This document shows positions 1 through 64,000 of a stretch of DNA of 64,000 nucleotides, in pieces. Source of the stretch: an uncultured Gammaproteobacteria bacterium. GTDB taxonomy: Bacteria; Pseudomonadota; Gammaproteobacteria; SZUA-229. Numbering within the stretch: position 1 is the first letter of the stretch; each line of letters begins with the position of its first letter. The stretch spans positions 2,724 to 66,723 of the forward strand of contig CALLCZ010000052.1 in NCBI GenBank assembly GCA_937998645.1, given 5' to 3'. The translations under genes and the position numbers were made by a program. Under the pieces are notes generated by a model. The model had not been told where the DNA came from and searched no databases. It saw nothing but the letters and a program-made list of their open reading frames with translations.

Positions 1-1
1 G

Positions 2-301
2 CAGAACAAGTCGGCCGCTACCAATGCCGTTTTTGTCACCCAGAGAGGCAAGGCAATGACAAGGCAGGCATTCTGGTACATGATAAAGCGCCACGCGGTG
101 CACGCCGGCATAGATCCTGAAAAACTGTCGCCTCACACCTTGCGCCATGCCTTTGCGACACATTTGTTGAACCACGGTGCAGATCTGAGGGTCGTACAGA
201 TGCTGCTCGGACACAGTGATATCTCGACAACCCAGATATACACCCATGTCGCCGATCAGCGCCTGCGTGACCTTTATAATCAACATCATCCGCGGGCATG
301 A
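2..301 (+). CDS. xerD: Tyrosine recombinase XerD, 3' fragment (5' end lies outside the window)
   Basis: Frame-2 translation from nt 2 reads ...[80 protein letters not shown]. This matches the conserved XerD C-terminus, including the catalytic R-H-R-H...Y region and the HHPRA end. dsbC follows, as in the E. coli xerD-dsbC arrangement. Confidence 0.85.
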
Positions 302-402
302 GCTGAAATTCGGTTATTCAAGGTGAATAATTTTTCTAATCAACAAGGAATTATCTATAATGGCCGCTGTCTAGACAGAGGAATTAGGACAATATTGACA
401 TT

Positions 403-1137
403 ATGAACACTCTATTACGTATATTTACACTCTTTGTTACCATCAGCGCGGCCTCACAGGTTTCGGCTGATGATATTGCTGAACTGAAACAGTCATTGGC
501 GAAAACCCTCCCACAGTATGAAGCTTCACATATCGAGAAAACACCAGTTGAGGGGATTTACCAGGTAATTATCGGCGGCCAGGTCATCTACATGACCAAG
601 GATGCACGATACATGATTGACGGTAATCTGATCGATCTTTCAACCAAAAAGAATTACACAGAAGATGCTATGTCCGGGATCCGTCTCTCTCAGATAGAGA
701 AACTGGGTGAAGACAAAATGGTGGTCTACACACCTGAAAACATCAAGCATACCATCACGGTGGTAACGGATATTGACTGCCCGTATTGCAGGCGTTTACA
801 CAATGAAATGGATCAGTACATGGCTGGTGGTGTGCAGGTTCGTTATATATTCATGCCGTTGAAAGGAAAGAGTGATTTCAGGACTACGGTTTCGGTATGG
901 TGTGCAAAAGACCGCAACGAAGCGCTGGATATGGCCAAGGCGGGTGCAAAGCTGGAAGCAAAAGACTGTGAAAACCCGATTGATGAACATCTGAATGTGT
1001 CCAGAAACCTGGGAGTGCGCGGTACCCCGGCAATCATATTGCAGGACGGCAGCATGCTGCCGGGTTATGTACCTGCCAGCAAGTTGATAGCCGAACTGCA
1101 AAAGCTGAACTTATCGACAGCAAAATCCGGTAGTTGA
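403..1137 (+). CDS. dsbC: Periplasmic thiol:disulfide interchange protein, DsbC family
   Basis: N-terminal signal peptide (MNTLLRIFTLFVTISAASQVSA). Thioredoxin-fold active site C-P-Y-C (DIDCPYCRRLH). About 244 aa. Sits downstream of xerD. Confidence 0.85.
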   Translation: MNTLLRIFTLFVTISAASQVSADDIAELKQSLAKTLPQYEASHIEKTPVEGIYQVIIGGQVIYMTKDARYMIDGNLIDLSTKKNYTEDAMSGIRLSQIEKLGEDKMVVYTPENIKHTITVVTDIDCPYCRRLHNEMDQYMAGGVQVRYIFMPLKGKSDFRTTVSVWCAKDRNEALDMAKAGAKLEAKDCENPIDEHLNVSRNLGVRGTPAIILQDGSMLPGYVPASKLIAELQKLNLSTAKSGS

Positions 1138-1175
1138 TCCCTTCAATTGCAGGCTCAACGGCTTGCTCGGACGTC

Positions 1176-4100
1176 TCAGTCTATACCGATAAGGCGGGCG
1201 CTGTGTGTAAACAGCAGCCCGCTTTTTATTTTCAGTCCTGGCCAGAGCTTCTCGACGGCTGTGCGGTACAACTGCATCTGATTTTGAAATGTGTCGGCCA
1301 GTGTCTCCAGCTCTGCATCGATTTCAACCTGGTGTGTTTTGTAGTCTATCAGCAGGATATTGTCGTGATTGATAATCAGGCGGTCAATAACGCCATATAC
1401 TGAACGCTTGTTTTGCTGATACATGACAGGTAGCTCATTCAATACCTGTTGACTGGTGGACGGTTTGAAAATGTGTTCGAAATCCTTGTTGTTGACGGTC
1501 CTGCATGCCTCATCCATCCAGATATCCAGTTCACTATCGTTATCTGCAAGAGCGGATTCATGCCTGATTTGCTGTCTTGCCTGTTCAGCGCTCAGTGGTG
1601 GTACACGGCTCATGAGGTCAAGAGCGCGATGAATTGCGGTGCCTCGCCTGATGCCCTCGTTGTCATGCGCTGAATGTGAACTTTCATTACTTGCATGGAA
1701 GCTAAGGCTTGGAGCAATCATGTGTTCCGTTGCCGCCACATTTACTATCGGCCTGTTTAAGCGTGTGTCGACTGCTATATTCAGGTCTGTTTCTGTTGTT
1801 TCTTTTATGCTGATGCATGCTCCGGTGTAATCGCCGGCAGCAAGATGATAAGCGCCATTAGAGTCAGCGGTGGTGAGAGATTTCATCCCCGTCTCAATGT
1901 ATTCATACCAGCCGGATTTGGATTTGCTGGCGCTGCCGGTAACCAGTAGGTACTGGCGCGCGCGCGTAAGCGCAACATAGAGCAGGTTCAGTTCTTCGCG
2001 TTTTTGTGCCTGTTCTTTCTGCTTCAGCACCTCACGGGTGATTTCGTCGGTGTTGTCTTTAGCTGTAACCAGCTGGAATCTGACCGGTTTACTGCTCTCT
2101 GCAGGCCAGTCAACCAGTGCAGTGTATGCGTTGTTATGGCCGCCCTGGTTATCGCAGTCAGCGAGGATGATGACAGGCGACTCGAGTCCCTTGCTGGCAT
2201 GTATGGTCATCAGGTTGACGCATGACTGGCCATGGGCGATAGTGGGCTCATCCGGGCGGCCATCCCTGTGTTGACGAATGCTGCGTAAATAATGCAGGAA
2301 ATGACTCAAGCCAGGGTAGCGGCCGCTGTCGAGCTCGAGCGATAATTCATGAAAGCGCTGTAGATTAGCGCTTACACGCTGCTGCTGCGCCGTCGGTACG
2401 GAAGATACATAACGTTGAATGATGTTGCCTTCCGCGTAGATGCGATCGAGCAGGTCATGAACCGGCATGGTGTCGGCAAGTTTGTGCCAGCGGGGTAACA
2501 GGCGAGCGGCACGGCTTAACGGATGCTGCTCATCCAGACCGGCTTCCATGCTTAGCAGGCGTTGGTACCATTTTCTGTCTTTATGCTGCTGTGAAATATT
2601 GATCAGGTCTGCATCGGATGCTGCAAAAACAGGTGATTTCAATACCTGTGCAATCGACAGATTGTTAAAAGGTGTTATCAGACTGTCTAGCAGCTTCTCC
2701 AGGTCCTGTATCTCCTGGTTATCGAGCAGGCTGCCACGCTGGCTTCCAATGAAAGGTATGCCGCGATCACGTAATACTGATTCATACACGCGTATGTGTG
2801 TGCGATTTCGCATCAGGATCATGATGTCACCGAATTCGATCGGCCGAACCCTGTTTTTATCATTCTCGTCTTTTTCGCTTATCAGCAGCGGCTCATTGAC
2901 CAGTCTCTCGATCTGGTCCGCGATTAGATTTGCTTCTTCCTGACGGGCGGTTTTAAGATTTTCAGTCCGTGGTTCAAGCAGCGGGTTTCTCAGCTGAAAT
3001 GAACTGCAATCATCAGGCTGGTCTTCATCATCCGCGCTGAGTTCGTGTAACGGAAATAACGAGGTTTGTCCTGGAATATGCTGCAAGTGAGTGCTATGAG
3101 GCTGGAATTCAGGCATGTACCGCTGTATTTCATCCTGGCTGAAAATTGCATTTACTGTTTCAATGATGGCGGGCGAGGAACGCCGTGAAGAATCCAGTTT
3201 GACCTCAACCGCTGACATGGTTTGGGCAAGATAATCGGACGCCTGTTTCTGTAATTCCGGATTTGCACGCCTGAAGCTGTAAATAGACTGCTTTTCATCG
3301 CCAACAAGAAAGAAACTGCGTGCTCGTTCAGTGGTGCCGGCGGCGATTTCTTCCAGCAGGGGAGTAATCGTGTGCCATTGTGTTGGGTTGGTATCCTGAA
3401 ATTCATCGATTAATACATGATCGATGCGCTGATCGATCTTGTACTGTACCCAATGTGCGTTATCAGCCTCATTCAGTAAGCAATAGCAGTTCCACTCAAG
3501 ATCGGTGAAATCGAGCAGGCGCTGTTCACGCTTGAGCTTCTGATAGAGTTCAATGAAACGCTGACCGGTACGAAACCAGACCGCGTTAAGTACCAGTGAG
3601 CGTATACGCCTGGCCGTTTCCAGCGTGTTTTGCATTGATGCGCAGATCCGCGCATGTAGATCGAGGAAAGCGGCTTCAGCCTCGTCACCCATGCTGGCGG
3701 TCTGTGTCTTGGTCGGCTTTCGCGACCTGGGCTCATGCTTTGCAGTTAAAAATACCGGTTCCAGCAGTTTGAATGTGTCTTCATCAAGGTTTTTTGCCTG
3801 CAGCGCATGTTCAATCTGTTCGGCATGTCCGAGATTGGTTTTGGTTTGATGTCTGCGTAATAAATCGGCAAAACGGGCGAAATCATCACGCGTAATAGCC
3901 GCAAAAAAGTCGGCATAGGGCTCTGTTTCCGAATCTATATGAAGCTGTTGCCGCAGTTGCTCACTGGCATAGGCCGCGGCATCTTTTTTGTGTTCACTGA
4001 AGGCCCACCAGTCACTGCGGTGACCAAGCATGCTGTTGAGTGCTGTTTTTGTATTCGCCGGCCCGTTGCAGGCCTGCATCAATACATCGAGATCATTGGC

Positions 4101-4625
4101 AAGCATGCCCTGTGCATTACGGGTCGCTTCAGCAAACAGTTCTTCCCAGGCCTGTTGCTGCAGCAGGGCCGTGTTTTCTATAAGCTCAAAACCGGGAGCT
4201 ATATCCGCTTCCAGCGGGAAATGCGACAATATATCCTGACAGAATGAATGAAAAGTCTGTAATCGTACCTGGAAGTTTGCATGTAACAGCTTCTCGTACA
4301 GCTCGCGCGATTTTTTTATGGTCTCGCTGGTAATTGGGCTGCCTGACTGTTTTAAAAGCGCGCGGAGCTCTTCATCGTCTGCTGTTGCCATTTGATACAG
4401 GCGTTCCTGTAATCTCATTTGCATTTCGGCGGCTGCTTTTCGAGTAAAAGTCAGCGCCAGGATACTTCCGGGCTCTGTATCTGCCAAAAGCAGGCGTATA
4501 ATTCGCGTCACCAGCAACCATGTTTTGCCCGTACCCGCAGATGCAGAAACTGTGGCATTCGTGTCCGGTTGTGCAGCTGCCAGGCTGTCGGCAGGATTTG
4601 TGGCAGGGCTGTTAGTCATGATCAT
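1176..4625 (-). CDS. UvrD/Rep-type superfamily-1 helicase fused to a C-terminal RecB-family (PD-(D/E)XK) nuclease; AddA/RecB-like
   Basis: 1149 aa. N-terminal Walker A (SASAGTGKTWLLVTRI) and UvrD-like helicase motifs (ALTFTRKAAAEMQMRL, DEFQDTNPTQW, FLVGDEKQSIY). C-terminal nuclease motif ...IDRLIINHDNILLIDYKTHQ (D...D-Y-K). No AddB/RecC partner in the window. Confidence 0.7.
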   Translation of the reverse strand: MIMTNSPATNPADSLAAAQPDTNATVSASAGTGKTWLLVTRIIRLLLADTEPGSILALTFTRKAAAEMQMRLQERLYQMATADDEELRALLKQSGSPITSETIKKSRELYEKLLHANFQVRLQTFHSFCQDILSHFPLEADIAPGFELIENTALLQQQAWEELFAEATRNAQGMLANDLDVLMQACNGPANTKTALNSMLGHRSDWWAFSEHKKDAAAYASEQLRQQLHIDSETEPYADFFAAITRDDFARFADLLRRHQTKTNLGHAEQIEHALQAKNLDEDTFKLLEPVFLTAKHEPRSRKPTKTQTASMGDEAEAAFLDLHARICASMQNTLETARRIRSLVLNAVWFRTGQRFIELYQKLKREQRLLDFTDLEWNCYCLLNEADNAHWVQYKIDQRIDHVLIDEFQDTNPTQWHTITPLLEEIAAGTTERARSFFLVGDEKQSIYSFRRANPELQKQASDYLAQTMSAVEVKLDSSRRSSPAIIETVNAIFSQDEIQRYMPEFQPHSTHLQHIPGQTSLFPLHELSADDEDQPDDCSSFQLRNPLLEPRTENLKTARQEEANLIADQIERLVNEPLLISEKDENDKNRVRPIEFGDIMILMRNRTHIRVYESVLRDRGIPFIGSQRGSLLDNQEIQDLEKLLDSLITPFNNLSIAQVLKSPVFAASDADLINISQQHKDRKWYQRLLSMEAGLDEQHPLSRAARLLPRWHKLADTMPVHDLLDRIYAEGNIIQRYVSSVPTAQQQRVSANLQRFHELSLELDSGRYPGLSHFLHYLRSIRQHRDGRPDEPTIAHGQSCVNLMTIHASKGLESPVIILADCDNQGGHNNAYTALVDWPAESSKPVRFQLVTAKDNTDEITREVLKQKEQAQKREELNLLYVALTRARQYLLVTGSASKSKSGWYEYIETGMKSLTTADSNGAYHLAAGDYTGACISIKETTETDLNIAVDTRLNRPIVNVAATEHMIAPSLSFHASNESSHSAHDNEGIRRGTAIHRALDLMSRVPPLSAEQARQQIRHESALADNDSELDIWMDEACRTVNNKDFEHIFKPSTSQQVLNELPVMYQQNKRSVYGVIDRLIINHDNILLIDYKTHQVEIDAELETLADTFQNQMQLYRTAVEKLWPGLKIKSGLLFTHSARLIGID

Positions 4626-4729
4626 AGACTGATAGCATATGTACTCGTAGTGCGAGTGTAAATGTAATAATGCATTGCGCCCGTGCTGATTACGATGAAA
4701 CCACGTTTAGAAGGGTTAATATACCAAGT

Positions 4730-6613
4730 ATGAGTAATTACGATGCCTCTGCGATCGAGGTGTTAACCGGTCTTGAACCGGTGCAAAAGCGGCCTGGTAT
4801 GTATACCGATACCAGCCGTCCCAACCATCTGGCACAGGAAGTAGTCGATAACAGTGTCGACGAGGCTCTAGCAGGGCACGCGAGTAAAATCGATGTCATT
4901 CTATATAAAGACGGCTCCCTGTCAGTGAGTGATAACGGGCGCGGCATGCCTGTCGACAAGCACCCGCAACAGGGTATACCGGGTGTGGAAGTAATCCTGA
5001 CCAAGTTGCATGCCGGCGGCAAGTTTTCCGACAAAAACTACCAGTTTTCCGGTGGCCTGCATGGTGTCGGTGTTTCTGTTGTCAATGCCCTGTCGTCAAT
5101 GCTTGAAGTAGAGGTGAAGCGTGACGGAACGGTCTACAACATGGCCTTCAAAAAGGGTGCTGTAACAACAAAACTGAAAAAAACCGGCACCGTCGGCAAG
5201 CGCAATACCGGTACTCGAATTCATTTCTGGCCGGATAAACAATATTTTGATTCAGTTAATTTTTCCTTGCCGCGTCTCAAGCATGTATTACGCGCCAAGG
5301 CTGTGCTGTGCCCCGGCCTGGAAGTTACATTACTGGAAGAAAAAAGCGGCGACAAGCAGACATGGTTCTATGAAGGTGGCTTACAGGATTATCTCGGTGA
5401 AAACCTGTTCGACAAGGAAACCATGCCGCTTGAGCCGTTCACTGAAAGTATGGTGGGTCTGAATGAAGCGGTCGACTGGTCTGTTACCTGGTTGGTGGAA
5501 AGTGGTGAACTGGTCACGGAATCGTATGTCAATTTAATCCCGACCGCACAGGGTGGTACCCATGTTAATGGATTGCGTACCGGCCTGACCGATGCCTTGC
5601 GTGAGTTTTGTGAATTTCGCAGTCTCATACCCCGCGGTGTCAAGATCAGCCCCGAGGATGTCTGGGATCGTGTCTGCTACGTGCTTTCAGTCAAGTTGCA
5701 GGACCCCCAGTTTTCCGGCCAGACCAAGGAACGGCTGTCATCTCGCGAATGTGCAACATTTGTTTCGGGCGTGGTCAAAGATTCGTTCAGCCTGTGGCTC
5801 AACCAGCACACGGATGCCGGTGAAGCGATCGCAATGCTTGCAATTGAGAATGCGCAAAAACGCTTGCGCGCAGGGCGCAAGGTTGTTCGAAAGAAAGTAA
5901 CATCCGGTCCGGCATTACCGGGAAAGCTGGCCGACTGTACTTCGCAGGATACAACACGATCCGAAATATTCCTGGTGGAAGGCGATTCTGCCGGTGGTTC
6001 CGCCAAGCAGGCCCGTGACCGTGAATATCAGGCCATAATGCCGTTGCGCGGAAAGATACTGAATACATGGGAAGTGTCACCGGACCAGGTGCTGGCTTCA
6101 CAGGAGGTGCATGATATTTCTGTTGCACTCGGGGTAGAGCCGGGTTCCAGTGATATCAAGAGCCTGCGTTATGGCAAGGTATGCGTACTTGCAGATGCTG
6201 ATTCCGATGGCTATCACATTGCTACCCTGTTATGTGCACTGTTTTTACGCCATTTCAGACCGCTGGTCGAAGCGGGTCATATCTATATCGCCATTCCGCC
6301 GCTGTATCGCATCGATGTCGGTAAAGAAATTTTCTATGCGCTGGATGAAGCGGAGAAAGAAGGTGTGCTGGACCGCATCAGCGCTGAAAAAAAACGGGGC
6401 AAAGTCAACGTTACCCGCTTTAAAGGTCTGGGTGAAATGAATCCGTTGCAGCTGCGCGTCACCACAATGTCACCGGATACGCGCAAACTGGTGCAGCTGA
6501 CGGTAGACAAGGGTGACAAGACCAACCAGATGCTGGACATGCTGCTGGGCAGAAAGCGTGCGCCGGACCGGAAAAAATGGCTGGAAAAGAAAGGCGACCT
6601 CGCGGTTGTTTAA
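4730..6613 (+). CDS. parE: DNA topoisomerase IV subunit B
   Basis: Starts MSNYDASAIEVLTGLEPVQKRPGMYTD (the long ORF begins 60 nt earlier at an in-frame ATG). GHKL ATPase and TOPRIM motifs are present (EVVDNSVDEALAG, LVEGDSAGGSAKQARDREYQAIMPLRGKILN). About 630 aa. Adjacent to parC. Confidence 0.95.
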   Translation: MSNYDASAIEVLTGLEPVQKRPGMYTDTSRPNHLAQEVVDNSVDEALAGHASKIDVILYKDGSLSVSDNGRGMPVDKHPQQGIPGVEVILTKLHAGGKFSDKNYQFSGGLHGVGVSVVNALSSMLEVEVKRDGTVYNMAFKKGAVTTKLKKTGTVGKRNTGTRIHFWPDKQYFDSVNFSLPRLKHVLRAKAVLCPGLEVTLLEEKSGDKQTWFYEGGLQDYLGENLFDKETMPLEPFTESMVGLNEAVDWSVTWLVESGELVTESYVNLIPTAQGGTHVNGLRTGLTDALREFCEFRSLIPRGVKISPEDVWDRVCYVLSVKLQDPQFSGQTKERLSSRECATFVSGVVKDSFSLWLNQHTDAGEAIAMLAIENAQKRLRAGRKVVRKKVTSGPALPGKLADCTSQDTTRSEIFLVEGDSAGGSAKQARDREYQAIMPLRGKILNTWEVSPDQVLASQEVHDISVALGVEPGSSDIKSLRYGKVCVLADADSDGYHIATLLCALFLRHFRPLVEAGHIYIAIPPLYRIDVGKEIFYALDEAEKEGVLDRISAEKKRGKVNVTRFKGLGEMNPLQLRVTTMSPDTRKLVQLTVDKGDKTNQMLDMLLGRKRAPDRKKWLEKKGDLAVV

Positions 6614-6639
6614 CAGCTATTTTTTAACGCAAAGGCGCG

Positions 6640-6815
6640 GAGACGCAAAGGTCGCAAAGATAAATAATGTTTGTTATTGCACACGCGTGAGAGATCTCAT
6701 TAGAAGATCTGAATAAGTATAAAGATTGCTTTGTCACAATTACATAATCATAAGAAACGACAGGTACAACAATTTTAATTTGTCTCTGCGCCCTTTGCGC
6801 CTCAGCACCTTTGCG
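6640..6815. repeat. Intergenic inverted-repeat element (GC-rich 34-bp arms flanking a ~108-bp AT-rich core), copy 1, parE-parC gap
   Basis: Left arm acgcaaaggcgcggagacgcaaaggtcgcaaaga. Right arm tctctgcgccctttgcgcctcagcacctttgcgt is its near-exact reverse complement. Confidence 0.8.
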
Positions 6816-6853
6816 TTGGATTTAAATAATAATAATCAGAGTTTTAATCAATC

Positions 6854-9124
6854 ATGACCGATCAATCTGAAATTGATTTCGAAGGTGTCGAGCGACAACC
6901 GCTCGCTGAGTTTACCGAGAAGGCGTACCTGGATTATTCCATGTACGTTATTCTCGATCGTGCATTACCCTTTATTGGTGATGGCCTCAAGCCTGTACAA
7001 CGGCGCATTGTTTATGCGATGTCAGAACTGGGGCTAAGCGCCGCATCCAAGCATAAGAAGTCAGCGCGTACGGTAGGTGACGTGCTTGGTAAATATCATC
7101 CTCATGGCGATAGCGCCTGCTACGAAGCCATGGTGTTGATGGCGCAGCCGTTCTCTTATCGCTATCCTTTGGTGGATGGTCAAGGTAACTGGGGTTCTCC
7201 CGATGACCCCAAGTCTTTTGCTGCCATGCGTTATACAGAATCGAGGCTCATGCCTTATGCAGAAGTATTGCTGCGTGAACTGGGGCAGGGTACGGTCAAC
7301 TGGGTCCCCAATTTTGACGGTTCTATGCAGGAGCCGGAAACCTTGCCTGCGCGGCTGCCAAATGTACTGCTCAATGGCGGCACGGGCATCGCCGTGGGTA
7401 TGGCAACCGATATATTGCCGCACAATCTCAATGAGGTGGCCAGTGCCTGCATACGTTTGCTGGAACAGCCAAAGTCTACTCTCGAGGAAATCTGTGAGCA
7501 CATCAAGGGGCCGGATTTTCCGACTGAAGCTGAAATCATTACGCCGCGCAAAGACATCCTGGAAACTTACCGGACAGGACATGGAAATATTCGTCAACGT
7601 GCAATCTATGAGGCAGAGGGGCATGATATCGTTATCACGGCACTGCCTTACCAGGTGTCAGGCAACAAGGTTATCGAGCAGATTGCGCAGCAAATGATTG
7701 CGAAAAAACTGCCTATGGTTGAAGACCTGCGCGATGAATCAGATCATGAGAACCCGACACGTATAGTCATTGTGCCACGCTCGAACCGTGTCAATAAAGA
7801 AGAGCTGATGCATCATCTGTTCGCAACCACTGATCTTGAGCGCAGTTATCGCGTCAACATGAACATGATCGGTATCGATGGCCGCCCTCAGGTCAAGAAC
7901 CTGCTCTCGCTGTTGAGCGAATGGATCAAGTTCCGCAGTGTGACTGTGAGACGTCGCCTGCAATGGCGTCTCGACAAGGTCAATATGCGTTTGCACATCC
8001 TTGATGGTTTGCTGATTGCATATCTGAATATTGATGAAGTCATTGCCATCATTCGTGAAAACGACAAGCCCAAGCCGGTATTGATGACACGTTTCAAGAT
8101 CAGTGATGAACAGGCTGAAGCGATTCTTGAATTGAAATTACGCCACCTGGCAAAGCTTGAGGAAATGAAGATCCGAGGCGAGCAGGATGAGCTGTCGGTG
8201 GAACGCGACAGCCTGGAATCAATTCTGGCTTCAGCACGCCGATTAAAAACTCTGATACGCAAGGAAATTCTGGAAGATGCAGAGAAATACGGCGATGAGC
8301 GCCGCTCGCCGATTATCGAACGCGGTGCAGCACAGGCCATTAACGAAGCTGCACTGATCACAAGTGAAGCGATCACTGTTGTACTGTCGAAGAAGGGCTG
8401 GGTCAGGGCTGCCAGGGGGCATGATATAGATGCGAGTAAACTGAATTACAAATCCGGTGATGAATTCCAGGCTTCAGCTACTGGCAAAAACAACCAGCTC
8501 GCCGTATTTCTGGATTCAAGCGGACGCGCCTATACACTACCTGCACATAAACTGCCATCGGCAAGAGGGCAGGGCGACCCGCTGACCAGTCACTTCACAT
8601 TAGCTGCAGGGGCCAGCTTTGTTTCGGTGATGATCGGTGATCCAGAGCAGTTTTACCTGGTGGGCAGCAGTTTTGGCTATGGTTTTGTTGTTCGCCTCGG
8701 TGACATGCACGCACGCACCAAAACCGGGAAGGCTATGTTGAATGTCGGCAAGCAGGCCAGGGCACTGCCGGCGGTACCCGTGCGCGACCTCGAAAAGGAT
8801 TATATTGTTGCGGTAACAACAGAAGGCCACATGCTGAAAACCGAACTCTCGAAATTGCCACAGATGGCGCGTGGAAAAGGTAATAAAATCATAAACATAC
8901 CTGGTGCCAGATTGAAGTCGGGTGATGAGGTGGTTACAGCATTATCGCTGATCCAGGACGGTGAAAAACTCACCGTTCATTCTGGTAAAAAATACAAGGT
9001 GATGAAGCCCGGCGAGGTAGACAGCTATTACGGTGAGCGTGGACGCCGAGGTCTTAAACTGCCGCGTGGTTACCGCAGTGTCGATCGCCTGGAAGTGCAG
9101 CAGAAAGCTGCCAGAGAAGACTAG
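6854..9124 (+). CDS. parC: DNA topoisomerase IV subunit A
   Basis: 756 aa. GyrA/ParC family N-terminus ([28 protein letters not shown]), catalytic Tyr context ([10 protein letters not shown]), C-terminal beta-pinwheel region. Immediately follows parE. Confidence 0.95.
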
Positions 9125-9154
9125 GCATCATTCGCGCAGTGAGAGATTAATTAT

Positions 9155-9262
9155 TTTCTCGCCAAGGCGCCAAGATCGCAAAGAAGTTATTAAATTAATA
9201 TTAATATCAATGCGGTGAACATGAACTCACAACACACCTTTGCGTACATTGCGCCTTGGCGA
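9155..9262. repeat. Intergenic inverted-repeat element, copy 2, downstream of parC
   Basis: tctcgccaaggcgcc ... ggcgccttggcgaga, a 14-15 bp perfect inverted repeat bracketing a ~75-bp AT-rich core. Confidence 0.8.
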
Positions 9263-9328
9263 GAGTAATATCAGTATTATGTTTATATCGGGAAAACAGT
9301 ACATATATTAATTCGCGTTCTTTGCGGA

Positions 9329-9360
9329 ACATTGAATAATCTGTTTCCACCCATATATAT
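9329..9360 (+). promoter_or_regulatory. Candidate sigma32-type heat-shock promoter upstream of htpX
   Basis: TTGAA (9332-9336), 13-nt spacer, CCACCCATATAT (9347-9358), resembling the sigma32 consensus CTTGAAA-N13-15-CCCCATNT. htpX is sigma32-dependent in E. coli. Confidence 0.35.
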
Positions 9361-9387
9361 CTGGCAAAATCATTTATGTGAGGCATT

Positions 9388-10272
9388 ATGAAACGCATCG
9401 CACTTTTTCTCGCTACCAATATCGCCGTACTGATCATTCTGAGTATCGTCCTCAGTATCCTGGGTGTCGATTCATTACTACAGGAAAACAACGTTGATCT
9501 TGATTTGCAGGCGCTGCTTATATTTTCTGCTGTGTTCGGTATGGGTGGTTCATTCATTTCGCTGGCCATGTCGAAATGGTCAGCAAAGCGCATGACTGGT
9601 GCACAGGTTATTGAACATCCGCAAAACAAAACCCAGCAATGGCTGTTGACGACAGTAAAACAGCAGGCCGAACAGGCGGGTATCGCCATGCCGGAAGTGG
9701 CTATTTATAACTCGCCGGATATCAATGCTTTTGCTACAGGTATGAGTCGTAACAAAGCACTGGTCGCTGTCACAACGGGCCTGATTAGTAACATGAAAAT
9801 GGATGAGGCCGAGGCGGTGTTGGGCCATGAAATATCGCATGTGGCTAACGGCGACATGATTACTCTCGCCTTGATACAGGGCGTTGTTAATACTTTTGTG
9901 ATTTTCTTCTCGCGTGTCGTCGGCCACGTTGTTGACCGCGTTGTCTTCAAAACAGAGCGCGGTTATGGGCCAGCGTATTACATTACCAGCATCCTTGCAC
10001 AGATCGTGTTCGGGATTCTGGCCAGCGCTATCGTAATGTATTTCTCTAGATTGCGTGAATTCCGAGCTGATGCAGGTGGCGCGAGCCTGGCTGGCAGGGA
10101 TAAGATGATTGCTGCGTTACGAAGATTGCAGTCGATCCATGAGCCATCACACCTGCCTGATCAATTGGTCGCGTTCGGTATTAATGGCGGTCTGGCTGAA
10201 GGCATGCGCAAGCTGTTCATGAGTCATCCGCCCCTGTCGCAACGAATTGCGGCTCTACAAGCTAAGAGTTAA
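9388..10272 (+). CDS. htpX: Membrane zinc metalloprotease HtpX (heat-shock protease)
   Basis: 294 aa. N-terminal TM segments. HExxH zinc motif ([12 protein letters not shown]). C-terminal conserved [13 protein letters not shown] typical of HtpX/M48 peptidases. Confidence 0.9.
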
Positions 10273-10384
10273 TCGCGATATTAGACTGATTGGTATTGTT
10301 TGGGGAAGTGGCGAGGGATGAGTGGCGAGTGGCAAGGCTGTGAACTTATCTTTTCCTCGCCACTGACTACTTATCCCTCGCCAC

Positions 10385-10420
10385 TCACGGATATAGCAGG
10401 CTAGCCCGCTATATCCGTGA
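10385..10420. terminator. Perfect 13-bp-stem palindrome at the convergent junction htpX / EAL gene (candidate bidirectional terminator)
   Basis: tcacggatatagc-aggctagccc-gctatatccgtga. Overlaps the stop codon of the minus-strand EAL gene. Preceded by nested inverted repeats at 10304-10388. Confidence 0.4.
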
Positions 10421-12536
10421 AGTCATAGTTCATTTGCGCCTGCGGTTCCTGCAGGAAGTAACCCTGGATAAAGTTCACGCCCATTCCCCATAATAAAGAC
10501 AGGCTGTTAGCGTCTTTTACGAACTGCGCAATAGTGGATTTACCAGACGCAGTAGCCTGTTCGGCAATTTTCCTGATGGTTTCCTGGCTTTGTGGATTGT
10601 CAGCAAGATCATCCATGAAGCTCTTGTCCAGTCTTATATAGTCGGCATCAACATGCTCAAGCAGCTGGAACGGGTTGGTGCCTGATCCAAAGTCATCCAG
10701 TACAAAACCACACTTGATTTTCTTCAGGCTGTTGGCCAGGTCTTTGGCATTTTTCAGGTTGGTTACCGCAACCGATTCCTTGACGACGAAAATTAACGAG
10801 TTCTCCGGCAGGCTCTTGTCCTTGATCTGGAAATCGACCCATTCGATCAGTGTCTCGTCCTTGATTGATGCAGCTGACAGTTTGATGAAAAAGCGTGTTT
10901 TTTTGCCTTTCTGATTGCGTTTGACTACATCCTGTATCGCTCTATACAGTACCCAGCGATCGATTGCCGTAGACATGCCTATGCGTTCAGCGGCAGGCAG
11001 AAATTCATGTGGCATGATCATGTCCTTGCCATCTTCCCCGAACATGCGTACGAATACTTCATAGCGCTCATCGGGGTCGCCATGAAGGCTTATAATTGGT
11101 TGGTAGAAGAGCGCAAACCTGTCATCCTTGAGTGCCTGGGTCAACTGTTCTTTGAAAAGCGAATCAACTTCATGCCTTGTCAGTTCGCCTTCTTCCGGGA
11201 CGTAGATCTTTATCTGGTTCGTGCCCGCTTGTTCAGCTTCATCAGCAACCTTGTCAGCACGTCGCAGAACTCCATTGGTTTCAGGTGAGTTCTTGTCAAT
11301 CAGTGTAATGCCAATACAGCATGTTGTATTGATTTTTTCATTACCTATATTTACGTCCAGATCCATGATCGCAGTCTGGATTTCTTCTGCATATGCTTGT
11401 GCTGAGTCATTATCCTGATTATAGGCAATAATCGAATAACTGGGATTCATAAATGCAAGTGTATCGTTTTTATGGATCACTTGTTTCAATGTGCTTGCGA
11501 CTTCAACAAAGAACTTGTCGATATCAACTGCGCCTATACGGTTCTTTATGTCTGCAAAATTGTCCAGTCTGATCTCGATTAGTGCGGCAGTGCTCTGTTC
11601 TGATTCACACAGGGATATCGTTTCTTCAAGTTTGTCCAGGCAGTACTGCCGGTTATACAAGCCGGTAAGCTGGTCCTTCTGGCTGAGCTCTTTAAGTCTC
11701 TCTTCGAGTGCTTCGGTATTTGCACCTTCCTGCCGAATGATGACCTGTATGCATGGTTCGCCTTCAATGCTTGCAGGTGAGAACTCCATTTCCCCCTCAA
11801 ATTTTGTACCATCAGGCTTTTGCAGATGGGTCTTATGGACTTCTGTTGTCGCGTCTTTTTGCAAATAGTCGCGCAGAAATGTTTTGAAGCTGTCTCTGTT
11901 ATCGGTTGCAACCATATCCAGTATCGGCATGCTCTCCAGTTCATCGGAGTGCTCTAGTCCAAACAAGTCCAGGTATGAAGCGTTGGAATATACATGCATA
12001 CCTTCATGCACGTAGGCAATAGCATCACGTGAACTGTCGAGTAAGGATGCGCAGCGACGCTCAGACTCGCCCATCGCGGTTTCGAGTTTGTGCATTTGTC
12101 GCCAGCTGCGTAGTGCACAAAGTTCGCGGTTTATTACCATGCGAAGGTGATCCATGTTGTCATATGAAGACAGGTCAGCGGCTCCTTCTCTCATGACTTT
12201 AACAGTCGATTCCTCGTTGCCATTTTTTTGAACAGCAATCACGGGAACGGGTGTGCCGTTCAAATTTTGCCTGATACAGTCACAAACCTCTTTCAGTGAG
12301 ATCAGATCCATTCCTTGTGTGTATAAAACCATATCTGGCTCTTTCTTGCGAATTGCCTCGGACAGGTCCTCTGTGTCTTCAACTCGTGTGGACCGTGCTG
12401 CATAGCCTTCATTACGTAGTGTGCTGACGATTTTTTCTTCTGTATCAAAAGAATCGTCAATCACCACGAGATTAATTTTCTTCTCGTCCACAAATGTTTC
12501 CCTTGGTGCCTCGGCGGCTAATGCATTAATTGACAT
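10401..12536 (-). CDS. Response-regulator receiver + PAS + degenerate GGDEF + EAL-domain protein (likely c-di-GMP phosphodiesterase)
   Basis: 711 aa. N-terminal CheY-like REC (LVVIDDSFDTEEKIVSTL...MVLYTQG). PAS-like middle. GGDEF-like domain lacking the GG(D/E)EF signature. Intact EAL signatures (FALFYQPI, YEVFVRM, LDDFGSG, FIQGYF). Confidence 0.8.
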   Translation of the reverse strand: MSINALAAEAPRETFVDEKKINLVVIDDSFDTEEKIVSTLRNEGYAARSTRVEDTEDLSEAIRKKEPDMVLYTQGMDLISLKEVCDCIRQNLNGTPVPVIAVQKNGNEESTVKVMREGAADLSSYDNMDHLRMVINRELCALRSWRQMHKLETAMGESERRCASLLDSSRDAIAYVHEGMHVYSNASYLDLFGLEHSDELESMPILDMVATDNRDSFKTFLRDYLQKDATTEVHKTHLQKPDGTKFEGEMEFSPASIEGEPCIQVIIRQEGANTEALEERLKELSQKDQLTGLYNRQYCLDKLEETISLCESEQSTAALIEIRLDNFADIKNRIGAVDIDKFFVEVASTLKQVIHKNDTLAFMNPSYSIIAYNQDNDSAQAYAEEIQTAIMDLDVNIGNEKINTTCCIGITLIDKNSPETNGVLRRADKVADEAEQAGTNQIKIYVPEEGELTRHEVDSLFKEQLTQALKDDRFALFYQPIISLHGDPDERYEVFVRMFGEDGKDMIMPHEFLPAAERIGMSTAIDRWVLYRAIQDVVKRNQKGKKTRFFIKLSAASIKDETLIEWVDFQIKDKSLPENSLIFVVKESVAVTNLKNAKDLANSLKKIKCGFVLDDFGSGTNPFQLLEHVDADYIRLDKSFMDDLADNPQSQETIRKIAEQATASGKSTIAQFVKDANSLSLLWGMGVNFIQGYFLQEPQAQMNYDFTDIAG

Positions 12537-12551
12537 AGTTTTTACTTGTTA

Positions 12552-14426
12552 TTAGAGCGATGACCATATTTCGTCAAAATTGTCCTTGTTCCTGGCGGAC
12601 GACCTGGTTTTTTCTTCTTTTTTCATTTTTTCCACGACATCTGTGGGCGTGAACTTGAACTGGGTGAATGAACCTGTGTGTTCTTTAATTGAATCCAGGT
12701 GGATTTCCATTTTTTCTCCCTGGTCATGGTCCTTATCCTGGCCCTGATTCTGTTCCTGGTTCTGCTCCAGTACGTTGATTTTCAGTTTGTCACCGGGTCT
12801 GAATGCGTGTGTTGGAAGCAGTACACTCATTGGCAGCTCCAGGGCTTTTATAGCTGGCAGCATCAGGCACTCGAAAGGTTCTTCATTAGGTCTGTTGCTG
12901 CGTTGGACTGTGGCGGACATAACCTTGGGTGACAGTACCTGGACACCAATTTCCAGGCCGCTTTCCCGGATGAATTGCATCCACCGAATTACGCCGATTC
13001 GCCATGTGAGGCTTCCATCAGGTTCGTTTTCACGTAATGCGATGGGCTCGCCTACTTGTGCTCTGGAGGTGGTATCTGAATTCCAGCGAAGACAATAACC
13101 GCCAGGACTGATATTAACTATCTCCCAGTGTTTGTCATATTTGTTAAACAGTCCAAGTTTGGTGTTTTCCTGAAACTGCCTTTCTTTAGCATAAGCGTCC
13201 GTTAGAACTTTGTTTTTAGCTACAAGGTCCCAGGGATTTTCATTATCACTGCCTATTTCATGGTGAGTCATGTAAGTTGATTCAACCTCCGACTCACTGT
13301 CTTTTAAATCTTCAGGTATGGTTTCCAGGGAAATATTAAGCTGGTTGCGTTTCCCGGGAGTTATCACTTCCGGCTCTTCTTCAGCTTTAACTTTACCGGC
13401 GATTTCTCTGGCAGCATTTACCAGGCCTATTGCAGCCTTGATGTGTCCTCGCCTGTCAGCCCGCGAGAAACGACGTTTTGCGCAAACGCCCCATGACATG
13501 GCAAGGACCTGCAATGTTTCAGCAGACAACTGGTCACCAATAGCGAGCTTTCCTTCCGTGTTTTGAGCGCTGTTGATGTCTTTACGTATGGTATCGACGA
13601 GCTCTGATGTTTCAAGTGTGCGGATCTCGGATGTGCCGTTACAGTCTTCCATTGACAGGTAATTCGGTGCGCGGTCCTGGTCGATTCTGGAACAGAAAAA
13701 TCTATTGACCTGGTGTTCCCGTGCCTCTTTTCCGAGTTTTGTCTGGTCGGCCCATTCTGCCAGTTTGTTATATACGCGTTCCGAGTCGCTTTGTCTCAGC
13801 GCCGAGGGGCGTGCCAGCGCGAACAGCATTACCTGTTTGTAGTAGTCGGCAATGCTGGCTTTACTCAGCTTGTATTCAACGTCAGGTATCGCCTTGTTGT
13901 GGATGCCCTGTTGTTCGGCATAGGCATACAGCTGGTGTATGTCGTACCAGGTGCCTACCGGATAGGGTTCATAGATTTCGCTGGCCCTTAACAGGAGCTC
14001 GGCCATATAACGTATCGCACGCAGTATCGCTATATTTTGCGTCTTTGAATCAACCTTTTTATCCAGGCCGTTTGCGGCTTCAAAAATAATGATCTTGTAG
14101 CCGTAGGACATTTCCTTCAGTAACGACTGGTTCAGGTTTACTATTTTCTGGCTTTTCTCAGGTAAGGGCAGGGTGCGATTAATGAAATATTTTTCCAGGT
14201 TGTCGAAAATGTTGCGCACCGGTTCGCGCAACAGTTCCAGATCTTCTATGCGATATTTGTTAGGCATGGTCTGGCGGTTCAGATCACGCAAGGCGCTGTA
14301 AATCTGCCGCGTCATTTCACCCATGTTGGCATGGGGTAAGCCCGCCAGCCATTTTTTCAGCTTGCGCGGGTGATTTGGAATCGCTCCCTTAGCGGGAGTA
14401 TTTTGTTCGGGTATATGTAGTTTCAT
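12552..14426 (-). CDS. Hypothetical 624-aa protein; possible PilZ-type c-di-GMP receptor (tentative)
   Basis: Long ORF co-directional with, and 15 nt from, the EAL gene. C-terminal segment ...HWEIVNISPGGYCLRWNSD... resembles the (D/N)xSxxG half of a PilZ motif. No clear RxxxR half was found, so the domain call is weak. Confidence 0.45.
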   Translation of the reverse strand: MKLHIPEQNTPAKGAIPNHPRKLKKWLAGLPHANMGEMTRQIYSALRDLNRQTMPNKYRIEDLELLREPVRNIFDNLEKYFINRTLPLPEKSQKIVNLNQSLLKEMSYGYKIIIFEAANGLDKKVDSKTQNIAILRAIRYMAELLLRASEIYEPYPVGTWYDIHQLYAYAEQQGIHNKAIPDVEYKLSKASIADYYKQVMLFALARPSALRQSDSERVYNKLAEWADQTKLGKEAREHQVNRFFCSRIDQDRAPNYLSMEDCNGTSEIRTLETSELVDTIRKDINSAQNTEGKLAIGDQLSAETLQVLAMSWGVCAKRRFSRADRRGHIKAAIGLVNAAREIAGKVKAEEEPEVITPGKRNQLNISLETIPEDLKDSESEVESTYMTHHEIGSDNENPWDLVAKNKVLTDAYAKERQFQENTKLGLFNKYDKHWEIVNISPGGYCLRWNSDTTSRAQVGEPIALRENEPDGSLTWRIGVIRWMQFIRESGLEIGVQVLSPKVMSATVQRSNRPNEEPFECLMLPAIKALELPMSVLLPTHAFRPGDKLKINVLEQNQEQNQGQDKDHDQGEKMEIHLDSIKEHTGSFTQFKFTPTDVVEKMKKEEKTRSSARNKDNFDEIWSSL

Positions 14427-14541
14427 TGTCAGTCAGTTCACTATCCAGCCCTGTAGGCCTGCCTGATCTCAATCTTGTTTTATAAAACAAGGAGATAGTT
14501 ATGTTTTTATTGTTTGTAACTGAAATACTGATAATTGTAGC

Positions 14542-15546
14542 TCAGATAGTGAAAATTGCTGTTTTTGAGGCTTCACCCGGCATTTCCTTTACCAGCCGGG
14601 GCACCAGGAATCCGGGAAGCTCTTGTTTGAGCGTATTCTGTATCTCAATAGCCCTGTTCCTTGGGACATCGAAATGCATTGCGCCCTGAACGGGGTCCAG
14701 CATGTGTAAATAGTATGGCAGTACTCCGGCCTGATACAAACGCTTGCTCAGAGAAATGAGTGACGCGGCGGAATCGTTAACACCCTTTAACAGTACGCTT
14801 TGATTGAGCAGGGTAATACCTGTCGCAGCCAGCCGTTGCAGTGCTTCAAGTTCGTCACGCATCAGTTCATTGGCGTGATTGGCGTGGATCACAAGCGTTA
14901 TTCTGAATCGCAGCTTTTGTAAAAGTGTGATCAGCCCATTATCAATGCGCGAGGGCAGTACAACCGGGAGCCGCGTATGAATGCGCAGCCATTGTATATG
15001 TGGAATTTGTTCGAGTGCAGTGCACAGGCGCTCCAGTTTTTTATTATCCAGTACCAGCGGGTCGCCGCCGCTCAGGATAACTTCATGGACATCATCGTGC
15101 GTGCGCAGGTATTCGATCGCCCGTTGCCACTCATTTTTGCGTGGATTTGAACTGGAGTAGGGAAAATGGCGCCTGAAGCAATATCGACAGTGTATTGCGC
15201 AGGCGCCGGTTGTTACCAGTAAAACACGCCCTTTGTACTTATGCAGCAGTCCGGGTGTTGCCATCGCATTGAGATCCCCCACGGGATCCGTGAGTCCGGA
15301 GAGTGCGTTTTCTGATGCGGCCGGCAGCACCTGCATCAGCAGCGGATCATCAGCATCGCCCTTTTGCATTTTATTAACAAACGACCTCGGTACACGCAGG
15401 CTGAAATCGGAATTTCGAACGGGTTTGTTTTTTATATGCTCGAGTCCAAGCTCGTATAATAATTCATCGACAGAGGTTATAGCGTTGGCCAGCTCGAACT
15501 GCCAGTCAGTGGATTCGCCGGCTTTTAGCAACTTGATATTGCGCAT
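14542..15546 (-). CDS. epmB: EF-P beta-lysylation protein EpmB (lysine 2,3-aminomutase-like radical SAM enzyme)
   Basis: 334 aa. Radical-SAM CxxxCxxC (CAIHCRYCFRR). KamA-family similarity. Divergent from efp and next to epmA. Confidence 0.85.
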   Translation of the reverse strand: MRNIKLLKAGESTDWQFELANAITSVDELLYELGLEHIKNKPVRNSDFSLRVPRSFVNKMQKGDADDPLLMQVLPAASENALSGLTDPVGDLNAMATPGLLHKYKGRVLLVTTGACAIHCRYCFRRHFPYSSSNPRKNEWQRAIEYLRTHDDVHEVILSGGDPLVLDNKKLERLCTALEQIPHIQWLRIHTRLPVVLPSRIDNGLITLLQKLRFRITLVIHANHANELMRDELEALQRLAATGITLLNQSVLLKGVNDSAASLISLSKRLYQAGVLPYYLHMLDPVQGAMHFDVPRNRAIEIQNTLKQELPGFLVPRLVKEMPGEASKTAIFTI

Positions 15547-15618
15547 ATGTACTGATTCGGCGTGTGCTCTAAACGGTATTCGGGTAAGATTACGCCCTGA
15601 ATTTAACAGGTTAAAAGC

Positions 15619-16182
15619 ATGGCATCATACAACACAAACGAATTTAAGAACGGATTGAAAATCATGCTGGATGGCGATCCGTGTTCTATTACTGAAAATA
15701 TTCTTGTCAAACCCGGTAAAGGCCAGGCGTTCAATCGTGTCAAGGTGAAGAACCTGAAGACCGGACGCACCCTCGAGCGTACATTCAAAGCCACCGAATC
15801 GGTTGAAGCTGCTGATGTTGAAGACATCGACGTGGAATTTTTATACACAGACGGCGAATACTGGCATTTTATGGAACCGGAAACTTATGAACAGCATGCT
15901 GCGGACGGTGTTGCAGTTGGCGATGCGTCCAAATGGATCAAGGGCCAGGAAAGCTGCGTGATGACATTATGGAACGGCGCACCACTGTCAATAACCCCGC
16001 CTAATTTCGTAGAGCTCACTGTGATGCAGACCGACCCGGGTCTCAAGGGCGACACTGCGCAGGGGGGCTCCAAGCCGGCAACACTGGAGACAGGTACGGA
16101 GGTCAAGGTGCCGCTATTCATTGATGAAGGTGATGTGCTGAAAATTGACACCAGAAACGGTGAGTATGTTTCCAGGGCCTGA
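15619..16182 (+). CDS. efp: Translation elongation factor P
   Basis: 187 aa. [24 protein letters not shown]...KPGKGQAF; the conserved modified-Lys loop (PGKGQA) is present. Confidence 0.95.
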
Positions 16183-17165
16183 TGCCGGCTATGAGTGAGA
16201 GCTGGCGACCAGCAGCATCCAGAGAAGTCATGCAGTTAAGGGCCCGTATGTTGAGAGACATACGGGCCTTTTTTGATCAGCGCGGCGTGCTTGAAGTAGA
16301 AACGCCCTTGTTGTCTTCAGCATCTACAACAGATCCCAATATCAACAGTTTCTCTACTCGCTATCAACATCAGCGCCTTTATCTGAATACATCCCCTGAA
16401 TACTGTATGAAGCGCTTGCTGGCTGCCCACGGTGATTCGATCTACCAGGTCTGCAAGTCGTTTCGTGATGGCGAACTGGGACCGAATCATAATCCAGAAT
16501 TCACCATGCTGGAATGGTATCGACCAGGGTTTGACATGTTTGAGCTGATGGATGAGCTTGGAGACCTGGTGCAGATGCTGGCTGGCAATTACTCACTCAA
16601 AAGCGACAGTGTGCAAAAAATCAGTTACGCCGAAGCTTACCAGCATGCTGCTGGCATCAATCCGCATGCGACCTCGGCAGATGAATGTCGCAGCTGTGCT
16701 GTGAAACACAGTATCGAGCAACCGGTAGGTCTCGAAGATAATATTGATGAGTGGCTTGACTGGCTATTGACGCAACTGGTCATGCCGACATTTCAGGCTG
16801 ATGGCTTCACCTTTATATATGACTATCCTGAGTCACAGGCAGCGTTGGCGAAGTTGTATAAAAATCAGCACGGCTTTAATGTTGCCGCACGGTTTGAACT
16901 GTTTTATGGTGATACAGAACTGGCCAATGGTTATAATGAATTGCTTGATGCAGACGAACAGCGTCGACGATTTGAACACGAGAACAGGCAACGTGTTAAA
17001 ACCGGGTTGCAGCTATCGATCATCGATGAGAAATTTCTGGAAGCGCTTGAACATGGCTTGCCGGCATGCAGCGGGGTCGCGGTAGGTCTGGACAGATTGC
17101 TGATGTTACTCACCGGCGTAGACAAACTCGAACGGATTCTTGCCTTCCCTTTTCCACGAATTTAA
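16182..17165 (+). CDS. epmA: EF-P--(R)-beta-lysine ligase EpmA (GenX/PoxA, lysyl-tRNA synthetase paralog)
   Basis: 327 aa. Class-II aaRS core motifs (FTMLEWY, GLDRLLMLLTG). Start overlaps the efp stop (ATGA-type coupling). Confidence 0.9.
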   Translation: MPAMSESWRPAASREVMQLRARMLRDIRAFFDQRGVLEVETPLLSSASTTDPNINSFSTRYQHQRLYLNTSPEYCMKRLLAAHGDSIYQVCKSFRDGELGPNHNPEFTMLEWYRPGFDMFELMDELGDLVQMLAGNYSLKSDSVQKISYAEAYQHAAGINPHATSADECRSCAVKHSIEQPVGLEDNIDEWLDWLLTQLVMPTFQADGFTFIYDYPESQAALAKLYKNQHGFNVAARFELFYGDTELANGYNELLDADEQRRRFEHENRQRVKTGLQLSIIDEKFLEALEHGLPACSGVAVGLDRLLMLLTGVDKLERILAFPFPRI

Positions 17166-17383
17166 CAACTTCTCAAGCAGGCAAGCTATATTTAGTCTGT
17201 ATATCAAATGATGAATCGGGGCTAAAGTGTAAGGTTTTCCGACTGACGAATGCACTTGAAATCATTATTAAAAACAGGCATTCTGAAAAGGACACGTATC
17301 GCAATGAGGCGATATATTCCTCTGCGCTTGGCCTCTAGCATACAAATTCATTCTGTAAATGAACATGAAGGGTAACTTCAGGC

Positions 17384-18517
17384 ATGTCGAAAATGAGCAA
17401 ATTCCCTAGAATTCTTTTCTTTCTATTCGGCTTTATAGCCAGCACTGCACAGGCAGATAACATCGTTACTGTCGGTGTGGCACCGCATGGTGGTTATGTC
17501 ATTCTTGGGGGTACTGTAATACCGCTCAAGGAAGTAACACTGTCTGCACAGATTCCGGGCATCGTTCAAACCCTGGCAGGTGAAGAGGGTGACAGCTTCA
17601 CTGCAGGTGCTGAACTGGTAACCATTAATGATGACGAGCTACAGGCCAAAAAGCGCGCTGCAGAAGCGCAGCTGAGTGCAGCCTACACCGCCATGCAAAA
17701 TGCGCAGGTTCAATACACCCGGGAATTGTGGAACCCGAGTATTTACAACCCACGACCGATGGGCGGCATGGCGATGCCTACCATGTTTGACTCATTCTTT
17801 GACGGCGGTCGAGGAGACTTCATGGGTAGTGGTAGTGACAAGGGTATTGAACGCCATGCGGACCTGGTGACGCAGGGTACACAGGTGCAGACTGCCCAAT
17901 CAAGAATTCAACAGGCTGAATCGGGTCTGCGAGAAATCGAAGCCAAGATTCGTGATGCCAAATCAACGGCACCGTTTGACGGTGTCATTACCGACAAGCT
18001 GGTCGAGGTGGGCGATACGGTACAGCCCGGTCAGCCACTGCTGAGATTCTCCTATTCGAAGTTTCTACGCATCCAGGCTGAAGTTCCGGCCCGACTGGTG
18101 CCAGGATTGCACAAGGACATGGTGGTGCCGGCCAGGCTTGATGTCAATAACACCAAGGTCAATGCTCGCGTAGCGCTGATTGCGCCAGAAGCGGACAGGC
18201 AGCAGCACACTATTACTGTCAAATTTGACCTTCCCGAGGGTGTGCCAGGTGGGCCCGGCATGTATGCAGAAGTCATGATTCCGGACATTAATTCACCGAC
18301 CAAGGCACTGCCGGTGATACCCAAATCGGCAATCATCAAGCGAGGAAGTTTACCGTCAGTCAGAGTGCTTGATGATGAGGGCAAACCCAAAATGCGCCTG
18401 ATACGCACAGGTATCGAGCTGGATGCAAACCACGTTATCGTGCTTTCCGGTTTGAAACCGGGTGAGCGCATACTGACATCCGAGGAAAAACCGCCGGCAA
18501 ACTGGGAGCAGCCGTAA
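17384..18517 (+). CDS. RND efflux periplasmic adaptor (membrane fusion protein, HlyD family)
   Basis: 377 aa. Signal/anchor (MSKMSKFPRILFFLFGFIASTAQA). Coiled-coil hairpin region. Lipoyl and beta-barrel regions. Immediately upstream of the RND permease. Confidence 0.85.
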   Translation: MSKMSKFPRILFFLFGFIASTAQADNIVTVGVAPHGGYVILGGTVIPLKEVTLSAQIPGIVQTLAGEEGDSFTAGAELVTINDDELQAKKRAAEAQLSAAYTAMQNAQVQYTRELWNPSIYNPRPMGGMAMPTMFDSFFDGGRGDFMGSGSDKGIERHADLVTQGTQVQTAQSRIQQAESGLREIEAKIRDAKSTAPFDGVITDKLVEVGDTVQPGQPLLRFSYSKFLRIQAEVPARLVPGLHKDMVVPARLDVNNTKVNARVALIAPEADRQQHTITVKFDLPEGVPGGPGMYAEVMIPDINSPTKALPVIPKSAIIKRGSLPSVRVLDDEGKPKMRLIRTGIELDANHVIVLSGLKPGERILTSEEKPPANWEQP

Positions 18518-18632
18518 ATACTATTTCTGTTGCTGCAGGTTGAAAGTATCTCCAAAAGTACGCCGCATGCAGCATGGACGGTTCGCCGTGTAGCCGGCGG
18601 ATATTAAAAACCAGAATGAGCTAAATGAAGCA

Positions 18633-21600
18633 ATGGCAGACGAACAGGACAAAGACAAAGACACAGGCGAGGCGCAGGCCTCATCCGAGAATACTGATAA
18701 TTCCAGCGAAGTACCCCAGGTGCCTGAGAGCACTGGCCAGGAGCATTATGATCTAGGCATAGCGGGAAATATAGCGAACAAGTTTATCAACACGCCGGTA
18801 ACACCGATGCTGTTGATTGCTGCATTACTGGTTGGTGTCATGGGCCTGATCTTCACGCCGAGGCAGGAAGACCCGAAGATCTCGGTACCGATGATCGATC
18901 TGTATGTATCCTATCCAGGTGCTTCGGTGTACCAGGTGGAGTCGCTGGTGACAGACCCGCTGGAACGCCTGATGGATGAAATACCGGGTGTACGTCATAC
19001 CTATTCTGCAACGATGCGGGGCCAGGCGATTGTCACCGTTCGCTTCTTCGTCGGTGAAGACCTCGGCGAATCCATCGTCAAGGTGCATGACAAGATCCGG
19101 TCCAATATGGACAAGATTCCACCGGATGTGTCCATGCCGCTGGTCAAACCGGTGGCAATCGATGATGTTCCAACCGTCAGCGTAACGCTCTGGTCCAAGG
19201 AGGTTGATGACAGCACGCTGCGTATCCTGGCCAATGACGTGCTACAGGAACTGGGGCAGGTCAAAAACACCGGTAAAGGCTTTGTTGTAGGCGGGCGCGC
19301 TGACCAGATAAGAGTGGAAGTCATGCCCGAGCGACTGGCAGGCTACAACCTCAGTTTGCAGCAGGTTGCCAATACCGTTACAGCTGCCAATGCGGAATCC
19401 AATGTCGGTGCAGTCGAAGCCGGCAGTACTTCGTTCTCAGTTTATTCGGGCACCTTCCTCAAGACGGCGGATTCCATCAAGCGCCTGGTGGTCGGTACAT
19501 TTAATGGCGCACCCATCTATATGCGTGATGTGGCCAATGTGTTTCACGGGCCTGAGGATGCCAAGCAGGTCTCTTATTACTATGCAGGCCCGGCATACGA
19601 AGGTGAACACAGGGCTAACGGAGATGCGGCTGTCACTATCGCCATTGCCAAAAAAGAAGATACCAACGGTGTAACGGTATCAAAAGCAGTTCTGAAAAAA
19701 ATTGATTCGCTGAAAGGCCGGCTTATTCCGGACAATGTTCACGTAGAAGTTACACGCGATTACGGCAAGACGGCCAACGACAAGGTCAATGAGCTGTTGA
19801 TGGCCATGTTCGAGGCGGCCCTGATCGTGTCTGTTCTGTGCCTGATTGGCCTGGGTGCCCGCGCCGCCTTTGTTGTTATCACGGTCATTCCGGTGGTGAT
19901 TCTGCTGACAATATGGTGGGCGATGATGGTGGATTACACCATTGACCGCGTCAGCCTGTTCGCCCTGATTTTCTCCATTGGTATCCTGGTCGATGATGCC
20001 ACCGTGGTGGTGGAAAACATCTTCCGGCACTGGCTGGTCAAGGGACGAACCACCATCACCGACGCGGTCGACGCGGTGCGTGAGGTCGGCAATCCGACCA
20101 TACTGGCGACTTTTACCATTATTGCCGCACTGCTACCGATGGGCTGGGTCAGCGGTCTGATGGGTCCCTATATGCGCCCGATCCCGGTACTGGGTTCATC
20201 GGCCATGTTCTTCTCGCTGGTTGCCGCCTTTATCTTTACGCCCTGGTTCGCAATGAAAGTACGGCCCAAGATGGCGGCGCTGGAAGCGGCAGAAAGGCGC
20301 GAACAACGCACCCATAAAGTCATCGGCAAATTTTACCGCCCGCTAATCATGCCGCTGGTTAACAGCCGCAAGCTCGGCATACTCTTCCTGGTTAGCATTA
20401 TTGGTATAACCGCGGCGACCTGTCTGCTGTTCTATCCGACGCAGTGGGTGCCGGTGAAGATGCTGCCATTCGACAACAAGCCCGAGTTCAGTGTCATTAT
20501 CAACATGCCGGAAGGTACCGCGATGCCGGTCACTGCCAATGTTGCGCACGAACTCGCGGAAGCGGTAAAAGCCATTCCCGAAGTGACGGCCGTGCAATCC
20601 TATGCCGGTACTGCACAGCCTTTCAACTTCAATGGCATGGTGCGTCATTACTACTTGCGCAGCAGGCCATGGGAAGGTGACCTGCTGGTGTTGCTGAAAG
20701 ATAAGAATGAGCGTGAACGGGGCAGCCATGCGATTGCGGTAGAAGCGCGTTCGATTCTCAAGCCGATAGCAGACAGACTGGGCGCAAAAATCGCGGTTGT
20801 AGAAATGCCGCCGGGTCCGCCCGTGCTGCAAACCATGGTTACCGAGATCCATGGGCCTGATGAAGAGACGCGGCGTGAAGTTGCAAGCAAGATGACCGAG
20901 TTCTTTGAACAGGCTGAAGGCGTTGTCGATGTCGATAATTACATGGCCGAACCATCCAATTACTGGCGTTTCGAGATCAATGTCGACAAGGCGGCCCGTC
21001 GAGGTATTTCGGTTGAAAGCATCAACGGTACGCTGGCGATGGCCATGGGTGGCTATCGCCTCGGTGATGTCAAGCTCGCTTCAGTGATAGAACCTACCTT
21101 TATTGTTATCCAGGTACCGCTGGCGACCCGTTCGCAGGTTAGCCAGTTGAGCAACCTGCCGGTCGTGAGTGCTTCCGGCACCGCAGTACCCCTGGGTGAA
21201 CTGGGTGATTTTGTGCTGCAGCAGGAAGAGCCCGTCATCTATCACAAGGACTTGCGTGCCATTGAATACGTAGTTGGAGAAATGGAAGGTCGCCTGGGTG
21301 CGCCGATATACGGCATGTTCAATGTTGAGGCTTTCACCGATGAATACACCACGCCTGACGGTGTAATCATGCAGGGCATGCCGATGAATCTTATCGGACC
21401 ACCGAGTGACGACGAAAAGTCCGGCTTCGAATGGACCGGTGAATGGACTGTGACTTTCGAAACCTTCCGCGACATGGGCATTGCGTTCATGGCTGCGCTG
21501 GTGTTGATCTACGGTCTGATCGTGTATGAGTTCCGTGATTTTGCGATCGCGGGGCTGATTATGTCACCGATTCCCGTCACCATGATCGGTATTGTTCCGG

Positions 21601-22637
21601 GACATTGGATCATGGGTGCAGAGTTCACAGCGACTTCGATGATCGGCATGATCGCACTGGGCGGGATTATCGTGCGGCAATCCATCCTGATTGTGGAATT
21701 CGTCAAGATCGAGGTCGCTAAAGGCCGTCCGGTCAGGGAAGCTGCAGTCGCGGGCGCCGAAATACGTATGCGCCCGATCATGATTACTTCGCTGACACTG
21801 ATGGCTGGTGCATGGGCCATTATCTTTGACCCGATTTTCCAGGGCATGGCAGTGAGCCTGTTGTTTGGTGCCGGCGTTGCCACCCTGATGGCAGTAATCA
21901 TTATCCCTCTTGGCTGTATCAGTTTGCGTAAACGCTTCTACATGGAGACGGCAGCAGATTCTGCCGAGATGGTACTGAGCCCTAAATATGCAGAGATCGA
22001 AGGCGAAGACGCCGAGGTGGCGGCGGCTGCTGAAGAAGCCGTGCAGGAATACAGGACACCGCTTTGGATGCGGCTCTATAGCGGCATCATTGGTCTGTTT
22101 GGCTGGATTTTCCTTATCCTGAACTCGGTTTTCATCTTGTTGAAGATGGCGTTTGGCTTTGTGCTGGGGAAATTTGGCGGCTCTGATGAACCTCCACCAC
22201 CACCGCCGGCCGCATCGCCGCCGTCGAGTCCACCGCCGTCTTCGAGTCCGCCGTCTCCAGGCGGGGATGATTCTGCCGCTGCGGAACAGTCATCATCGGA
22301 GCAGGCTGCACCTGAATCCGAGGCTGAAGACGAAGCGAATATAACGGCGGAGCAGGAAAAGGCAGCCACAACAGACAAGCCCACTGTTAAGAAAAAAGCG
22401 GCCAGTACGGTGAAAAGAGCGCCTGAGAAAAAGGCAGACAAGAAGAAGACAGACAAGAAAAAGGCGGAGTCAGCAAAAGCAGCATCTTCAGCAAAAAAAG
22501 CGGAGTCGGATGATGATTCTGTAGCAGCCACAGATGCTAAGACGGTAAAGAAAACCGCGGCGGCCAAAAAGGCGCCTTCGAAGAAAACCTCACCAAGCGG
22601 CAGGCGCGGTATTAGACTGAAAGTTGATACTGACTAG
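18633..22637 (+). CDS. RND efflux transporter permease (AcrB/CusA superfamily) with an unusual ~230-aa low-complexity C-terminal tail
   Basis: 1334 aa. 12-TM RND core (IAALLVGVMG..., DDATVVVENIFRH, duplicated halves). After the core comes an extra hydrophobic segment (LWMRLYSGIIGLFGWIFLILNSVFILLKMAFGFVLG). This is followed by a Pro/Ser run (PPPPPAASPPSSPPPSSSPPSP), an acidic block and a Lys/Ala-rich histone-H1-like block (KKAASTVKRAPEKKADKKKTDKKKAESAKAASSAKK...). Confidence 0.9.
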   Translation: MADEQDKDKDTGEAQASSENTDNSSEVPQVPESTGQEHYDLGIAGNIANKFINTPVTPMLLIAALLVGVMGLIFTPRQEDPKISVPMIDLYVSYPGASVYQVESLVTDPLERLMDEIPGVRHTYSATMRGQAIVTVRFFVGEDLGESIVKVHDKIRSNMDKIPPDVSMPLVKPVAIDDVPTVSVTLWSKEVDDSTLRILANDVLQELGQVKNTGKGFVVGGRADQIRVEVMPERLAGYNLSLQQVANTVTAANAESNVGAVEAGSTSFSVYSGTFLKTADSIKRLVVGTFNGAPIYMRDVANVFHGPEDAKQVSYYYAGPAYEGEHRANGDAAVTIAIAKKEDTNGVTVSKAVLKKIDSLKGRLIPDNVHVEVTRDYGKTANDKVNELLMAMFEAALIVSVLCLIGLGARAAFVVITVIPVVILLTIWWAMMVDYTIDRVSLFALIFSIGILVDDATVVVENIFRHWLVKGRTTITDAVDAVREVGNPTILATFTIIAALLPMGWVSGLMGPYMRPIPVLGSSAMFFSLVAAFIFTPWFAMKVRPKMAALEAAERREQRTHKVIGKFYRPLIMPLVNSRKLGILFLVSIIGITAATCLLFYPTQWVPVKMLPFDNKPEFSVIINMPEGTAMPVTANVAHELAEAVKAIPEVTAVQSYAGTAQPFNFNGMVRHYYLRSRPWEGDLLVLLKDKNERERGSHAIAVEARSILKPIADRLGAKIAVVEMPPGPPVLQTMVTEIHGPDEETRREVASKMTEFFEQAEGVVDVDNYMAEPSNYWRFEINVDKAARRGISVESINGTLAMAMGGYRLGDVKLASVIEPTFIVIQVPLATRSQVSQLSNLPVVSASGTAVPLGELGDFVLQQEEPVIYHKDLRAIEYVVGEMEGRLGAPIYGMFNVEAFTDEYTTPDGVIMQGMPMNLIGPPSDDEKSGFEWTGEWTVTFETFRDMGIAFMAALVLIYGLIVYEFRDFAIAGLIMSPIPVTMIGIVPGHWIMGAEFTATSMIGMIALGGIIVRQSILIVEFVKIEVAKGRPVREAAVAGAEIRMRPIMITSLTLMAGAWAIIFDPIFQGMAVSLLFGAGVATLMAVIIIPLGCISLRKRFYMETAADSAEMVLSPKYAEIEGEDAEVAAAAEEAVQEYRTPLWMRLYSGIIGLFGWIFLILNSVFILLKMAFGFVLGKFGGSDEPPPPPPAASPPSSPPPSSSPPSPGGDDSAAAEQSSSEQAAPESEAEDEANITAEQEKAATTDKPTVKKKAASTVKRAPEKKADKKKTDKKKAESAKAASSAKKAESDDDSVAATDAKTVKKTAAAKKAPSKKTSPSGRRGIRLKVDTD

Positions 22638-22649
22638 GGGGGATATATT

Positions 22650-23183
22650 ATGCGTTTGCTGAATCATGCTTTTTCTATCATTATGGTATCGTTATTGATT
22701 CAGTCGGGAAATGTATCAGCGGCGCCGGTAATCAGTACACTACCCGATACTTTCCCCGGGTCGGGAGGACTTGCAAGGCCCCCGGCGGGCAGTCAACTGC
22801 CTCCGGCCTATCCTGAGTGGCCAGAACGGCCCGCCCGAAGAGAATTAATACCACCACCACCCGGTGGCCCCTACATGTCATCAGCCTTGTCTGACATCGA
22901 TGCTTTTCCCGCACATACCGGCGGTTTGCGCAATGAACCCAGGGGTCATCGGATGCCATCGCCTTTTTTTGGGGCGGACATGCCATGGCCGGAAACACCT
23001 GAGTATTCGCCTCCTGAAGCCTGGATACCTGAAAGTGGTGAATACCGTTTTGTGCCGGAAGAGGTTGTGCGCCAGCTGGAATCTCCAGCACCGAGCCAGC
23101 GGCAGGAATATCAAAGATATATGCCGCCTCGGGTGTATATGCCGGCACCGCCGCCAAGACCGCCTTATTACGGCTACTACTGA
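22650..23183 (+). CDS. Secreted proline-rich low-complexity protein
   Basis: 177 aa. Strong SD (GGGGGGA) upstream. Signal peptide (MRLLNHAFSIIMVSLLIQSGNVSAAP). Pro/Tyr/Glu-rich mature region ending PAPPPRPPYYGYY. Confidence 0.65.
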   Translation: MRLLNHAFSIIMVSLLIQSGNVSAAPVISTLPDTFPGSGGLARPPAGSQLPPAYPEWPERPARRELIPPPPGGPYMSSALSDIDAFPAHTGGLRNEPRGHRMPSPFFGADMPWPETPEYSPPEAWIPESGEYRFVPEEVVRQLESPAPSQRQEYQRYMPPRVYMPAPPPRPPYYGYY

Positions 23184-23245
23184 TAACGACGGTAAATATT
23201 AAAAATTAAACTAACATTAAGCTGAGGGTAAACAAACATTATTAA

Positions 23246-23773
23246 GTGATTGAAATGAAAATGGTTAGTGTCTGTATTGCATTTGTACTGGTTGTATTCC
23301 TGGATAATGCAATATCAGGTGGTTATTCACGAGGTGATGATCCGGCGCAGTATCAGGGCGCTAGCCAGATGTTGTTAGCTGAGTCGGGAGACAACCCATG
23401 GGCGCGTCCTCAACAACGGCAAGGTGCAGGTGGGCTGCCTTCATATATCACGAATCCGAAATATGCGACCAAAGAAGACGTGGAAACAAAATTGAATGAT
23501 GGAAACAAGCAACGCAGCAGCAGTGGCATGCCAGCGCAGCCGCGACAGCAGGTTCAGCCCGGATACGGGGCGCCACTGGGTTTGCCTGCAGTGCCTCAAA
23601 TCTATGCGCCATATTATCAACCTGGATATCCGGGTGCTGGCATGATGCCGGGTATGGGTATGCCTTACATGGGTAGTCCCGGATTTGGCGGCAATCCCCT
23701 GATAACTCCATACGGAAATATTTATGGCAATGTTGTGCCATATCAAGAATCACGGCCATCCTCGGGTGATTAA
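23246..23773 (+). CDS. Secreted Gly/Pro/Tyr/Met-rich low-complexity protein
   Basis: About 175 aa (GTG or nearby ATG start). Hydrophobic signal segment (MKMVSVCIAFVLVVFL). Mature N-terminus GGYSRGDDP shares the GYSRGD motif with the next gene. C-terminal half PGYGAPLGLP...PGYPGAGMMPGMGMPYMGSPGFGGNPLITPYGNIYGNVVPY. Confidence 0.6.
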   Translation: MIEMKMVSVCIAFVLVVFLDNAISGGYSRGDDPAQYQGASQMLLAESGDNPWARPQQRQGAGGLPSYITNPKYATKEDVETKLNDGNKQRSSSGMPAQPRQQVQPGYGAPLGLPAVPQIYAPYYQPGYPGAGMMPGMGMPYMGSPGFGGNPLITPYGNIYGNVVPYQESRPSSGD

Positions 23774-23896
23774 TTACGAGCATGGTAAATAGAATCTGTT
23801 GAATACACGGCGAATTCGAAAAGTATTTGACGGTATATGTTGGTATTGGATAAATCCCTCAATTCAATGCCCGTAAAAACTCTTAAGAGGGTCACA

Positions 23897-24358
23897 ATGG
23901 GTGATTCAATGAAAAAAACATTGATAATTATGGCTGCTGCGGCAGTCCTGGCAGCATCTTCATCGGCAAATGCCTGGTGGGGTGATGACGGTTACAGTCG
24001 TGGTGATGGTCGTGGCTATGGTCGCGGTTATGGCGACGGCTATGGTTATGGCGACGGTTATGGCGATGGCTATGGTGATGCTGATGGTGATTTCGATGGA
24101 GATTTCTCAATGCACATGAGCGGCAGTGGTCGTGGTTCAGGCCGTGGTCGTGGTCGTGGTGAAAATCGTTACCGTGGTCGTGGTGATTATCGTGGTGATT
24201 ATTACGGTGATTACTATGGCGACTATCGTGATGGTCGTGGCTATTATGGCGGTGGTCCGTACGGCTACAGAGGCTACGGCGCACCTTATGGTGCTCCATA
24301 CGGCGCACCATACGGTGCACCAGCTGCACCTGCAGCTCCTGCCGCACCTGCCAAGTAA
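23897..24358 (+). CDS. Secreted Gly/Tyr/Asp/Arg repeat protein (sulfur-globule-protein-like composition)
   Basis: SD AAGAGGG is 5 nt before the ATG at 23897. Signal peptide [22 protein letters not shown]. Mature sequence [33 protein letters not shown]..., then [33 protein letters not shown]..., then (APYG)x4 and (AAP)x3. The underlying DNA is a near-tandem repeat of ~15-bp units. Confidence 0.65.
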
Positions 24359-24424
24359 AAAGCAGGTTCCCTTTGACTGGCGGCCTGCTAAAGTTACTGG
24401 CTGCCAGTCTCTGGATTAAGAGGG

Positions 24425-25162
24425 ATGAATTACATTATCAAATCGATCCTGCTAGCGCTATTTGTATTGATGTCATTCAATGCGCATGCGGTCTCATTCT
24501 CGGCTGATGCCGTTCAACACCGTGGGACTGAAGTCAGCCATGCGAAAATGTTCTGGAATGACGGCAGCGTTCGATTTGAATACATGGGTCAGGGCATTCC
24601 CATGGTGCAGATTTTCGATAACAACAACAGTAAGGTGATCTGGCTTGATACTGCGAAGAAAGTCTATACAGAGCGTGAACTGACAGATCAGCAGCCTGTG
24701 CCTGTTATGGCCGGCACAGAAAAAAAATACAATCCTTGCGATGACTTCCCGGACGCTGAGTGTACTCGCCTGAAGTCAGCTGAATTAAATGAACGCCAAA
24801 CGGACAAGTGGCTGATTACTTTCAAAGAAAACGGCAGGGACCAGCACGTTTTCCAGTGGATAGACAAGAAACACCAGATGCTGGTTCGCCAGGAAAATCC
24901 GGACGGCTCTGTTCTCGAAGTGAAAATCCTTGATGATCAGGAAATAAATGACAGGCAGGTGCGCAGAGTCGACATGAATGCAATAGACTCTGATGGCAAC
25001 AGTGTTCGTGCCACTCAGTGGTATGACCCTGTACTCGATATCGTAGTTCGTCAACAGGCAGGCTATGGTGTCATAGACGAATTGCGCAACATCAAGCTTG
25101 AAACGGTCAGTGCAGAGAGTTTGCAATACCCGAAGGACACAGGACTGTCGATTCTCAGCTGA
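24425..25162 (+). CDS. Secreted/periplasmic hypothetical protein
   Basis: 245 aa. Signal peptide (MNYIIKSILLALFVLMSFNAHA). Hydrophilic beta-rich sequence with no recognisable catalytic motif. Co-directional with the flanking genes. Confidence 0.6.
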   Translation: MNYIIKSILLALFVLMSFNAHAVSFSADAVQHRGTEVSHAKMFWNDGSVRFEYMGQGIPMVQIFDNNNSKVIWLDTAKKVYTERELTDQQPVPVMAGTEKKYNPCDDFPDAECTRLKSAELNERQTDKWLITFKENGRDQHVFQWIDKKHQMLVRQENPDGSVLEVKILDDQEINDRQVRRVDMNAIDSDGNSVRATQWYDPVLDIVVRQQAGYGVIDELRNIKLETVSAESLQYPKDTGLSILS

Positions 25163-25230
25163 CAGATGTGAACACTGAAACAGGCATTACATTCGGTACA
25201 GCAAATAAGTAAGAGGTTGTTAATAACAAA

Positions 25231-25869
25231 ATGTTGACCGTCATAGGTAATCTGAAAGGTGGAACAGGCAAGAGCACGGTGGCATTCAATCTGGCCGTGT
25301 GGCTGGCGCATGACAATACGGATGTACATTTGTTTGATCTCGACCCCCAGGAGACGTTGATGGATACGGCAGAAATAAGGGAAGAGGATGGCTATGAGCC
25401 TGTAATCGAGATTTCGAATGACGTCGATGAACTCGAAATGCTGGTCAACAGCAAGGGAAGCAAGAATACGACACAGCTTGTTGCGGATGTCAGCGCGACG
25501 AATATGCCGCATCTTGAAAAGGCTATTTCGCTGGCAAGGCGAGTCTTGATACCTGTACAGCCCAGTCAGGCGGATATCTGGTCGACACAGCGCTTTCTGA
25601 AGATTGTGCTGTCATGCATGGATAAAGAGAACAGGCCCGAGATACTCGCTTTCATCAATCGTGCAGACACGCACCCTGGTATTCGCGAAACCGGTGAGGC
25701 TGAAGAAGCGCTGCAGATGCTGCCAAATATTGAAGCGCTGGATGCCAGGTTGTATACACGCACGGCTTTTCGCCGTTCCTTTAGTGAGGGGCTGGCCGTC
25801 TTTGAGCAGGATCCAATGGGCAAGGCAGCTCGTGAAATGAAGAAACTGGCTAAACTACTATATAAATAA
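25231..25869 (+). CDS. Small ParA/MinD-family P-loop ATPase (orphan ParA-like)
   Basis: 212 aa. Deviant Walker A (GNLKGGTGKSTVAFNLA), Walker A' (LFDLDPQ), Walker B (VLIPVQPS). There is no parB or centromere-like partner; the downstream gene is a TM-TPR protein. Confidence 0.8.
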   Translation: MLTVIGNLKGGTGKSTVAFNLAVWLAHDNTDVHLFDLDPQETLMDTAEIREEDGYEPVIEISNDVDELEMLVNSKGSKNTTQLVADVSATNMPHLEKAISLARRVLIPVQPSQADIWSTQRFLKIVLSCMDKENRPEILAFINRADTHPGIRETGEAEEALQMLPNIEALDARLYTRTAFRRSFSEGLAVFEQDPMGKAAREMKKLAKLLYK

Positions 25870-25930
25870 CAGGCTATTCTGAAATGATCAGATTTGCCTG
25901 CTAAATGAAATACTGATTCTGGAGATGATT

Positions 25931-26788
25931 ATGAAGTTAATCAGGTGGTTGTTCAGCAACATTATACTGATAGCGTTTGTGCTGGCTTTAACCTATGCCT
26001 ACGTGTACTGGGACAACCTTACCGGTGAAGATACGCCGGCAGGCAAGGCGATCGCCTATTTATCGGTTGAGTACGATGAAGTGCGCGAGTTTCTGGACTC
26101 ATATGATTTTAACGATGATCAGGTGGTTGATGCTCGCCCGGAACCCGTTGCTGAAGCAACAGAAACCGCATCTGTTCCCCAGATGATGCCGCCACCCAGG
26201 CCCCAGGTACGCCCACCGGCGCAGCAACAGCCGGTGCCGCCGCGGGAGATGGCACAACAACCACCGGTGAGCCAGCCGTCAGTCAGCCCCCAGGTTCCAC
26301 CCGTGGTAATGATGCAGCAGCCACCCGCAGGCCAGCAGGCCTCCAGGCCTCAGGCTCCGCCCCAGGCCATGATGCAGAAACCGCCTGCAAGGCCGCCAGT
26401 ACCGCAGCCCGTGACGCCAGCGCGCGAGCCGGTGCCGGCCGGCCCGCCAGCAGCTGCAGTCGCAGACAAACCGGCTTCGAGCACGCGTGAACTCTGGATC
26501 AGTGCACGCGAGGAATACCATCGCGGCAATATTGAGGGTTCCATCAGCAACTACCAGCAAGTGATTGCGAGTTCCACTGATAACTATGATGCTTATGGCG
26601 AACTGGGCAATGTTTACCTGAGCAGAGGCAAATACAGGGAGGCTGCCAGCGCTTATTTTGATGCAGCCTCAATTCTGGTGAAACAGGGACAGGCTGGCCG
26701 TGCCAGAAGCTTGTTGCCGATGCTGGAGCGGCTGGACAGGAAGAAGGCCGAAGAATTGCATCAACTCATCAACACGGCAGGCAACTAA
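25931..26788 (+). CDS. Membrane-anchored protein with Pro/Gln-rich disordered linker and C-terminal TPR-like domain
   Basis: SD GGAGA 6 nt before ATG at 25931. N-terminal TM (LIRWLFSNIILIAFVLALTYAYVYW). About 110 aa of P/Q/V-rich low complexity (PPPRPQVRPPAQQQPVPP...). C-terminal helical repeats (YDAYGELGNVYLSRGKYREAASAYFDAASILVKQGQ). Confidence 0.6.
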   Translation: MKLIRWLFSNIILIAFVLALTYAYVYWDNLTGEDTPAGKAIAYLSVEYDEVREFLDSYDFNDDQVVDARPEPVAEATETASVPQMMPPPRPQVRPPAQQQPVPPREMAQQPPVSQPSVSPQVPPVVMMQQPPAGQQASRPQAPPQAMMQKPPARPPVPQPVTPAREPVPAGPPAAAVADKPASSTRELWISAREEYHRGNIEGSISNYQQVIASSTDNYDAYGELGNVYLSRGKYREAASAYFDAASILVKQGQAGRARSLLPMLERLDRKKAEELHQLINTAGN

Positions 26789-26805
26789 CAAAAGAGACGG
26801 CATCC

Positions 26806-27396
26806 ATGTTCTATTTTTTACGTAATATTCTCGCCATCCTAGGCCTGGTTGTGATTATCGCCGCTGGCTACGCAATGGTTAAATTTCAGCCATCGCTCGC
26901 TGTCATCAGTGAGTTTGAAGACAATGCGGTCGATGTTTTCACTGATATGGGTGTCAAACTGCTTGAAACCGGTAACATGGCTGAGGCGAGTATCTGGAAA
27001 ATACCCGTGGATGAGGGCATGACTGCTGACGAGGTTGAAGAAACAATGAAGTTTGTTGCCAATGAGCACAACTTCAAGAATGTTGGCGAAATGCCGTTAT
27101 ACAAGGAAGTGGAAGCCATGAGCGGCATGCCATATCGGTATGTTAAAATATTCATGTTTTGTAATGCACTGACTGCATCACGCATGCTGGACTACAATGA
27201 TGCATTCTCCAGCTATTTGCCTTGCCGCATTACTTTGATCGAAGACAAGGAAGGCAAGTTGTGGCTGTACACGCTGAACATGGATGGCATGATCTATGGC
27301 GGCAGGCCGCTACCGGCTGAGCTCAAGGAAGAGGCTGAAAATGTGAAAGAAATCATACTCGACATTATGAATAGAGGCGCAACCGGCGAGTTCTAA
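26806..27396 (+). CDS. Membrane-anchored DUF302-domain protein
   Basis: 196 aa. N-terminal TM (ILAILGLVVIIAAGYAMV). DUF302-like core (FMFCNALTASRML...YLPCRITLIEDKEGKLWLYTLNMD). The stop lies 1 nt before the next start. Confidence 0.65.
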   Translation: MFYFLRNILAILGLVVIIAAGYAMVKFQPSLAVISEFEDNAVDVFTDMGVKLLETGNMAEASIWKIPVDEGMTADEVEETMKFVANEHNFKNVGEMPLYKEVEAMSGMPYRYVKIFMFCNALTASRMLDYNDAFSSYLPCRITLIEDKEGKLWLYTLNMDGMIYGGRPLPAELKEEAENVKEIILDIMNRGATGEF

Positions 27397-27397
27397 T

Positions 27398-28441
27398 ATG
27401 GCTGACGAAAAGAAGCCACCAGCTTCTGGCAAAAGTACAACAGACAAACCGGCAGAAAAGCCGGCCGCTTCTGCTGCGCCCGAGAAAAAGGCGGCGCCGG
27501 CCAAGAAAGCTGAGCCCAAAAAAGCTGAGCCCAAAAAAGCTGAACCCAAAAAAGCTGAACCCAGGAAAACTGAGCCCGCGGCTACCGATGCGCTGTCTGA
27601 TACAGAAAAAAGGGCAGCAACCACCATCCTCAAGAAGAAAATGAGTGTCGAGGAGGAAAAGCGGGCGCTGGACGCCATCATCACCGGGGCTACGACGGCT
27701 GCGGACAAGAAAAAAGCGATCGATGAGCTGAAAAAACTCCACGTTGCTGATGACATCATAAAACAGAGAACACACGAAACACCCGAGGGTGTAAACGAGA
27801 TCAAGCAAAAGGCATCCAAAGCCAGGCATGCCGCTTCAGAGAAAATTCTCAGCCAGGGCTATGTTCCTGATGCCGATGTGGCCTTATCACGCCTTGCCGA
27901 TACTTTTGATAAAAGTGCACGTCGTTGGGAAATGGTGGTCTACCCGACCATGTTCGCGTTTATCCTGCTCGCAGGTTATGGCTTTTACCTGATTTACCAT
28001 TTGACGCATGATATTGCGGTGCTGTCACACAGTGTGACCCGTATGGCCACGATCGTATCCGATGCAACACCCAGGGTAACGCAGGATATGCGGGATATGT
28101 CGCAGGACATGCGCGTCATGTCTGGCGAGATACGCACCATGTCCTACCAGATGGAAACCCTGAAGCCGATGAGCAACAACATCGCCAACATGACCTACAC
28201 GATGACGAATCTGAACCGCTCCGTGTACGGTTTGCAGCGTGATGTGGGGGGCATGAATCGTACCATTTCTGGCGGTCCGTTTGGTTTTATGAAAGATGCA
28301 ATGCCATTCTCATCTGATTCATATACAAATCCGCTACCACCGGTACCAATGGGCGCGGGCCAGCACCAGCCTGTCTATATTCAGCCCATGCCTTCACCGC
28401 CGGTCATGATGGCACCGCAGACTGCGCCTAATGGAAACTGA
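27398..28441 (+). CDS. Membrane protein with N-terminal Lys/Ala/Pro/Glu tandem repeats (KKAEP x4) and C-terminal Met-rich region
   Basis: 347 aa. N-terminus ...PAKKAEPKKAEPKKAEPKKAEPRKTEP, encoded by 15-bp tandem DNA repeats. Single TM (MVVYPTMFAFILLAGYGFYLIYHL). Then Met-rich DMRDMSQDMRVMSGEIRTMSYQMETLKPMSNNIANMTYTMTNL and a Pro/Met-rich end. Confidence 0.6.
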   Translation: MADEKKPPASGKSTTDKPAEKPAASAAPEKKAAPAKKAEPKKAEPKKAEPKKAEPRKTEPAATDALSDTEKRAATTILKKKMSVEEEKRALDAIITGATTAADKKKAIDELKKLHVADDIIKQRTHETPEGVNEIKQKASKARHAASEKILSQGYVPDADVALSRLADTFDKSARRWEMVVYPTMFAFILLAGYGFYLIYHLTHDIAVLSHSVTRMATIVSDATPRVTQDMRDMSQDMRVMSGEIRTMSYQMETLKPMSNNIANMTYTMTNLNRSVYGLQRDVGGMNRTISGGPFGFMKDAMPFSSDSYTNPLPPVPMGAGQHQPVYIQPMPSPPVMMAPQTAPNGN

Positions 28442-28464
28442 TATCACCTTATCTGGAGACTTTT

Positions 28465-29973
28465 ATGCTGTCCAGGCCCGACAAATCGATTCGTGAACGA
28501 TTGGCCAAGCTGGAATCTCATCTTGAAAATGAGAATCCGCTGCTGCTTGATACGGTCATCCGTTTTAAAAAGCTGGATCGTGTTGCCTATCGCATGGGTC
28601 TGCTTAACACCAGCGACTCCTATGCAACACGCATTCCCTGGTGGCCGTTAATCTCGGTACTGGGTACATTCTCAGCAGGAAAGTCTTCATTCATCAATCA
28701 TTTTCTGGGTAAGAAACTGCAGCTGACAGGAAACCAGGCGGTTGATGACAAGTTTTCAGTGATTTGCTATTCGGCGCAGAAAGAGAGCCGGGTGCTGCCA
28801 GGCATTGCACTGGATTCGGATCCGCGCTTCCCGTTCTACCAGATGAGTGACGAAATCGACAAGGTTTCAGAAGGTGAGGGCCGGCGCATCGATGCTTATC
28901 TGCAGATGAAAACATCGGATTCCGAAAAAGTCAGCGGCAAGATTATCATTGATTCACCGGGATTCGACGCAGACGATCAGCGCAACGAAACACTGCGTTT
29001 AACCAATCACATCATCGATATTTCCGACCTGGTGCTGGTGTTCTTCGATGCGCGCCATCCCGAGCCCGGCGCCATGCATGATACGCTTGACCACCTTGTT
29101 GGCGACACCATACGGCGTAATGATTCAGAAAAATTTCTTTATATCCTGAACCAGATGGATACCGCGGCAGGAGAAGATAATCCCGAGGCCGTGGTTGCTG
29201 CATGGCAGAGAGCATTGGCACAAAAAGGCCTCACTGCAGGTCGCTTCTATGCCATCTACAACGAAGAAGTGTCTGTGCCAATTGTTGATGATACGGTCCG
29301 CAAACGATTTCAATCCAAGCGTGATGCTGATCTCACCGAAATATATGAACGTATTCACCAGGTTGAAGTGGAGCGTTCCTACAGGATTATTGGCGCGCTG
29401 GATCATATTGCCACTGATATCGAAAACGTTGTCGTACCTAAGTTGACAGAAATGATGCATCGCTGGATGAAGGCGGTGTTGATTACTGATGCCGTGATAT
29501 TTGGTGGTATTTTGGTACTGATTGCGGTAATCAGTAACTGGATGAACCTGTGGGGTTTGTTCAGTCTGGATTTCACCAATCAGGCCGTGATGTCAACGCT
29601 GAAAGTCACAGCCATATCCGTTGCGGTTATTGTCATCCATTCCAGTGTGCGAAGTTTTGTTGCCAGTCGTCTAGCGAGAAAGCTGGAAACTGAATCTCTC
29701 GCAGGCAACGTCAAGAATGCTTTCCTGAGAAATACACGCCCGATTCGCAGTCTGTTCCATCCGGCCCCCGCGGGATGGTCATCACGCTCCCGACGCATAC
29801 TGGCCGGCGTTGTCGGTGATGCCAGCCGGTTTGTGCAGACGATGAATGACAGGTTCACGAACCCGTCAGGAATTATTGAGGAGTCGCCACAGGCCGAGAT
29901 GCTTAAAGTTGTTGATGCAGAAGACGAGCCGGAAGTTGAACAGGCTAAATCGTCTGCGGATTCGGCGAACTGA
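28465..29973 (+). CDS. Membrane-anchored dynamin-like GTPase
   Basis: 502 aa. Dynamin-type P-loop GTFSAGKSSFINHFLG (compare dynamin GGQSAGKSS). G3 DSPG. G4 NQMD. C-terminal hydrophobic hairpin (AVIFGGILVLIAVISNW ... VTAISVAVIVIHSSV). Confidence 0.75.
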   Translation: MLSRPDKSIRERLAKLESHLENENPLLLDTVIRFKKLDRVAYRMGLLNTSDSYATRIPWWPLISVLGTFSAGKSSFINHFLGKKLQLTGNQAVDDKFSVICYSAQKESRVLPGIALDSDPRFPFYQMSDEIDKVSEGEGRRIDAYLQMKTSDSEKVSGKIIIDSPGFDADDQRNETLRLTNHIIDISDLVLVFFDARHPEPGAMHDTLDHLVGDTIRRNDSEKFLYILNQMDTAAGEDNPEAVVAAWQRALAQKGLTAGRFYAIYNEEVSVPIVDDTVRKRFQSKRDADLTEIYERIHQVEVERSYRIIGALDHIATDIENVVVPKLTEMMHRWMKAVLITDAVIFGGILVLIAVISNWMNLWGLFSLDFTNQAVMSTLKVTAISVAVIVIHSSVRSFVASRLARKLETESLAGNVKNAFLRNTRPIRSLFHPAPAGWSSRSRRILAGVVGDASRFVQTMNDRFTNPSGIIEESPQAEMLKVVDAEDEPEVEQAKSSADSAN

Positions 29974-29996
29974 TCTGGCAGCTCCTGAGCCGGGTT

Positions 29997-30860
29997 CTAC
30001 AGATCTGTAGCCCGACCAATGTTGCGACCCATGTAAACAGCGGCGTCCGCTTTTATACTCTCATCCAGCTCGAAGTTTTCAGTTGTTATCAGTATCACTG
30101 TTGAGCCCAGATTGAACCTGCCCATTTCATCGCCCCGCTTCAGGCTGATTTCTCCGGCTGCATAATCAAATCTTTTTATCCTGCTGCCGATCGTTGTCAC
30201 CAGGCCATGCCAGACGGTCTCGGTTGCTGATACATTGATCGCGCCGACAAGCACCATCACCATGGGGCCGTTCAGGGTTTCAAACTGGCAAACGACGCGT
30301 TCATTTCGTGCAAACAGCCTCGGGATCGCTCTGACCGTGTAGGCTGCAACACTGAACAACCGCCCTGGTATATAGGTCATGTGTTTCAGCTCTGCATCGA
30401 CCGGCATATGAATTCGGTGATAGTCGCGTGGTGAGAGATAGAGTGTCGCAAATTTACCATTGTTGAAAGCCTCGGCCTGTGCTTCATCGCCACCGAGTAA
30501 TTCCAGCAGGGTGTAATCTCGCCCCTTGGCCTGAAATATACGTCCGTTATCGATAGCACCCGCCTGGCTTACCATGCCATCAACAGGGCATACCCAGTTA
30601 CTGTTATCACTGTCCAGTGGACGTGATCCGGGTTTAAGTGCACGGGTAAAAAAAGCGTTCAGACTTTCATAGCTGTACTTGTCGGTGATTTCGGCTTCTT
30701 CCATGTTCACCGAATGCAGTTGCGTGTAAATGCGAATGGCAAAATTTTTGAAAGGCCTGAAGCGAATACGCGCAAGCTTGAATATGCACCATGAAATAGC
30801 ATGATGAGGCAGTATGTAAAACGGCAGCGAGCGCAGCCGCTCATTCAGTGATGCTTTCAT
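29997..30860 (-). CDS. psd: Phosphatidylserine decarboxylase proenzyme
   Basis: 287 aa. Conserved C-terminal self-cleavage motif (FNLGSTVILI, LGST). Psd family similarity throughout. Confidence 0.85.
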   Translation of the reverse strand: MKASLNERLRSLPFYILPHHAISWCIFKLARIRFRPFKNFAIRIYTQLHSVNMEEAEITDKYSYESLNAFFTRALKPGSRPLDSDNSNWVCPVDGMVSQAGAIDNGRIFQAKGRDYTLLELLGGDEAQAEAFNNGKFATLYLSPRDYHRIHMPVDAELKHMTYIPGRLFSVAAYTVRAIPRLFARNERVVCQFETLNGPMVMVLVGAINVSATETVWHGLVTTIGSRIKRFDYAAGEISLKRGDEMGRFNLGSTVILITTENFELDESIKADAAVYMGRNIGRATDL

Positions 30861-30875
30861 ATGTTAGTGTTATTG

Positions 30876-31343
30876 TTAGTGATGGTGGTGATGTGAATGG
30901 TCTTCAACTGAAGATTTTCTGATTTCCAGCTCGATGGCAATCTCAGTGCCATCATCGAATTTCATGCTGCAGCTGGTTTTGTCGCCGGCCATTAAATGAC
31001 GCGCAGGATTGAACAGCATGATGTGATAACCACCTGGCTCAAGCTCCAGCTCTGAACCGGCCGGTATGTTTAATACCTGCTGATGTTCCATGCGCGCCAT
31101 GCCGTCTTTTTCGACTGTGCGATGGAATTCAGCACGTTCAAATTCCCCGCATTGCATGGAAACCGCCTTGCGGTCCTGTTGGGTTTCATTCTCTATTTCC
31201 ATGTAAGCGGCCATGACTTTGCTCACCGGTGGCGCTTCGGCAATCCAGGCATCATCGATTTCGAGTGCGTCATCTGCGATTGCGAAATGGCTGATGAGTA
31301 TTGCAGGAATGAGTATTGTGAGTCTTCGAGTGAATAGCTTCAT
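30876..31343 (-). CDS. Periplasmic copper chaperone PCu(A)C-family protein with C-terminal His5 tail
   Basis: 155 aa. Signal peptide (MKLFTRRLTILIPAILISHFAIA). Cupredoxin-like region with conserved H/M ligand residues (GYHIMLFNPARHLMAGD). Ends DHSHHHHH. Confidence 0.7.
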   Translation of the reverse strand: MKLFTRRLTILIPAILISHFAIADDALEIDDAWIAEAPPVSKVMAAYMEIENETQQDRKAVSMQCGEFERAEFHRTVEKDGMARMEHQQVLNIPAGSELELEPGGYHIMLFNPARHLMAGDKTSCSMKFDDGTEIAIELEIRKSSVEDHSHHHHH

Positions 31344-31394
31344 ATCAGGTGGAGGTTGTCTATAAAATGACGAATTATAACCGAGTCATGCAAT

Positions 31395-32336
31395 ATGCGG
31401 GTTACAATCAACAGAATGAATATTCGCGCAATAGCAGGTGAGCTGCATACCATTCGCGACCTGGTGCGGTGGGGAATGAGCCAGTTCAACAAGGCCGGGC
31501 TGTGTTTCGCCCATGGTATGCCAGATGCAATGGACGAGGCCGTGTACCTGTGCCTGGCAACATTGCACCTTCCACCCGACCTCAGTGATGAGTATTTTGA
31601 CTGCCGCCTGACACATGATGAGAAACGTGCCGTGCTGGAAAATTACAAAATACGCCTTAACCGGCGCAAACCGGCTGCTTACATCACCCGGGAAGCGTGG
31701 TTTGCAGGCCTGAATTTTTATGTTGATGAGCGTGTATTGATCCCCCGTTCGCCGATTGCCGAATTGATACAGCAGCAGTTCTCGCCATGGATTGATCATG
31801 ACGATGTCAGGCGCGTGCTCGATTTATGCACCGGCAGCGGCTGTATTGCCGTTGCCTGTGCCTATGCCTTCGAGCAGGCAGGCATAGTCGCCAGTGATAT
31901 GTCAACGGATGCGCTTGATGTTGCCGCTATCAATCGAAGCAACCATGGGCTTGAAGACCGCCTGCAGCTGATTGAATCGGATTTGTTCGAAAATATACCT
32001 CGGCAAAAATTCGATATCATCGTCTCCAACCCGCCATATGTCTCAGAACAGGAAATGGCCGCGCTGGACAAGGAATTCAGCTTTGAACCAGACAGTGGCC
32101 TGGTCGCAGGAAAAGCGGGCATGGATATCGTTGTACCCATGTTGCAGCAGGCCGGAGACTATCTGTCAGATCACGGCATTCTGGTAGTGGAAGTCGGCTA
32201 TTCAATGCCGGCACTGGTGCAGCTGCTGCCCGAGGTGCCGTTTACCTGGCTGGAGTTTGCGCATGGCGGTGAAGGTGTATTTCTGCTGACAGCAGAACAG
32301 CTGCGTGCCAGCAAGCAGATGTTCGAAGCTTTGTGA
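31395..32336 (+). CDS. prmB: 50S ribosomal protein L3 glutamine N5-methyltransferase PrmB
   Basis: 313 aa. HemK-family SAM methyltransferase with NPPY motif (IVSNPPYVSEQEM). Adjacent to aroC, as in E. coli (prmB/yfcB-aroC). Confidence 0.85.
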   Translation: MRVTINRMNIRAIAGELHTIRDLVRWGMSQFNKAGLCFAHGMPDAMDEAVYLCLATLHLPPDLSDEYFDCRLTHDEKRAVLENYKIRLNRRKPAAYITREAWFAGLNFYVDERVLIPRSPIAELIQQQFSPWIDHDDVRRVLDLCTGSGCIAVACAYAFEQAGIVASDMSTDALDVAAINRSNHGLEDRLQLIESDLFENIPRQKFDIIVSNPPYVSEQEMAALDKEFSFEPDSGLVAGKAGMDIVVPMLQQAGDYLSDHGILVVEVGYSMPALVQLLPEVPFTWLEFAHGGEGVFLLTAEQLRASKQMFEAL

Positions 32337-32394
32337 TTTGATGTTAACATCGCCTCCTCAATAACCGTTCCTCAACCAAAGATTCGAATTCATC

Positions 32395-33495
32395 ATGTCC
32401 GGCAATACGATAGGCAAGTTGTTTACAGTTACTACAAGTGGCGAGTCACATGGCCCTGCCTTGCTTGGCATCATCGATGGCTGTCCGCCGGGCCTGTCAC
32501 TGTCAGAACAGGATCTGCAGCTCGACCTTGATCGGCGCAAACCCGGCACTTCGCGCCATACCACGCAGCGGCGAGAACCGGACCAGGTGAAAATCCTGTC
32601 GGGTGTGTTTGAGGGCAGGACAACCGGAACCAGTATCGGCCTGATGATTGAGAACGTGGATCAGCGTTCGAAAGACTACAGCAATATCATGAATACGTTC
32701 CGCCCCGGCCACGCTGATTACAGCTATCAGCAGAAATATGGTTTCAGGGACTACCGCGGCGGCGGGCGATCCTCAGCACGTGAAACCGCGATGCGCGTTG
32801 CAGCCGGCGCCATCGCGAAGAAATACCTTGCGGACAGCTTTGGCATAAAAATTTATGGCTATTTGTCCCAGCTCGGTCCCATCAGGGCTGAAAAAATAGA
32901 TCCTGCTGAAGCCGAAAACAATCCTTTCTTCTGCCCGGATGTTGACAAGGTGGCGGAGATGGAAGCCTACATGGATGCCTTGCGCAAGGAAGGTGATTCC
33001 GTAGGTGCAAAAATTACAGCCATTGCTGAAGGCGTCCCACCGGGTCTGGGTGAGCCGGTGTTTGACCGCCTGGATGCAGATATCGCGCAGGCGATGATGG
33101 CGATCAATGCAGCCAAGGGTGTCGAGATCGGTGATGGCTTTGGCTGTGTCGCTGCCAAAGGCACCGCATTCAGGGATGAAATAACACCGGACGGATTCCT
33201 CAGTAATCATGCCGGCGGCATACTCGGCGGTATCTCTTCCGGTCAGAACATTGTCGCACATACGGCATTCAAGCCGACGTCCAGCTTGCGCCTGCCGGGG
33301 CGTACGATTGATATCGACGGTAATGCGGCCGAAGTCGTGACCACGGGCCGTCATGATCCCTGTGTTGGTATCCGGGCAACACCGATCTGTGAGGCAATGC
33401 TCGCGATCGTCATCATGGACCATATGCTGCGTTTTCGAGCGCAATGTGCAGACGTACAGTCTCAAACGCCTATCATTCCTGCAGGTGCAGATTAA
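32395..33495 (+). CDS. aroC: Chorismate synthase
   Basis: 366 aa. [34 protein letters not shown]..., [11 protein letters not shown]; classic AroC signatures. Confidence 0.95.
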
Positions 33496-33737
33496 TACTG
33501 CCTGATGATGAGCCGCATATTGCACAAAGGCGGACACAATGTGACAGATGTTGATTGAGATTGTAATCAGCTACCGCGATTTAATGCTTACACAGCTAGT
33601 CCTATTTGGCTTTATGAATAACCTGGCGTCACATCTTGAACGATCCCCCTTGATCCATAGCTATTGCTATGAATCCGCGGGCGATCGTCCAACCTGTTTA
33701 GCCAGGTTGTCCAAAAATTCCAAATCCTTCATGCAAT

Positions 33738-34910
33738 ATGCGGCTTAATGGTTCAACGCCTTACTGGCGTCTCTCCAGCTTTTACTTCTTCTATTTCGCA
33801 TCGCTGGGTGCACTGATACCGTACTGGAGCCTGTACCTCAAGTCGCTTGATTACAGTGCGCAGTCAATCGGCATATTGATGGCGATTATTCCTGCGACCA
33901 AGATAGTTGCGCCTTATTTGTGGGGCTGGCTGGCAGACCACACCCGGCACCCGATCGCAATCATCCGGCTGGCAAATCTGCTCGCCGTGGTGACATTCGC
34001 CGGCGTGTTCGTCGATACCGGTTTTATCTGGCTGTCGCTGGTTTTGCTCGCTTTCAGTTTTTTCTGGAATTCATCCTTGCCCCTGTTCGAGGCCATGACA
34101 CTGAATCATCTCGGTGATGATGAACACAGGTACAGCGCTGTCAGACTGTGGGGCTCTCTCGGTTTCATTATGATGGTTGTGCTTCTCGGCAAGTATTTCG
34201 ATATGACCAGCATCGACCGGGCGCCGCTCGTTATTGTTATTCTGCTTGCAGGCATATTACTGGTCAGCCTGATCGTGCCTGAACGCCTGAGTACGCATCA
34301 TGAAGGCCAGGTGCCAATCATTCACGTGATACGCGAACCCGTGGTACTGGCATTTCTGCTGGTTTGTTTTCTGATGCTGATGAGCCACGGACCGTATTAC
34401 ACCTTCTACAGTATCTACCTGGAAAGCCATGGTTACAGTCGAGGTATGATCGGCCTGCTGTGGGCGATCGGCGTGATGGCTGAAGTCATCGTGTTCCTGA
34501 TGATGCACAGATTGCTGCTGACAATCGACATGCGTAAATTACTTCTGATAACTTTTCTGTTAACGGCGTTGCGCTGGGTATTGATCGGTTTTTTTGTTGA
34601 TAATCTTTCCGTGCTGTTCTTTGCACAGCTGTTTCACGCATTCAGCTTTGGTGTTTTTCATGCGGTCAGTATATCGCTGGTACATCGCTTCTTTACCGGC
34701 CGGCACCAGGGGCGGGGCCAGGCATTATATGCAAGTCTGAGTTTCGGTGCAGGCGGAGCGGCGGGCAGTTTACTCAGCGGCCTGTTGTGGGACCGGATAG
34801 ATCATGCCTGGTTGTTCAGTCTTGCGGCTGCTGTTGCGATCATTGCCTTTCTCATCGTATGGCGCTTTATTCACTTCACGACTCATCGGAATACTTCATC
34901 AGCTGGCTGA
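33738..34910 (+). CDS. MFS-family transporter (12 TM)
   Basis: 390 aa, highly hydrophobic with 12 predicted TM segments. Major-facilitator-like loop motifs. Substrate unknown. Confidence 0.8.
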   Translation: MRLNGSTPYWRLSSFYFFYFASLGALIPYWSLYLKSLDYSAQSIGILMAIIPATKIVAPYLWGWLADHTRHPIAIIRLANLLAVVTFAGVFVDTGFIWLSLVLLAFSFFWNSSLPLFEAMTLNHLGDDEHRYSAVRLWGSLGFIMMVVLLGKYFDMTSIDRAPLVIVILLAGILLVSLIVPERLSTHHEGQVPIIHVIREPVVLAFLLVCFLMLMSHGPYYTFYSIYLESHGYSRGMIGLLWAIGVMAEVIVFLMMHRLLLTIDMRKLLLITFLLTALRWVLIGFFVDNLSVLFFAQLFHAFSFGVFHAVSISLVHRFFTGRHQGRGQALYASLSFGAGGAAGSLLSGLLWDRIDHAWLFSLAAAVAIIAFLIVWRFIHFTTHRNTSSAG

Positions 34911-35751
34911 TCATTGCGTTGGCTGCGTTAGATTTCGTTCTCATACTATGAACAACGATGCCAAGCCGGCGTGTTGTACGTGCATGTTTGATATCGAGTG
35001 CAGCCAGGGTTTTGTCGAGCATTGATGATGGCAGCATGCTCCAGCCCAGCCCCGCCTGTACCATGGCTTTTATGGTTTCCAGGTAATGGGTTTCAAGCAG
35101 CGTGCTGACCGATTCATCAAGACCCAGTGCAGCATCGATCAGCTTGCGGGTGTAAGTGCCCCTGGATGGCAGAATGGCGTCATGATTGAGCAGCTGTTTA
35201 ATGCTTAACCTGCTTTTTGCGGCCAGTGGGTGCTGTTTTGAAACCACGACACATAAGGGATCATTCCATACGGGCTTCATTTCGAGACGGTCATTATCCT
35301 CGCCGGGCAAGGTGATGACAGCCAGTTCAATATCGCCGTTGATGATCTGCTGACAGGCTTCTTCCGAATCCATAAAGCTCAGCTTCAACTCAACATCCGG
35401 GTAGTTTTTAGAAAACGCGCGTAGCACCGGCGGCAATCGATGCAGACCGATATGATGGCTGGTGGCGAGGTTCAGAATCCCGCTGGTGGTCTCGCGCAGA
35501 TTGCTGATGATGCGCCGGCTCTCGGTGATTTCGGCAATAATGCGCCTGCAACTGGGGAGCAGGGCGTGGCCGGCTTCTGTCAGGCGAACGCTTTTACCGA
35601 TGCGGTCGAACAGGGTAATGCCGAGCGAATGCTCGAGCGCCTGTATCCGCTTGCTGACGGCAGGCTGTGTCAGGAACAGGGTATCTGCCGCGCGGGAGAA
35701 CGAGCCCGTATCGCTGACGGTGAGAAATGCCTGTATGCCCTGGATGTCCAT
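34876..35751 (-). CDS. LysR-family transcriptional regulator, divergent from leuCD
   Basis: 291 aa. N-terminal wHTH (FSRAADTLFLTQPAVSKRIQALE). LysR substrate-binding domain. Divergent from leuC, the position occupied by a LysR regulator in Pseudomonas-type leu loci. Confidence 0.85.
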   Translation of the reverse strand: MDIQGIQAFLTVSDTGSFSRAADTLFLTQPAVSKRIQALEHSLGITLFDRIGKSVRLTEAGHALLPSCRRIIAEITESRRIISNLRETTSGILNLATSHHIGLHRLPPVLRAFSKNYPDVELKLSFMDSEEACQQIINGDIELAVITLPGEDNDRLEMKPVWNDPLCVVVSKQHPLAAKSRLSIKQLLNHDAILPSRGTYTRKLIDAALGLDESVSTLLETHYLETIKAMVQAGLGWSMLPSSMLDKTLAALDIKHARTTRRLGIVVHSMRTKSNAANAMISQLMKYSDES

Positions 35752-35895
35752 GTTCTTTAGGCCCTGTTGTCCGGGTGAATGTCGTATAACAAATAGTAAT
35801 AGTTTATATGAAAATAATGAATTTGTATTATGTGATATTCTGAATTAGTCTTGCTTCTTATTGACGCCAACAGAACTAACGGAAACGTATAAACA

Positions 35896-37311
35896 ATGAC
35901 TGCCAGAACGCTTTACGACAAGCTGTGGGATGACCATGTGGTGCGGACTGAGGACGATGGCACCGCATTACTTTATATCGACCGTCACCTTGTGCACGAA
36001 GTCACATCGCCCCAGGCTTTTGAGGGCTTGCGCATTGCAGGCCGCAAACCATGGCGAACTGACTCTGTACTCGCGGTGCCTGATCATAATGTACCGACAA
36101 CGGATCGCAGTGCGGGTATAGAAGACCCGGTGGCGCGCCTGCAGGTCAAGACCCTGGACAATAACTGCAGCGAATTCGGATTGACCGAGTTTGATATGTC
36201 TGACATACGCCAGGGTATCGTGCATGTTATCGGGCCTGAGCAGGGTGCGACATTGCCGGGCATGACCGTTGTTTGCGGTGATTCCCATACTTCCACCCAC
36301 GGTGCTTTCGGTGCGCTGGCATTCGGTATCGGCACCTCCGAGGTCGAGCATGTGCTTGCTACGCAGTGCCTGCTGCAGAAGAAAAGTAAAAACATGCTGG
36401 TATCCGTCGATGGTCATGTGAATGAAGGCATCACCGCAAAAGATATTGTGCTGGCGATCATCGGTGAAATCGGTACCGCCGGCGGCACCGGGTTTGCCAT
36501 CGAGTTTGGCGGCGATGCGATACGTGCGCTCAGCATGGAAGGGCGCATGACCGTGTGCAACATGGCGATCGAAGCGGGTGCACGTGCCGGCATGGTTGGT
36601 GTTGATGCCACAACGATTGATTACGTAAACAACAGGCCGTATGCGCCGCAGGGCGAGATGCGTGATCGTGCGATTGAAAACTGGCAGCAGCTGCACTCGG
36701 ATAGCGACGCCGTTTTCGACAAAGTCGTGCATATTGATGCGGCCAGCATCAGGCCGCAGGTGACCTGGGGTACTTCCCCGGAGATGGTTGTGGCTATAGA
36801 TGCAGGGGTACCGGACCCTGATACGGTGAAAGACCGTGTTAAAGCGGATGGCATGCGCAAGGCGCTCGCCTACATGGGGCTGGAGGCGGGCATGCCGATC
36901 AACCGCATTGCTGTCGACAAAGTCTTTATCGGCTCATGCACCAATTCGCGTATCGAGGACTTGCGGGCTGCCGCAAAAGTAGCGCAGGGCAGAAAAGTCG
37001 CGAATAACATCAAGCTCGCCATGGTCGTGCCGGGTTCGGGGCTGGTAAAACAACAGGCCGAAAAGGAAGGGCTCGACAAGGTGTTCCTCGAGGCCGGGTT
37101 TGAATGGCGTGAACCGGGTTGCTCGATGTGCCTGGCGATGAATGCGGACAGGCTGGAACCGGGCGAACGTTGCGCATCAACGTCTAACAGGAATTTTGAA
37201 GGTCGACAGGGCCAGGGCGGGCGCACGCACCTGGTGAGCCCGGCGATGGCGGCCGCGGCTGCAGTAGCGGGCCATTTTGTCGATGTTAATGACTTGATGT
37301 CACACAACTGA
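35896..37311 (+). CDS. leuC: 3-isopropylmalate dehydratase large subunit
   Basis: 471 aa. Aconitase-family Fe-S ligands ([34 protein letters not shown]). Confidence 0.95.
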
Positions 37312-37321
37312 GAGAAAAGAA

Positions 37322-37954
37322 ATGCAGGCATTTACCAGACATAGTGGAATCGTGGCGCCTCTCGACCGGCCTAATGTCGATACTGACGCGATTATTCCAA
37401 AACAGTATCTGAAATCGATTAAACGCAGCGGTTTTGGTCCGAATGCATTCGATGACTGGCGCTACCTGGATGAAGGCGGACCGGACATCGATGATTCAAC
37501 ACGCCGCATTAATCCGGAATTCATTCTCAATCAGCAGCCGTATGACAGGGCGACGGTCCTGCTTGCGCGGGAAAATTTCGGCTGCGGCTCATCACGTGAG
37601 CATGCGGTGTGGGCACTGACAGACTTCGGTTTTCGTGCCGTTATTGCCCCGGGTTTCGCTGATATATTTTTTAATAACAGTTTCAAGAACGGTTTGCTGC
37701 CTATCACCCTTGACAGCGCTGTTGTCGATAGTCTTTTCGGCAAGGTTCAACAAAACAGGGGTATTGAATTTACGATTGATCTCGAGTCACAGACTGTAAC
37801 TGCGGGTGAAGATGTTTATGCTTTTGAGATTGATGAATTCAAAAAATATTGTATGTTGAACGGGCTTGATGATATCGGCCTGACTTTACAGCATGCGGAT
37901 CAGATCACAGCGTACGAACAGGAAAGAAAACAGAAGTTACCATGGTTGTTCTGA
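37322..37954 (+). CDS. leuD: 3-isopropylmalate dehydratase small subunit
   Basis: 210 aa. Aconitase swivel domain. Immediately follows leuC. Confidence 0.95.
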
Positions 37955-38056
37955 TGGTGTGTAAAAAATAATAAGGCTCTTCACTGAATCGAGCAGGTAA
38001 ACTTCAGATGTTAGCCACAGCGGTCACGGAGAACACAGAGGTATTTAGTTTTGTAG

Positions 38057-38116
38057 GAGCGGCTTCAGCCGCGAACAATCTGTCAGATCGCGATGAATTC
38101 GCGGCTGAAGCCGCTA
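38057..38116. other. Strong hairpin (18-bp perfect stem, 22-nt loop) downstream of leuD
   Basis: agcggcttcagccgcgaa-caatctgtcagatcgcgatgaa-ttcgcggctgaagccgct. It lies inside the 80-codon ORF 38008-38250, which is probably spurious. Confidence 0.5.
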
Positions 38117-38246
38117 CGTTTACTGCGGACCAGATCAAAACAACAAAACAAGCATTTGTCTCTGTGCCTCTGTGGCAAAATTATTTATCGTATCAACCCA
38201 CCAGGTCTGGTGAAGACACAGTAATAAAAAATTCTCAGGTGCATAA

Positions 38247-38810
38247 ATGAACTATTCGAAACCCGGATTACACATTGTCCGGCAAATTGTTTTGCTGTCA
38301 GCAGTATTGGTGGCAACAGCATGCTCGAACAAGGCATCAACATTTGTACCCGCAGCGCAGGATGCAGACAAGGGTTCGGTTGTTTACATCTATCGCCCAT
38401 CCAGTTCAACAAACTTCATGATGTCGCCGAAAGTGGTCATCGACGGCAATGAAAAATTCAAGATCGGAAGCGGTGATTATCGCTATGTATACCTTCAATC
38501 CGGCAGGCACACGCTAGGCCTGAACCCGACCGATCAGTACATGACGGATGCTGCGCTGGAGCTGACAGTCGAAACAGATGAAAGCTATTACCTGCGTGTT
38601 AACACCTCACTGAAGTTCGAGCCGGACAGTATGAATACACGCAGGTTCTGGTTTGAACAGGTCACAGAAAAACAGGCGCTCGAGGAAATCGGCGATACCG
38701 GGTATGCGGGGCCGATACAGCAGACCATAGCAGACCCGGCCGAAGAGGCTGGAACCGGTGATGGTTTTTCCGTCGATAAAACACGGGACCCGTTTTCGGG
38801 TAAAGATTAA
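38247..38810 (+). CDS. Putative lipoprotein (unknown function)
   Basis: 187 aa. Lipobox LVATAC after a signal peptide (MNYSKPGLHIVRQIVLLSAVLVATACS). Lies between leuD and leuB. Confidence 0.6.
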   Translation: MNYSKPGLHIVRQIVLLSAVLVATACSNKASTFVPAAQDADKGSVVYIYRPSSSTNFMMSPKVVIDGNEKFKIGSGDYRYVYLQSGRHTLGLNPTDQYMTDAALELTVETDESYYLRVNTSLKFEPDSMNTRRFWFEQVTEKQALEEIGDTGYAGPIQQTIADPAEEAGTGDGFSVDKTRDPFSGKD

Positions 38811-38832
38811 ATACCAGAAACTTGCAGTTTTT

Positions 38833-39030
38833 GTTTCTCGCCAAGGCGCAAAGAGCGCAAAGGTGTTTTGGGTAAGAGCAGATTAAACATTTAAGTTCTC
38901 TGCGGCCTCAGCGACTCTGCGAGAAAAAAATAAATATAATCTCGCGGAGGCGCAGGGGTCGCAGAGGTATCTGGAATAAGAACAAACCAGACATAGAGGT
39001 TCTTGGCGGCCTTGGCGCCTTTGCGAGAGT
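38833..39030. repeat. Two tandem intergenic inverted-repeat elements (copies 3a and 3b) in the lipoprotein-leuB gap
   Basis: 3a: ttctcgccaaggcgcaaagagcgcaaagg ... cctcagcgactctgcgagaa. 3b: ctcgcggaggcgcaggggtcgcagagg ... cttggcggccttggcgcctttgcgagag. Same architecture and the same (a/c)aggcgc / gcgca(a/g)agg word family as the other copies. Confidence 0.7.
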
Positions 39031-39210
39031 AAATTTCTAACGCATGATTACAGGACCAGGTCTGATCGTTCGAACGAAATATAAGCGTTTGAGTTGATAT
39101 GAGATATTGATTTTTCCGCTGTTACAGCTCAGCGCAAATGACGGGAATAATAGCGTATAATTCCGCCAGCCGTTTTCAGCGGTTTTATGCATAAATCATC
39201 AGGTACATGT

Positions 39211-40287
39211 ATGAGTCAAAAGATTGCAGTCTTGCCGGGAGACGGCATCGGCATCGAGATCGTTGCTGAAGCTGCCAGGGTGCTGAACCATCTCAAGAAT
39301 GACGGTCTCGATATAGAAATGATTGAGGCCCCGGTCGGAGGCGCCGGTTATGATGCTGCCGGCAAGCCGTTACCTGATGAAACCCTGGCCCTGGTAAAAG
39401 AGTCTGATGCAATTCTGCTGGGTGCCGTAGGTGGTCCGCAGTATGAAGCTTTGCCGCGCGAGCTGCGCCCCGAAAGAGGCCTGCTTGGCCTGCGTTCCGA
39501 ACTGGGCCTGTTTGCTAACTTGCGCCCTGCAATCCTCTACCCGCAACTTGCAGACGCGTCTTCACTCAAGCCGGATGTCGTAGCCGGGCTGGATATCATG
39601 ATCGTGCGCGAACTCACCGGCGGTATTTATTTTGGCGAACCGCGTGGTATACGCGAGAAAGCCAACGGTGAACGCGAAGGCTTCAATACCCTGGTTTACA
39701 GTGAATCCGAAGTTGACCGTATCGCCCGGGTTGCTTTTGACATCGCAATGAAGCGTGGCAAGCGACTGTGCTCGGTGGACAAGGCGAATGTGCTGGAAGT
39801 TTCGGAACTCTGGCGCGAGGTGGTGATCAAGGCCGGTAGCGATTATCCCCAGGTCGAGCTCAGTCATATGTATGTTGATAACGCAGCAATGCAGCTGGTG
39901 AAGTGGCCCAAACAGTTTGATGTCATGGTAACAAAGAACATGTTTGGTGATATTCTTTCAGATGCTGCGGCCATGCTCACGGGTTCGATTGGTATGTTGC
40001 CTTCGGCTTCGCTGGACGCGAACAGCAAGGGCATGTACGAGCCAATTCACGGCTCAGCGCCCGATATTGCCGGCAAGGGAGTGGCAAACCCGCTGGCTAC
40101 AATTTTATCGGTGGCTATGATGCTGCGTTACAGCCTGGATTATGCGACACTGGCTGATAAAATCGAACATGCTGTTGGCAGTGTCCTTGATAAGGGGCTG
40201 CGCACGCCGGATATTATGGCCGAGGGTTGCAGGGAAGTGGGTACAGTTGAAATGGGTGAGGCGGTTCTGGGTGAGTTGTCTGCCTGA
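39211..40287 (+). CDS. leuB: 3-isopropylmalate dehydrogenase
   Basis: Starts [18 protein letters not shown] (24 nt inside the longest ORF). Isocitrate/isopropylmalate dehydrogenase signatures ([15 protein letters not shown]...[23 protein letters not shown]). Confidence 0.95.
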
Positions 40288-40310
40288 ACGATGAGATTAA
40301 ACAAAAGAGT

Positions 40311-41333
40311 ATGAGCAAGACATTCGATGTAGCTGTTGTAGGTGCCACCGGCGCAGTGGGTGAAACCATGCTGTCGATTCTGGCAGAGCGCAAGTTTCCT
40401 GTGGGCGAAGTCTATGCACTGGCTAGCAGTCGTTCGGCCGGAAAAAGAGTAGAGTTCGGCAGCAAGCTGCTGACTGTGCAGGATCTGGCCGATTTTGATT
40501 TTTCCAAAGTACAGATTGGTTTGTTCTCTGCCGGCGCATCAATTTCAGAAGTGTATGCACCCAAAGCGGCTGCGGCGGGCTGCGTGGTTGTCGATAACAC
40601 CTCGCGGTTTCGCTATGACGATGACATACCGCTGGTAGTGCCTGAAGTGAATCCGCATGCCATTGCTGATTACAGGACACGCGGTATCATTGCCAACCCC
40701 AATTGCTCAACAATACAGATGCTGGTTGCACTCAAGCCGATCAGGGATGCAGTTGGTATTGAACGTATTAATGTGGCGACCTATCAGGCGGTCTCGGGTA
40801 CCGGCAAGGAAGCTATCGAGGAACTGGCGGGTCAAACGGCTCACCTGCTCAATGCCAAACCAATTAAAACCGAAGTGTATCCGAAGCAGATTGCATTCAA
40901 TGTGCTGCCGCAAATCGACGTCTTTCTCGACAATGGCTATACCAAGGAAGAAATGAAAATGGTGTGGGAGACCCGCAAGATTTTCGAGGATGACGCCATC
41001 CAGGTGAATCCAACAGCCGTGCGTGTACCGGTTTTTTATGGGCATTCCGAAGCCGTGCATATCGAAACGGGTGAAAAGATCACTGCCGAGAAAGCACGTG
41101 AATTGCTGTCTGCGGCTGATGGCGTCGTTGTGCTCGATGATCGCAACGACGGCGGTTACCCGACTGCGGTGACTGAAGGCGCCAATAATGATCCTGTTTA
41201 TGTGGGCCGTATTCGTGAGGATATTTCACATGAAAAAGGGCTGGATCTTTGGGTCGTGGCCGATAACGTGCGTAAAGGGGCAGCATTAAATAGCGTGCAA
41301 ATTGCAGAAATTTTGATAAAAGAGTATTTATAA
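40311..41333 (+). CDS. asd: Aspartate-semialdehyde dehydrogenase
   Basis: 340 aa. Rossmann N-terminus (VAVVGATGAVGETML). Catalytic Cys context (NPNCSTIQMLVAL). Confidence 0.95.
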   Translation: MSKTFDVAVVGATGAVGETMLSILAERKFPVGEVYALASSRSAGKRVEFGSKLLTVQDLADFDFSKVQIGLFSAGASISEVYAPKAAAAGCVVVDNTSRFRYDDDIPLVVPEVNPHAIADYRTRGIIANPNCSTIQMLVALKPIRDAVGIERINVATYQAVSGTGKEAIEELAGQTAHLLNAKPIKTEVYPKQIAFNVLPQIDVFLDNGYTKEEMKMVWETRKIFEDDAIQVNPTAVRVPVFYGHSEAVHIETGEKITAEKARELLSAADGVVVLDDRNDGGYPTAVTEGANNDPVYVGRIREDISHEKGLDLWVVADNVRKGAALNSVQIAEILIKEYL

Positions 41334-41474
41334 CCTATATTTAACCGTAAATACTTGAAGTATATTATCAAAGGGTTCCCGAAGGGGTCGGGGACTTGAT
41401 TACTACAATAACAAAAACAGGGGACTGCAGCAGGGCACAAGACCTTGCATTGACAGTAATGAGAGGGGAAACCA

Positions 41475-44465
41475 GTGCGTAAAATCATCTTTGCCTTGGC
41501 GTTTGGGGCTTTACTTCTACCTGATTACGGCTTCACCCTGGGCTTGGGTGAAATCGAGGTTACTACAGCGCTAAACCAGGAACTGAATGCAGAAATTCAG
41601 CTGCTTTCGGCTGCACCGGAAGATGTAGAAACACTTATTGTAAAGCTTGCTTCTCGCGAAGAATTCATCCGGGCCGGTATCGATCGTCCCTACATGCTCA
41701 ACAGTCTGAAGTTCTCCGCCGAGACGCGCGATGGCGTGCCCTTTGTCAGGGTGACTTCTGACAAGCCGGTTCGTGAGCCCTTCCTGAGTTTCCTGGTCGA
41801 AGTCGATTGGCCCAGAGGTCACATGATGCGTGAATACACCATCCTGCTTGATCCCCCGGTCTTCCTCGAACAGCAGGCACCTGCACAGCAGGAGCAGTTG
41901 AGACCCGCCGCGATGGAATCATCGCCACCTGCCGCCAGGGGTGTGTCCGAGCCGCAGAGCAGTAGCGGATTCAGACCCGCTGTAATGGGAGCGACGGCCA
42001 CCACCCCGTCAGCCGCTGCAGCACCCGCTCCAGAAGCCGGCGTGCAAACGACACAGGCCCAGGCGCCTTACCAGTCAGCACCAGCATATACACAGACTTA
42101 CTATCAGTCCCCTGGCGGATACCGGGTACAACAGGGCGACACGCTCTGGAGCCTGGCTGATGCAATGCGGCCAGACCAGTCGGTCTCCATAGAACAAATG
42201 ATGTTGGCAATGCTCCGGAGTAATCCGGAGGCTTTCATTAACGAGAACGTAAATGGCCTCAAGCGGGGCTACATTCTTCGCATTCCTGATGGTGATGACA
42301 TCGTTTCTATAAACCAGGATGAAGCCGTTGCCATGGTTCGCGAGCAAAATGCATTGTGGCGTGAGTACTATCAGGCTGTTGCCGGTGGAGAGACTGCTTC
42401 ATCGATGGATAGAGAAGGCGAAGGTAGCGCAGGCGCCGGTATGGACGAAAGCGGCGACTCGCGCCTGGAAATCGTGGCTGCAGGTAGCGGCACTTCCGCA
42501 GCAGGTGCAAAAGACCCGACGCAGATGTCATCCAGCGAACTGCGCGCTGAACTCGCTCTCGCCCGTGAAGCGCTGGAAACGGAGCGTGTTGAAAAAGAAG
42601 AATTAAATCAACGCGTGGTATCACTCGAAGGGCAGGTCGACAGGATGAAATCCCTGTTGACACTGGAAGATTCTGATCTGGCTGAAATGCAACAGGTGGC
42701 TACGCCTGTAGAAGGTGAAGCGATAACTGACGCCGGTGCCTCTGAAGAAGCCATGTTCGAAGAACTCGACGAAATGGTGATTGATGAAACAGCAGTGGCT
42801 GGCGATGCTGTAGTCGAGGAAATCACAGAAACTGAAGAAGTTGTTATCGATGAATCTGCCGTTGAGGAAGGCGGCGAGCAAGAAGTGTTCATCGATGAAG
42901 AGCAAGCTGAAATGGTTGAAGAGCTTGCCGGGCAGTCTGAAGCATCAACTGAAGATTTTGCAGTAAGCCAGAATACCGAGCCGGCATTCATGCAACAGCG
43001 GAAACAGGACCCGTTAACGATGTTGCTGAATAACCCTGTTCTGCTGGCGGCGGCTGGCGGCGGCCTGCTGCTGGTGTTGTTGTTGATCGCGCTGATTATG
43101 AAGCGCCGCAAGTCCGGTGATGAAGAATTCGCTGTTGCCGGCAATCTTGACGATATCGACAACATTACTGACCAGGTTGACGACCGCGATGTCATACGTG
43201 AAGTCGAAGATGTGCAGGTAGAACAGGAGATGGCCGAGGCTGAAGCCGTGGCAGAGACAGTTTCGACTGGACTTGATGCTGACACGGTTGCTATCCAGAC
43301 TTCAACTGAAGACACGGTGGCTGCAACAGATGAAGCCGAGACGGAGAGTGAGCCGCGTGATGACGTCATCGCAGAGGCTGATGTCTATCTTGCTTATGGA
43401 ATTTATCAGCAGGCTGAAGAGCTGCTTCAAAATGCCATCAAGGATGACCCGGATAAAGACAGCTATCGTGTGAAGCTGGCCGAGACATATCTTGCCGGTA
43501 AAAACTCCGATGGATTTGTCGAACTGGCTACGGAAATGAACCAGCGCCGCGGGGGTGAAGATACACCCGCATGGCAGAGAATTGTTGCTATCGGTCAGGA
43601 GCTTGTACCGGGTCATGCCTTGATCTCGGCTGCATCAGCTGGCGACCTGCTTGTGGATGATGAACCGGCTTCGGAATCACCTGAACCCATAGATTTTGAT
43701 CAGGGTTCTGAAGCAGATCAGCAAGCCGAAGCCCCGGCGCTTGATCTGGGTTTTGATGAATCTGAAGCTGGAATCGCAGAAGCGCCGGAAGAGGCGCTTG
43801 CGTCAGCTGAAAGTGTTGAATTCGACCTGTCTGAGACGGGGGCAGAAGCTGCGACAGAAAGTGAAGAAGGTATAGAGTTTGGCCTGGATGAAACGCAAGC
43901 CTTTGAGGCAGGGCAGACTACGCAAGAATTCTCGCTGGATATAGAAGCTTCCGAACTGGGTATTGAGGATGAAGGCTCAGGAGAAGCTGATGCCGGTGAG
44001 TTCGATCTCGATCTCAGTGCCGAAGCAGAAGAAGCGCTTGCTGCAGATGATGAAACTGAAGATACAGGCATTACGCTGGATGATGTTAATGAAGCCAGCC
44101 TTGACTTTGATACCGGTGATTCGAAGGCAGCGGAGCTGGATATCGAGGAGTCACAGGATGAATCAGGCGCTGTGTTTGATTTATCCGAAACCTCAATGGA
44201 AGAGGCCGTCGTTGAAATGGTCACCGAGCCGGAGACTGCACAGCCTGAAAGCAGGCCTGCGTTTAGTTCAGAATCGATGGATGATGATCTTGACCTGTCT
44301 GATCTGGATGATGTTGACGAAGTCAGCACCAAGCTTGATTTAGCCAAGGCCTATCTTGATATGGGTGATGCAGACGGTACCCGTAGCATCCTTGATGAAG
44401 TGATGACAGAAGGCAATGATGACCAGAAGAAAGAAGCCGATGATCTGCTCAGGCAGCTTGGATAG
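41475..44465 (+). CDS. fimV: FimV-like peptidoglycan-binding protein (LysM domain, TM segment, highly acidic region, C-terminal TPR/FimV motif)
   Basis: 996 aa, probably GTG start. Signal peptide. LysM (YRVQQGDTLWSLA). Single TM (LLAAAGGGLLLVLLLIALIM). Long Asp/Glu-rich C-terminal half. Conserved FimV C-terminal helix (LDLAKAYLDMGDADGTRSILDEV). Sits in the asd-fimV-truA synteny known from Pseudomonas. Confidence 0.8.
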   Translation: MRKIIFALAFGALLLPDYGFTLGLGEIEVTTALNQELNAEIQLLSAAPEDVETLIVKLASREEFIRAGIDRPYMLNSLKFSAETRDGVPFVRVTSDKPVREPFLSFLVEVDWPRGHMMREYTILLDPPVFLEQQAPAQQEQLRPAAMESSPPAARGVSEPQSSSGFRPAVMGATATTPSAAAAPAPEAGVQTTQAQAPYQSAPAYTQTYYQSPGGYRVQQGDTLWSLADAMRPDQSVSIEQMMLAMLRSNPEAFINENVNGLKRGYILRIPDGDDIVSINQDEAVAMVREQNALWREYYQAVAGGETASSMDREGEGSAGAGMDESGDSRLEIVAAGSGTSAAGAKDPTQMSSSELRAELALAREALETERVEKEELNQRVVSLEGQVDRMKSLLTLEDSDLAEMQQVATPVEGEAITDAGASEEAMFEELDEMVIDETAVAGDAVVEEITETEEVVIDESAVEEGGEQEVFIDEEQAEMVEELAGQSEASTEDFAVSQNTEPAFMQQRKQDPLTMLLNNPVLLAAAGGGLLLVLLLIALIMKRRKSGDEEFAVAGNLDDIDNITDQVDDRDVIREVEDVQVEQEMAEAEAVAETVSTGLDADTVAIQTSTEDTVAATDEAETESEPRDDVIAEADVYLAYGIYQQAEELLQNAIKDDPDKDSYRVKLAETYLAGKNSDGFVELATEMNQRRGGEDTPAWQRIVAIGQELVPGHALISAASAGDLLVDDEPASESPEPIDFDQGSEADQQAEAPALDLGFDESEAGIAEAPEEALASAESVEFDLSETGAEAATESEEGIEFGLDETQAFEAGQTTQEFSLDIEASELGIEDEGSGEADAGEFDLDLSAEAEEALAADDETEDTGITLDDVNEASLDFDTGDSKAAELDIEESQDESGAVFDLSETSMEEAVVEMVTEPETAQPESRPAFSSESMDDDLDLSDLDDVDEVSTKLDLAKAYLDMGDADGTRSILDEVMTEGNDDQKKEADDLLRQLG

Positions 44466-44624
44466 TCGTCAAGATTATATAAATCACAAGTATTGAAATC
44501 AGAACGGCACCAGGGATACCCGGTGCCGTTTTTGTTTATGCGGGTTTCGCATTTCGATCATTTAGTTTCGCAATTCATCTGTGATATCACTGCAACTATT
44601 TATTATCACGTGTCACTCAATATT

Positions 44625-44870
44625 TGGTTTCGCCTTGCTGGCGAGTTACTTTTCTTTGCATGCCCAAAGAAAAGTAACCAAAAGAAAAGGCATCCCGGGC
44701 GCTCGTGCTACGCATACCCTCAGCCATCTTCACTGCCAACGGGTCGTCTTGACTCGCCGTCCGGGCTCGACAAGACTCGATTGACCGTCCCTGGTCAATC
44801 GACCCTACCAGCGAAGCTGTCTTCGGCGAGCTTGACGGGAACAGGCAGTCTCCCCACGAGGTTGTCTGAA
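44625..44870 (+). repeat. Structured ~245-bp intergenic element, copy A (fimV-truA gap)
   Basis: Shares the conserved blocks tggtttcgcc, ggcgagttacttttc, aaaagtaaccaaaagaa, cttgactcgccgtccgggctcgaca(a/g)gact and gtccct with the reverse complement of 45000-45240. Contains a perfect hairpin gttacttttctttg/caaagaaaagtaac at 44645-44678. Confidence 0.75.
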
Positions 44871-44999
44871 ACATTAAGTTTTGGTAGGAATATTCGATAT
44901 GGACGTTAGATTCAAGGTAAGTAGATTACATAAACTTAGGTAACACTTTAGTCCAAGGACATAGGTAACAGATTAAATCATCAGCAGAGTTGTTTTCAG

Positions 45000-45240
45000 T
45001 AAGCTTGACGTGCTTTATTTCTCCCGTGAAGTTTGCCGAGGCATTCGGCTTTGGTAGGGAAAATCCGACAGGGACGTCGGATTTAGTCCTGTCGAGCCCG
45101 GACGGCGAGTCAGGACGGCCCGTAGGCAAAGCCGAATGCCTCGGGAACCCGAAGGGCAAACGTTTCGGGGCGGCGTTCTTTTGGTTACTTTTCTGTCGCT
45201 GTTGACAGAAAAGTAACTCGCCCAACAGGGCGAAACCAGA
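45000..45240 (-). repeat. Structured ~245-bp intergenic element, copy B (inverted relative to copy A)
   Basis: Reverse complement aligns block by block with 44625-44870. The hairpin gttacttttctgtc/gacagaaaagtaac (45184-45217) carries compensatory changes relative to copy A. Confidence 0.75.
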
Positions 45241-45388
45241 TGCTTGGTTACACAATAAATGAATCTGTAAACACAACAACCAATAGTCTGGAGTTTCACA
45301 GCGTGATACTCCAGACTATGCGGGTTATGCATGTCGCTCACGTTCGAGCGGCAGCGCTGTAGTTTGTTTAACAGCGGAATCCAGCCAG

Positions 45389-46210
45389 ATGAATGAAATA
45401 GAAAAGCCACAAAGCAGGCGCATTGCCCTGGGTGTCGAGTACGACGGCAGCCGCTATTGCGGCTGGCAGATGCAATCACACGGTACGCGCACGGTACAGG
45501 ATGAAATAGAGAAGGCCCTTTCTATCGTGGCAGACCACCCGGTGCAGGTTGTTTGTGCAGGGCGTACCGATACCGGTGTTCATGCTACCGGGCAGGTGGT
45601 TCATTTTGATACTGATGCCGAGAGAAAATTAAAGGCCTGGGTGATGGGCGTCAATACGCATTTGCCCGATGATGTCTGTGTACACTGGTCAAAACAGGTC
45701 GATGCCGGTTTCAGCGCACGCTTCAGCGCGAACATGCGCAGCTACCGTTATGTGATCCAGCAACGTGCTGCAAGGCCTGCGCTGTACAGTCACCGTGTGA
45801 CCTGGGTGTACGATGACCTGAACACGCGTGCGATGCATGAAGCGGCGCAGGCGCTGCTTGGTGAAAATGACTTTTCAGCATTTCGCTCATCCGCCTGCCA
45901 GGCCGAGCATGCGATGCGATTCATCAAGTCAATCGCGATCTCGGCCGAAAATTCGTTCGTTTATATCGATATTCAGGCCAATGCCTTTCTGCACCACATG
46001 GTGCGTAACATTGTCGGGTCATTGCTCAAAGTGGGCACAGGTGAACAGCCGGTAACATGGGTGGCAGAATTGCTGGCATTGAAAGACCGAACCCGGGCGG
46101 GTCCTACAGCACCGGCGCAGGGTTTGTACCTGGTTGCTGTACAATATCCACCTGAATACGATTTGCCGGTATCCGGCATGGTGCCTCGCTTCGGTGGAGG
46201 AAACGGGTAG
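45389..46210 (+). CDS. truA: tRNA pseudouridine(38-40) synthase
   Basis: 273 aa. Catalytic Asp motif (VCAGRTDTGVHATGQVVHFD). TruA family. Confidence 0.9.
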   Translation: MNEIEKPQSRRIALGVEYDGSRYCGWQMQSHGTRTVQDEIEKALSIVADHPVQVVCAGRTDTGVHATGQVVHFDTDAERKLKAWVMGVNTHLPDDVCVHWSKQVDAGFSARFSANMRSYRYVIQQRAARPALYSHRVTWVYDDLNTRAMHEAAQALLGENDFSAFRSSACQAEHAMRFIKSIAISAENSFVYIDIQANAFLHHMVRNIVGSLLKVGTGEQPVTWVAELLALKDRTRAGPTAPAQGLYLVAVQYPPEYDLPVSGMVPRFGGGNG

Positions 46211-46240
46211 ATATAAAATGATGAATTTCGGGATCATCCA

Positions 46241-46873
46241 TTGAAACAACGTACACGTGTTAAAATCTGTGGCATTACCCGCGCTGAGGATGCGCTTGCG
46301 GCAGCAGCAATGGGGGTCGATGCGATCGGGCTGGTGTTCTATGACAAAAGCCCACGCAACGTCGAAATTGAACAGGCCGCGGCAATTTGCCGGCAATTGC
46401 CAGCTTTCGTTACCACGGTGGCGCTGTTTCTGGATGCTGAAGAATCGCTGGTCAATGAAGTGCTGGTGCATGTGCCGATTGAAGTACTGCAGTTTCATGG
46501 GGCAGAGGATCCGGCCTATTGCGAGCGTTTTGCCAGGCCTTATATCAAGGCGCTGGGTATGGGATCTTTAAACCAGGAAGGTCTGATCAGCCTGTCAAAA
46601 TCATATAAAAGTGCACGGGGACTGCTGCTCGACAGCCATGAACCCGGTGCCGCAGGCGGAACCGGGGAGACGTTTGACTGGAACAATATTCCGCTGCTGA
46701 ACAAACCGGTCATCCTTGCGGGTGGCCTGACGGTAAGCAATGTTGCTGAAGCGATCAGTCGTGTACATCCATGGGCGATTGATGTCAGCAGCGGTGTGGA
46801 AGCAAAAAAAGGTATCAAGAGTGTCGATCTGATGTCGGCATTTATGCAAGAGGTTGAAAATGCCGACAGATAA
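46241..46873 (+). CDS. trpF: N-(5'-phosphoribosyl)anthranilate isomerase
   Basis: 210 aa. TIM-barrel PRAI signatures ([22 protein letters not shown]). Confidence 0.9.
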
Positions 46874-48086
46874 TACGAAACAGACAATTGATTACTCTGC
46901 AATGCCGGATGAACGAGGCCATTTTGGCATCTATGGCGGCCGCTTCGTTTCGGAAACGCTGATGCAGGCGCTGGATGAATTGCACGATGCCTATGAAAAA
47001 TTCAGCACCGACAAGGACTTCCAGGCGGAGTTTGATGCTGACCTGGCCTACTATGTCGGGCGCCCCAGCCCGCTGTATCACGCCGAGCGCCTGTCGAAAG
47101 AAACCGGTGGTGCGCAGATATTTCTCAAGCGCGAAGACCTCAATCACACCGGTGCACACAAGGTGAATAACACCATTGGCCAGGCGCTGCTGGCCAGGGC
47201 CATGGGTAAAAACCGGGTTATCGCTGAAACCGGCGCCGGCCAGCACGGTGTTGCTACAGCCACGGTAGCGGCGCGCTTTGGCATGGAATGCGTGGTCTAC
47301 ATGGGCGCCGAAGACATCGTGCGACAGGCGCCGAATGTGTACCGCATGAAACTGCTGGGTGCCGACGTTGTTCCGGTAAGCTCGGGGTCAAAAACACTGA
47401 AAGACGCGCTGAATGAAGCCATGCGTGACTGGGTGACCAATGTCGATAACACCTTCTACATTATCGGTACCGTAGCCGGGCCGCATCCGTATCCGCAAAT
47501 GGTCAGGGATTTCCAGTCAGTGATCGGCCGTGAAGCACGCAGCCAGATTCTCGAAATGACCGGGCGCCTGCCGGATGCACTGGTCGCCTGTGTCGGCGGC
47601 GGCTCCAATGCCATCGGTCTGTTTCATCCTTTCCTCGGTGATGAGTCTGTAGCCATGTACGGTGTCGAGGCGGCGGGTGATGGTCTCGAAACCGGTCACC
47701 ATGCGGCGCCATTATGCGCCGGTAAACCCGGGGTATTGCACGGCAACCGTACCTACCTGATGGAGGACGAGGGCGGGCAGATCATTGAAACGCATTCGGT
47801 CTCGGCCGGGCTGGACTACCCGGGTGTCGGACCCGAGCATTCATGGCTGAAGGACATTGGCCGGGTGAGTTACGGCGCAATTACCGATACCGAAGCGTTG
47901 CAGGCGTTTCATCAGCTGACGCGCATCGAGGGCATTATTCCGGCACTCGAGTCCAGCCATGCGATGGCCTATGGCGTCAAACTGGCGGCTGAAATGAGCC
48001 CGGAGCAGAGCATGATCATCAATCTTTCCGGGCGTGGCGACAAGGACATGAACACCATTGCCAAAATCGAGGGTATACAGTTGTGA
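46854..48086 (+). CDS. trpB: Tryptophan synthase beta chain
   Basis: 410 aa. PLP-Lys motif ([11 protein letters not shown]) and GGGSNAIG loop. Overlaps the trpF end by 20 nt. Confidence 0.95.
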
Positions 48087-48928
48087 GTCGTTTACAGGCA
48101 TGCTTTGCGCGTTTGCAGGCAGAAGATCGCAAGGCGTTGATTCCGTATATCATGACCGGTGACCCGCATCCGGAAGTGACCGTGCCGTTGATGCACGCCA
48201 TGGTCAAGGCCGGGGCGAATATCATCGAGCTGGGCGCGCCTTTCTCCGATCCGATGGCCGATGGTCCGGTGATCCAGGCTGCTGCCGAACGCGCGCTCGA
48301 GTTCCATATTACACTGCATGATGTATTCAAAGCGGTCACGGAGTTCCGCAGGCTCGATGATGTAACGCCGATTGTCATGATGGGCTATCTCAACCTGATT
48401 GAAGTCGCAGGCTACGAGGCTTTCGCCAGGCTTGCGTCTGAAGCCGGCATCGACGGGATTATCACCGTCGATATGCCACCCGAGGAAGCCCACGACTATA
48501 TTTCCGCGCTTAAAGGCGAGGGTCTGGACCCTGTATTCCTGATTGCGCCGACCAGCACGGATGAGCGCATAGCAAAAATTGGAGCGGTTGCCAGCGGATT
48601 TGTCTATTATGTATCACTCAAGGGCGTTACTGGAGCGGCCAATCTTGATGTCGATGACGTCCGGCAGAAAGTCGAGACCATACGCCAGCACATCGATATA
48701 CCGATTGGTGTTGGATTTGGCATCAGCGATGCGCAAACAGCGGCACGGGTTTCGGCCTGTTCTGATGCGGTTGTCGTTGGGAGTGCTATAGTTAAACGTA
48801 TGGCCGCACATCAACAGCACAATCCTGAACAGACTGGGCGGGTGATAAAAGATGTGTCCGAGCTGCTGGGATCCATGCGTGAAGCGATGGACGCAAATCC
48901 GGCGGAAGAAATAACAATAACGGCCTGA
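48083..48928 (+). CDS. trpA: Tryptophan synthase alpha chain
   Basis: 281 aa. Start overlaps the trpB stop (GTGA coupling). TrpA signatures ([20 protein letters not shown]). Confidence 0.9.
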
Positions 48929-48945
48929 AAACGGGGGTAGCGAAA

Positions 48946-49818
48946 ATGAGCTGGTTTGAAAAATTGATGCCTTCACGTATCCGTACTGAAGGCGGCACCA
49001 AGCGTGCCATACCTGAAGGCCTGTGGTCCAAGTGCACCGCCTGTAGTGCAGTGCTTTATCGTGCCGAGCTTGAGCGCAATCAGGATGTGTGTCCCAAGTG
49101 CAATCATCACATGCGTGTCTATGGTCGCCGGCGCCTGGATATATTTCTAGACGAGTCTCCACGCGAAGAAATTGCCAGTGAGTATGTACCGGTCGACAAG
49201 CTCAGGTTCAAAGACAGCAAGAAATACAAGGATCGTTTGATTCAGGCGCAAAAGAATACCGATGAAAAAGACGCGTTGATTGCATACAAGGGCAAGGTCA
49301 AGGGCGTTGATGTCGTTGCTGTTTCATTTGATTTCCGCTTCATGGGTGGCTCCATGGGTTCCGTAGTTGGCGAGAAATTCGTTCAGGCAGCCAACGTTTC
49401 ACTGGCCGAAAATATTCCACTGGTCTGCTTTTCGGCATCAGGTGGTGCGCGCATGCAGGAAGCGCTGTTTTCACTGATGCAAATGGCAAAAACCAGTGCG
49501 GTACTCGCGCGCATGGCGAGACAGCGGGTTCCGTTTATCTCCGTGCTTACCGATCCGACCATGGGTGGTGTATCGGCCAGCTTTGCCATGCTGGGCGATG
49601 TCAATATTGCCGAGCCCAGGGCCTTGATCGGTTTTGCGGGTCCACGGGTTATCGAACAGACGGTGCGTGAGAAATTACCGGAAGGTTTTCAGCGCAGCGA
49701 GTTTCTGCTTGAGCACGGCGCTGTCGATATGATTGTAGATCGGCGTGATCTGCGGGATCGCATATCAAGCCTGTTGCTGATGTTGATGAACAAGCCAGCT
49801 ATACAAGCAAGCCAATAA
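48946..49818 (+). CDS. accD: Acetyl-CoA carboxylase carboxyltransferase subunit beta
   Basis: 290 aa. N-terminal Zn-ribbon (CTACSAVLY...CPKCNHH). Carboxyltransferase core ([20 protein letters not shown]). Confidence 0.95.
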
Positions 49819-49964
49819 GCATCTTGTTATTACCCTTTTCGTGGTGATTATGTTGAACCATCAGCGTGTGTTTGTTGTATACCATATCGATCAGTAAAGG
49901 CCCTTCGACATGCTCCCTTCGACATGCTCAGGGTGAACGGATTTAATCCAGGATTCCACACGTA

Positions 49965-51242
49965 TTGCGCTTTAAGTCACTCGATGAATGGCTCTCCTGG
50001 CAGGAGAGTCTGAATCCCAAAGAAATTGATCTCGGACTGGAACGCGTTTCACGTGTTCTGCACAGGGCTGGTCACAATAATCATTTCGACTGTCCTTTAA
50101 TCACCGTTGCCGGCACCAATGGTAAAGGTTCAGTGGTTGCCTACATCGAGGCCATTGCCCTGGCCGGTGGCTATACAACCTGCACCTACACATCACCGCA
50201 TCTGCTGCGTTATAACGAACGCATTCGCATCAATGGCAGCGAAATCGATGATGAAAGCCTGTGTGCGGCGTTTGAGCGCATTGATCAGGCCAGGGGTGGG
50301 GAACAACTGACCTATTTCGAGTTCGGCACGCTGGCAGCCATAGATTTGTTCATGGCTGCCAGGCCGGATCTGGTTGTCATGGAGATCGGGCTTGGCGGGC
50401 GGCTCGACGCAGTGAATATAATGCAGCCGAGTGTCGCGGTTATCACCACTATAGCCATAGATCATACCGACTGGCTGGGGACAGACCGTGAGACCATCGG
50501 TGTGGAGAAAGCCGGTATATTAAGAGCGGGCTGTGCCGCGGTATGCGGCGATATCAACCCGCCGCAATCGGTAATAAACCATGCTGCAAAATCAGCAGTG
50601 AAGCTGAAGCTCATCGGCCATGACTTCCGGGTTGAGCCGCGGGCAGAGACATGGGCAGTGCGTGCGAATGACGGCAGCCTGGATGAGTTGCCATTACCTG
50701 CACTGGCGGGTGAGTTCCAGCTGGCTAATGCCGCAACAGCTATTATGGCGCTCAAATCACTTCATGACTTAACAACGAGCGTCGGTGCCATTAAACAGGG
50801 ACTGCGTGATGTGCGACTGCCGGGACGGTTTCAGATCATCTGGCAGCGGCCTGTTGTAATCGTTGATGTTGCCCATAATCTGCAGGCAGCCGAATCACTG
50901 GCATCGCAGCTGAAGGCGCATGATTGTGCAGGCCGGACTCGTGCTATTGTGGCGATGCTCGCGGATAAACCGGTTACAGATGTCATTAAAGCGGTTTCAG
51001 GCGAAATTGACGACTGGTACCCGGCGGGTCTCGAATCAGTGCCACGCGGTTTGTCGGCAGCACATATGGCAGACGCAGTTGAACGGCTGACATCTGATGT
51101 TAAACTCAGCGCTGCTTCAACGGTTGCCAGTGCATGTGAACAGGCGCTAGCAGCTGCGGCAGATAATGACCGCATAATTATCTTCGGTTCGTTTTACACA
51201 GTCGCACAAGCAATGCATTTTTTCGCACTTCAGAGTTTGTAA
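49965..51242 (+). CDS. folC: Bifunctional folylpolyglutamate synthase / dihydrofolate synthase
   Basis: 425 aa, TTG start. N-terminus aligns with E. coli FolC (W-L-S-x-x-E-x-L-x-x-K-x-I-D-L-G-L-E-R-V). P-loop VAGTNGKGS. Mur-ligase family. Confidence 0.9.
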   Translation: MRFKSLDEWLSWQESLNPKEIDLGLERVSRVLHRAGHNNHFDCPLITVAGTNGKGSVVAYIEAIALAGGYTTCTYTSPHLLRYNERIRINGSEIDDESLCAAFERIDQARGGEQLTYFEFGTLAAIDLFMAARPDLVVMEIGLGGRLDAVNIMQPSVAVITTIAIDHTDWLGTDRETIGVEKAGILRAGCAAVCGDINPPQSVINHAAKSAVKLKLIGHDFRVEPRAETWAVRANDGSLDELPLPALAGEFQLANAATAIMALKSLHDLTTSVGAIKQGLRDVRLPGRFQIIWQRPVVIVDVAHNLQAAESLASQLKAHDCAGRTRAIVAMLADKPVTDVIKAVSGEIDDWYPAGLESVPRGLSAAHMADAVERLTSDVKLSAASTVASACEQALAAAADNDRIIIFGSFYTVAQAMHFFALQSL

Positions 51243-51270
51243 CTCAATACTTATTAGGTTTAAGAATCCT

Positions 51271-51777
51271 TTGGATAAAACTTTGCAACAACGATTGATA
51301 GGCGCCATTTTGCTGGTTGCGCTGGGCGTGATTTTTATTCCTGTTTTGCTCGATGGTTCTGGCTTCAAGTCCAGGTACAGCCGCAGCATTGAAATGCCGC
51401 CTGAGCCAAAGTTTCCTCCATTGAGCGAAATTACACTGGAGCCGGTTGTGCCGACTCATGTCAAGCAAAAGTCTGCAAAGACTACAGTCAAAAAGCCTGA
51501 GTCCAGCAAGCCGAATACAAAAACCGCATTAAAACAACCGGGCAATGCATTCGCATTGCAGGTATCTACCGTGACCATCAAGGACAATGCCTATGCCCTG
51601 CGAGACAAGCTGCGCAAGGAGGGCTATTCGGCTTATGTCGAGTCGAGCACCAAAAATGGAAAAACCAGCTACCGTGTTCGCATCGGTCCCGAGCTTGAAA
51701 AGAGCAGGCTGGAGAAGATGAAAGCGACTCTCAGCAAGGAACAGGGGCTGGATGGTTTTATTGTCAACCACCCTTGA
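51271..51777 (+). CDS. dedD: SPOR-domain cell-division protein (DedD-like)
   Basis: 168 aa. N-terminal TM (LIGAILLVALGVIFIPVLL). Pro/Lys-rich linker. C-terminal SPOR fold (AFALQVSTVTIKDNAYALRDKLRKEGYSAYVES...YRVRIGPELEKSRLEKMKATL). Sits in the conserved position between folC and cvpA. Confidence 0.7.
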   Translation: MDKTLQQRLIGAILLVALGVIFIPVLLDGSGFKSRYSRSIEMPPEPKFPPLSEITLEPVVPTHVKQKSAKTTVKKPESSKPNTKTALKQPGNAFALQVSTVTIKDNAYALRDKLRKEGYSAYVESSTKNGKTSYRVRIGPELEKSRLEKMKATLSKEQGLDGFIVNHP

Positions 51778-51980
51778 AGGCAGGGACGAGGGGCGAGGTA
51801 CTAGTGGCGAGGAAAAACACATTGTAGCCCGGATGAAGTGAAACGTAATCCGGGATTTATATTGCATTTTCCGGGTTTCTCTGCGCCAGTACATGTACTG
51901 CAACGGCGCTAAATCCATGTTTATTCCTTAATCTGTAGCGCGTATAATCCCGGCTTTATCAGCTGCCACACAGATGTCCC

Positions 51981-52478
51981 ATGACCGTCGTTGATGTTGT
52001 CATTATTTTTGTAATCGTTCTGTCAGCACTTTTTGGATTGTTGCGCGGCTTCATGAAGGAAGCTATCTCACTCGCCAAGTGGATAATCGCAACCTGGATT
52101 GCGGCGACCTTTGCGCCGAAACTGGCACCCATGCTGCCGGCTGCGATTGAATCAGAAGCTGTTCGACAGGCGATCTCGTTTGCATCGCTTTTCATCATTG
52201 TTTTTATCCTGGGTACCATCATCACCCATCTGGTTACCCGCGTGTTGATCAAGACCGGACTGACCAGTCTCGACAGGGTGCTTGGCCTGGGTTTTGGTGT
52301 TGTCAGAGGGGGGCTGATTATTATCATCTTCGTTATTGTCGGTAGTCACTTCCCGCAACTGCCGCAACAGGACTGGTGGCAGCGTTCCATGCTGCTTGAG
52401 CGCTTCGAGGATGCGGTGGTCTGGATTCAGGATTACATACCTGATATGGATGCTTCCTATAACAGAGGCGTTGTGTGA
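51981..52478 (+). CDS. cvpA: Colicin V production protein CvpA (inner-membrane protein)
   Basis: 165 aa. 4 TM segments. CvpA family. Immediately upstream of purF. Confidence 0.85.
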   Translation: MTVVDVVIIFVIVLSALFGLLRGFMKEAISLAKWIIATWIAATFAPKLAPMLPAAIESEAVRQAISFASLFIIVFILGTIITHLVTRVLIKTGLTSLDRVLGLGFGVVRGGLIIIIFVIVGSHFPQLPQQDWWQRSMLLERFEDAVVWIQDYIPDMDASYNRGVV

Positions 52479-52481
52479 TCC

Positions 52482-53984
52482 ATGTGCGGTATCGTTGGTA
52501 TTGTCAGCCACTCTCCGGTCAACCTGGATTTGTATGAGTCACTCTCTGTGCTGCAGCACAGGGGCCAGGATGCGGCAGGTATCATGACCTGCGAGGATGA
52601 CCGGTTTTTCATGCGCAAGGGTAATGGCCTGGTACGCGATGTGTTTTTCAAGCAGCACATGGAGCGCCTGCGCGGCAATATGGGCATCGGTCATGTGCGC
52701 TACCCAACCGCAGGCTGTTCATCATCACTCGAGGCGCAGCCGTTCTATGTGAATTCCCCTTACGGCATTGCACTCGCGCATAATGGCAATCTGACGAATA
52801 CCGAGGCGCTGAAGGAACAGCTGTTCCTCGATGACATGCGTCATTTGAATACCGAGTCAGACACTGAAGCACTGCTTAATGTGTTTGCGCACGAGCTTCA
52901 GTTACTGGCCAAGCCCGATTTTGACAAGGAGGATATCTTTGAAGCGGTAGCAGCTGTACACGAACGCTGCAAGGGCGGCTATGCCGTTATCGCGATGATC
53001 GTTGGCAAGGGTGTTCTCGCGTTCCGTGATCCCAATGGCATTCGCCCCGTCGTTTATGGAAAACGTGAAACGGCTGCGGGTGCCGATTACATGATTGCAT
53101 CTGAAAGCGTTGCATTGCAGGCACAGGGATTCGAGCTGGTGCGCGACCTGATGCCAGGCGAAGCTGTATTCATTGAACAGGACGGCGTTCTGCATACGCG
53201 CCAGTGTGCAGCAAATCCCAGGCTTGTACCTTGTATTTTCGAGCTGGTTTATTTTGCCAGGCCTGATTCAATTATGGACGATGTTTCCGTATACAAGGCA
53301 CGCCTGAGAATGGGACAGAAGCTGGTGCAGAAAATTCTGCGTGAATTTCCCGATCATGATATCGATGTTGTTATTCCGATTCCGGATACCAGTCGAACTT
53401 CAGCACTGGAGGTCGCCTTCCACCTGAATGTCAAATACCGCGAAGGCTTTATCAAAAACCGTTACATTGGACGTACCTTTATCATGCCCGGGCAAACGGA
53501 GCGCAAGAAGTCAGTGCGACAGAAACTGAATCCCATCGATCTTGAATTCCAGGGCAAGAATGTTTTGCTGGTCGATGATTCGATCGTACGTGGCACGACT
53601 TCGAAACAGATCATACAAATGGCGCGCGAAGCCGGTGCCAACAAGGTTTATATGGCCTCGGCCGCACCACCTGTGCGTTATCCCAATGTGTATGGTATCG
53701 ACATGCCTGCCCCGGAAGAGTTTGTGGCACATAATCGTACTGTTGAGGAAATAGCGCAGGCGATTGGAGCTGACTGGCTGGTTTACCAGGATCTTGATGA
53801 CCTTGTCGAGGCTGTTCAGAAAGGTAACGAAAAACTGCAGGAATTCGATTGTTCCTGTTTTGACGGCAAGTATGTAACCAATGATATCGATGAAAACTAT
53901 TTTCGCAGGCTGGAATTGCAGCGAAATGATGCAGCCAAGATGAAGCACCGGGGCAGCCAGTCTGCTGAGACAGTCGAGTTATAA
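52482..53984 (+). CDS. purF: Amidophosphoribosyltransferase
   Basis: 500 aa. N-terminal nucleophile MCGIVGIV. Ntn-glutamine amidotransferase domain. PRTase motif ([14 protein letters not shown]). Confidence 0.95.
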
Positions 53985-54101
53985 CGCCGGTTATCCGCTT
54001 ATCCAGCAACACGCGCTTTCATTTCAGGTAGAACAAACAGATTCAAATATCACTGAATAGCTGCTACTGTTAATACATCGCACTACGCATGTATTTAATA
54101 A

Positions 54102-54569
54102 ATGACTGAAAATCTTATTCCCGGCATACGCAACGCTGTACGTGCAGTCATCACGCAAGATGACGCGGTTCTGCTGCAACGCAAGATTGATGATAATGGT
54201 GCAGAACGCTATGCACTTCCTGGCGGGGCACAGGAGCACGGAGAGAGCCTGACCGAAGCACTGCAGCGCGAATGCGAAGAAGAAATAGGTACACGGGTTG
54301 AAGTCATCGATCTGCTGTTTGTCGGTGACTATTTCAAGCTGAGGCAAACATCACCACCGACAACAAGGCAGTTACTCGAATTTCTGTTTGCCTGTAACGT
54401 AGGGCCAGACTATCAACCCCGGAATGGGCCGCGCCCGGACAAACACCAGGTCGACGTAGAATGGGTTCCAGTCAACCGACTGGATGAAATCAATCTTGTG
54501 CCTGTTGATTATGTTGAGTTGCTGCGGAAACAGAAACAGTCTCGCATTTATGTCGGGCAAGTGTTTTGA
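54102..54569 (+). CDS. Nudix hydrolase
   Basis: 155 aa. Nudix box GGAQEHGESLTEALQRECEEEIG (Gx5Ex7REUxEExGU). Confidence 0.8.
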   Translation: MTENLIPGIRNAVRAVITQDDAVLLQRKIDDNGAERYALPGGAQEHGESLTEALQRECEEEIGTRVEVIDLLFVGDYFKLRQTSPPTTRQLLEFLFACNVGPDYQPRNGPRPDKHQVDVEWVPVNRLDEINLVPVDYVELLRKQKQSRIYVGQVF

Positions 54570-54575
54570 TTCATC

Positions 54576-56216
54576 ATGGATTTGCAGCAAAGCATCCGGC
54601 ATAACCTCGAATTTCTCCAGACCGAACTGGTCAGCCGTCTTGAGAGCATCAAGACCTACCTGGATGATACCTCGCCTGAGGCGGCAGAAAGCATATTCAA
54701 ACGCAGCGGCTATATATCCAACCTGAAGCAACGCATCCATGATGCCTGCTACAGGTATATAGCGGAAACAGATAACTCGGATACGCCTGAAGTTCTTCGT
54801 GTCCGCGCCATCGATATCATTGCAACCGAACTCGAAAACATTGCCGGACTGGGTGAGGAGTTTGTGCAGCAGTCGATCTACCTTGAAGATCCGGGAAGAA
54901 AGAATTTTCCAAGGCTGTTATCACAGATTGATCTTGTCATCGAAGCCGTCGCCATGGTGCACACTGCGCTGTTCGAGAACGACACGCAGGTCGCTATAAA
55001 GATCGGTCGCACCCAGGGAAGGCTGGAACGGAAGTTCAGAAAACTGCTGAAAAAGAATGCCGCATCGCTGCGCGATACCTCGGATGCGGAGAACCTGCTC
55101 AGTATCTCCTTTACTGCCTACTCCATAGAACGCATGGGAGACAGCCTGCTCACGATCAGCGAAGCCATTATTTCAAGTAACCTCGGCATGGTGATGGACA
55201 GCGCCCGGTTCCAGGCGATGCAGGATATCAGCAAGATCACTGACAGCGCGAACACAGAGGAACTGCATATCCAGAATGTTGCCGAGACGCGCTCGGGCGC
55301 GGCGATATCGAGTATACAATTGCCTGACGGTGAGAGTGGCAGTTACCCCGCCATTTTCAAGCAGGGACATACCAAGAAGCTCAAGCAGGAGCGTAAAGGT
55401 GTCGAGAGCTGGCACGATGTGTTCCCGGGCCTGGCGCCGCAGATCCTCTCATGGAAAAAGAAAGGCAAGTCGGCTTCGCTGTTGATCGAGCACCTGTCAG
55501 GCAACACCTTTGAGCAGATTGTGCTGAACGAATCGACCGAAACACTCAATGACGTATTGCAGGAATTGAAAAATACGCTGCATAGCGTGTGGACTGAAAC
55601 ACTGGCTGACAAACCGGTATCTGCGGAATTCATGCGACAGCTCGACAAACGAATCAGCGACGTGTATGCGGTGCACCCGGAGTTTCACGACAGCTTGCAG
55701 GTCATATGCGGGCATAAAGTACCGTCTTTTGACAGCCTTGCAGAAAAAGCGGCCGAAGTCGAAAGCGGACTGCAGGCGCCGTTCTCTGTTTACATTCACG
55801 GTGATTTCAACATAGACAATCTCATCTATGATTCTGATAACAGGCAGATACGCTACGTGGACCTGCATCGTTCGCGCTACATGGATTACGTGCAGGATGT
55901 ATCTGTGTTCATGGTGTCGAATTACCGCCTGCAGGTGCTTGACCCGGTGGTGCGTCAACGCATTGCCGCAGTGATATACAATTTCTATCGCATTGCTGCA
56001 GAGTTCGCAGCAAACAACAAAGACAGTACTTTCGAATTTCGCCTGGCCTTCGGTCTGGTTCGCTCACTGGCAACCTCCACCCGGTTCATACTCGACCGCG
56101 ATCTCGCCCGCGGTATGTTCCTGCGTGCCCGCTACCTGCTGGAGCAGATCGTCAGCCTCGAGCCTGCAGCCTATGAAAACTACCGTGTTCCAGTAGAGGA
56201 GATATTTTGTGGTTAG
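54576..56216 (+). CDS. PhoU-domain / protein-kinase-like (APH/choline-kinase fold) phosphotransferase fusion protein
   Basis: 546 aa. N-terminal ~240 aa with PhoU-like helical repeats, including SIERMGDSLLTISEAI (compare the PhoU ERIGDHATNIAE motif). C-terminal kinase-like domain with Brenner motif HGDFNIDNLIY and downstream YVDLHRS...D. Confidence 0.65.
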   Translation: MDLQQSIRHNLEFLQTELVSRLESIKTYLDDTSPEAAESIFKRSGYISNLKQRIHDACYRYIAETDNSDTPEVLRVRAIDIIATELENIAGLGEEFVQQSIYLEDPGRKNFPRLLSQIDLVIEAVAMVHTALFENDTQVAIKIGRTQGRLERKFRKLLKKNAASLRDTSDAENLLSISFTAYSIERMGDSLLTISEAIISSNLGMVMDSARFQAMQDISKITDSANTEELHIQNVAETRSGAAISSIQLPDGESGSYPAIFKQGHTKKLKQERKGVESWHDVFPGLAPQILSWKKKGKSASLLIEHLSGNTFEQIVLNESTETLNDVLQELKNTLHSVWTETLADKPVSAEFMRQLDKRISDVYAVHPEFHDSLQVICGHKVPSFDSLAEKAAEVESGLQAPFSVYIHGDFNIDNLIYDSDNRQIRYVDLHRSRYMDYVQDVSVFMVSNYRLQVLDPVVRQRIAAVIYNFYRIAAEFAANNKDSTFEFRLAFGLVRSLATSTRFILDRDLARGMFLRARYLLEQIVSLEPAAYENYRVPVEEIFCG

Positions 56217-56457
56217 CCCGCATTTCTCACCAGGCCGCTACGTAACTGGAGTAACCGTATGAATATAAAATCAGAAGATCGATTTCAATCAAATACAGTC
56301 TGTTTAGTGGGGCGCTATTTCGTTCCATGCGCATCTGTAGCGTCCCTGAGCACGCATCTTCCCTCAAACCATAGCTATGGCTATGCTTTTCAGTCCAGAC
56401 GCGCACTCAGAAACACTACAGATGCACCTGAATCCGAAATCCTGGTGAGATATGCGG
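56217..56457 (+). promoter_or_regulatory. Repeated leader element 1: 18-bp inverted repeat spanning the whole intergenic region and overlapping the SD and start codon of the ATP-grasp gene
   Basis: Left arm cccgcatttctcaccagg (56217-56234, right after the upstream stop). Right arm cctggtgagatatgcggg (56440-56457) contains GGUGAGA (SD-like) and the ATG at 56452. Complementary in 17 of 18 positions. Confidence 0.55.
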
Positions 56458-57342
56458 GCTGATCCAAGAATCGGTGTTGTCGGCCTGCCTGGCAAATGGT
56501 CAACGGAAACGCTGGCGGATGCTGTCGAAGCCAGCACAGGGATGCGGCTTGTTATCGATATGAGCGATGTTGCGCTTGATCTCGACGGGCGCAAACTTCT
56601 GTATGGTAAACATGATTTGTGTGAGCTCGATGCTATCATCGTGAAAAAAATCAGCCGTGAATACAGCCCCAACTCGATCGATCGTCTCGAACTGCTGCGC
56701 GTGGCCGAGGCAAAGGGTGTGCGCGTATTCAGCCCGGCACTCAGCATGCTGCGCCTGATTGACAGGCTGAGTTGTACCACAACAATGGCAAATGCCGGGA
56801 TTCCCATGCCACCGACATCGATAACTGAAGATATCGGCCAGGCGGAAGAGGCAGTACGACAGTACGGCAGTGCTGTGTTCAAGCCGTTGTTTTCCACCAA
56901 GGCAAGGGGAATGATTGTTGTTGATGCAGCTGATCCGGAGATAGAGCGTATCGAGCAGATAAAGGATTTTCATCAGCACAATCCAATGATGTATATCCAG
57001 AAAAAAATGGAATTACCCGGCCAGGACCTCGGCCTGGTTTTTCTTGGCGGTGAATACCTGGGCGCCTATGCCAGGGTGTCGGAAGGCAGCTCATGGAATA
57101 CCACGATACTTCATGGTGGCCGTTATGCAGCGGCAGAACCGGATGCCAGCTGGGTCGAAATTGCACAGCGTGCGCAGGGCCTGTTTAATATGGATTACAC
57201 CACGGTGGACATGGCGGAAACTGAAGATGGACCTGTTGTGTTCGAGGTTTCCGCATTCGGCGGCTTTCGTGGTGCGAAAGAGGGTCTGGGTATAAACGTT
57301 GCGGAACGCTATGTTGACTACGTACTGAGCAAACTTGACTGA
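56452..57342 (+). CDS. ATP-grasp ligase (RimK/alpha-L-glutamate-ligase-like)
   Basis: 296 aa. ATP-grasp fold (VFKPLFSTKARGMIVV, MMYIQKKMELPGQDLGLVFLGGEYLGAYAR). Starts with ATGCGGGCT inside a repeated leader element. Confidence 0.75.
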   Translation: MRADPRIGVVGLPGKWSTETLADAVEASTGMRLVIDMSDVALDLDGRKLLYGKHDLCELDAIIVKKISREYSPNSIDRLELLRVAEAKGVRVFSPALSMLRLIDRLSCTTTMANAGIPMPPTSITEDIGQAEEAVRQYGSAVFKPLFSTKARGMIVVDAADPEIERIEQIKDFHQHNPMMYIQKKMELPGQDLGLVFLGGEYLGAYARVSEGSSWNTTILHGGRYAAAEPDASWVEIAQRAQGLFNMDYTTVDMAETEDGPVVFEVSAFGGFRGAKEGLGINVAERYVDYVLSKLD

Positions 57343-57343
57343 T

Positions 57344-58435
57344 ATGAATGACGATCTAAATAGCATAAAGCAGATGTTGACGGGCGATAACGAATTGCTG
57401 CCGTCATCGGTATGTCTGCAACTGATGGACTATCGGCTGGCTATACGCAGTAATTCAGAGCGCTTCCTGCAGTGCATGCAACGCTATTTTTCACACGTGC
57501 TGGCAGCGTCAGGCGATGACGTGCGTGCCGAAGTGATCGCAATAGAGCGTGACATCGTGAATACCAGTGTTGAATTTGTCGACTGGAAACGAGAGCCAGG
57601 TAAAACCGGCCGTAAAGATGCGATTTACGATTTTCCTGCTGGCCGGCTGGTGCGGAAAGTGCGCACGGGCATGCTGTTTCTGCAAAGCGATCGGGACCTG
57701 GTCGTGGCAGGGCCCTGTCTTGAATATGATAACCAGGTGATCAATTTCATCAATTCACAGTTCCTGAACTGGCTGCAGAATGATGGCTACCTGCTATGCC
57801 ATGCGGCCGCACTGTCGCGTAACGGCCATGGCCTGGCGATAGCGGGTTTGTCGGGCGGTGGTAAATCAACGCTGATGCTAAACCTGATGGATGACGCGGC
57901 GACCGCTTTTGTAAGCAATGATCGGTTGCTGGTGCGCAGGCAGGGAGAAACGACACATGCGGTCGGAATTCCCAAGCTGCCACGCATCAACCCGGGCACC
58001 ATTGTGCATAATCCGCGGCTGTTTCCGCTGATTGATGAAAACTCACGTGAACAACTGCTGCAACTGGATAAAAAGGAATTGTGGAAGCTGGAACAGAAAT
58101 ATGATGCCAATATCAATGAGCTTTACGGTCCCGGGCGGATCCAGCATGAAACAGGCCTGTACAGGTTCCTGGTATTGAACTGGCAGCATGACACAGACAA
58201 AGAGCTGCAGGTGAACAGGGTAGACCTGTCGCAGCGCTCGGATCTTTTGTCTGCAATCATGAAACCTTCAGGTCCTTTTTACATGGATACAGCAGGGGTT
58301 TTCAACAGTGATGATGCATTCCCGGAGGCTTCAAACTACCTGACCGAACTTGCAGATGTGGAAATTTATGAGGCCAGCGGCAAAATTGATTTCGAACGAC
58401 TGGGAACAGTGTGTGTTAACGAACTGCTGGTTTGA
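57344..58435 (+). CDS. HprK-related P-loop kinase/phosphorylase-like protein
   Basis: About 363 aa; ATG overlaps the ATP-grasp stop region (an in-frame TTG at 57335 is also possible). C-terminal domain matches the HPr-kinase C-terminal pattern H-AAAL...G.GLAIAGLSGGGKSTLMLNLMDD. Confidence 0.65.
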   Translation: MNDDLNSIKQMLTGDNELLPSSVCLQLMDYRLAIRSNSERFLQCMQRYFSHVLAASGDDVRAEVIAIERDIVNTSVEFVDWKREPGKTGRKDAIYDFPAGRLVRKVRTGMLFLQSDRDLVVAGPCLEYDNQVINFINSQFLNWLQNDGYLLCHAAALSRNGHGLAIAGLSGGGKSTLMLNLMDDAATAFVSNDRLLVRRQGETTHAVGIPKLPRINPGTIVHNPRLFPLIDENSREQLLQLDKKELWKLEQKYDANINELYGPGRIQHETGLYRFLVLNWQHDTDKELQVNRVDLSQRSDLLSAIMKPSGPFYMDTAGVFNSDDAFPEASNYLTELADVEIYEASGKIDFERLGTVCVNELLV

Positions 58436-58480
58436 ATCTGAAGAAAATGACGGCAGGGCAAACGAGCAAGCGGGTATACA

Positions 58481-59452
58481 ATGGCGCGTGAACTTTTGAT
58501 TTTCAGACACGGCAAGGCGGTTGGTAATACAAACGGTGATGATTACTCCCGTCCGATCACCGACAGAGGCAAGCGCGGTTCACAGCGAATGGGCGCCTGG
58601 CTATGGCAGAAAAACATCAGGCCGGATTACATCGTCAGTTCACCGGCCGAGCGTGCCTATGTATCAGCGCAGAAACTTTGCAAGGCCATGGGCGACGATG
58701 CGACATCAATCGTGACTGACAGGCGCCTGTACAGGGGTGATCTCAATTCGTTGCTGAGCGTGCTTGCTGATTGCCCGAAGAACAGGCAAAGGGTCATGCT
58801 GGTCGGCCATAATCCCGCGCTCGCAGAACTGTTGTTATACCTGCTGGGCGGCAAGGCACCGCTGCCGGACGACGGCAGGCTGCTGCCCACGGCGGCGCTG
58901 GCGCGAGTGGTTATGCCGGGTAACTGGAAAAAACCCGGGTTTGGTTGCGCGCAGCTGAAATCATTGACCCGGCATGAGGATCTACCGAAAAAATTCCCCT
59001 TTCCTGCGCCCGACGGCAAGGAAAAAAGAGATCGGCCCGCCTACTATTACCGGCAATCTGCCGTGATACCGTACCGCATGCGCAAGAATCAACTGCAGGT
59101 CATGCTGGTCGGTTCGAGCAAGCGCAATCACTGGGTGGTGCCCAAGGGGATTCACGAGCCTGGTATGTCGGCACAGAAATCCGCAGAAATAGAAGCTTAT
59201 GAAGAAGCAGGCATTCGCGGTACGGTGAGCAAATCCATGCTCGGCGAATACGAGTATCCCAAGTGGGGAGCAAGCTGCAGGGTTGAGGTCTATGCTATGA
59301 GTGTCGGAGAAATACTGCCTGACAGTGAATGGGAAGAAACACACCGTGGCAGGAAATGGCTGTCGACAGATGAAGCGGCCGGTCTGGTCAAGGAGCCGTC
59401 GCTGCGGCCGATGATCCAGTCCCTTGCCGGCTTTATTGAAAGGAAGAGTTAA
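58481..59452 (+). CDS. SixA-like histidine phosphatase fused to a Nudix hydrolase domain
   Basis: 323 aa. N-terminal phosphohistidine-phosphatase signature (LLIFRHGKA...LVGHNPAL). C-terminal Nudix box (KGIHEPGMSAQKSAEIEAYEEAGIRG). Confidence 0.7.
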   Translation: MARELLIFRHGKAVGNTNGDDYSRPITDRGKRGSQRMGAWLWQKNIRPDYIVSSPAERAYVSAQKLCKAMGDDATSIVTDRRLYRGDLNSLLSVLADCPKNRQRVMLVGHNPALAELLLYLLGGKAPLPDDGRLLPTAALARVVMPGNWKKPGFGCAQLKSLTRHEDLPKKFPFPAPDGKEKRDRPAYYYRQSAVIPYRMRKNQLQVMLVGSSKRNHWVVPKGIHEPGMSAQKSAEIEAYEEAGIRGTVSKSMLGEYEYPKWGASCRVEVYAMSVGEILPDSEWEETHRGRKWLSTDEAAGLVKEPSLRPMIQSLAGFIERKS

Positions 59453-59465
59453 ACACATGGATAAC

Positions 59466-59610
59466 CCGCGTTTCTCACCAGGCGGCGTAGTAACTGATGA
59501 GACATAGTCCATTGGAGTAAAGCTGAAATGATGAAAAATACCGTGTGTTATTCAAGCGTGCCTATCACGGTTCCTGCGTCTGCTCCCGTGATCCTGGTGA
59601 GAAATGCGGG
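59466..59610 (+). promoter_or_regulatory. Repeated leader element 2: same inverted repeat in front of the histidine-phosphatase gene
   Basis: Left arm cccgcgtttctcaccagg (59466-59483). Right arm cctggtgagaaatgcggg (59593-59610) includes the ATG at 59604. The single difference gives a G-U pair. Adjacent flanks (ggcgtagtaactg; gatcctggtgag) are also shared with element 1. Confidence 0.55.
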
Positions 59611-60308
59611 CTAGAACCATCGCAGCCCTGATTCGCCATGGCGAATACCAGCAGCAGGCGGATACACCGAGTGCGCACCAGCCTTATGCACTTACCGCGC
59701 AGGCTAAAGCCGACGTGCACGACGAAGTTGACAGCTTTTCCGCTTTGCTCGATAAGCATGCATTGGAAATAGCGCACCGGGTCGATAGTTCGAACATGCT
59801 GCGGGCCTGGCAGACGGCGATGATCTATGTCGAAAAACTGTATCAGCATGAAATGCCAAGCAAACTGATTGACAGTTATGATGCGCTTGCAGAGCGCGGA
59901 CTCGGTGCTGTTGCCAACATGACCATCCAGCAGATAGAAAAAGTCATTGTTGAGGATCCACGTTATCAAGAACCGCCGCAGAACTGGAAATCAGACAGCC
60001 ATTACTGCCTGCCGTTTCAGGGTGCAGAGTCGCTGATGCAGGCAGGTGAGAGAGTGGCTGCACATCTGCAACAGCAAATGCATAAGCTGCGTGCTGAAGC
60101 CAGTGTGGATACGGTAAAACTGTTTATTGGACATGGCGCAGCGTTTCGTCACGCGGCTTTTCACCTGGGCATTCTTGAATTCGAACAACTGGCACAATTC
60201 AGTATGTTCCACGCGCGACCTGTACTGATCGAATATCTCGATGATGGCAGCTGGCGTCATATCGGTGGTGACTGGAAAATTCGTAACGCAGTAAACGGGC
60301 TGGATTGA
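59604..60308 (+). CDS. Histidine phosphatase (phosphoglycerate-mutase-like) family protein
   Basis: 234 aa. N-terminal RHGE (AALIRHGEY) and second His motif (LFIGHGAAFRHA). Starts ATGCGGGCT inside the second copy of the repeated leader element. Confidence 0.7.
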   Translation: MRARTIAALIRHGEYQQQADTPSAHQPYALTAQAKADVHDEVDSFSALLDKHALEIAHRVDSSNMLRAWQTAMIYVEKLYQHEMPSKLIDSYDALAERGLGAVANMTIQQIEKVIVEDPRYQEPPQNWKSDSHYCLPFQGAESLMQAGERVAAHLQQQMHKLRAEASVDTVKLFIGHGAAFRHAAFHLGILEFEQLAQFSMFHARPVLIEYLDDGSWRHIGGDWKIRNAVNGLD

Positions 60309-61645
60309 TCGTGAGTCATCTTCACAAGCTGGTGCCGGACTACCAGGGTATTGAACACACAGGTATTCAACTGCCTGTTGAAACCCAGAAGTGGCTTCAT
60401 GGAAGGAAACGCTCGCTGCAGTCGAGAAGGCTGAACCATCAGCAAACTGCGCAACAGCTATCGGACCTGCTTGCAGAGCATGAATGGACCTGGCCGAGCA
60501 GAACAGTCTATTTTTTAAGTGATCTGCATGCCGATGTCGATGCGCTGACGGCTTCTTTGATTGCATCCGGCGGAGTTAAGGCAAGCGGGAAAAAACACCG
60601 TCATCTAAAGCTCACCAAGCAGGGAAAACAGGCGCAGTTTTTAATTGGCGGCGACTGCTTCGACAAGGGTCCGAGCAATCTTGCGTTGTTGAGAACACTG
60701 AACAGGCTGCATGATCGTGGTGCACGCATGCGTATACTCGCGGGCAATCATGATATCCGGGTCATGCTGGGCATGCGCAACGTCAACCGTAAAAATGATC
60801 CAGGATGCGAGCACTTCTTTATTCGCATGGGCGCAAAAGCGGTGCCCTTCCTCAAGGAAATAAATGACAACTATCTTGCAGGTGCGCACAGCCTGAAGGA
60901 TGTGCCTGGAAAACGAAAATGTGAACAGCGTCTTTATCCGCCCGAGCAATGGTTTGACGAGTTTCCTTTACAGGTGGCAGATTTATTACCGCAGAAGATC
61001 ATCGATAAGGAACTGCGGCGTGTTGTAGAGAAAAGAGAAGACTTCGAGGCGCAATGCGAGAACGTGGGACTTTCTACCCGAAGGGCCTATGCTGCTGCAT
61101 TACAATGGCAGCGATTGTTTCTGCGCGATAAAGGCGAGTTCAGCTGGTTTTTCAGGCGCATGCGTCTTGCCATGAGCAATGGATCATTTCTGTTCGTGCA
61201 TGCAGGGCTGGATAACAACATCGCGCACCTGATCAATCAGAAAGGTATTAAACGGGTCAACCGGGAATTCAACAAACAACTGCAGGGTAATCCCATGCGG
61301 TTTTATTATGGTCCGCTGGCCAACGCGATACGCACTAAATATCGCCCGGGTGACCGGCAGCTGACAAAAAAAGGCGCGCAGCAGGTCCATGAAAACGATA
61401 TACATGTCATTATTCATGGGCACAAGGCGATGCGTAACGGGCAGCGTATCTCGGTTCGAAAGACCATCGTCAACTTTGAATGCGATGTCACACTGGATCG
61501 GCATTCGCGGCGCAGAGACGGTCTCGAGGGATCCGGCGCCGGTGTTACTATCATCAGGCCGGATAAAAAAATCATCGGTATCAGTACCGATCACCCTTAT
61601 GTGAAAGTATTCGATCCGGGTGATTTGCTACAAAACGGAGCTTAA
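60305..61645 (+). CDS. PPP-family metallophosphoesterase (Ser/Thr-phosphatase / ApaH-like)
   Basis: 446 aa. Motifs YFLSDLHAD (GDxHG variant), LIGGDCFDKGP (GDxxDRG), ILAGNHD (GNHE), IIHGH. Confidence 0.7.
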   Translation: MIVSHLHKLVPDYQGIEHTGIQLPVETQKWLHGRKRSLQSRRLNHQQTAQQLSDLLAEHEWTWPSRTVYFLSDLHADVDALTASLIASGGVKASGKKHRHLKLTKQGKQAQFLIGGDCFDKGPSNLALLRTLNRLHDRGARMRILAGNHDIRVMLGMRNVNRKNDPGCEHFFIRMGAKAVPFLKEINDNYLAGAHSLKDVPGKRKCEQRLYPPEQWFDEFPLQVADLLPQKIIDKELRRVVEKREDFEAQCENVGLSTRRAYAAALQWQRLFLRDKGEFSWFFRRMRLAMSNGSFLFVHAGLDNNIAHLINQKGIKRVNREFNKQLQGNPMRFYYGPLANAIRTKYRPGDRQLTKKGAQQVHENDIHVIIHGHKAMRNGQRISVRKTIVNFECDVTLDRHSRRRDGLEGSGAGVTIIRPDKKIIGISTDHPYVKVFDPGDLLQNGA

Positions 61646-61646
61646 T

Positions 61647-61919
61647 ATGAAAAATGGCGACAACTCATTCTGTCACGAATCACTGCAGGACAGGGAAACG
61701 ATCGCGGATATCCTGTCATCCCTGCAGCAGGGTCTGAGTAATGGCACATTGAAGTTCAGCGATGAAGACAACGAAATCACACTGAAGCCGTCAGGCCTGT
61801 TGAACCTTACCGTAAAGGCTTCAAGCGATAGCGACCACAACGTGCTTGACGTGCGTGTTTCCTGGACAAGTAAAAAGTCCAAAAAATTGAAAAAGGAACT
61901 CAGGATATCGGTGGACTGA
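61647..61919 (+). CDS. Small amphi-Trp-domain-like protein (tentative)
   Basis: About 90 aa. SD GGAG 7 nt upstream; start immediately follows the phosphatase stop. Sequence MKNGDNSFCHESLQDRETIADILSSLQQGLSNGTLKFSDEDNEITLKPSGLLNLTVKASSDSDHNVLDVRVSWTSKKSKKLKK resembles the amphi-Trp domain family as I remember it. Confidence 0.5.
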   Translation: MKNGDNSFCHESLQDRETIADILSSLQQGLSNGTLKFSDEDNEITLKPSGLLNLTVKASSDSDHNVLDVRVSWTSKKSKKLKKELRISVD

Positions 61920-62057
61920 ATATCGCGTTTCTCCCCTGGTGCAAAACTCAGCAGGCGTATGTGGCAAGACCGATGCTGTATCAGCAAAAACATTCATCGT
62001 GTTGTATGGTTGCTGATGTGATATTAACTATTCCGAATAAACAGGGACAATAAAGCC

Positions 62058-62540
62058 ATGTATTCCATCCGCGTCAATGTCGGCGAACAGAAGCTCTATC
62101 TGTTGAACGAGCAGGGTGTTGCTGAACGTGAATATCCTGTATCCACTTCAAAGTATGGCGTTGGCAATGAAAACGGCAGTGAGAAAACGCCACTCGGCCT
62201 GCACCGTATCAAAGACAAGATTGGCGGCTCGATGCCGATCAACATGGTCATGGTTGGCCGTGAACCCAAAGGTCTGCTGCAGGATTGCATTAACGAGGGT
62301 ATGGAACTGCCAGATGATGTGATTACCAGCAGGATCCTGTGGCTGGAAGGCATGGAGCCGGGAAGAAACCAGGGCGGCTATGTAGACACGTACAACCGTT
62401 ACATATACATTCATGGCACAAGTGAAGAAAACAAAATCGGTACACCGGCCTCGATTGGCTGTATACGAATGATGAATGAAGATGTTGTTGAACTGTATCG
62501 TCTGGTAGACACAGGAACAGAAGTATTAATAGAAGAATGA
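62058..62540 (+). CDS. L,D-transpeptidase (YkuD-domain) protein without recognisable signal peptide
   Basis: 160 aa. Catalytic motif HGTSEENKIGTPASIGCIRMMNEDV (H...C). N-terminus MYSIRVNVGEQKLYLLNEQG is not signal-like. Confidence 0.75.
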   Translation: MYSIRVNVGEQKLYLLNEQGVAEREYPVSTSKYGVGNENGSEKTPLGLHRIKDKIGGSMPINMVMVGREPKGLLQDCINEGMELPDDVITSRILWLEGMEPGRNQGGYVDTYNRYIYIHGTSEENKIGTPASIGCIRMMNEDVVELYRLVDTGTEVLIEE

Positions 62541-62541
62541 A

Positions 62542-63732
62542 ATGACTGATTCAAAAAAAATAAATCCGCAGGAATACGGTTTCGCTACCCGTGCAGTTCG
62601 CGCCGGCCAGGAACGCACCAGCGAGGGTGAAAACAGCGAACCGATATTCCCTACATCCAGTTATGTATTCGCTTCGGCAGCGGAAGCAGCAGCGCGGTTC
62701 TCGGGTGAGCAGCCGGGCAATATATATTCCCGCTTCACCAATCCGACGGTGCGTACCTTTGAAGAACGGCTGGCCGCAATGGAAGGCGCCGAGTGTTGCG
62801 TTGCCACGGCCTCCGGCATGTCGGCTATTACGGCCACCTGTATTGGTCTGCTCAGGACAGGTGATCACATTGTTTCTTCGCGCAGTATATTTGGCACTAC
62901 AACCGTGTTGTTCGAGAACTTCCTGGGCAAGCTCGGTATTGCAACCAGCTTTGTTGAACTATCAGACCTGGCTGCGTGGGAGCAGGCGATCAAGCCCGAA
63001 ACTAAATTACTGTTTCTGGAGACGCCGTCAAACCCGTTGACTGAACTGGTCGATATTGCAGCGCTGGCCGAAATTGCACACAGGCATGGCTGCCTGCTGG
63101 TGGTTGATAACTGCTTCTGTACGCCGGCATTGCAACAGCCCATTGCACTCGGCGCCGATATCATTATTCATTCTGCAACCAAGTATATCGACGGCCAGGG
63201 ACGCTGTATGGGTGGCGCTGTTTGTGGAACACATGATGTTGTCGGTGACGCAGTCTATAGTTTCCTGCGCACCGCAGGACCGACCATGAGTGCATTCAAT
63301 GCATGGGTTTTTATCAAGGGGCTGGAGACGCTGAAACTGCGCATGCAGGCGCACAGCACAAATGCACTGGCCCTGGCGCAATGGCTGGAACAACAGGCGG
63401 CGGTTGAGCGTGTGTATTACCCGGGCCTGGAAAGCCATCCCCAGCATGCACTGGCAAAGCAGCAGCAAAGCGGTTTTGGCGGTATCGTTGCTTTTGAACT
63501 CAAGGGTGGCAAGGATGCGGGCTGGAACCTGATTGATGCCACGCGCATGATCTCGATCACGGCCAACCTGGGTGATACCAAAACCATGATCACGCATCCT
63601 GCGACAACCACGCACGGAAGATTGACACCGGAACAACGCCAGGATGCCGGTATCTCGGATAGCCTGATTCGTGTTGCCGTCGGACTCGAAGACATGGATG
63701 ACATCAAGGCTGACCTTGCGCGTGGTATGTGA
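62542..63732 (+). CDS. metZ: O-succinylhomoserine sulfhydrylase / cystathionine gamma-synthase family PLP enzyme
   Basis: 396 aa. Cys/Met-metabolism PLP-dependent fold, with PLP-Lys context HSATKYIDGQG. Sits next to purF as in the Pseudomonas purF-metZ arrangement. The metZ versus metB assignment is tentative. Confidence 0.8.
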   Translation: MTDSKKINPQEYGFATRAVRAGQERTSEGENSEPIFPTSSYVFASAAEAAARFSGEQPGNIYSRFTNPTVRTFEERLAAMEGAECCVATASGMSAITATCIGLLRTGDHIVSSRSIFGTTTVLFENFLGKLGIATSFVELSDLAAWEQAIKPETKLLFLETPSNPLTELVDIAALAEIAHRHGCLLVVDNCFCTPALQQPIALGADIIIHSATKYIDGQGRCMGGAVCGTHDVVGDAVYSFLRTAGPTMSAFNAWVFIKGLETLKLRMQAHSTNALALAQWLEQQAAVERVYYPGLESHPQHALAKQQQSGFGGIVAFELKGGKDAGWNLIDATRMISITANLGDTKTMITHPATTTHGRLTPEQRQDAGISDSLIRVAVGLEDMDDIKADLARGM

Positions 63733-63773
63733 GTGATTTAGCTTCTGGGGATCCATAAAAAAACTTTTTTTTC

Positions 63774-63908
63774 ACCGCAGAGGCGCAGAGGCGCAGAGTA
63801 TGTTTGTGTATAACCTTATACCCAAAGACCTTGCTTGCATTGTTACTTGTTATCAATGTAATCAGATTTTAAATATTGTATTTTCCTCTGCGCCTCTGCG
63901 GTGAAAAT
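63774..63908. repeat. Intergenic inverted-repeat element, copy 4, downstream of metZ
   Basis: ttttcaccgcagaggcgcagaggcgcagag ... ctctgcgcctctgcggtgaaaa. The 22-bp perfect inverted repeat brackets a ~90-bp AT-rich core. Confidence 0.8.
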
Positions 63909-64000
63909 TATCTATTAAATCCCAGGATTCCGCTTCGCTCCATCCAGGCTACGTCGCCACTATGTTATGACTGTTAATGACTGAACTCACTACAAGAGAA

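Follow-up and report, generated by a model that had tools for sequence, protein, structure and literature searches.

A head-to-head pair of TwoAYGGAY-type units with a conserved outer module in the fimV–truA spacer of an uncultured gammaproteobacterium

Inverted arms and TwoAYGGAY cores of the fimV–truA spacer

In the window, the whole stretch of 64,000 nucleotides analysed here, fimV (ORF 41475-44465; FimV_N, 7.5e-40) and truA (45389-46210; PseudoU_synth_1) are separated by a gap of 923 nt. The initial annotation described this spacer as about 920 bp long, with two diverged inverted copies of one element some 130 bp apart; this description holds, and the distance measured between the arms is approximately 137 nt. 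Using blastn, positions 44622-44840 align with the reverse complement of 45022-45241 over 224 columns (70.5% identity, E 1.5e-21), the inverted-repeat arms comprise stretches of 107 nt (73%), 47 nt (83%), and 32 nt (75%), and a fainter similarity extends out to 44598 on the left and 45260 on the right. From blastn, the inverted repeats, and the predicted fold, the entire arm of copy A is placed at 44598-44862 on the minus strand, reading from right to left, and that of copy B at 45000-45260 on the plus strand. The centre between the arms (44863-44999) has no assigned strand, is richer in A+T, and contains a 17-nt direct repeat (44934-44950 and 44959-44975). The pair stands alone in the window, where blastn finds no third copy, and the 25 best NCBIfam families of the window are housekeeping families.

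A hairpin followed by a T-run, read from the sequence at 44503-44537, forms the terminator of fimV. The repeat search yields a 24-nt imperfect direct repeat (20/24 identical; 44537-44560 and 45317-45340, both on the plus strand), which brackets the entire pair, and its chance expectation in the 1.5-kb region is approximately 0.003 by our estimate. It is the sole flanking direct repeat found and lies about 40-55 nt away from the arms; the direct-repeat search at the locus gives no clean target-site duplication around the pair. The ORFs overlapping the spacer have no Pfam match, in agreement with the initial view that 44493-44909 and 45015-45479 lack protein-like features, and they are not genes.

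The Rfam search suggested at the outset places both cores above the gathering score of 43 bits for TwoAYGGAY (RF01731). The core of copy B (45022-45157, plus strand), which includes a 21-nt inverted repeat at 95%, matches the model over its full length (model positions 1-168) with 59.3 bits, and that of copy A (44739-44807, minus strand) matches with 44.2 bits over the core only. As judged by these matches, the core is a member of an already known family and not a new one. The Rfam-matching strand is the minus strand for copy A and the plus strand for copy B; therefore, the two units point away from each other.

Each core contains two hairpins. Hairpin 1 of copy A is written on the plus strand as GATTGACC-GTCCCT-GGTCAATC (44779-44800), and on the minus strand, where the family model matches, its loop reads AGGGAC; hairpin 1 of copy B is AAATCCGAC-AGGGAC-GTCGGATTT (45061-45084) on the plus strand, i.e., on the other strand relative to copy A. 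The earlier observation of a second hairpin with a kept loop and a replaced stem is thus borne out, but the loop assigned to it, GTCCCT, is not, and it follows that copy A had been read on the opposite strand. Hairpin 2 (44746-44776 on the minus strand in copy A; 45086-45116 on the plus strand in copy B) has the loop CCGGAC and a tandem G.A in both copies, situated in UCGAGCC/GGCGAGU in copy A, and shows one compensated pair, GUCUUG/CAAGAC versus GUCCUG/CAGGAC. The loops in both arms keep GGA and a 3' pyrimidine, and they deviate from AYGGAY at position 2 (G) in hairpin 1 and at position 1 (C) in hairpin 2. In copy B, the outer stem P1 pairs 45035-45053 with 45127-45144 on the plus strand to form 18-19 bp, while P1 of copy A is shorter and interrupted; the P1 sequence is wholly different between the copies, yet it pairs in both. 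P1 and hairpin 2 thereby add compensated pairs to those already noticed in a structured element with conserved loops. The predicted fold of copy B reaches -123.4 kcal/mol (z -8.1 against shuffled sequence) and that of copy A a z of -3.3. Furthermore, a single strand through both arms folds into one long predicted hairpin of -326.8 kcal/mol (z -14.7), in line with the suggestion that the inverted arrangement could form a very long paired structure.

These arms share with the TwoAYGGAY motif of Weinberg et al. (2010; PMC2864571), as far as the accessible part of that paper describes it, two adjacent GGA-loop hairpins within a closing P1 that is sometimes very long (long as well as shorter P1 stems are allowed there), the tandem G.A in the second hairpin, a gammaproteobacterial host, and multiple copies in Psychromonas ingrahamii. 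However, the loops AGGGAC and CCGGAC are not strict AYGGAY. In the same part of the paper, the motif, like the Rfam model, ends at P1, the conserved 3' module described below lies in the unannotated flank of the authors' alignment, and head-to-head pairing is not mentioned. Relative to that part of the description, the present locus adds a conserved terminal module, the behaviour of a lineage-gained interspersed repeat, and head-to-head pairs.

The outer module

The perfect 14-bp hairpins reported in both copies are present at 44645-44678 (copy A) and 45184-45217 (copy B), and the compensatory changes claimed for their stems are found in the top three pairs as double changes, UUG/CAA versus GUC/GAC. 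This hairpin, S2, is the core of a larger conserved module and not a stand-alone stem. The module follows the pattern U-run, G, NNUAC-UUUU...AAAA-GUANN; the apical loop of S2 pairs with the bases immediately 5' of the U-run, which itself mirrors the pyrimidine strand of the S2 stem, and a small GC hairpin follows S2 in Proteobacteria. In copy A (44630-44698, minus strand; 56.8 bits with covariance model R1), the small GC hairpin occupies 44630-44644, and S2 is followed on the plus strand by an A-run (44679-44689), corresponding to the U-run on the minus strand, and by GGCAT (44689-44693), the complement of which, AUGCC, pairs with the S2 loop (44660-44664). In copy B (45169-45233, plus strand; 59.1 bits), GGCGGC (45169-45174) pairs with the S2 loop GCUGUU via G.U pairs, the U-run lies at 45176-45182, and the small GC hairpin at 45218-45233. 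The loop-to-upstream pairing is thus AUGCC/GGCAU in one copy and GGCGGC/GCUGUU in the other.

Both interleaved helices covary across the collected copies of the module. In S2, 97.3% of cells are paired and 183 cells carry double changes, versus 57 in shuffles, with covariation in the lower stem among diverged copies. For the loop-to-upstream helix, at least five Watson-Crick pairs are in place in 60 of 138 copies, versus 10.4 +/- 2.8 in permuted controls, and the mirror relation of the U-run scores 1.63 versus 0.60 +/- 0.07. Two Burkholderia species have in common an 81-nt module of 94-96% identity attached to unrelated arms; the module is therefore a separable cassette. The module is not described in any RNA family database: at the gathering threshold, neither the module nor the Bacteroidota units match any Rfam family in 18 loci, with noise-level matches only in E-value mode, and a full-text literature search with the module sequence returns unrelated papers only.

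Distribution of the module and comparison with relatives

For the exact module pattern, the matches listed already come from more than 120 genome blocks and are joined to unrelated arms, whereas approximately 0.4-10 matches are expected by chance according to our estimate. The blocks span Proteobacteria, Bacteroidota, Clostridia, Fusobacteriota, and candidate-phyla-radiation (CPR) lineages, with the restriction that the search pattern fixes 23 bases and the apparent cross-phylum invariance is partly its product. Isolates carrying the module include Parabacteroides, Tannerella, Mucilaginibacter, Pedobacter, and Propionigenium, together with Stenotrophomonas, Xanthomonas, Lysobacter, Dyella, Burkholderia, and Acinetobacter. 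In Bacteroidota and CPR lineages, the module is attached to arms that are not of the TwoAYGGAY type. In the accessible part of the Weinberg seed alignment, P. ingrahamii has seven TwoAYGGAY entries and seven exact module cores, and the module is situated 3' of TwoAYGGAY in all five entries examined, one of them in a diverged form. Metagenome-assembled genomes of Oscillospiraceae contain 3-5 copies per 8 kb. The possibility raised initially, that the element is unique to this spot, is therefore contradicted at the family level by its multi-copy occurrence in other hosts.

Solo units are common, and head-to-head pairs of modules occur in at least 24 of about 100 loci, mostly spanning 420-660 nt. 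This arrangement recurs from Burkholderia to Parabacteroides and Oscillospiraceae, and the identity between paired arms varies from 91% to undetectable. Relative to adjacent genes, each of the four possible orientations occurs about as often as the others. No neighbour gene is preferred: 192 Pfam families are represented in the 150 proteins encoded next to the copies, and neither a transposase nor a reverse transcriptase is among the 25 most frequent of these families. Several vehicles and origins were considered and rejected, among them plasmids and phages. A distant blastn search with copy B gives a single plasmid-type match, 43 nt of the module in a Vescimonas chromid; matches in viral contigs are limited to 12 stretches, and one viral locus (L214) is apparently a chance match in A+T-rich tandem palindromes. 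A retroposition-like origin, with a constant 3' end and 5'-truncated copies, is at odds with the Oscillospiraceae copies, whose similarity extends for at least 150-200 nt to either side of the module. IS200/IS605 elements, which have a TTAC target and subterminal hairpins, were set aside on general grounds together with integron attC sites and invertons: the ends here are inverted and not direct, the sequence departs from the attC consensus, and units often occur singly.

The adjacency of fimV and truA is conserved in relatives, with a spacer of approximately 65-450 nt there, and in the spacers located among relatives with TruA identity of at most 79%, the element is absent. One closer relative (contig L125, 87% TruA identity) is the sole carrier of the module among 80 truA-centred contigs (350 kb) searched with the module model. 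Presence and absence at the orthologous site are thus observed, and the relatives are too diverged to fix the exact boundaries. Four independent contigs, L002, L003, L004, and L125, all start within the module of copy B, which counts toward repeat-like behaviour. As far as the sequence comparison indicates, the pair was probably a recent acquisition in the ancestry of the organism, as opposed to an old gene kept in synteny; the spacer would then be long because a repeat pair was inserted, and genome annotation should discount its ORFs. In contrast to this picture, the orthologue of the copy B module in L125 is identical at 47 of 50 positions and carries one compensated pair, while the next 40 nt are only about 60% identical by our own comparison. 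Such module conservation relative to the flank looks like host-level constraint and counts against the reading preferred below.

Interspersed repeat, CsrA-binding RNA, and other readings

Our preferred reading, which we hold as a serious but tentative one, is that the fimV–truA spacer received, as a lineage-specific insertion, two head-to-head units of an interspersed, non-coding, structure-bearing repeat family. Each unit consists of an arm that varies across the family, in this spacer of the TwoAYGGAY type with P1 and two GGA-loop hairpins, and the conserved outer module. The family would persist and spread as a repeat, and its single-stranded form, either DNA or RNA, would have to fold, which would explain why the local stems are compensated while the arms drift apart. 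The mobility, the single-stranded intermediate, and a protein partner are all putative, and the neighbourhoods of the copies examined yielded no mobilising enzyme. If outward transcription occurs, two GGA hairpins of the CsrA type would be exposed on each RNA; the repeat is possibly transcribed and CsrA-binding. Both alternatives of the initial annotation, structured non-coding RNA genes and MITE-like mobile elements, are still standing.

REP/REPIN elements and MITEs such as Correia and ERIC are short, non-coding, intergenic, and multi-copy, and form lineage-specific families. The units described here resemble them in being short, non-coding, and intergenic, in being multi-copy in other hosts, in their inverted doublets, which could fold into a single long hairpin, in the compensated stems, and in the patchy presence at orthologous sites. 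There are also differences: the present units are much longer (approximately 215-500 nt) and internally branched, their module is common to several phyla, no RAYT or transposase is found among the frequent neighbour families, and no clear target-site duplication is seen at the locus.

The strongest competitor, possible but doubtful, treats the two units as divergent small-RNA genes that sequester CsrA/RsmA, with two GGA loops per CsrA dimer and the module protecting or defining the 3' end. TwoAYGGAY belongs to the Rfam CsrB/RsmB clan (CL00106), and the high-affinity CsrA site selected by SELEX has the consensus RUACARGGAUGU, which hairpin 1 (GACAGGGACGU) resembles. On the sense strand, GGA outnumbers TCC by 6 to 3 in arm B and 4 to 1 in arm A, and this strand folds better by about 10 kcal/mol in both arms. 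Of 26 proteobacterial arms, 18 fold better on the Rfam strand, with a mean difference of 3.1 kcal/mol, and across the 26 that strand carries 109 GGA versus 63 TCC; this fold and GGA bias favours an RNA produced by outward transcription over a purely DNA-level element. The asymmetry is modest in Proteobacteria and vanishes when sense and antisense folding energies are compared over all phyla (55/117), and the counts of G.U versus A.C (48 versus 32) do not settle the strand. In addition, RMfam gives strong CsrA-site matches in TwoAYGGAY, and CsrA sequestration has been proposed for the family (PMC4333381).

The expected equipment of such genes was nevertheless not found. The element contains no GacA/UvrY box: TGTAAGN6CTTACA, searched with as many as 3 mismatches, has no match between 34437 and 51238, and the window contains 11 matches versus 18.4 expected by chance. 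A scan restricted to the sigma-70 consensus finds no promoter-like site in 44400-45450, no terminator is found on the outward strands, and the terminator-like sites are confined to the inward-reading strands. The element is not syntenic in relatives, reaches seven entries in the P. ingrahamii genome (in the accessible part of the alignment), and in Bacteroidota and CPR lineages places its module on other arms; to our knowledge, Bacteroidota lack CsrA. A motif search finds no csrA gene in the window, an uninformative negative. Compared with CsrB, RsmY, and RsmZ, which likewise present GGA motifs in hairpin loops and whose clan includes TwoAYGGAY, the elements here have just two loop sites per unit and differ in the lack of a GacA/UvrY box and of a recognisable promoter or terminator, in their non-syntenic position, and in their repeat-like behaviour. 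RsmU of Xanthomonas is an unrelated RNA derived from a 3' UTR, without an Rfam homolog. An orphan motif since 2010, TwoAYGGAY has CsrA sequestration as the sole functional idea found for it, and our literature search retrieved no experimental CsrA-binding test.

A broader reading, possible but doubtful in our judgement, is that the 14-bp hairpin is the hallmark of a class of bacterial non-coding element that spans phyla and has so far gone undescribed, a cassette of approximately 70-80 nt mounted on varied structured arms and characteristically arranged in head-to-head pairs of about 0.5 kb. The cassette would combine the U-run and a conserved turn with a long A/U stem, a loop pseudoknotted to the 5' flank, and a triplex-type mirror symmetry, and TwoAYGGAY would be merely its gammaproteobacterial and clostridial arm type. 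If true, the class would be new in one of two ways, as a mobile or self-propagating element of a novel kind or as a widespread group of RNAs with a common protein or ligand partner. Should the module prove to be a real cross-phylum fold, it would provide a handle for finding the entire family and its binder or mover, and would help to decide between regulatory RNAs, mobile DNA, or both.

An improbable alternative makes the module the functional core, an H-type pseudoknot that binds a ligand or protein and contains a U.A-U major-groove triplex, with the arms as accessories. Both module helices interleave and covary, the U-run is parallel to and matches the purine strand, including a C opposite G, and the short linker and UAC/GUA core are conserved. 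On the U-run strand, however, the connector from the loop helix to the long stem has only 0-2 nt for a helix of 5-8 bp, which is too short in the usual H-type geometry; the loop lengths fit a classical pseudoknot on the opposite strand only, where the third strand would be purine-rich, and the G.U and A.C counts leave the choice of strand unsettled. No consistent downstream gene is present, and the module is therefore not a riboswitch. The module resembles the SAM-II, SAM-V, and preQ1-II aptamers and the ENE/MALAT1 elements (reviewed in PMC13541005) in a pyrimidine run that may lie parallel to the purine strand of an A/U-rich helix and in an interleaved second helix. Unlike these, the present module is not in a 5' UTR and has no ligand-related gene context, its loop lengths are sterically awkward on the U-run strand, and its triplex is predicted from sequence symmetry alone. 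The bacterial examples given in the accessible part of a 2026 review of RNA triple helices come from riboswitches and group II introns only.

An insulator function, in which the GC hairpin at each edge followed by GUUACUUUUCU terminates transcription entering from either side and the remainder is passive, is likewise hard to sustain: fimV has its own terminator, no leftward transcription from truA into copy B is known, genes across the family run toward the outer end of the module about as often as away from it (67 versus 60), the GC hairpin is missing from Bacteroidota copies, and the loop-to-upstream pairing and conserved GGA loops are left unexplained. In its favour, inward-reading terminator-like sites lie at both outer edges, TTCGCCTTGCTGGCGAG then TTACTTTTCT on the plus strand (44629-44655) and TTCGCCCTGTTGGGCGAG then TTACTTTTCT on the minus strand (45207-45234), with five such sites in the region versus 1.3 expected. 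A GC hairpin is situated directly 3' of AAAAGUAAC in many proteobacterial and Oscillospiraceae copies, and in one Burkholderia locus (L092) the same arrangement is much stronger, with a 9-bp stem containing seven GC pairs.

Paired TwoAYGGAY elements in the fimV–truA spacer

In an ordinary housekeeping stretch of chromosome (parC/parE, leuCDB, asd, fimV, truA, trpF/B/A, purF), fimV ends at 44465 (ORF 41475-44465; FimV_N domain, E 7.5e-40) and truA starts at 45389 (PseudoU_synth_1 domain), leaving a spacer of 923 nt. The two oppositely oriented copies of one element that the initial annotation placed here were borne out by blastn, in which 44622-44840 aligns with the reverse complement of 45022-45241 over 224 columns (70.5% identity, E 1.5e-21). 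Fainter similarity extends to ~44598 in the left arm (copy A) and to ~45260 in the right arm (copy B), and the arms enclose an A+T-richer centre (44863-44999). No further sequence resembling the element was found by blastn within the 64-kb window, and the ORFs overlying the spacer, already described as lacking protein-like features, gave zero Pfam matches.

Both copies match the TwoAYGGAY family (RF01731, gathering score 43) with the Rfam covariance model: copy B over the full length at 45022-45157 (+ strand, 59.3 bits) and copy A over the two-hairpin core at 44739-44807 (- strand, 44.2 bits). The units consequently face outward from the centre. The conserved loops on these strands are AGGGAC and CCGGAC; the conserved loop reported earlier is indeed present in both copies, but its reading as GTCCCT belongs to the opposite strand. 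The second hairpin contains a tandem G.A (UCGAGCC/GGCGAGU), a feature recorded for the family (PMC4333381). In both arms the Rfam strand folds ~10 kcal/mol better than its complement (-123.4 versus -113.3 and -101.1 versus -91.6). The spacer thus holds a genuine pair of TwoAYGGAY-family elements.

The hairpins of the initial annotation were all found, together with further ones. Perfect 14-bp stems lie at 44645-44678 (copy A) and 45184-45217 (copy B), their top three pairs swapped between copies; one hairpin retains its loop with the entire stem substituted, and the outer closing stem differs in sequence with pairing intact in both. A single strand covering both arms is predicted to double back into a single long, imperfect hairpin (-326.8 kcal/mol, z -14.7). 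The suggested cruciform or dsRNA therefore stands as a thermodynamic possibility only and does not account for hairpins with arm-specific stems, for which selection acting on local folding inside the individual arms is the only explanation.

TwoAYGGAY sits in the CsrB/RsmB clan of Rfam. In its original description, a comparative-genomic study reported it from gut metagenomes, Clostridia and Gammaproteobacteria, with function unassigned (PMC2864571); a later motif analysis proposed CsrA sequestration, validation then still being under way (PMC4333381). The element core is already known; what deserves follow-up is its terminal module, along with the head-to-head arrangement.

Anatomy and covariation of the terminal module

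The conserved outer part of each arm, here termed the module, reads in the RNA sense as segment A (5-7 nt), a pyrimidine run (UUCUUUU or UUUUCUUUU) and G, followed by the 14-bp stem-loop S2 (GUUAC-UUUUCU..loop..AGAAAA-GUAAC), a small GC hairpin and AAACCA at the arm end. The S2 loop is complementary to segment A, as AUGCC/GGCAU in copy A and GGCGGC/GCUGUU, including G.U pairs, in copy B.

Among 138 aligned module copies, which are related sequences collected with a search pattern that preset some of the motif, the three S2 pairs free of the pattern occur as UA, CG and GC at similar counts; double-change cells number 183, compared with 57 in shuffles, and 97.3% of cells are paired. Trained on this alignment, a covariance model recovered diverged copies outside the exact pattern, in which the lower stem (GUUAC/GUAAC) also covaries: AUUAC/GUAAU, CUUAC/GUAAG, UUUAC/GUAAA, GUGAC/GUCAC, GGCAC/GUGCC and AAUAC/GUAUU. 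Part of the module's apparent invariance therefore stems from the search pattern itself; what is truly constant is a core made up of the U-run, the G and UAC-UUUU...AAAA-GUA.

At least five Watson-Crick pairs link the loop to segment A, no more than 6 nt from the U-run, in 60 of the 138 copies, against 10.4 +/- 2.8 (maximum 20) when loops are set against the flanks of other copies. A second measure gave the same answer, and the paired sequences are diverse (CUUGAU/AUCAAG, UCGCC/GGCGA, GGUGC/GCACC, UCUGC/GCAGA, GGUGGGU/GCCCACC). Judged from these sequence comparisons, the loop-to-A helix is genuine. In addition, the U-run is a mirror image of the S2 5' strand, as where UUUCUUUU stands upstream of CUUUUCUUUG/CAAAGAAAAG; the match past the fixed Us is 1.63 positions versus 0.60 +/- 0.07 in permutations, and the position of the first C correlates between the two strands. 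Such mirror symmetry would be expected if the U-run lay parallel to the purine strand, forming U.A-U and C+.G-C triples. Since the copies are interrelated, the permutation tests on both the loop helix and the U-run overstate independence.

On the U-run strand, a linker of just 0-2 nt connects the loop helix to S2, too short in the usual H-type pseudoknot geometry to cross a helix of 5-8 bp. The complementary strand has the loop lengths of a textbook pseudoknot, but its third strand would be purine-rich; the counts of G.U and A.C (48 versus 32) do not decide the strand. The S2 and loop-to-A helices may alternate instead of coexisting.

Distribution and repeat behaviour

Scanning one genome per species with the pattern TTTTGGTTACTTTT-N(8-30)-AAAAGTAAC gave more than 120 blocks among the matches listed, where we estimate 0.4 by chance at even base composition and below ~10 in A+T-rich genomes. 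The listed hosts, numerous cultured isolates among them, include Gamma-, Beta-, Alpha- and Deltaproteobacteria, Bacteroidota, Oscillospiraceae and other Clostridia, Fusobacteriota, Nitrospirota, Lentisphaerota, Peribacteria and Gracilibacteria. Two viral-catalogue matches, L214/L216 (IMG/VR UViG_2700988799_000001, 610 kb), look unrelated to the family: they are A+T-rich palindromes recurring every ~700 bp and matching at the maximum gap, and the examined portion of L214 has no upstream arm and no loop-to-flank pairing.

The module also lies 3' of TwoAYGGAY in Psychromonas ingrahamii. The Weinberg 2010 alignment contains at least seven entries from this species and at least seven exact module cores; all five entries examined continue, within the unannotated flank, into ..UUCUUUUGGUUACUUUUCU..AGAAAAGUAAC-ACGCCGUCAAGGGCGG.. 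or a diverged form. In the segments of NC_008709.1 at 3670439-3669875 and 1237421-1237983, ~110-nt tandem units follow the module, each starting with (A)GU(A/C)AC-ACGCCGUCAGGGCGGAAGACCAACAA, the terminal hairpin minus the remaining module. Neither the module nor the units of Bacteroidota and Oscillospiraceae are covered by an Rfam family, a literature search for the module sequence returned no paper containing it, and a search of a 2026 review of RNA triple helices yielded, for bacteria, riboswitch and group II intron cases only. The terminal module and head-to-head architecture appear undescribed, with a range far wider than that of known TwoAYGGAY.

At least 24 of ~100 loci are head-to-head pairs with the modules outermost, diverged partners being detected by the covariance model. 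These occur in Gamma-, Beta- and Deltaproteobacteria, Bacteroidota and Clostridia, span mostly 420-660 nt, and have arms ranging from 91% identical to undetectably similar outside the module; the pair in the window is typical of them, spanning 621 nt with 70% identity between its arms. A few tandem arrays (loci L054, L064, L061, L006) were also found. The sole tail-to-tail (convergent) pair encountered is L081 in Xanthomonas sp. NCPPB 1128, at 7045-7122 (+) and 7247-7323 (-), where a GTAGGAGCGGCTTCAGCCGCGAC-type REP adjoins the first (- strand) module. In two Burkholderia species, one with a palindromic element of ~770 bp, unrelated arms adjoin a shared 81-nt stretch that comprises the module, the GC hairpin and CUAAUAGACCG and is 94-96% identical; the module can be a separable cassette.

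The four orientations relative to flanking genes are about equally frequent, and the 150 neighbouring proteins represent 192 Pfam families, the 25 commonest of which include no transposase or reverse transcriptase. Several Oscillospiraceae MAGs carry 3-5 copies per 8 kb, whose mutual similarity continues beyond the module for at least 300 nt inward and 150-200 nt outward, and a 255-bp Tannerella contig is almost entirely element. Three independent contigs of the window's own organism (L002, L003, L004) and that of its closest relative (L125) all start within the module of copy B, as assemblers behave at repeats. A JGI contig (L001) matches the window at 99.7% from 44650 on, its nt 1-68 being unrelated; the join, inside the 14-bp stem of copy A, reflects either misassembly of a repeat into a chimera or a genuine variant.

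Transcription signals and history of the spacer

We tentatively favour a repeat element that folds as a single strand, whose transcripts, if any, would show CsrA-type loops. The main rival, two true CsrA-sponge sRNA genes, is less probable. Pointing to an RNA, 18 of 26 proteobacterial arms have the better-folding sequence on the sense strand, and this strand is enriched in GGA (109 versus 63 TCC); the asymmetry is lost over all phyla (55/117). Consensus scans of 44400-45450 found neither a sigma-70-like promoter nor a terminator on the outward strands, and a GacA/UvrY box was not found. Terminator-like sites number 5 in this interval against 1.3 expected, and each outer edge bears one, a small GC hairpin then (G)UUACUUUUCU, that faces inward, against the sRNA reading; Burkholderia locus L092 has the identical arrangement with 9-bp GC-rich stems. 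A good intrinsic terminator of fimV (44503-44537; AACGGCACCAGGGATACCCGGTGCCG then TTTTTGTTT) stands ~60 nt ahead of the element, so that fimV transcription probably ends before copy A. Four Xanthomonadales-type copies (L019, L020, L043, L112) have in common a short box, GCCTTTGA(T/C), ahead of the arms and ~70-90 nt before the first hairpin. This box, a candidate promoter element or binding site for a protein, is missing from the centre of the window.

The favoured repeat element would be a recent arrival. The fimV-truA adjacency is kept in 13 of the 15 closest truA-centred contigs checked, that of L125 beginning within the spacer. Where measured, relatives with TruA identity of 79% or less have spacers of ~65-450 nt without the element. 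L125 (87% TruA identity) is the sole relative with copy B at the same position, and the module model found no other copy over 80 truA-centred contigs (350 kb). By our comparison, the module is identical at 47 of 50 positions between the window and L125, with one compensated S2 pair, and the adjoining 40 nt at ~60%. By comparison with these relatives, the element was acquired in the lineage of the window; it behaves like an interspersed repeat.

In L126 (870-950; 79% TruA identity), the fimV-truA spacer carries another kind of palindromic repeat, CGTAGGGTGCGCCGTGCGCGCCCC...GCGCACAGCGCACCCTACGG; the spacer looks like a site where intergenic repeats settle. Past copy B, towards truA, lies a near-perfect hairpin of 17 bp (ATAGTCTGGAGTTTCAC / GTGATACTCCAGACTAT, 45283-45319), which has no T-run after it and is conserved in L125 (~115-150). 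A 24-nt imperfect direct repeat (20/24; 44537-44560 and 45317-45340) flanks the entire pair, with a chance expectation that we roughly estimate at 0.003. On the left side, GTTTCGC occurs three times in direct orientation (44544-44555, 44565-44576 and 44627-44638), the third within the terminal hairpin of the element. The 24-nt repeat and the GTTTCGC copies may be left over from former ends of the element, or may represent a target that it prefers.

Follow-up and report, generated by a model that had tools for sequence, protein, structure and literature searches.

The closest described relative of the locus analyzed here is the 'GAK system' of TIGRFAMs/NCBIfam, which as a kind is defined by gene co-occurrence alone and whose members are the amphi-Trp protein (TIGR04354), HprK_rel_B (TIGR04355), grasp_GAK (TIGR04356) and CofD_rel_GAK (TIGR04357). 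The original prediction described this system as functionally uncharacterised, and full-text literature searches by its names indeed gave no account of it, the sole match being a proteomics table with an amphi-Trp protein among its entries. We have analyzed one such locus within a 64 kb stretch of DNA, referred to here as the window. Positions 54102-61919 of the window form a single co-directional operon, which is an extended gammaproteobacterial form of the GAK system. The ATP-grasp ligase, P-loop kinase and small protein, which had been assigned to this system in the original prediction, all score above the curated cutoffs in the HMM search proposed at that time, and all three lie in the one operon. 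The window copy goes beyond the GAK models in having five more conserved genes (a PhoU::APH kinase, two Nudix proteins, a histidine phosphatase and a metallophosphatase), and it differs from them in lacking the CofD-like member, for which there is no match across the 64 kb. The eight genes together encode two kinases, a glutamate-type ligase, five phosphatase/Nudix domains and a 90-residue protein.

The operon is located between purF (52482-53984; TIGR01134, 528 bits, cutoff 350) on the left and metZ (62542-63732; NF006003, 705 bits, cutoff 522) on the right. All nine extra genes predicted between these two are present as plus-strand ORFs with the predicted coordinates, and the domains first assigned to them are upheld by profile matches. 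The first encodes a Nudix hydrolase of 155 aa with an intact Nudix box (54102-54569; PF00293, 68 bits). It is followed by a 546 aa kinase with an N-terminal PhoU and a C-terminal APH-type phosphotransferase domain (54576-56216), the 296 aa GAK ATP-grasp ligase (56452-57342; TIGR04356 grasp_GAK, 439 bits, cutoff 300) and HprK-related kinase B, or HprK-B (57335-58435; TIGR04355 HprK_rel_B, 343.6 bits, cutoff 200), which is 366 aa long from a TTG start or 363 aa from the ATG at 57344. Next are a 323 aa SixA-like His_Phos_1::Nudix fusion recognised by domain matches and conserved motifs (58481-59452), a PGM-type histidine phosphatase of 234 aa (59604-60308; His_Phos_1), a PPP/ApaH-like metallophosphoesterase of 444-446 aa (60305-61645; PF00149, 36.7 bits) and the 90 aa amphi-Trp protein (61647-61919; TIGR04354, 63 bits, cutoff 31; PF20068, 33 bits, cutoff 27). 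The amphi-Trp gene starts at the ATG at 61647; a GTG at 61620 was rejected. The ninth gene, for a leaderless YkuD (L,D-transpeptidase-like) protein (62058-62540), had been counted with the cassette. It is ElsL-like, confined to the purF-metZ lineage and goes with metZ, leaving a unit of eight genes. Alignment of eight upstream regions from this lineage points to a conserved candidate operator/promoter motif, AATAGCTGCTACTGTTAATAC (54056..54076, plus strand), about 25-45 nt ahead of the first start codon; the clade consensus is AATAACTGTTACTGTTAAT.

The same genes recur elsewhere. In most adequately flanked loci they share the order Nudix, PhoU::APH kinase, ATP-grasp, HprK-B, SixA::Nudix, His-phosphatase, metallophosphatase, amphi-Trp, at 40-67% identity. 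A genome scan found the first eight genes together in 32 of the 44 loci that have adequate flanks; the remainder mostly lack the first Nudix gene (Nudix1) alone or the His-phosphatase/metallophosphatase pair, and a few have a permuted order. This grouping far exceeds chance. In a metagenome scan, every amphi-Trp match preceded by about 1.5 kb of sequence or more ends a cassette. The invariant core consists of the PhoU::APH kinase, ATP-grasp, HprK-B and amphi-Trp, and this quartet is intact at 34-37% HprK-B identity and in the shuffled gene orders of two distant lineages (L173 and L176). The neighbouring kinase, phosphatases and Nudix enzymes are conserved operon members and not incidental. Nudix1 is accessory: it is missing from Marinobacterium, Methylophilaceae-type and some other versions, the loci without it including L016, L037, L038, L061 and L083-L085. 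Both Nudix genes are missing from L083-L085, L152 and L163. The His-phosphatase and metallophosphatase, missing from L043 and L074, are nearly always present or missing as a pair, with one exception (L049), and L173 has no hydrolases at all. The hydrolases behave as modules, present or absent by lineage. A CofD-like protein of the phospho-alcohol transferase family is an extra member in most related loci (CofD_rel_GAK, 539 bits, cutoff 340) and adjoins the cassette in at least 28 of 80 genome-scan loci. Among 44 adequately flanked and otherwise complete eight-gene loci, 14 lack it, as does L176; in L173 it is part of the core, which also includes two amphi-Trp genes.

The segment had been regarded as horizontally inserted. 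This holds solely on a long evolutionary scale; the cassette is found in unrelated genomic contexts in other lineages. There is no sign of recent transfer, either in composition, which is that of the flanks, or in position, which is shared by relatives. The proposed comparison of GC, GC3 and codon usage showed no departure from the flanks (RSCU correlation r 0.91 for cassette versus flanks, 0.965 for flank versus flank), and the proposed synteny comparison placed the cassette at the same purF-metZ site in relatives whose HprK-B is 65-77% identical. A recently acquired genomic island or anti-phage defence system set into a housekeeping block would fit the rarity of the family (296 clusters at 50% identity among 1.84 billion representatives), the variation in context between lineages and the two short inverted-repeat elements inside the cassette, whose right terminal repeats contain the ATG of the ATP-grasp gene and that of the PGM-type phosphatase gene, respectively. 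It is nevertheless very improbable, given the matching composition, a site unchanged at only 65% HprK-B identity, the lack of a tRNA gene in the window and of an integrase domain among the nine ORFs, and a PADLOC result limited to a single generic Nudix match.

The original prediction also proposed a phospho- or nucleotide-linked modification cycle or signalling pathway, a reading that our analysis supports. The cassette, widely conserved yet unstudied, is probably a phosphate-linked modification switch. Our best explanation, put forward tentatively and at less than even odds, is a reversible cycle of phospho- or glutamyl-modification on the amphi-Trp protein, gated by PhoU and tied to phosphate status. 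The 90-residue protein would be the hub of a self-contained switch, as its target or receptor. The PhoU-fused kinase, the HprK/PEPCK-fold P-loop kinase and the RimK/MptN-type ligase would act as writers that add phosphate, possibly several in succession, and perhaps glutamate, most likely at or beside the F-R-H-E-S-L-Q-D motif (Ser12, possibly His10). As erasers, the two Nudix domains would cleave diphosphate linkages, while the SixA-like and PGM-like histidine phosphatases, with the PPP-type metallophosphatase, would strip the remaining phosphate. We infer the covalent modification itself and which enzyme acts on which residue, and likewise a gating by PhoU according to phosphate status and an output in phosphate or polyphosphate handling. 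The switch is supported by GAK membership above curated cutoffs, by the invariant quartet across distant lineages and by the position of every sufficiently flanked metagenomic amphi-Trp gene at a cassette end.

The writers are open to a second reading. The kinase N-terminus is a full two-repeat PhoU (E 3e-11 for its profile against whole PhoU structures); its C-terminus is a protein-kinase-like phosphotransferase with an invariant HGDxNxDN catalytic loop and downstream Asp, and matches the APH, EcKL and choline-kinase families. The ligase belongs to the RimK/LysX/MptN clade (PF08443; MptN 149, rimK_fam 105 and LysX 87 bits), with LysX/ArgX and RimK as its nearest solved structures; its best-scoring characterised family is MptN, a cofactor glutamate ligase, and there is a weak CofF match besides. 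HprK-B has the P-loop GLSGGGKST, and its predicted fold aligns best with ATP-dependent PEP carboxykinase, across both domains. Together with CofD, these affinities have a small-molecule look that tells against a switch on the amphi-Trp protein. The main rival, only slightly less likely, is a cycle in which a phosphate-rich metabolite or alarmone is built by the two kinases and the ligase, joined where present by the CofD-like transferase. The product, possibly glutamylated or diphosphate-bearing, would be degraded stepwise by the Nudix, histidine-phosphatase and metallophosphatase enzymes, and the amphi-Trp protein would be its non-covalent receptor or effector through an R-H-x-S-x-Q motif and a basic tail. 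Nudix enzymes and an ApaH-like motif are typical for X-diphosphate compounds, and five hydrolase domains against three ATP-using enzymes suggest turnover of a multiply phosphorylated compound. However, the window and many loci lack CofD, there is no nucleotidyl-transferase for making a CofD-type donor, and a version without hydrolases exists.

All the catalytic motifs of the cassette enzymes are intact, which also supports the switch on the amphi-Trp protein. RHG and GHNP and the Nudix core [KR]-E-A-x-E-E-A-G are conserved in the SixA-like::Nudix fusion, RHG and GHG are invariant in the PGM-type phosphatase, and DxH, GDxxDKG, GNHD and HGH are invariant in the metallophosphoesterase, which matches ApaH and PPP structures at the motif level only.

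The amphi-Trp protein is modelled as a folded 90-residue protein unlike anything solved, with no solved structural relative. In the window its motif reads F8-C-H-E-S12-L-Q-D15 and is predicted to precede a helix that is followed by a four-stranded sheet. The family motif F-[RKC]-H-E-S-L-Q-D is almost invariant in a protein otherwise only about 40% identical, an argument for the switch; L176 matches it exactly, and L173 has FKYESLLD. Ser12 is invariant, and R-V-S-W73 is conserved. However, a phosphate-binding site made up of R, H, S and Q ahead of a helix N-terminus would be equally possible. The protein co-varies specifically with the PhoU kinase: in a partial Mantel analysis of 54 loci, in which shared ancestry is not fully removed, partial r was 0.58 (0 of 999 permutations), against 0.18 for HprK-B, 0.20 for the metallophosphatase and -0.19 to -0.04 for the other four families. 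In both distant lineages (L173 and L176) the amphi-Trp gene lies directly upstream of the PhoU kinase gene. This covariation and adjacency favour the switch; the small-molecule cycle leaves both unexplained, as it does the presence of a small non-enzymatic protein in the invariant core.

Ser12 admits another reading. Acyl carrier proteins have a D-S-L attachment site, and CofD-family chemistry (NDP-X + ROH -> RO-P-X + NMP) parallels phosphopantetheinyl transfer. By this analogy the amphi-Trp protein might be a carrier whose Ser12 takes a phosphodiester-linked prosthetic group from a nucleotide-diphospho donor via the CofD-like transferase; the ATP-grasp would lengthen this group by glutamate in the manner of the F420 tail, and the Nudix and metallophosphoesterase would remove or recycle it. 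The invariance of Ser12, its E-S-L-x-D context just ahead of helix 1, the kinship of the ligase to the MptN and CofF tail ligases and the L173 core, with CofD_rel_GAK and two amphi-Trp genes, all point this way. We consider a carrier unlikely, since the ACP-site likeness is short, an enzyme to synthesise the donor is absent, and CofD is missing from the window, from the 14 loci noted above and from L176.

The tie of the proposed switch to phosphate is suggested by PhoU, a phosphate-sensing adaptor fold, which is present in every version examined (L173 and L176 included), by neighbouring genes and by upstream Pho-box-like sites. Genes related to polyphosphate, phosphate or Mg2+ (CHAD, PPK1, Na/Pi::PhoU or CNNM) lie within 10 kb of the cassette in 6 of 30 HprK-B clades, and PPK2 and Na/Pi cotransporter genes are near it in further loci. 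Pho-box-like sites occur upstream of 7 of 64 loci, versus 1.0 +/- 1.1 in shuffles. Against this tie, the neighbours are found in a minority of clades and not in the window, and the window copy has no Pho-box-like site (best match, 5 mismatches). The same neighbours, PPK2 among them, together with ParA-like genes in the flanks of several lineages, would suit a polyphosphate-granule protein, whose Lys-rich tail binds polyphosphate while the enzymes tune binding by negative charge, so that the operon controls granule formation or mobilisation. This overlaps the switch and adds a specific output claim, which we regard as improbable. It accords with the charge bipolarity of the amphi-Trp protein (net -6 over residues 1-70, +5 over the Lys-rich residues 71-90). 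Many cassette carriers are also sulfur oxidisers and symbionts, groups that store polyphosphate. An amphi-Trp protein is, in addition, among the most abundant proteins of Dissulfuribacter thermophilus (PMC13490349). Against granules, the basic tail is variable in both sequence and length, and the neighbourhood link reaches only those 6 clades.

Among characterised systems, several offer precedents that by analogy would support a reversible switch on the amphi-Trp protein. RimK acts on ribosomal protein S6 and LysX/ArgX on LysW, both of them small proteins. The window ligase belongs to the same ATP-grasp clade as these and MptN/CofF and resembles RimK and LysX in having the gene for a small partner protein close by; it nevertheless falls below the cutoff in all of the RimK, LysX, MptN and CofF equivalog models. 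RimK and LysX substrates are acidic at the C-terminus, whereas that of the amphi-Trp protein is variable and usually not acidic (an EEE ending is found only in the second amphi-Trp protein of L173), leaving the role of the ligase in the switch unexplained. HPr-kinase homologues repeatedly phosphorylate a Ser of lasso precursor peptides (PMC8498205). The window differs from HPr and lasso-peptide systems in having neither an HPr gene nor RiPP machinery, and the modelled amphi-Trp fold bears no relation to any solved structure. HprK-B scores 17.7 bits against a cutoff of 240 for the HPr kinase/phosphorylase equivalog, and full-length HprK/P structures align with it over only 146-152 residues, so the N-terminal domain is unmatched. 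It is also about 150 residues shorter than ATP-dependent PEP carboxykinase, with only about 10% identity and no Pfam PEPCK match.

For the erasers, mycobacterial MutT1 is the only characterised protein of Nudix plus SixA-like architecture, and it dephosphorylates phospho-NDK and sensor kinases, in a tested set that included the phosphate-sensing SenX3 (PMC11784022, PMC12407098). Both MutT1 and SixA are protein phosphohistidine phosphatases (PMC11784022, PMC12407098, PMC12934123). The window fusion pairs the two domain types of MutT1 and E. coli SixA, with RHG and Nudix motifs intact, but in the opposite order to MutT1, SixA first, and it scores 27.9 bits against a cutoff of 475. A broader comparison may be drawn with eukaryotic inositol-pyrophosphate/SPX phosphate signalling, which employs an ATP-grasp-type enzyme and a protein-kinase-like kinase alongside histidine phosphatases and Nudix diphosphatases, and has a dedicated sensor. 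No homology to the window enzymes emerged above the superfamily level and no inositol-related gene is present; the analogy is one of logic only; at that level, both the enzyme types and the control by phosphate or polyphosphate would parallel those of the window cassette.

The nine extra ORFs originally predicted between purF (52482-53984; TIGR01134, 528 bits) and metZ (62542-63732; NF006003, 705 bits) were all found on the forward strand, and Pfam and NCBIfam scans upheld every domain call. Eight of them form a cassette at 54102-61919. The first cassette gene encodes a Nudix domain protein (Nudix1), and it is followed by genes for a fusion of a complete PhoU domain with an APH/EcKL-type kinase (the family profile aligns to whole PhoU structures, E 3e-11), a RimK-type ATP-grasp protein (PF08443, 46.6 bits, cutoff 21), the P-loop kinase HprK-B (whose start gene callers put at the ATG at 57344), a SixA-like histidine phosphatase with a fused Nudix domain, a PGM-type histidine phosphatase, a metallophosphoesterase bearing the PPP/ApaH set of motifs, and an amphi-Trp protein of 90 residues that starts with the ATG at 61647. 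The ninth ORF (62058-62540) encodes a leaderless YkuD protein. Upstream of purF are folC, a SPOR-domain gene and cvpA, which in one relative are preceded by trpB-trpA-accD.

The assignment to the GAK system made in the original prediction is correct, as three families score above the curated cutoffs. The ATP-grasp protein matches TIGR04356 (grasp_GAK) with 439 bits (cutoff 300), HprK-B matches TIGR04355 (HprK_rel_B) with 343.6 bits (cutoff 200), and the amphi-Trp protein matches both TIGR04354 (63.3 bits, cutoff 31) and PF20068 (33.2 bits, cutoff 27); all 12 aligned HprK-B homologues also match TIGR04355. These members are co-located in one cluster of eight co-directional genes with three tight junctions: ATP-grasp/HprK-B (-8 nt), histidine phosphatase/metallophosphatase (-4 nt) and metallophosphatase/amphi-Trp (1 nt). 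No CofD_rel_GAK gene (TIGR04357) was found in the 64-kb window by tblastn with a verified CofD_rel_GAK protein as query. The XXXCH-domain protein (TIGR04358), which we take to be a further member of the system, had no match among the nine window ORFs (E <= 0.01), nor among the cassette proteins and two upstream neighbours of the distant related locus L173 (E <= 0.001). Judged by these profile matches, the window cassette belongs to the TIGRFAMs GAK system, with three of the defining families present, the CofD-like protein absent from the window and XXXCH not seen.

In Pseudomonas, metZ directly follows purF. The cassette had been predicted to be an accessory, horizontally inserted system; its accessory nature stands, and a recent insertion does not. 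Its composition does not deviate from that of the flanking DNA: GC is 0.49-0.56 within the cassette region and 0.49-0.54 in the adjoining flanks, the GC3 ranges overlap, and the RSCU correlation is 0.91 between cassette and flanks, compared with 0.965 between the flanks themselves. There are no tRNA genes in the 64-kb window. The purF-metZ site is also occupied by the cassette in relatives whose HprK-B is only 65-77% identical (L001, L004-L008, L090, L092 and L103, loci from our genome and metagenome scans), and the site is kept in relatives at 65-93% identity. A recent genomic island is ruled out by the flank-like GC, GC3 and RSCU, the lack of tRNA genes and the shared site. In other lineages the cassette is found among unrelated neighbour genes. 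Since relatives share the site and the contexts elsewhere are unrelated, this is an accessory cassette that has been mobile over long times and is a long-standing resident of the window's lineage. A defence island is one of the lesser alternatives for its role; PADLOC gave one generic Nudix match and nothing specific, which leaves anti-phage defence unsupported.

The gene at 62058-62540, which had been read as an L,D-transpeptidase and ninth gene of the insertion, is ruled out as a part of the cassette: it is confined to the purF-metZ lineage, where it abuts metZ (in the window, with a gap of 1 nt). The best match of its product is to ElsL, a cytoplasmic cell-wall-recycling L,D-carboxypeptidase (138.7 bits, below the cutoff of 270), and its probable role is that of a peptidoglycan-recycling enzyme, not of a transpeptidase.

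Several non-coding elements accompany the operon. An upstream motif, AATAACTGTTACTGTTAAT (AATAGCTGCTACTGTTAATAC in the window), is located at 54056-54076, about 25-45 nt before the first gene, and is conserved in the purF-metZ lineage; it differs from the canonical Pho box and may be an operator or promoter. Promoter-like sites occurred at chance level in a promoter scan, and the excess of terminator-like sites in a terminator scan sits within genes or on the opposite strand. Two short inverted-repeat elements (MITE/REP-like), at 56217-56458 and 59465-59610, occupy intergenic junctions within the cassette. Both have terminal repeats of ~19-25 bp in common (GCCCGCATTTCTCACCAGG ... CCTGGTGAGAAATGCGGGC), while their interiors differ; terminal-repeat matches in the window number 4, with 0.1 expected. 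The start codons of the ATP-grasp gene (ATG at 56452) and the histidine phosphatase gene (ATG at 59604) both fall within the right-hand repeat and are preceded, at a distance of a few bases, by GGTGAG, and the element therefore seems to provide a ribosome-binding site and start codon. Both proteins begin M-R-A. Three related loci (L001, L002 and L090) have no gap at these junctions.

The cassette was traced through a genome scan, with one genome per species, that yielded at least 293 genomes with an HprK-B relative; the window proteins were mapped by tblastn in the best 80 of these loci. In these 80 the gene order of the window recurs from Nudix1 to amphi-Trp, at 40-67% identity. Among the 44 loci with sufficient flank, all eight genes are accompanied by a divergent CofD-like gene in 18, the eight genes alone are present, as in the window, in 14, and only the first Nudix gene is missing in 4. 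The CofD-like protein of related loci is CofD_rel_GAK (TIGR04357, 539 bits, cutoff 340), and it adjoins the cassette in at least 28 of the 80 loci. In a metagenome scan that used the amphi-Trp motif as its seed, 241 relatives came up; wherever at least ~1.5 kb of sequence is available upstream, the relative sits at the 3' end of such a cassette. The family is rare, with 296 clusters (50% identity) at E <= 1e-30 among 1.84 billion representatives. Two conserved-neighbour ORF clusters on the minus strand without a Pfam match (L033:6964-7494 and L033:9075-9992) were discarded as antisense shadows of the Nudix1 and ATP-grasp genes. The cassette is also carried by L019 (CAVYIJ010000001.1, 428 kb), a contig labelled 'uncultured Halobacteria archaeon'. 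Its CofD, PPK1 and Na/Pi::PhoU proteins are 71-77% identical to those of the metagenome locus L002, whose arrangement recurs in MAGs labelled Gammaproteobacteria; the archaeal label probably reflects an error of binning or taxonomy.

Other versions of the cassette differ mainly in their hydrolases. Methylophilaceae-type loci have the PhoU::APH kinase, ATP-grasp, HprK-B, histidine phosphatase, metallophosphatase and amphi-Trp genes and lack the Nudix genes, which are likewise absent from four loci that have CofD (L152, L160, L163 and L168). Two loci (L043 and L074) lack the histidine phosphatase/metallophosphatase pair and keep SixA::Nudix. In the distant L173 (HprK-B 34-35% identical) there are no hydrolases at all: an amphi-Trp gene is followed by PhoU::APH, ATP-grasp, HprK-B, CofD and a second amphi-Trp gene, and every GAK model scores above cutoff. 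The equally distant L176 (HprK-B 36-37% identical) has 7 of the 8 families in a shuffled and partly divergent order. From this pattern of core and modules we infer that the PhoU::APH kinase, ATP-grasp, HprK-B and amphi-Trp are an invariant quartet, and the hydrolases behave as exchangeable modules.

Amphi-Trp itself carries a motif, F-[RKC]-H-E-S-L-Q-D, just before a helix, that is near-invariant in more than 60 sequences. L176 has the exact motif and L173 has FKYESLLD in its place, while the remainder of the protein is only ~40% identical. The C-terminus is variable, and RimK-like glutamylation of this end is unsupported for that reason. The second amphi-Trp paralogue of L173 (GCA_016926475.1, 11267-11548) lacks the FxxESLxD motif and ends ...SGEEE, the type of C-terminus that RimK-type ligases extend. 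A prosthetic-group carrier is among the lesser alternatives that we considered.

Covariation among the eight families was assessed in 54 complete loci from Kimura-corrected pairwise distances, by a partial Mantel test (999 permutations) in which each family pair was controlled for the mean of the other six. Amphi-Trp and the PhoU::APH kinase gave a partial r of 0.58, reached by 0 of 999 permutations; the values for amphi-Trp were 0.18 with HprK-B, 0.20 with the metallophosphatase and -0.19 to -0.04 with the other four families. Other links were PhoU::APH/HprK-B (0.48), ATP-grasp/HprK-B (0.47), ATP-grasp/Nudix1 (0.52) and SixA::Nudix/His-phosphatase (0.40). The same core and eraser module emerge from these links as from the presence/absence patterns. 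The specific covariation of amphi-Trp with the PhoU kinase is taken as suggestive, since the partial Mantel test lowers the effect of shared ancestry without abolishing it. In both distant lineages (L173 and L176) the amphi-Trp gene is directly upstream of the PhoU kinase gene.

The GAK system may tentatively be tied to phosphate and polyphosphate genes. The core kinase has a PhoU domain in every cassette version. Loci of the L002 type have the cassette amid CHAD, PPK1, a Na/Pi cotransporter::PhoU fusion, Usp and several CNNM/CorC genes; elsewhere PPK2 lies ~3 kb downstream of the cassette in one locus and a Na/Pi cotransporter ~0.8 kb from it in another. Neighbours of this type occur in 6 of 30 HprK-B clades (clusters at >= 70% identity, loci of >= 15 kb), the window's lineage being outside these six; by a rough estimate this is several-fold over expectation, yet a minority. 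Such neighbours bear on a further lesser alternative, a charge switch of polyphosphate granules. Pho-box-like sites with up to 3 mismatches were found upstream in 7 of 64 loci, as against 1.0 +/- 1.1 in shuffles, a modest enrichment. In Marinobacter xestospongiae (L078) a near-perfect Pho box, CTGTCATTTTACTGTAAA, lies ~80 nt ahead of the first cassette gene, and the window operon has no Pho box upstream (best match with 5 mismatches). Near-consensus boxes (CTGTCATTTTACTGTAAA; ATGTCATCAATCTGTCAC) precede the cassette in cultured or symbiont genomes (L078, L080, L016 and L061), which suggests Pho-regulon control of the cassette in some lineages. Among L002-type loci (e.g. L064:445-1212) bearing CHAD, PPK1 or Na/Pi::PhoU genes, a ParA-like ATPase and an extra His_Phos_1 gene are each found near the cassette in 12 loci, and a LigT (RNA 2',3'-cyclic phosphodiesterase) gene recurs in 9 loci.

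All cassette enzymes retain their catalytic motifs across 27-74 homologues. These include HGDxNxDN and a downstream Asp in the PhoU::APH kinase, the Walker A sequence GLSGGGKST with His156, Asp196 and Arg197 in HprK-B, RHG and GH[GN] in both histidine phosphatases, DxH, GDxxDKG, GNHD and HGH in the metallophosphatase, and the Nudix core [KR]-E-A-x-E-E-A-G with RHG and GHNP in SixA::Nudix (73-74 homologues).

Our preferred reading, held tentatively and at less than even confidence, is a protein switch that would have amphi-Trp as its substrate. Phosphorylation of the conserved motif (at Ser12, possibly His10) would be the work of HprK-B and the PhoU-gated APH-type kinase, and the hydrolases would reset the phosphorylated protein. 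It is preferred because amphi-Trp is in the invariant core, co-varies specifically with one kinase, and is encoded next to the PhoU kinase gene in distant lineages. HPr-kinase homologues put several phosphates on one Ser of lasso precursors (PMC8498205), and such a product would contain a diphosphate bond that the Nudix domains could cleave. MutT1, the sole characterised protein to combine Nudix and SixA-like domains, removes phosphate from phosphohistidine in proteins and targets NDK and sensor kinases, with the phosphate sensor SenX3 among those tested (PMC11784022, PMC12407098), and Ndk is dephosphorylated by SixA (PMC12934123). As a further precedent, the closest solved ATP-grasps, LysX/ArgX and RimK (E 1e-12 to 1e-13), act on small proteins. 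A second reading that fits the data, and that we rank only slightly lower, is a cycle of synthesis and breakdown of a phosphate-rich metabolite, for which amphi-Trp would be the receptor; R-H-x-S-x-Q before the helix N-terminus would then be a phosphate-binding site. The predicted PEPCK-like fold of HprK-B, MptN as the best-scoring characterised family of the ATP-grasp, the APH, EcKL and choline-kinase matches of the kinase domain, and the CofD-like protein beside many related cassettes all favour the metabolite cycle. Neither it nor the protein switch accounts for the ligase role of the ATP-grasp. A broader analogy, which we consider improbable, is with eukaryotic inositol-pyrophosphate/SPX signalling, whose logic the cassette would reproduce in bacteria. 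The two kinases, controlled by the PhoU domain, would assemble a mark of pyrophosphate or oligophosphate. Its carrier would be either Ser12 of amphi-Trp or a small metabolite read by amphi-Trp, and it would be erased by the Nudix and phosphatase enzymes. Phosphate uptake and polyphosphate storage would depend on the state in which amphi-Trp is found.

A full-text search found no literature on the GAK system; the sole mention was in a protein table for Dissulfuribacter thermophilus (PMC13490349), which lists the amphi-Trp domain protein DITHS69_2464 among the most abundant. We rate the cassette as belonging to a known but functionally blank kind. The extended parts list, fold assignment, conserved motif and phosphate association are absent from the literature searched. 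A label for three proteins thereby becomes a defined parts list: a quartet that includes the PhoU-fused kinase, exchangeable eraser modules, and a small hub protein, amphi-Trp, with a strikingly conserved Ser-containing motif. The bacterial choice between polyphosphate storage and release is poorly understood, notably in the sulfur oxidisers and symbionts that carry the cassette. Cultured carriers exist (Marinobacterium spp. and Marinobacter xestospongiae), so hypotheses on the GAK cassette are directly testable. If the hub protein bears serial phosphates that Nudix enzymes remove, bacteria would possess a protein modification cycle of a new type; if the SPX-like analogy is true, it would be a hitherto unknown regulatory layer in sulfur-oxidising and symbiotic bacteria.

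By the families' own criteria the cassette proteins are not HprK/P, PEPCK, RimK, LysX, MptN or MutT1. No close solved relative was found by sequence for HprK-B, the kinase half, the histidine phosphatase or the metallophosphatase; matches to the PDB were zero or at motif level for HprK-B and the metallophosphatase, and a single weak PGM match for the histidine phosphatase. HprK-B has the P-loop catalytic domain fold in common with HPr kinase/phosphorylase, but reaches neither TIGR00679 (17.7 bits, cutoff 240) nor Hpr_kinase_C (18 bits, gathering cutoff 33.3), and it lacks the HprK/P N-terminal domain, as full-length 1knx and 1ko7 align over only 146-152 residues. The PEPCK alignment extends over 292 residues at ~10% identity; HprK-B is thus predicted to share the two-domain fold of ATP-dependent PEP carboxykinase, although it has no PEPCK Pfam or NCBIfam match. 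A link to FomB-like phosphonate-phosphate kinases was dropped, as only 1 of 12 homologues matches (E 0.003). The cassette ATP-grasp has the RimK-type domain of the RimK/LysX ligases, whose partners have a conserved acidic C-terminus, whereas the C-termini of amphi-Trp vary (ISVD, LSVK, VSSK and others). SixA::Nudix has both domains of MutT1 with their catalytic motifs, but scores 27.9 bits with the MutT1 equivalog model (cutoff 475) and has the reverse of the Nudix-first domain order of MutT1.

Follow-up and report, generated by a model that had tools for sequence, protein, structure and literature searches.

The question raised by this locus was why two intergenic regions of one operon, ahead of the ATP-grasp and the histidine-phosphatase gene, are flanked by the same inverted-repeat arms, the right one carrying the start codon of the gene that follows. 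The window, i.e., the whole stretch of 64,000 nucleotides analysed, contained four arms matching CCCGCRTTTCTCACCAGG against 0.06 expected, a number reached in 0/100 shuffles. The left arms, CCCGCATTTCTCACCAGG at 56217-56234 and CCCGCGTTTCTCACCAGG at 59465-59482, had reverse complements at 56441-56458 (one mismatch) and 59593-59610 (exact), in agreement with the positions given in the initial annotation except that the second left arm lay one base off. Complementarity was also as described there (17/18 for the first pair and 18/18, including one G-U, for the second), and the pairing proved longer, 19-21 nt (TAGCCCGC.../...GCGGGCTA). The inner flanks reported as common to both copies were recovered (39 nt at 82% identity and 38 nt at 79%), as was the identical opening ATGCGGGCT of the ATP-grasp gene at 56452 and the His-phosphatase gene at 59604. 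The GGUGAGA proposed as a Shine-Dalgarno sequence is present, but weak in this role, since both copies leave only 2 nt between the end of GGTGAG and the ATG. The genomic context, and only that, is defined by the GAK system of NCBIfam (ATP-grasp, amphi-Trp and HprK-related kinase B), with TIGR04356, TIGR04355 and TIGR04354 matched in one cluster at 439, 343.6 and 63.3 bits, all above the cut-offs.

The answer that we hold with high confidence is that both "leaders" are copies of a MITE, a non-autonomous DNA transposon, whose right repeat donated replacement start codons to the genes behind it. A search for additional copies found the 19-bp terminal inverted repeat GCCCGCATTTCTCACCAGG, flanked by TA, in at least 120 unrelated metagenome stretches. 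Of the 80 repeat-bearing loci that were fetched, none (0/80) lay in this operon; their resemblance to the window extended no further than the element itself or genes unrelated to it, and the neighbours of the dispersed copies were mutually unrelated (YceI, ADH, PAS, Na/Ca exchanger, LytB, ChaN, TruA, RecD2). The likeness of the two copies, taken earlier as a sign of post-transcriptional co-regulation, is thus explained by membership in one mobile-element family and not by a regulator shared between the two gene pairs.

All 35 complete elements had the 19-bp repeat (mean column identity 94%, 92.9% of the cells paired) on either side of a modular interior of 8 to ~450 nt. Their arm pairs spanned 46-750 bp, but the 750-bp pair encloses a YceI gene, which makes 494 bp the true maximum. 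TA was present on both flanks in 28/35, and among 116 element ends position -3 was C in 85 and T in 26, position -2 was T in 109 and position -1 was A in 108, giving a palindromic target consensus C-TA-G around symmetric ends. Terminal repeats, TA duplication, dispersed copies, small size without a transposase and presence/absence polymorphism were all found, as in MITEs, while the TA duplication with the C-TA-G preference corresponds to IS630/Tc1-mariner (cf. PMC2170065). Mobilisation by a transposase of this type is inferred from the TA/CTAG target-site signature only, because no autonomous parent IS or DDE transposase with the same repeats was found among 170 loci; no arm pair enclosed a transposase gene, and the ORFs adjoining unpaired arms were housekeeping genes, none of them a transposase. 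The internal ORFs of the elements had no Pfam or NCBIfam family match and no coding constraint, and a promoter scan gave nothing inside the two copies.

Beyond the two copies, a profile of 70 element ends recovered the four arms in the window and no others. The "third left arm" noted earlier does match at 14 of 16 positions, but its membership in the family was not supported (E 0.9 in BLAST against the elements). A decayed relative was recognised by the similarity of its sequence to the interior of the element in L130 (75.6% identity over 123 nt, E 1e-22); its right end, ATATGCGGCTTA, contains the ATG, at 33738, of an MFS gene whose MFS_1_like domain begins at residue 9.

33597-33745, forward strand: decayed relative of the MITE family, without recognisable repeats
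61924-61939, forward strand: arm-like 16-mer CGCGTTTCTCCCCTGG, 14/16 match, unsupported as part of the family

The insertions themselves were delimited by comparison with relatives, in which the operon occurs with empty or filled junctions. The features at the first junction are as follows.

56209-56262, forward strand: relic ORF from the native ATP-grasp GTG, its start set by the empty sites
56214-56215, forward strand: TA target-site duplication on the left of copy 1 (GTGGC-TA-ATCC at the empty sites of L211 and L212)
56216-56459, forward strand: MITE copy 1, 244 bp, of a ~242-244-bp subfamily, with full-length relatives elsewhere and missing in the operons of relatives
56216-56234, forward strand: left 19-bp terminal inverted repeat of copy 1, GCCCGCATTTCTCACCAGG
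56259-56462, forward strand: internal 67-codon ORF of copy 1, preceded by GGAG at 56248-56251, no coding constraint
56441-56459, forward strand: right terminal inverted repeat of copy 1, CCTGGTGAGATATGCGGGC, with the present ATP-grasp start codon, the ATG at 56452
56460-56461, forward strand: right target-site duplication of copy 1, mutated to TG (TA in L213, L216 and L218)
56452-57342, forward strand: GAK-system ATP-grasp gene (TIGR04356) with a repeat-donated start, MRADP... against MANP/VANP... in empty alleles

Those at the second junction are:

59457-59507, forward strand: relic ORF from the native His-phosphatase ATG, 16 codons into the left repeat, ending in TAG
59462-59463, forward strand: left TA target-site duplication of copy 2, from the empty/filled comparison
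59464-59611, forward strand: MITE copy 2, 148 bp (repeats 59464-59482 and 59593-59611), missing in L211, L214 and L217
59528-59614, forward strand: internal 28-codon ORF of copy 2, preceded by GGAG at 59514-59517
59612-59613, forward strand: right TA target-site duplication of copy 2
59604-60308, forward strand: histidine-phosphatase gene (His_Phos_1) with a repeat-donated start, MRARTIAAL... against MARTIAAL... in relatives

The ancestral operon was evidently tightly packed at both junctions: in empty alleles the kinase stop overlaps the ATP-grasp start (GTGGCTAA) and the SixA-Nudix stop abuts the His-phosphatase start (TGAATG). Compared with these sites, each junction of the window has a clean insertion at a TA, of 244 bp in one and 148 bp in the other; filled and empty sites differ by the element plus one extra TA. 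The spacer is missing at both junctions in L211 (~92% identical DNA) and at junction 1 in L212 (96.7% identical DNA); junction 1 is also without it in 8/8 of the closest GTDB relatives (L011-L018), and junction 2 in 5/8 of them (L011-L014 and L016) as well as in L211, L214 and L217. At junction 1 the empty sequence of L211 and L212 (92-97% identity) is gaggagatattttGTGGC-TA-ATCCAAGAATCGG and that of the window is GTGGT-TA-(244 bp)-TG-ATCCAAGAATCGG; the filled alleles (window, L213, L216, L218) read GGT-TA-(244)-TG/TA-ATCC and the empty ones (L211, L212) GGC-TA-ATCC. At junction 2, L211, L214 and L217 read ...TGAATGGCAAGAACCATCGC or ...TAAacatATGGCAAGAACC, and the window ATGGA-TA-(148 bp)-TA-GAACCATCGC. 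The pre-insertion sequence ATGGCTAGAAC at this junction is a reconstruction, the empty sites actually observed being ATGGCAAGAAC.

The alleles demonstrate, at the level of sequence, that copy 1 inserted in the TA of GTG-GCT-AAT, at codons 2/3 of the ATP-grasp gene, while copy 2 appears to have entered the TA of ATG-GCT-AGA (a deduced target) at codons 2/3 of the His-phosphatase gene, whose native start ATGGCAAGAACC is present in L011-L016, L211, L214 and L217. From end to end, copy 1 shares 89-91% identity with copies in the unrelated contigs L099, L141 and L117, and its first G together with the duplicated TA forms the TAG stop of the upstream PhoU/APH-kinase gene.

The distribution among relatives was untidy, the closest one, L212, being empty and more distant ones filled. 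ATP-grasp homologs with MRA(D/N)P (filled) and MANP/VANP (empty) were mixed at 93-100% protein identity; L015 had copies ahead of the kinase gene of the same operon and at the stop codon of SixA-Nudix, and L018 and L064 had copies upstream in it. Copy 1 of the window was 97.5% identical to that of L216, above the 89-91% of the flanks, and 90.6% identical to those of L218 and L213. The untidy phylogeny and an identity above that of the flanks would require that the same TA was hit repeatedly, or else gene conversion or precise excision.

Both insertions clearly cut the native ribosome-binding site and start codon off the gene body. The right repeat ends in ...GAAATGCGGGC directly before the TA, which provides an outward-facing ATG, in frame after such an insertion, so that each gene was evidently rebuilt with one added residue, M-R-A... 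for M-A.... Both remain under what the substitution ratios establish as purifying selection, with dN/dS of 0.06-0.09 among filled ATP-grasp alleles (dS 0.28-0.43) and of 0.08-0.12 for the His-phosphatase. The same donated ATG is the predicted start of genes elsewhere: an IspD domain begins at residue 7 in L095, where no further in-frame start occurs before codon 17, and an SDR domain at residue 13 in L121, where the next one is codon 29.

The predicted folds favoured the long-range helix in both leaders, as had been supposed from the arms. Leader 1 folded at -105.2 kcal/mol (z -8.2) and leader 2 at -61.8 kcal/mol (z -4.2), the arm duplexes by themselves giving -41.2 and -36.5 kcal/mol, and the AUG was paired with an ensemble probability of 0.95-1.00. 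This very stable arm helix should bury both start codons if the operon is one RNA. The idea of a translational block therefore stands as far as the sequestering helix is concerned, but not as a dedicated, conserved cis-regulatory element: the predicted helix follows from the terminal repeats, and is a by-product of the structure of the element and not evidence of a purpose-built switch. In the repeat columns 7 cells had changed on both sides against 2.9 in shuffles (7/500 shuffles reached 7), 39 cells were unpaired, and the matched variants fit subfamily ancestry.

For expression, we propose that the two repeats would pair in the polycistronic RNA (about -36 to -41 kcal/mol), burying the donated AUG, and that the downstream gene probably depends on ribosomes unwinding the helix. 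A possible relay would begin at the stranded native start, which opens an ORF of 16-17 codons into the left arm; at copy 1 this relic ORF has the Shine-Dalgarno GAGGAG at 56196-56201 and runs for 17 codons through the left repeat to a TGA overlapping the next ATG (ATGA). The GGAG-preceded internal ORF would then cross the right arm to a stop 5 nt beyond the donated AUG, so that termination-reinitiation would be possible. The 67-codon ORF indeed reads through the right repeat to a TGA overlapping the ATP-grasp ATG (ATGCGGGCTGA), and the stop of the 28-codon ORF, a TAG made of the target duplication and a G, overlaps the His-phosphatase ATG. Alternatively, RNase III may cut the ~20-bp stem, as described for Correia elements.

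A doubtful, though not negligible, possibility is that the MITE-derived helix was later co-opted to gate translation of the ATP-grasp/HprK-B and His-phosphatase/metallophosphatase pairs, a control which might work through melting with temperature, through translation of the gene upstream or through RNase III. The functional idea of the initial annotation is retained here, with a different origin. Besides the very stable helix burying both AUGs, it would account for the persistence of filled alleles with genes under purifying selection, and for the GGAG before the internal ORF in copy 1, L216 and L218 (AGAG in L213, CGAG in 3/4 of the unrelated copies compared). The conservation of copy 1 above its flanks is in its favour for the window and L216 (97.5%), but is uneven, with 90.6% against L218 and L213; moreover, close relatives live without either element, different variants at the same sites across lineages point to turnover and not to a retained device, and most changes in the repeats disrupt the pairing (39 cells unpaired, 7 compensated).

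An origin from REP/BIME-like palindromes, spread without target duplication by a RAYT (IS200/IS605-type, single-strand) transposase, is very improbable. The ends of IS200/IS605-type elements are asymmetric, and integration takes place on the 3' side of a tetra- or pentanucleotide that is not duplicated. The shortest copies, in L018 and L118, are indeed plain hairpins of 46-48 bp and no DDE transposase was found; however, filled sites equal empty sites plus the element and one extra TA, the ends are symmetric around a palindromic C-TA-G target, long and variable interiors lie between the fixed repeats, and no RAYT gene was seen adjoining the arms.

It is hardly credible that the elements represent a dedicated cis-regulatory RNA leader of the GAK operon duplicated inside it, the class of riboswitches, RNA thermometers and protein operators to which they had been assigned. 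Such a leader would explain folds far more stable than those of shuffled sequence, and two copies in one operon with both start codons sequestered in the predicted fold. Yet relatives ranging from 77% identity in protein to 96.7% in DNA lack it at the orthologous junctions, and an Rfam scan of 56100-59700 (E <= 1) returned only a chance snoRNA match of 20 bits against a 90-bit threshold; the same element stands in at least 120 unrelated contexts with target-site duplication, and its modular interior (8 to ~450 nt) has no conserved core resembling a ligand pocket. That the small ORFs are real genes, e.g., RiPP-like precursors for the ATP-grasp ligase and the HprK-like kinase, with incidental inverted repeats, can practically be dismissed: both have GGAG at a good distance and end in ...ILVR(Y/N)AG, and each precedes an ATP-grasp ligase or a phosphatase, but they match no family, are missing in relatives keeping the whole operon, show variants spread evenly across codon positions (14/16/16 and 14/23/17) and no significant retention of the open frame (P = 0.11), and recur with the same sequence in copies beside unrelated genes.

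As a MITE, the element is of an ordinary kind with a local twist, in that the end of its repeat replaces a start codon, twice in one operon. It resembles the Correia elements (NEMIS), MITEs of Neisseria, in being short and non-autonomous, with terminal inverted repeats and TA flanks. Correia elements also duplicate TA. The sequences are unrelated, with a 19-bp repeat GCCCGC... here and a 26-bp repeat there, and the element described here comes from an uncultured Thiotrichales-like gammaproteobacterium, covers a much wider range of sizes (46-494 bp), and has a modular interior and hairpins that are predicted folds. The Correia elements, of ~100-155 bp, are co-transcribed with their neighbours, as is predicted for the present copies, and their repeat hairpins are RNase III substrates altering the expression of adjacent genes (PMC2229807); RNase III cleavage of MITE hairpins and MITE-ORF fusions are both known (PMC2229807). 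RUP of Streptococcus pneumoniae and IS630/ISY100, like the present element, insert into a TA that is duplicated upon insertion (PMC2170065, PMC2229807). The parent of RUP is a named element whose repeats match, IS630-Spn1, whereas no parent transposase was found here. IS630 reportedly has a CTAG specificity, described by Tenzen et al. in 1990, which the C-TA-G preference matches.

Genes adjacent to MITEAba12 in Acinetobacter take their first four residues, MQQS, from its repeat (PMC6382973). As here, MITEAba12, Neisseria REP2 and Borrelia upstream repeats give a neighbouring gene its translational start; in contrast to them, the donated start in the present case replaces a native one severed by the insertion itself, twice in one operon, and its AUG lies inside a predicted ~20-bp helix. 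MITEAba12 also differs in transposon family, its proposed parent ISAba12 making 9-bp duplications. The ERIC/IRU sequences of enterobacteria are imperfect palindromes of ~127 bp co-transcribed in operons, the hairpin affecting mRNA stability (PMC2229807). The present copies are likewise imperfect palindromes, presumably co-transcribed inside an operon, but unrelated in sequence. The ERIC copies lie between genes, and none is known to supply a start codon. In the MS2 coat-replicase system, a helix-locked start site is opened by ribosomes translating a complementary upstream segment. This and other structure-dependent operon coupling would be comparable only if the relay model is right, and with the difference that the pairing in MS2 is conserved and selected, whereas here it is missing in close relatives and is a by-product of a transposon repeat.

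The two spacers at issue lie in an island (54102-61919) whose operon genes belong to the GAK system as named by NCBIfam; copy 1 (56216-56459, 244 bp) precedes the ATP-grasp gene and copy 2 (59464-59611, 148 bp) the histidine-phosphatase gene.

Genes of the GAK island, in order
54576-56216: PhoU/APH-kinase fusion, first of the listed genes
second: GAK ATP-grasp enzyme (TIGR04356, 439 bits)
third: HprK-related kinase B (TIGR04355)
fourth: SixA-Nudix fusion
fifth: His_Phos_1 phosphatase
sixth: metallophosphatase
seventh: amphi-Trp protein (TIGR04354)

The GAK core was extended in the island by a Nudix protein, the PhoU+APH-kinase and SixA-Nudix fusions, the His_Phos_1 phosphatase and the metallophosphatase, and the gene order was kept in the closest relatives examined (comparison loci L011-L018, L211 and L213-L218). 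The nearest named relatives of the source gammaproteobacterium were Thiotrichales-like MAGs. GAK ATP-grasp loci approximately 67% identical to the window were also present in MAGs labelled 'Halobacteria archaeon' (L023) and 'Ilumatobacteraceae' (L058), labels which are unlikely to name the true hosts and more likely stem from errors in binning or labelling. In L213 the HprK-B and SixA-Nudix genes were 180 nt apart (6984-7164), versus 45 nt in the window, and the L213 spacer held a hairpin-like sequence unrelated to the repeats described below, possibly of another repeat family.

The 18-mer CCCGCRTTTCTCACCAGG was found on the + strand at 56217 and 59465 and as its reverse complement at 56441 and 59593, i.e. 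four arm matches in the window against 0.06 expected, with the complementarity continuing outward to 19-21 nt (TAGCCCGC.../...GCGGGCTA). Inner flanks of 39 nt (82%) and 38 nt (79%) were common to both copies, and both downstream ORFs began with ATGCGGGCT within the right arm. The initial annotation, which had taken these regions for a duplicated regulatory leader sequestering the start sites of both genes, thus described the sequence accurately, apart from a third left arm proposed at 61924, which a profile built from 70 element ends missed and for which BLAST gave only E 0.9. The predicted folds also favored the proposed long-range helix, which both regions adopted: the first folded with an energy of -105.2 kcal/mol and a z-score of -8.2, the second with -61.8 kcal/mol and -4.2. 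The arm duplexes on their own contributed -41.2 and -36.5 kcal/mol, and the AUG donated by the right arm was paired with an ensemble probability of 0.95-1.00; on paper, the helix over both start codons is real. The GGUGAG proposed as Shine-Dalgarno sequence is present in the right arm, but makes a poor one because it ends only 2 nt before the AUG.

A comparison with other GAK loci, 80 of them taken from GTDB genomes and others from several closer metagenomic contigs, showed a different origin for the spacers. None of the eight closest genomes, with ATP-grasp at 77-91% identity, had the spacer before the ATP-grasp gene; the kinase stop there overlapped the ATP-grasp start, e.g. gaggagatattttGTGGCTAAaccaagaatcgg, with a GAGGAG Shine-Dalgarno sequence. 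This first junction was empty, GTGGC-TA-ATCCAAGAATCGG, in the close relatives L211 (~92% DNA identity) and L212 (96.7%) and read GTGGT-TA-[244 bp]-TG-ATCCAAGAATCGG in the window, the right-hand dinucleotide being TG here and TA in L213, L216 and L218; as read from these alignments, it represents a clean insertion duplicating a TA. The second junction, between the SixA-Nudix and His-phosphatase genes, was empty (...TGAATGGCAAGAACCATCGC or close variants) in L211, L214, L217 and five GTDB relatives and read ATGGA-TA-[148 bp]-TA-GAACCATCGC in the window. In L213 this position was occupied by another variant, one of the 244-bp type (ATGGC-CA-[...]-TA-GAAC). Taken together, the filled sites of the window and L213 point to a reconstructed pre-insertion sequence ATGGCTAGAAC, whose Ala codon, in its synonymous form GCT, would have created CTAG. 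Among 70 ATP-grasp homologs, the N-termini MRA(D/N)P (filled) and MANP/VANP (empty) were mixed at 93-100% identity to the window, and all homologs at or below 92% were empty.

Scanning of a metagenome collection for the arm returned at least 120 stretches. None of the 80 loci fetched from these was a GAK operon, their similarity to the window being limited to the element or to unrelated genes. Together with the GAK loci they yielded 35 complete elements, all bounded by GCCCGCATTTCTCACCAGG and its complement, with arm-to-arm lengths of 46-750 bp and commonest sizes of 178 and ~242 bp. The 750-bp pair in L155 probably consists of two neighboring elements, since a YceI gene is enclosed, and the largest true element measured 494 bp. 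TA was present on both sides in 28 of the 35 elements and the sequence beyond it was different every time; the target, C-TA-G, was evident from 116 ends (position -3 C in 85 and T in 26, -2 T in 109, -1 A in 108). Copy 1 was 89-91% identical over its whole length to the copies in L099, L141 and L117 and, by its sequence, appears an ordinary member of a ~244-bp subfamily. The 5' part of copy 2 recurred in at least eight other copies, and its 3' part in L119 and L162. The genes adjoining the arms elsewhere were mutually unrelated (YceI, oxidoreductases, PAS protein, Na/Ca exchanger, LytB, ChaN, TruA, RecD2).

On these sequence features (terminal inverted repeats, TA duplication, preference for CTAG, small size, lack of coding capacity, occurrence in many contexts and presence/absence polymorphism) the element is assigned to the MITEs of the IS630/Tc1-mariner type, a superfamily in which TA duplication is the rule (PMC2170065), the parent transposase being the one defining item not found among the genes adjoining arms. 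Widely spaced arm pairs in L155 and L124 enclosed YceI, oxidoreductase and ADH genes and no transposase, and ten ORFs beside unpaired arms were unrelated housekeeping genes, again with no transposase. The family is apparently undescribed and abundant across public metagenomes, with a clean TA/CTAG signature.

Several short-read Logan contigs (L007-L010) began within the right arm, precisely 31 nt before the ATP-grasp start, and many metagenome matches lay within 100-200 nt of a contig end; such breaks are expected when assemblers stop at a multi-copy repeat.

The empty junctions in relatives and the dispersal of the arm thus replace the duplicated regulatory leader by a pair of MITE insertions. 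No Rfam family matched the leader regions, and viral contigs and plasmid records gave nothing. In a consensus scan neither copy showed a promoter; one weak hairpin at 56370-56385 was the only terminator-like feature, and overall the counts were no different from those of shuffled sequence. Covariation between the arms was weak (7 doubly changed cells versus 39 unpaired) and fits shared ancestry of subfamilies.

The distribution of filled sites is untidy. At the first junction the closest relative, L212, was empty and the more distant L216, L218 and L213 were filled. Copy 1 of the window was 97.5% identical to that of L216, with flanking genes at 89-91% and third codon positions at 76-77%, and 90.6% identical to those of L218 and L213. 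The L213 copy was a 313-bp variant, whose 69-nt internal insert also occurred in the unrelated copy L144, and the second junction of L213 held its 244-bp-type copy at the same TA as the 148-bp copy of the window. This pattern suggests repeated filling of the two TA sites, homogenization of the copies by gene conversion or precise excision of the element. Both recurrent sites, which are putative hot spots, read TGGC-TA-R. Copies elsewhere in or near the same operon were found in other relatives, upstream in L018 and L064. L015 (81% ATP-grasp identity) had a ~410-bp composite, apparently of nested elements, at the SixA-Nudix TAG stop (9994-10419) and, immediately before its kinase gene, a copy of 68 bp (5286-5353); different lineages therefore gain elements at different points of the same operon.

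Both insertions fell between codons 2 and 3, (G/A)TG-GC-TA-..., thereby detaching each gene body from its native start and Shine-Dalgarno sequence. At its end, ...GAAATGCGGGC-TA, the right repeat carries an ATG which is in frame after such an insertion, so that the rebuilt N-termini gain one residue (MRADP... versus MANP...; MRART... versus MART...), and the kinase TAG stop is recreated at exactly its old position from the duplicated TA and the first G of the element. The rebuilt genes are not decaying: in filled alleles dN/dS was 0.06-0.09 at dS 0.28-0.43 for the ATP-grasp gene and 0.08-0.12 for the His-phosphatase gene, i.e. the host genes are still under purifying selection. In L095 an IspD domain started from residue 7 of the ORF begun at the repeat's ATG (next in-frame start at codon 17) and in L121 an SDR domain from residue 13 (next at codon 29). 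A further candidate is present in the window:

33597-33745: decayed relative of the element, matching the interior of the L130 copy at 75.6% identity over 123 nt

It lies between chorismate synthase and MFS transporter genes without recognizable terminal repeats. Within its right end, ATATGCGGCTTA, is the one start feasible for the MFS gene, in whose product the MFS_1_like domain runs from residue 9. Judged from sequence, start donation amounts to four or five cases, in housekeeping or operon genes. Long ORFs in the repeat's ATG frame were present at 12 of 115 ends compared to 18 in the neighboring frame, without general enrichment; within the family, start donation is recurrent without being the norm.

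The donated AUG would thus lie in a ~20-bp helix with a poorly spaced Shine-Dalgarno sequence, and two features could open this helix. The stranded native starts, with Shine-Dalgarno sequences intact, open short relic ORFs running into the left arm, and each copy contains an internal ORF:

56209-56262: relic ORF of copy 1, 17 codons, its TGA overlapping the next ATG as ATGA
59457-59507: relic ORF of copy 2, 16 codons
56259-56462: internal ORF of copy 1, 67 codons, GGAG upstream
59528-59614: internal ORF of copy 2, 28 codons, GGAG upstream

Both internal ORFs pass through the right arm and stop 5 nt past the donated AUG (ATGCGGGCTGA, ATGCGGGCTAG), a geometry that would suit termination-reinitiation; their initiation regions were about half paired (P 0.46-0.49). 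Alternatively to such relay ORFs, RNase III may cut the repeat stem, by analogy with the cleavage reported for Correia elements (PMC2229807).

As a peptide gene or RiPP precursor the internal ORF was rejected: it had no family match, its variants were even over codon positions (14/16/16 and 14/23/17), and the lack of stops among 54 distinct variants was not significant (P = 0.11). Neither is a coding frame conserved family-wide, as open frames occurred in differing registers and lengths were not constrained modulo 3. The consensus of the ~244-bp subfamily (window 56214-56462, L099, L141, L144, L213, L216, L218) had one frame open from the left to the right TAG (81 codons), which the 69-nt insert of L144 and L213 left open, and 3 and 5 stops in the other two; its 3' half was clearly more conserved than the 5' half, and the open frame gave no codon-position signal.

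It is conceivable, albeit improbable, that the family is pre-adapted to survive in tightly packed operons as a portable translational-coupling cassette. Insertion at C-TA-G would then restore the upstream gene's TAG stop, a new in-frame start for the downstream gene would come from the outward ATG-CGG-GC-TA, and the TAG-to-TAG ORF of the 244-bp subfamily, when translated, would unwind the helix and hand ribosomes to the donated AUG. If true, this would explain the repeated filling of the same two GAK codon-2/3 sites by different variants.

Reading the spacers as MITE insertions removes a false lead, the riboswitch-like duplicated leader of an uncharacterized phospho-signalling operon being mobile DNA, and when metagenomic sequence is scanned for structured leaders, empty sites and copy number need to be checked before regulation is called. 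The insertions also offer a convenient natural setting in which to study how translation deals with a ~20-bp helix over an AUG inside an operon, with relay ORFs and RNase III as candidate answers. The kind of MITE is well known, with RUP, Correia and ERIC as classical bacterial examples (PMC2229807), and there are precedents for a repeat-encoded N-terminus in MITEAba12 (PMC6382973) and for a repeat-borne ribosome-binding site with ATG in Neisseria REP2 (PMC3184786); the GAK copies neatly illustrate start-codon donation within an operon.
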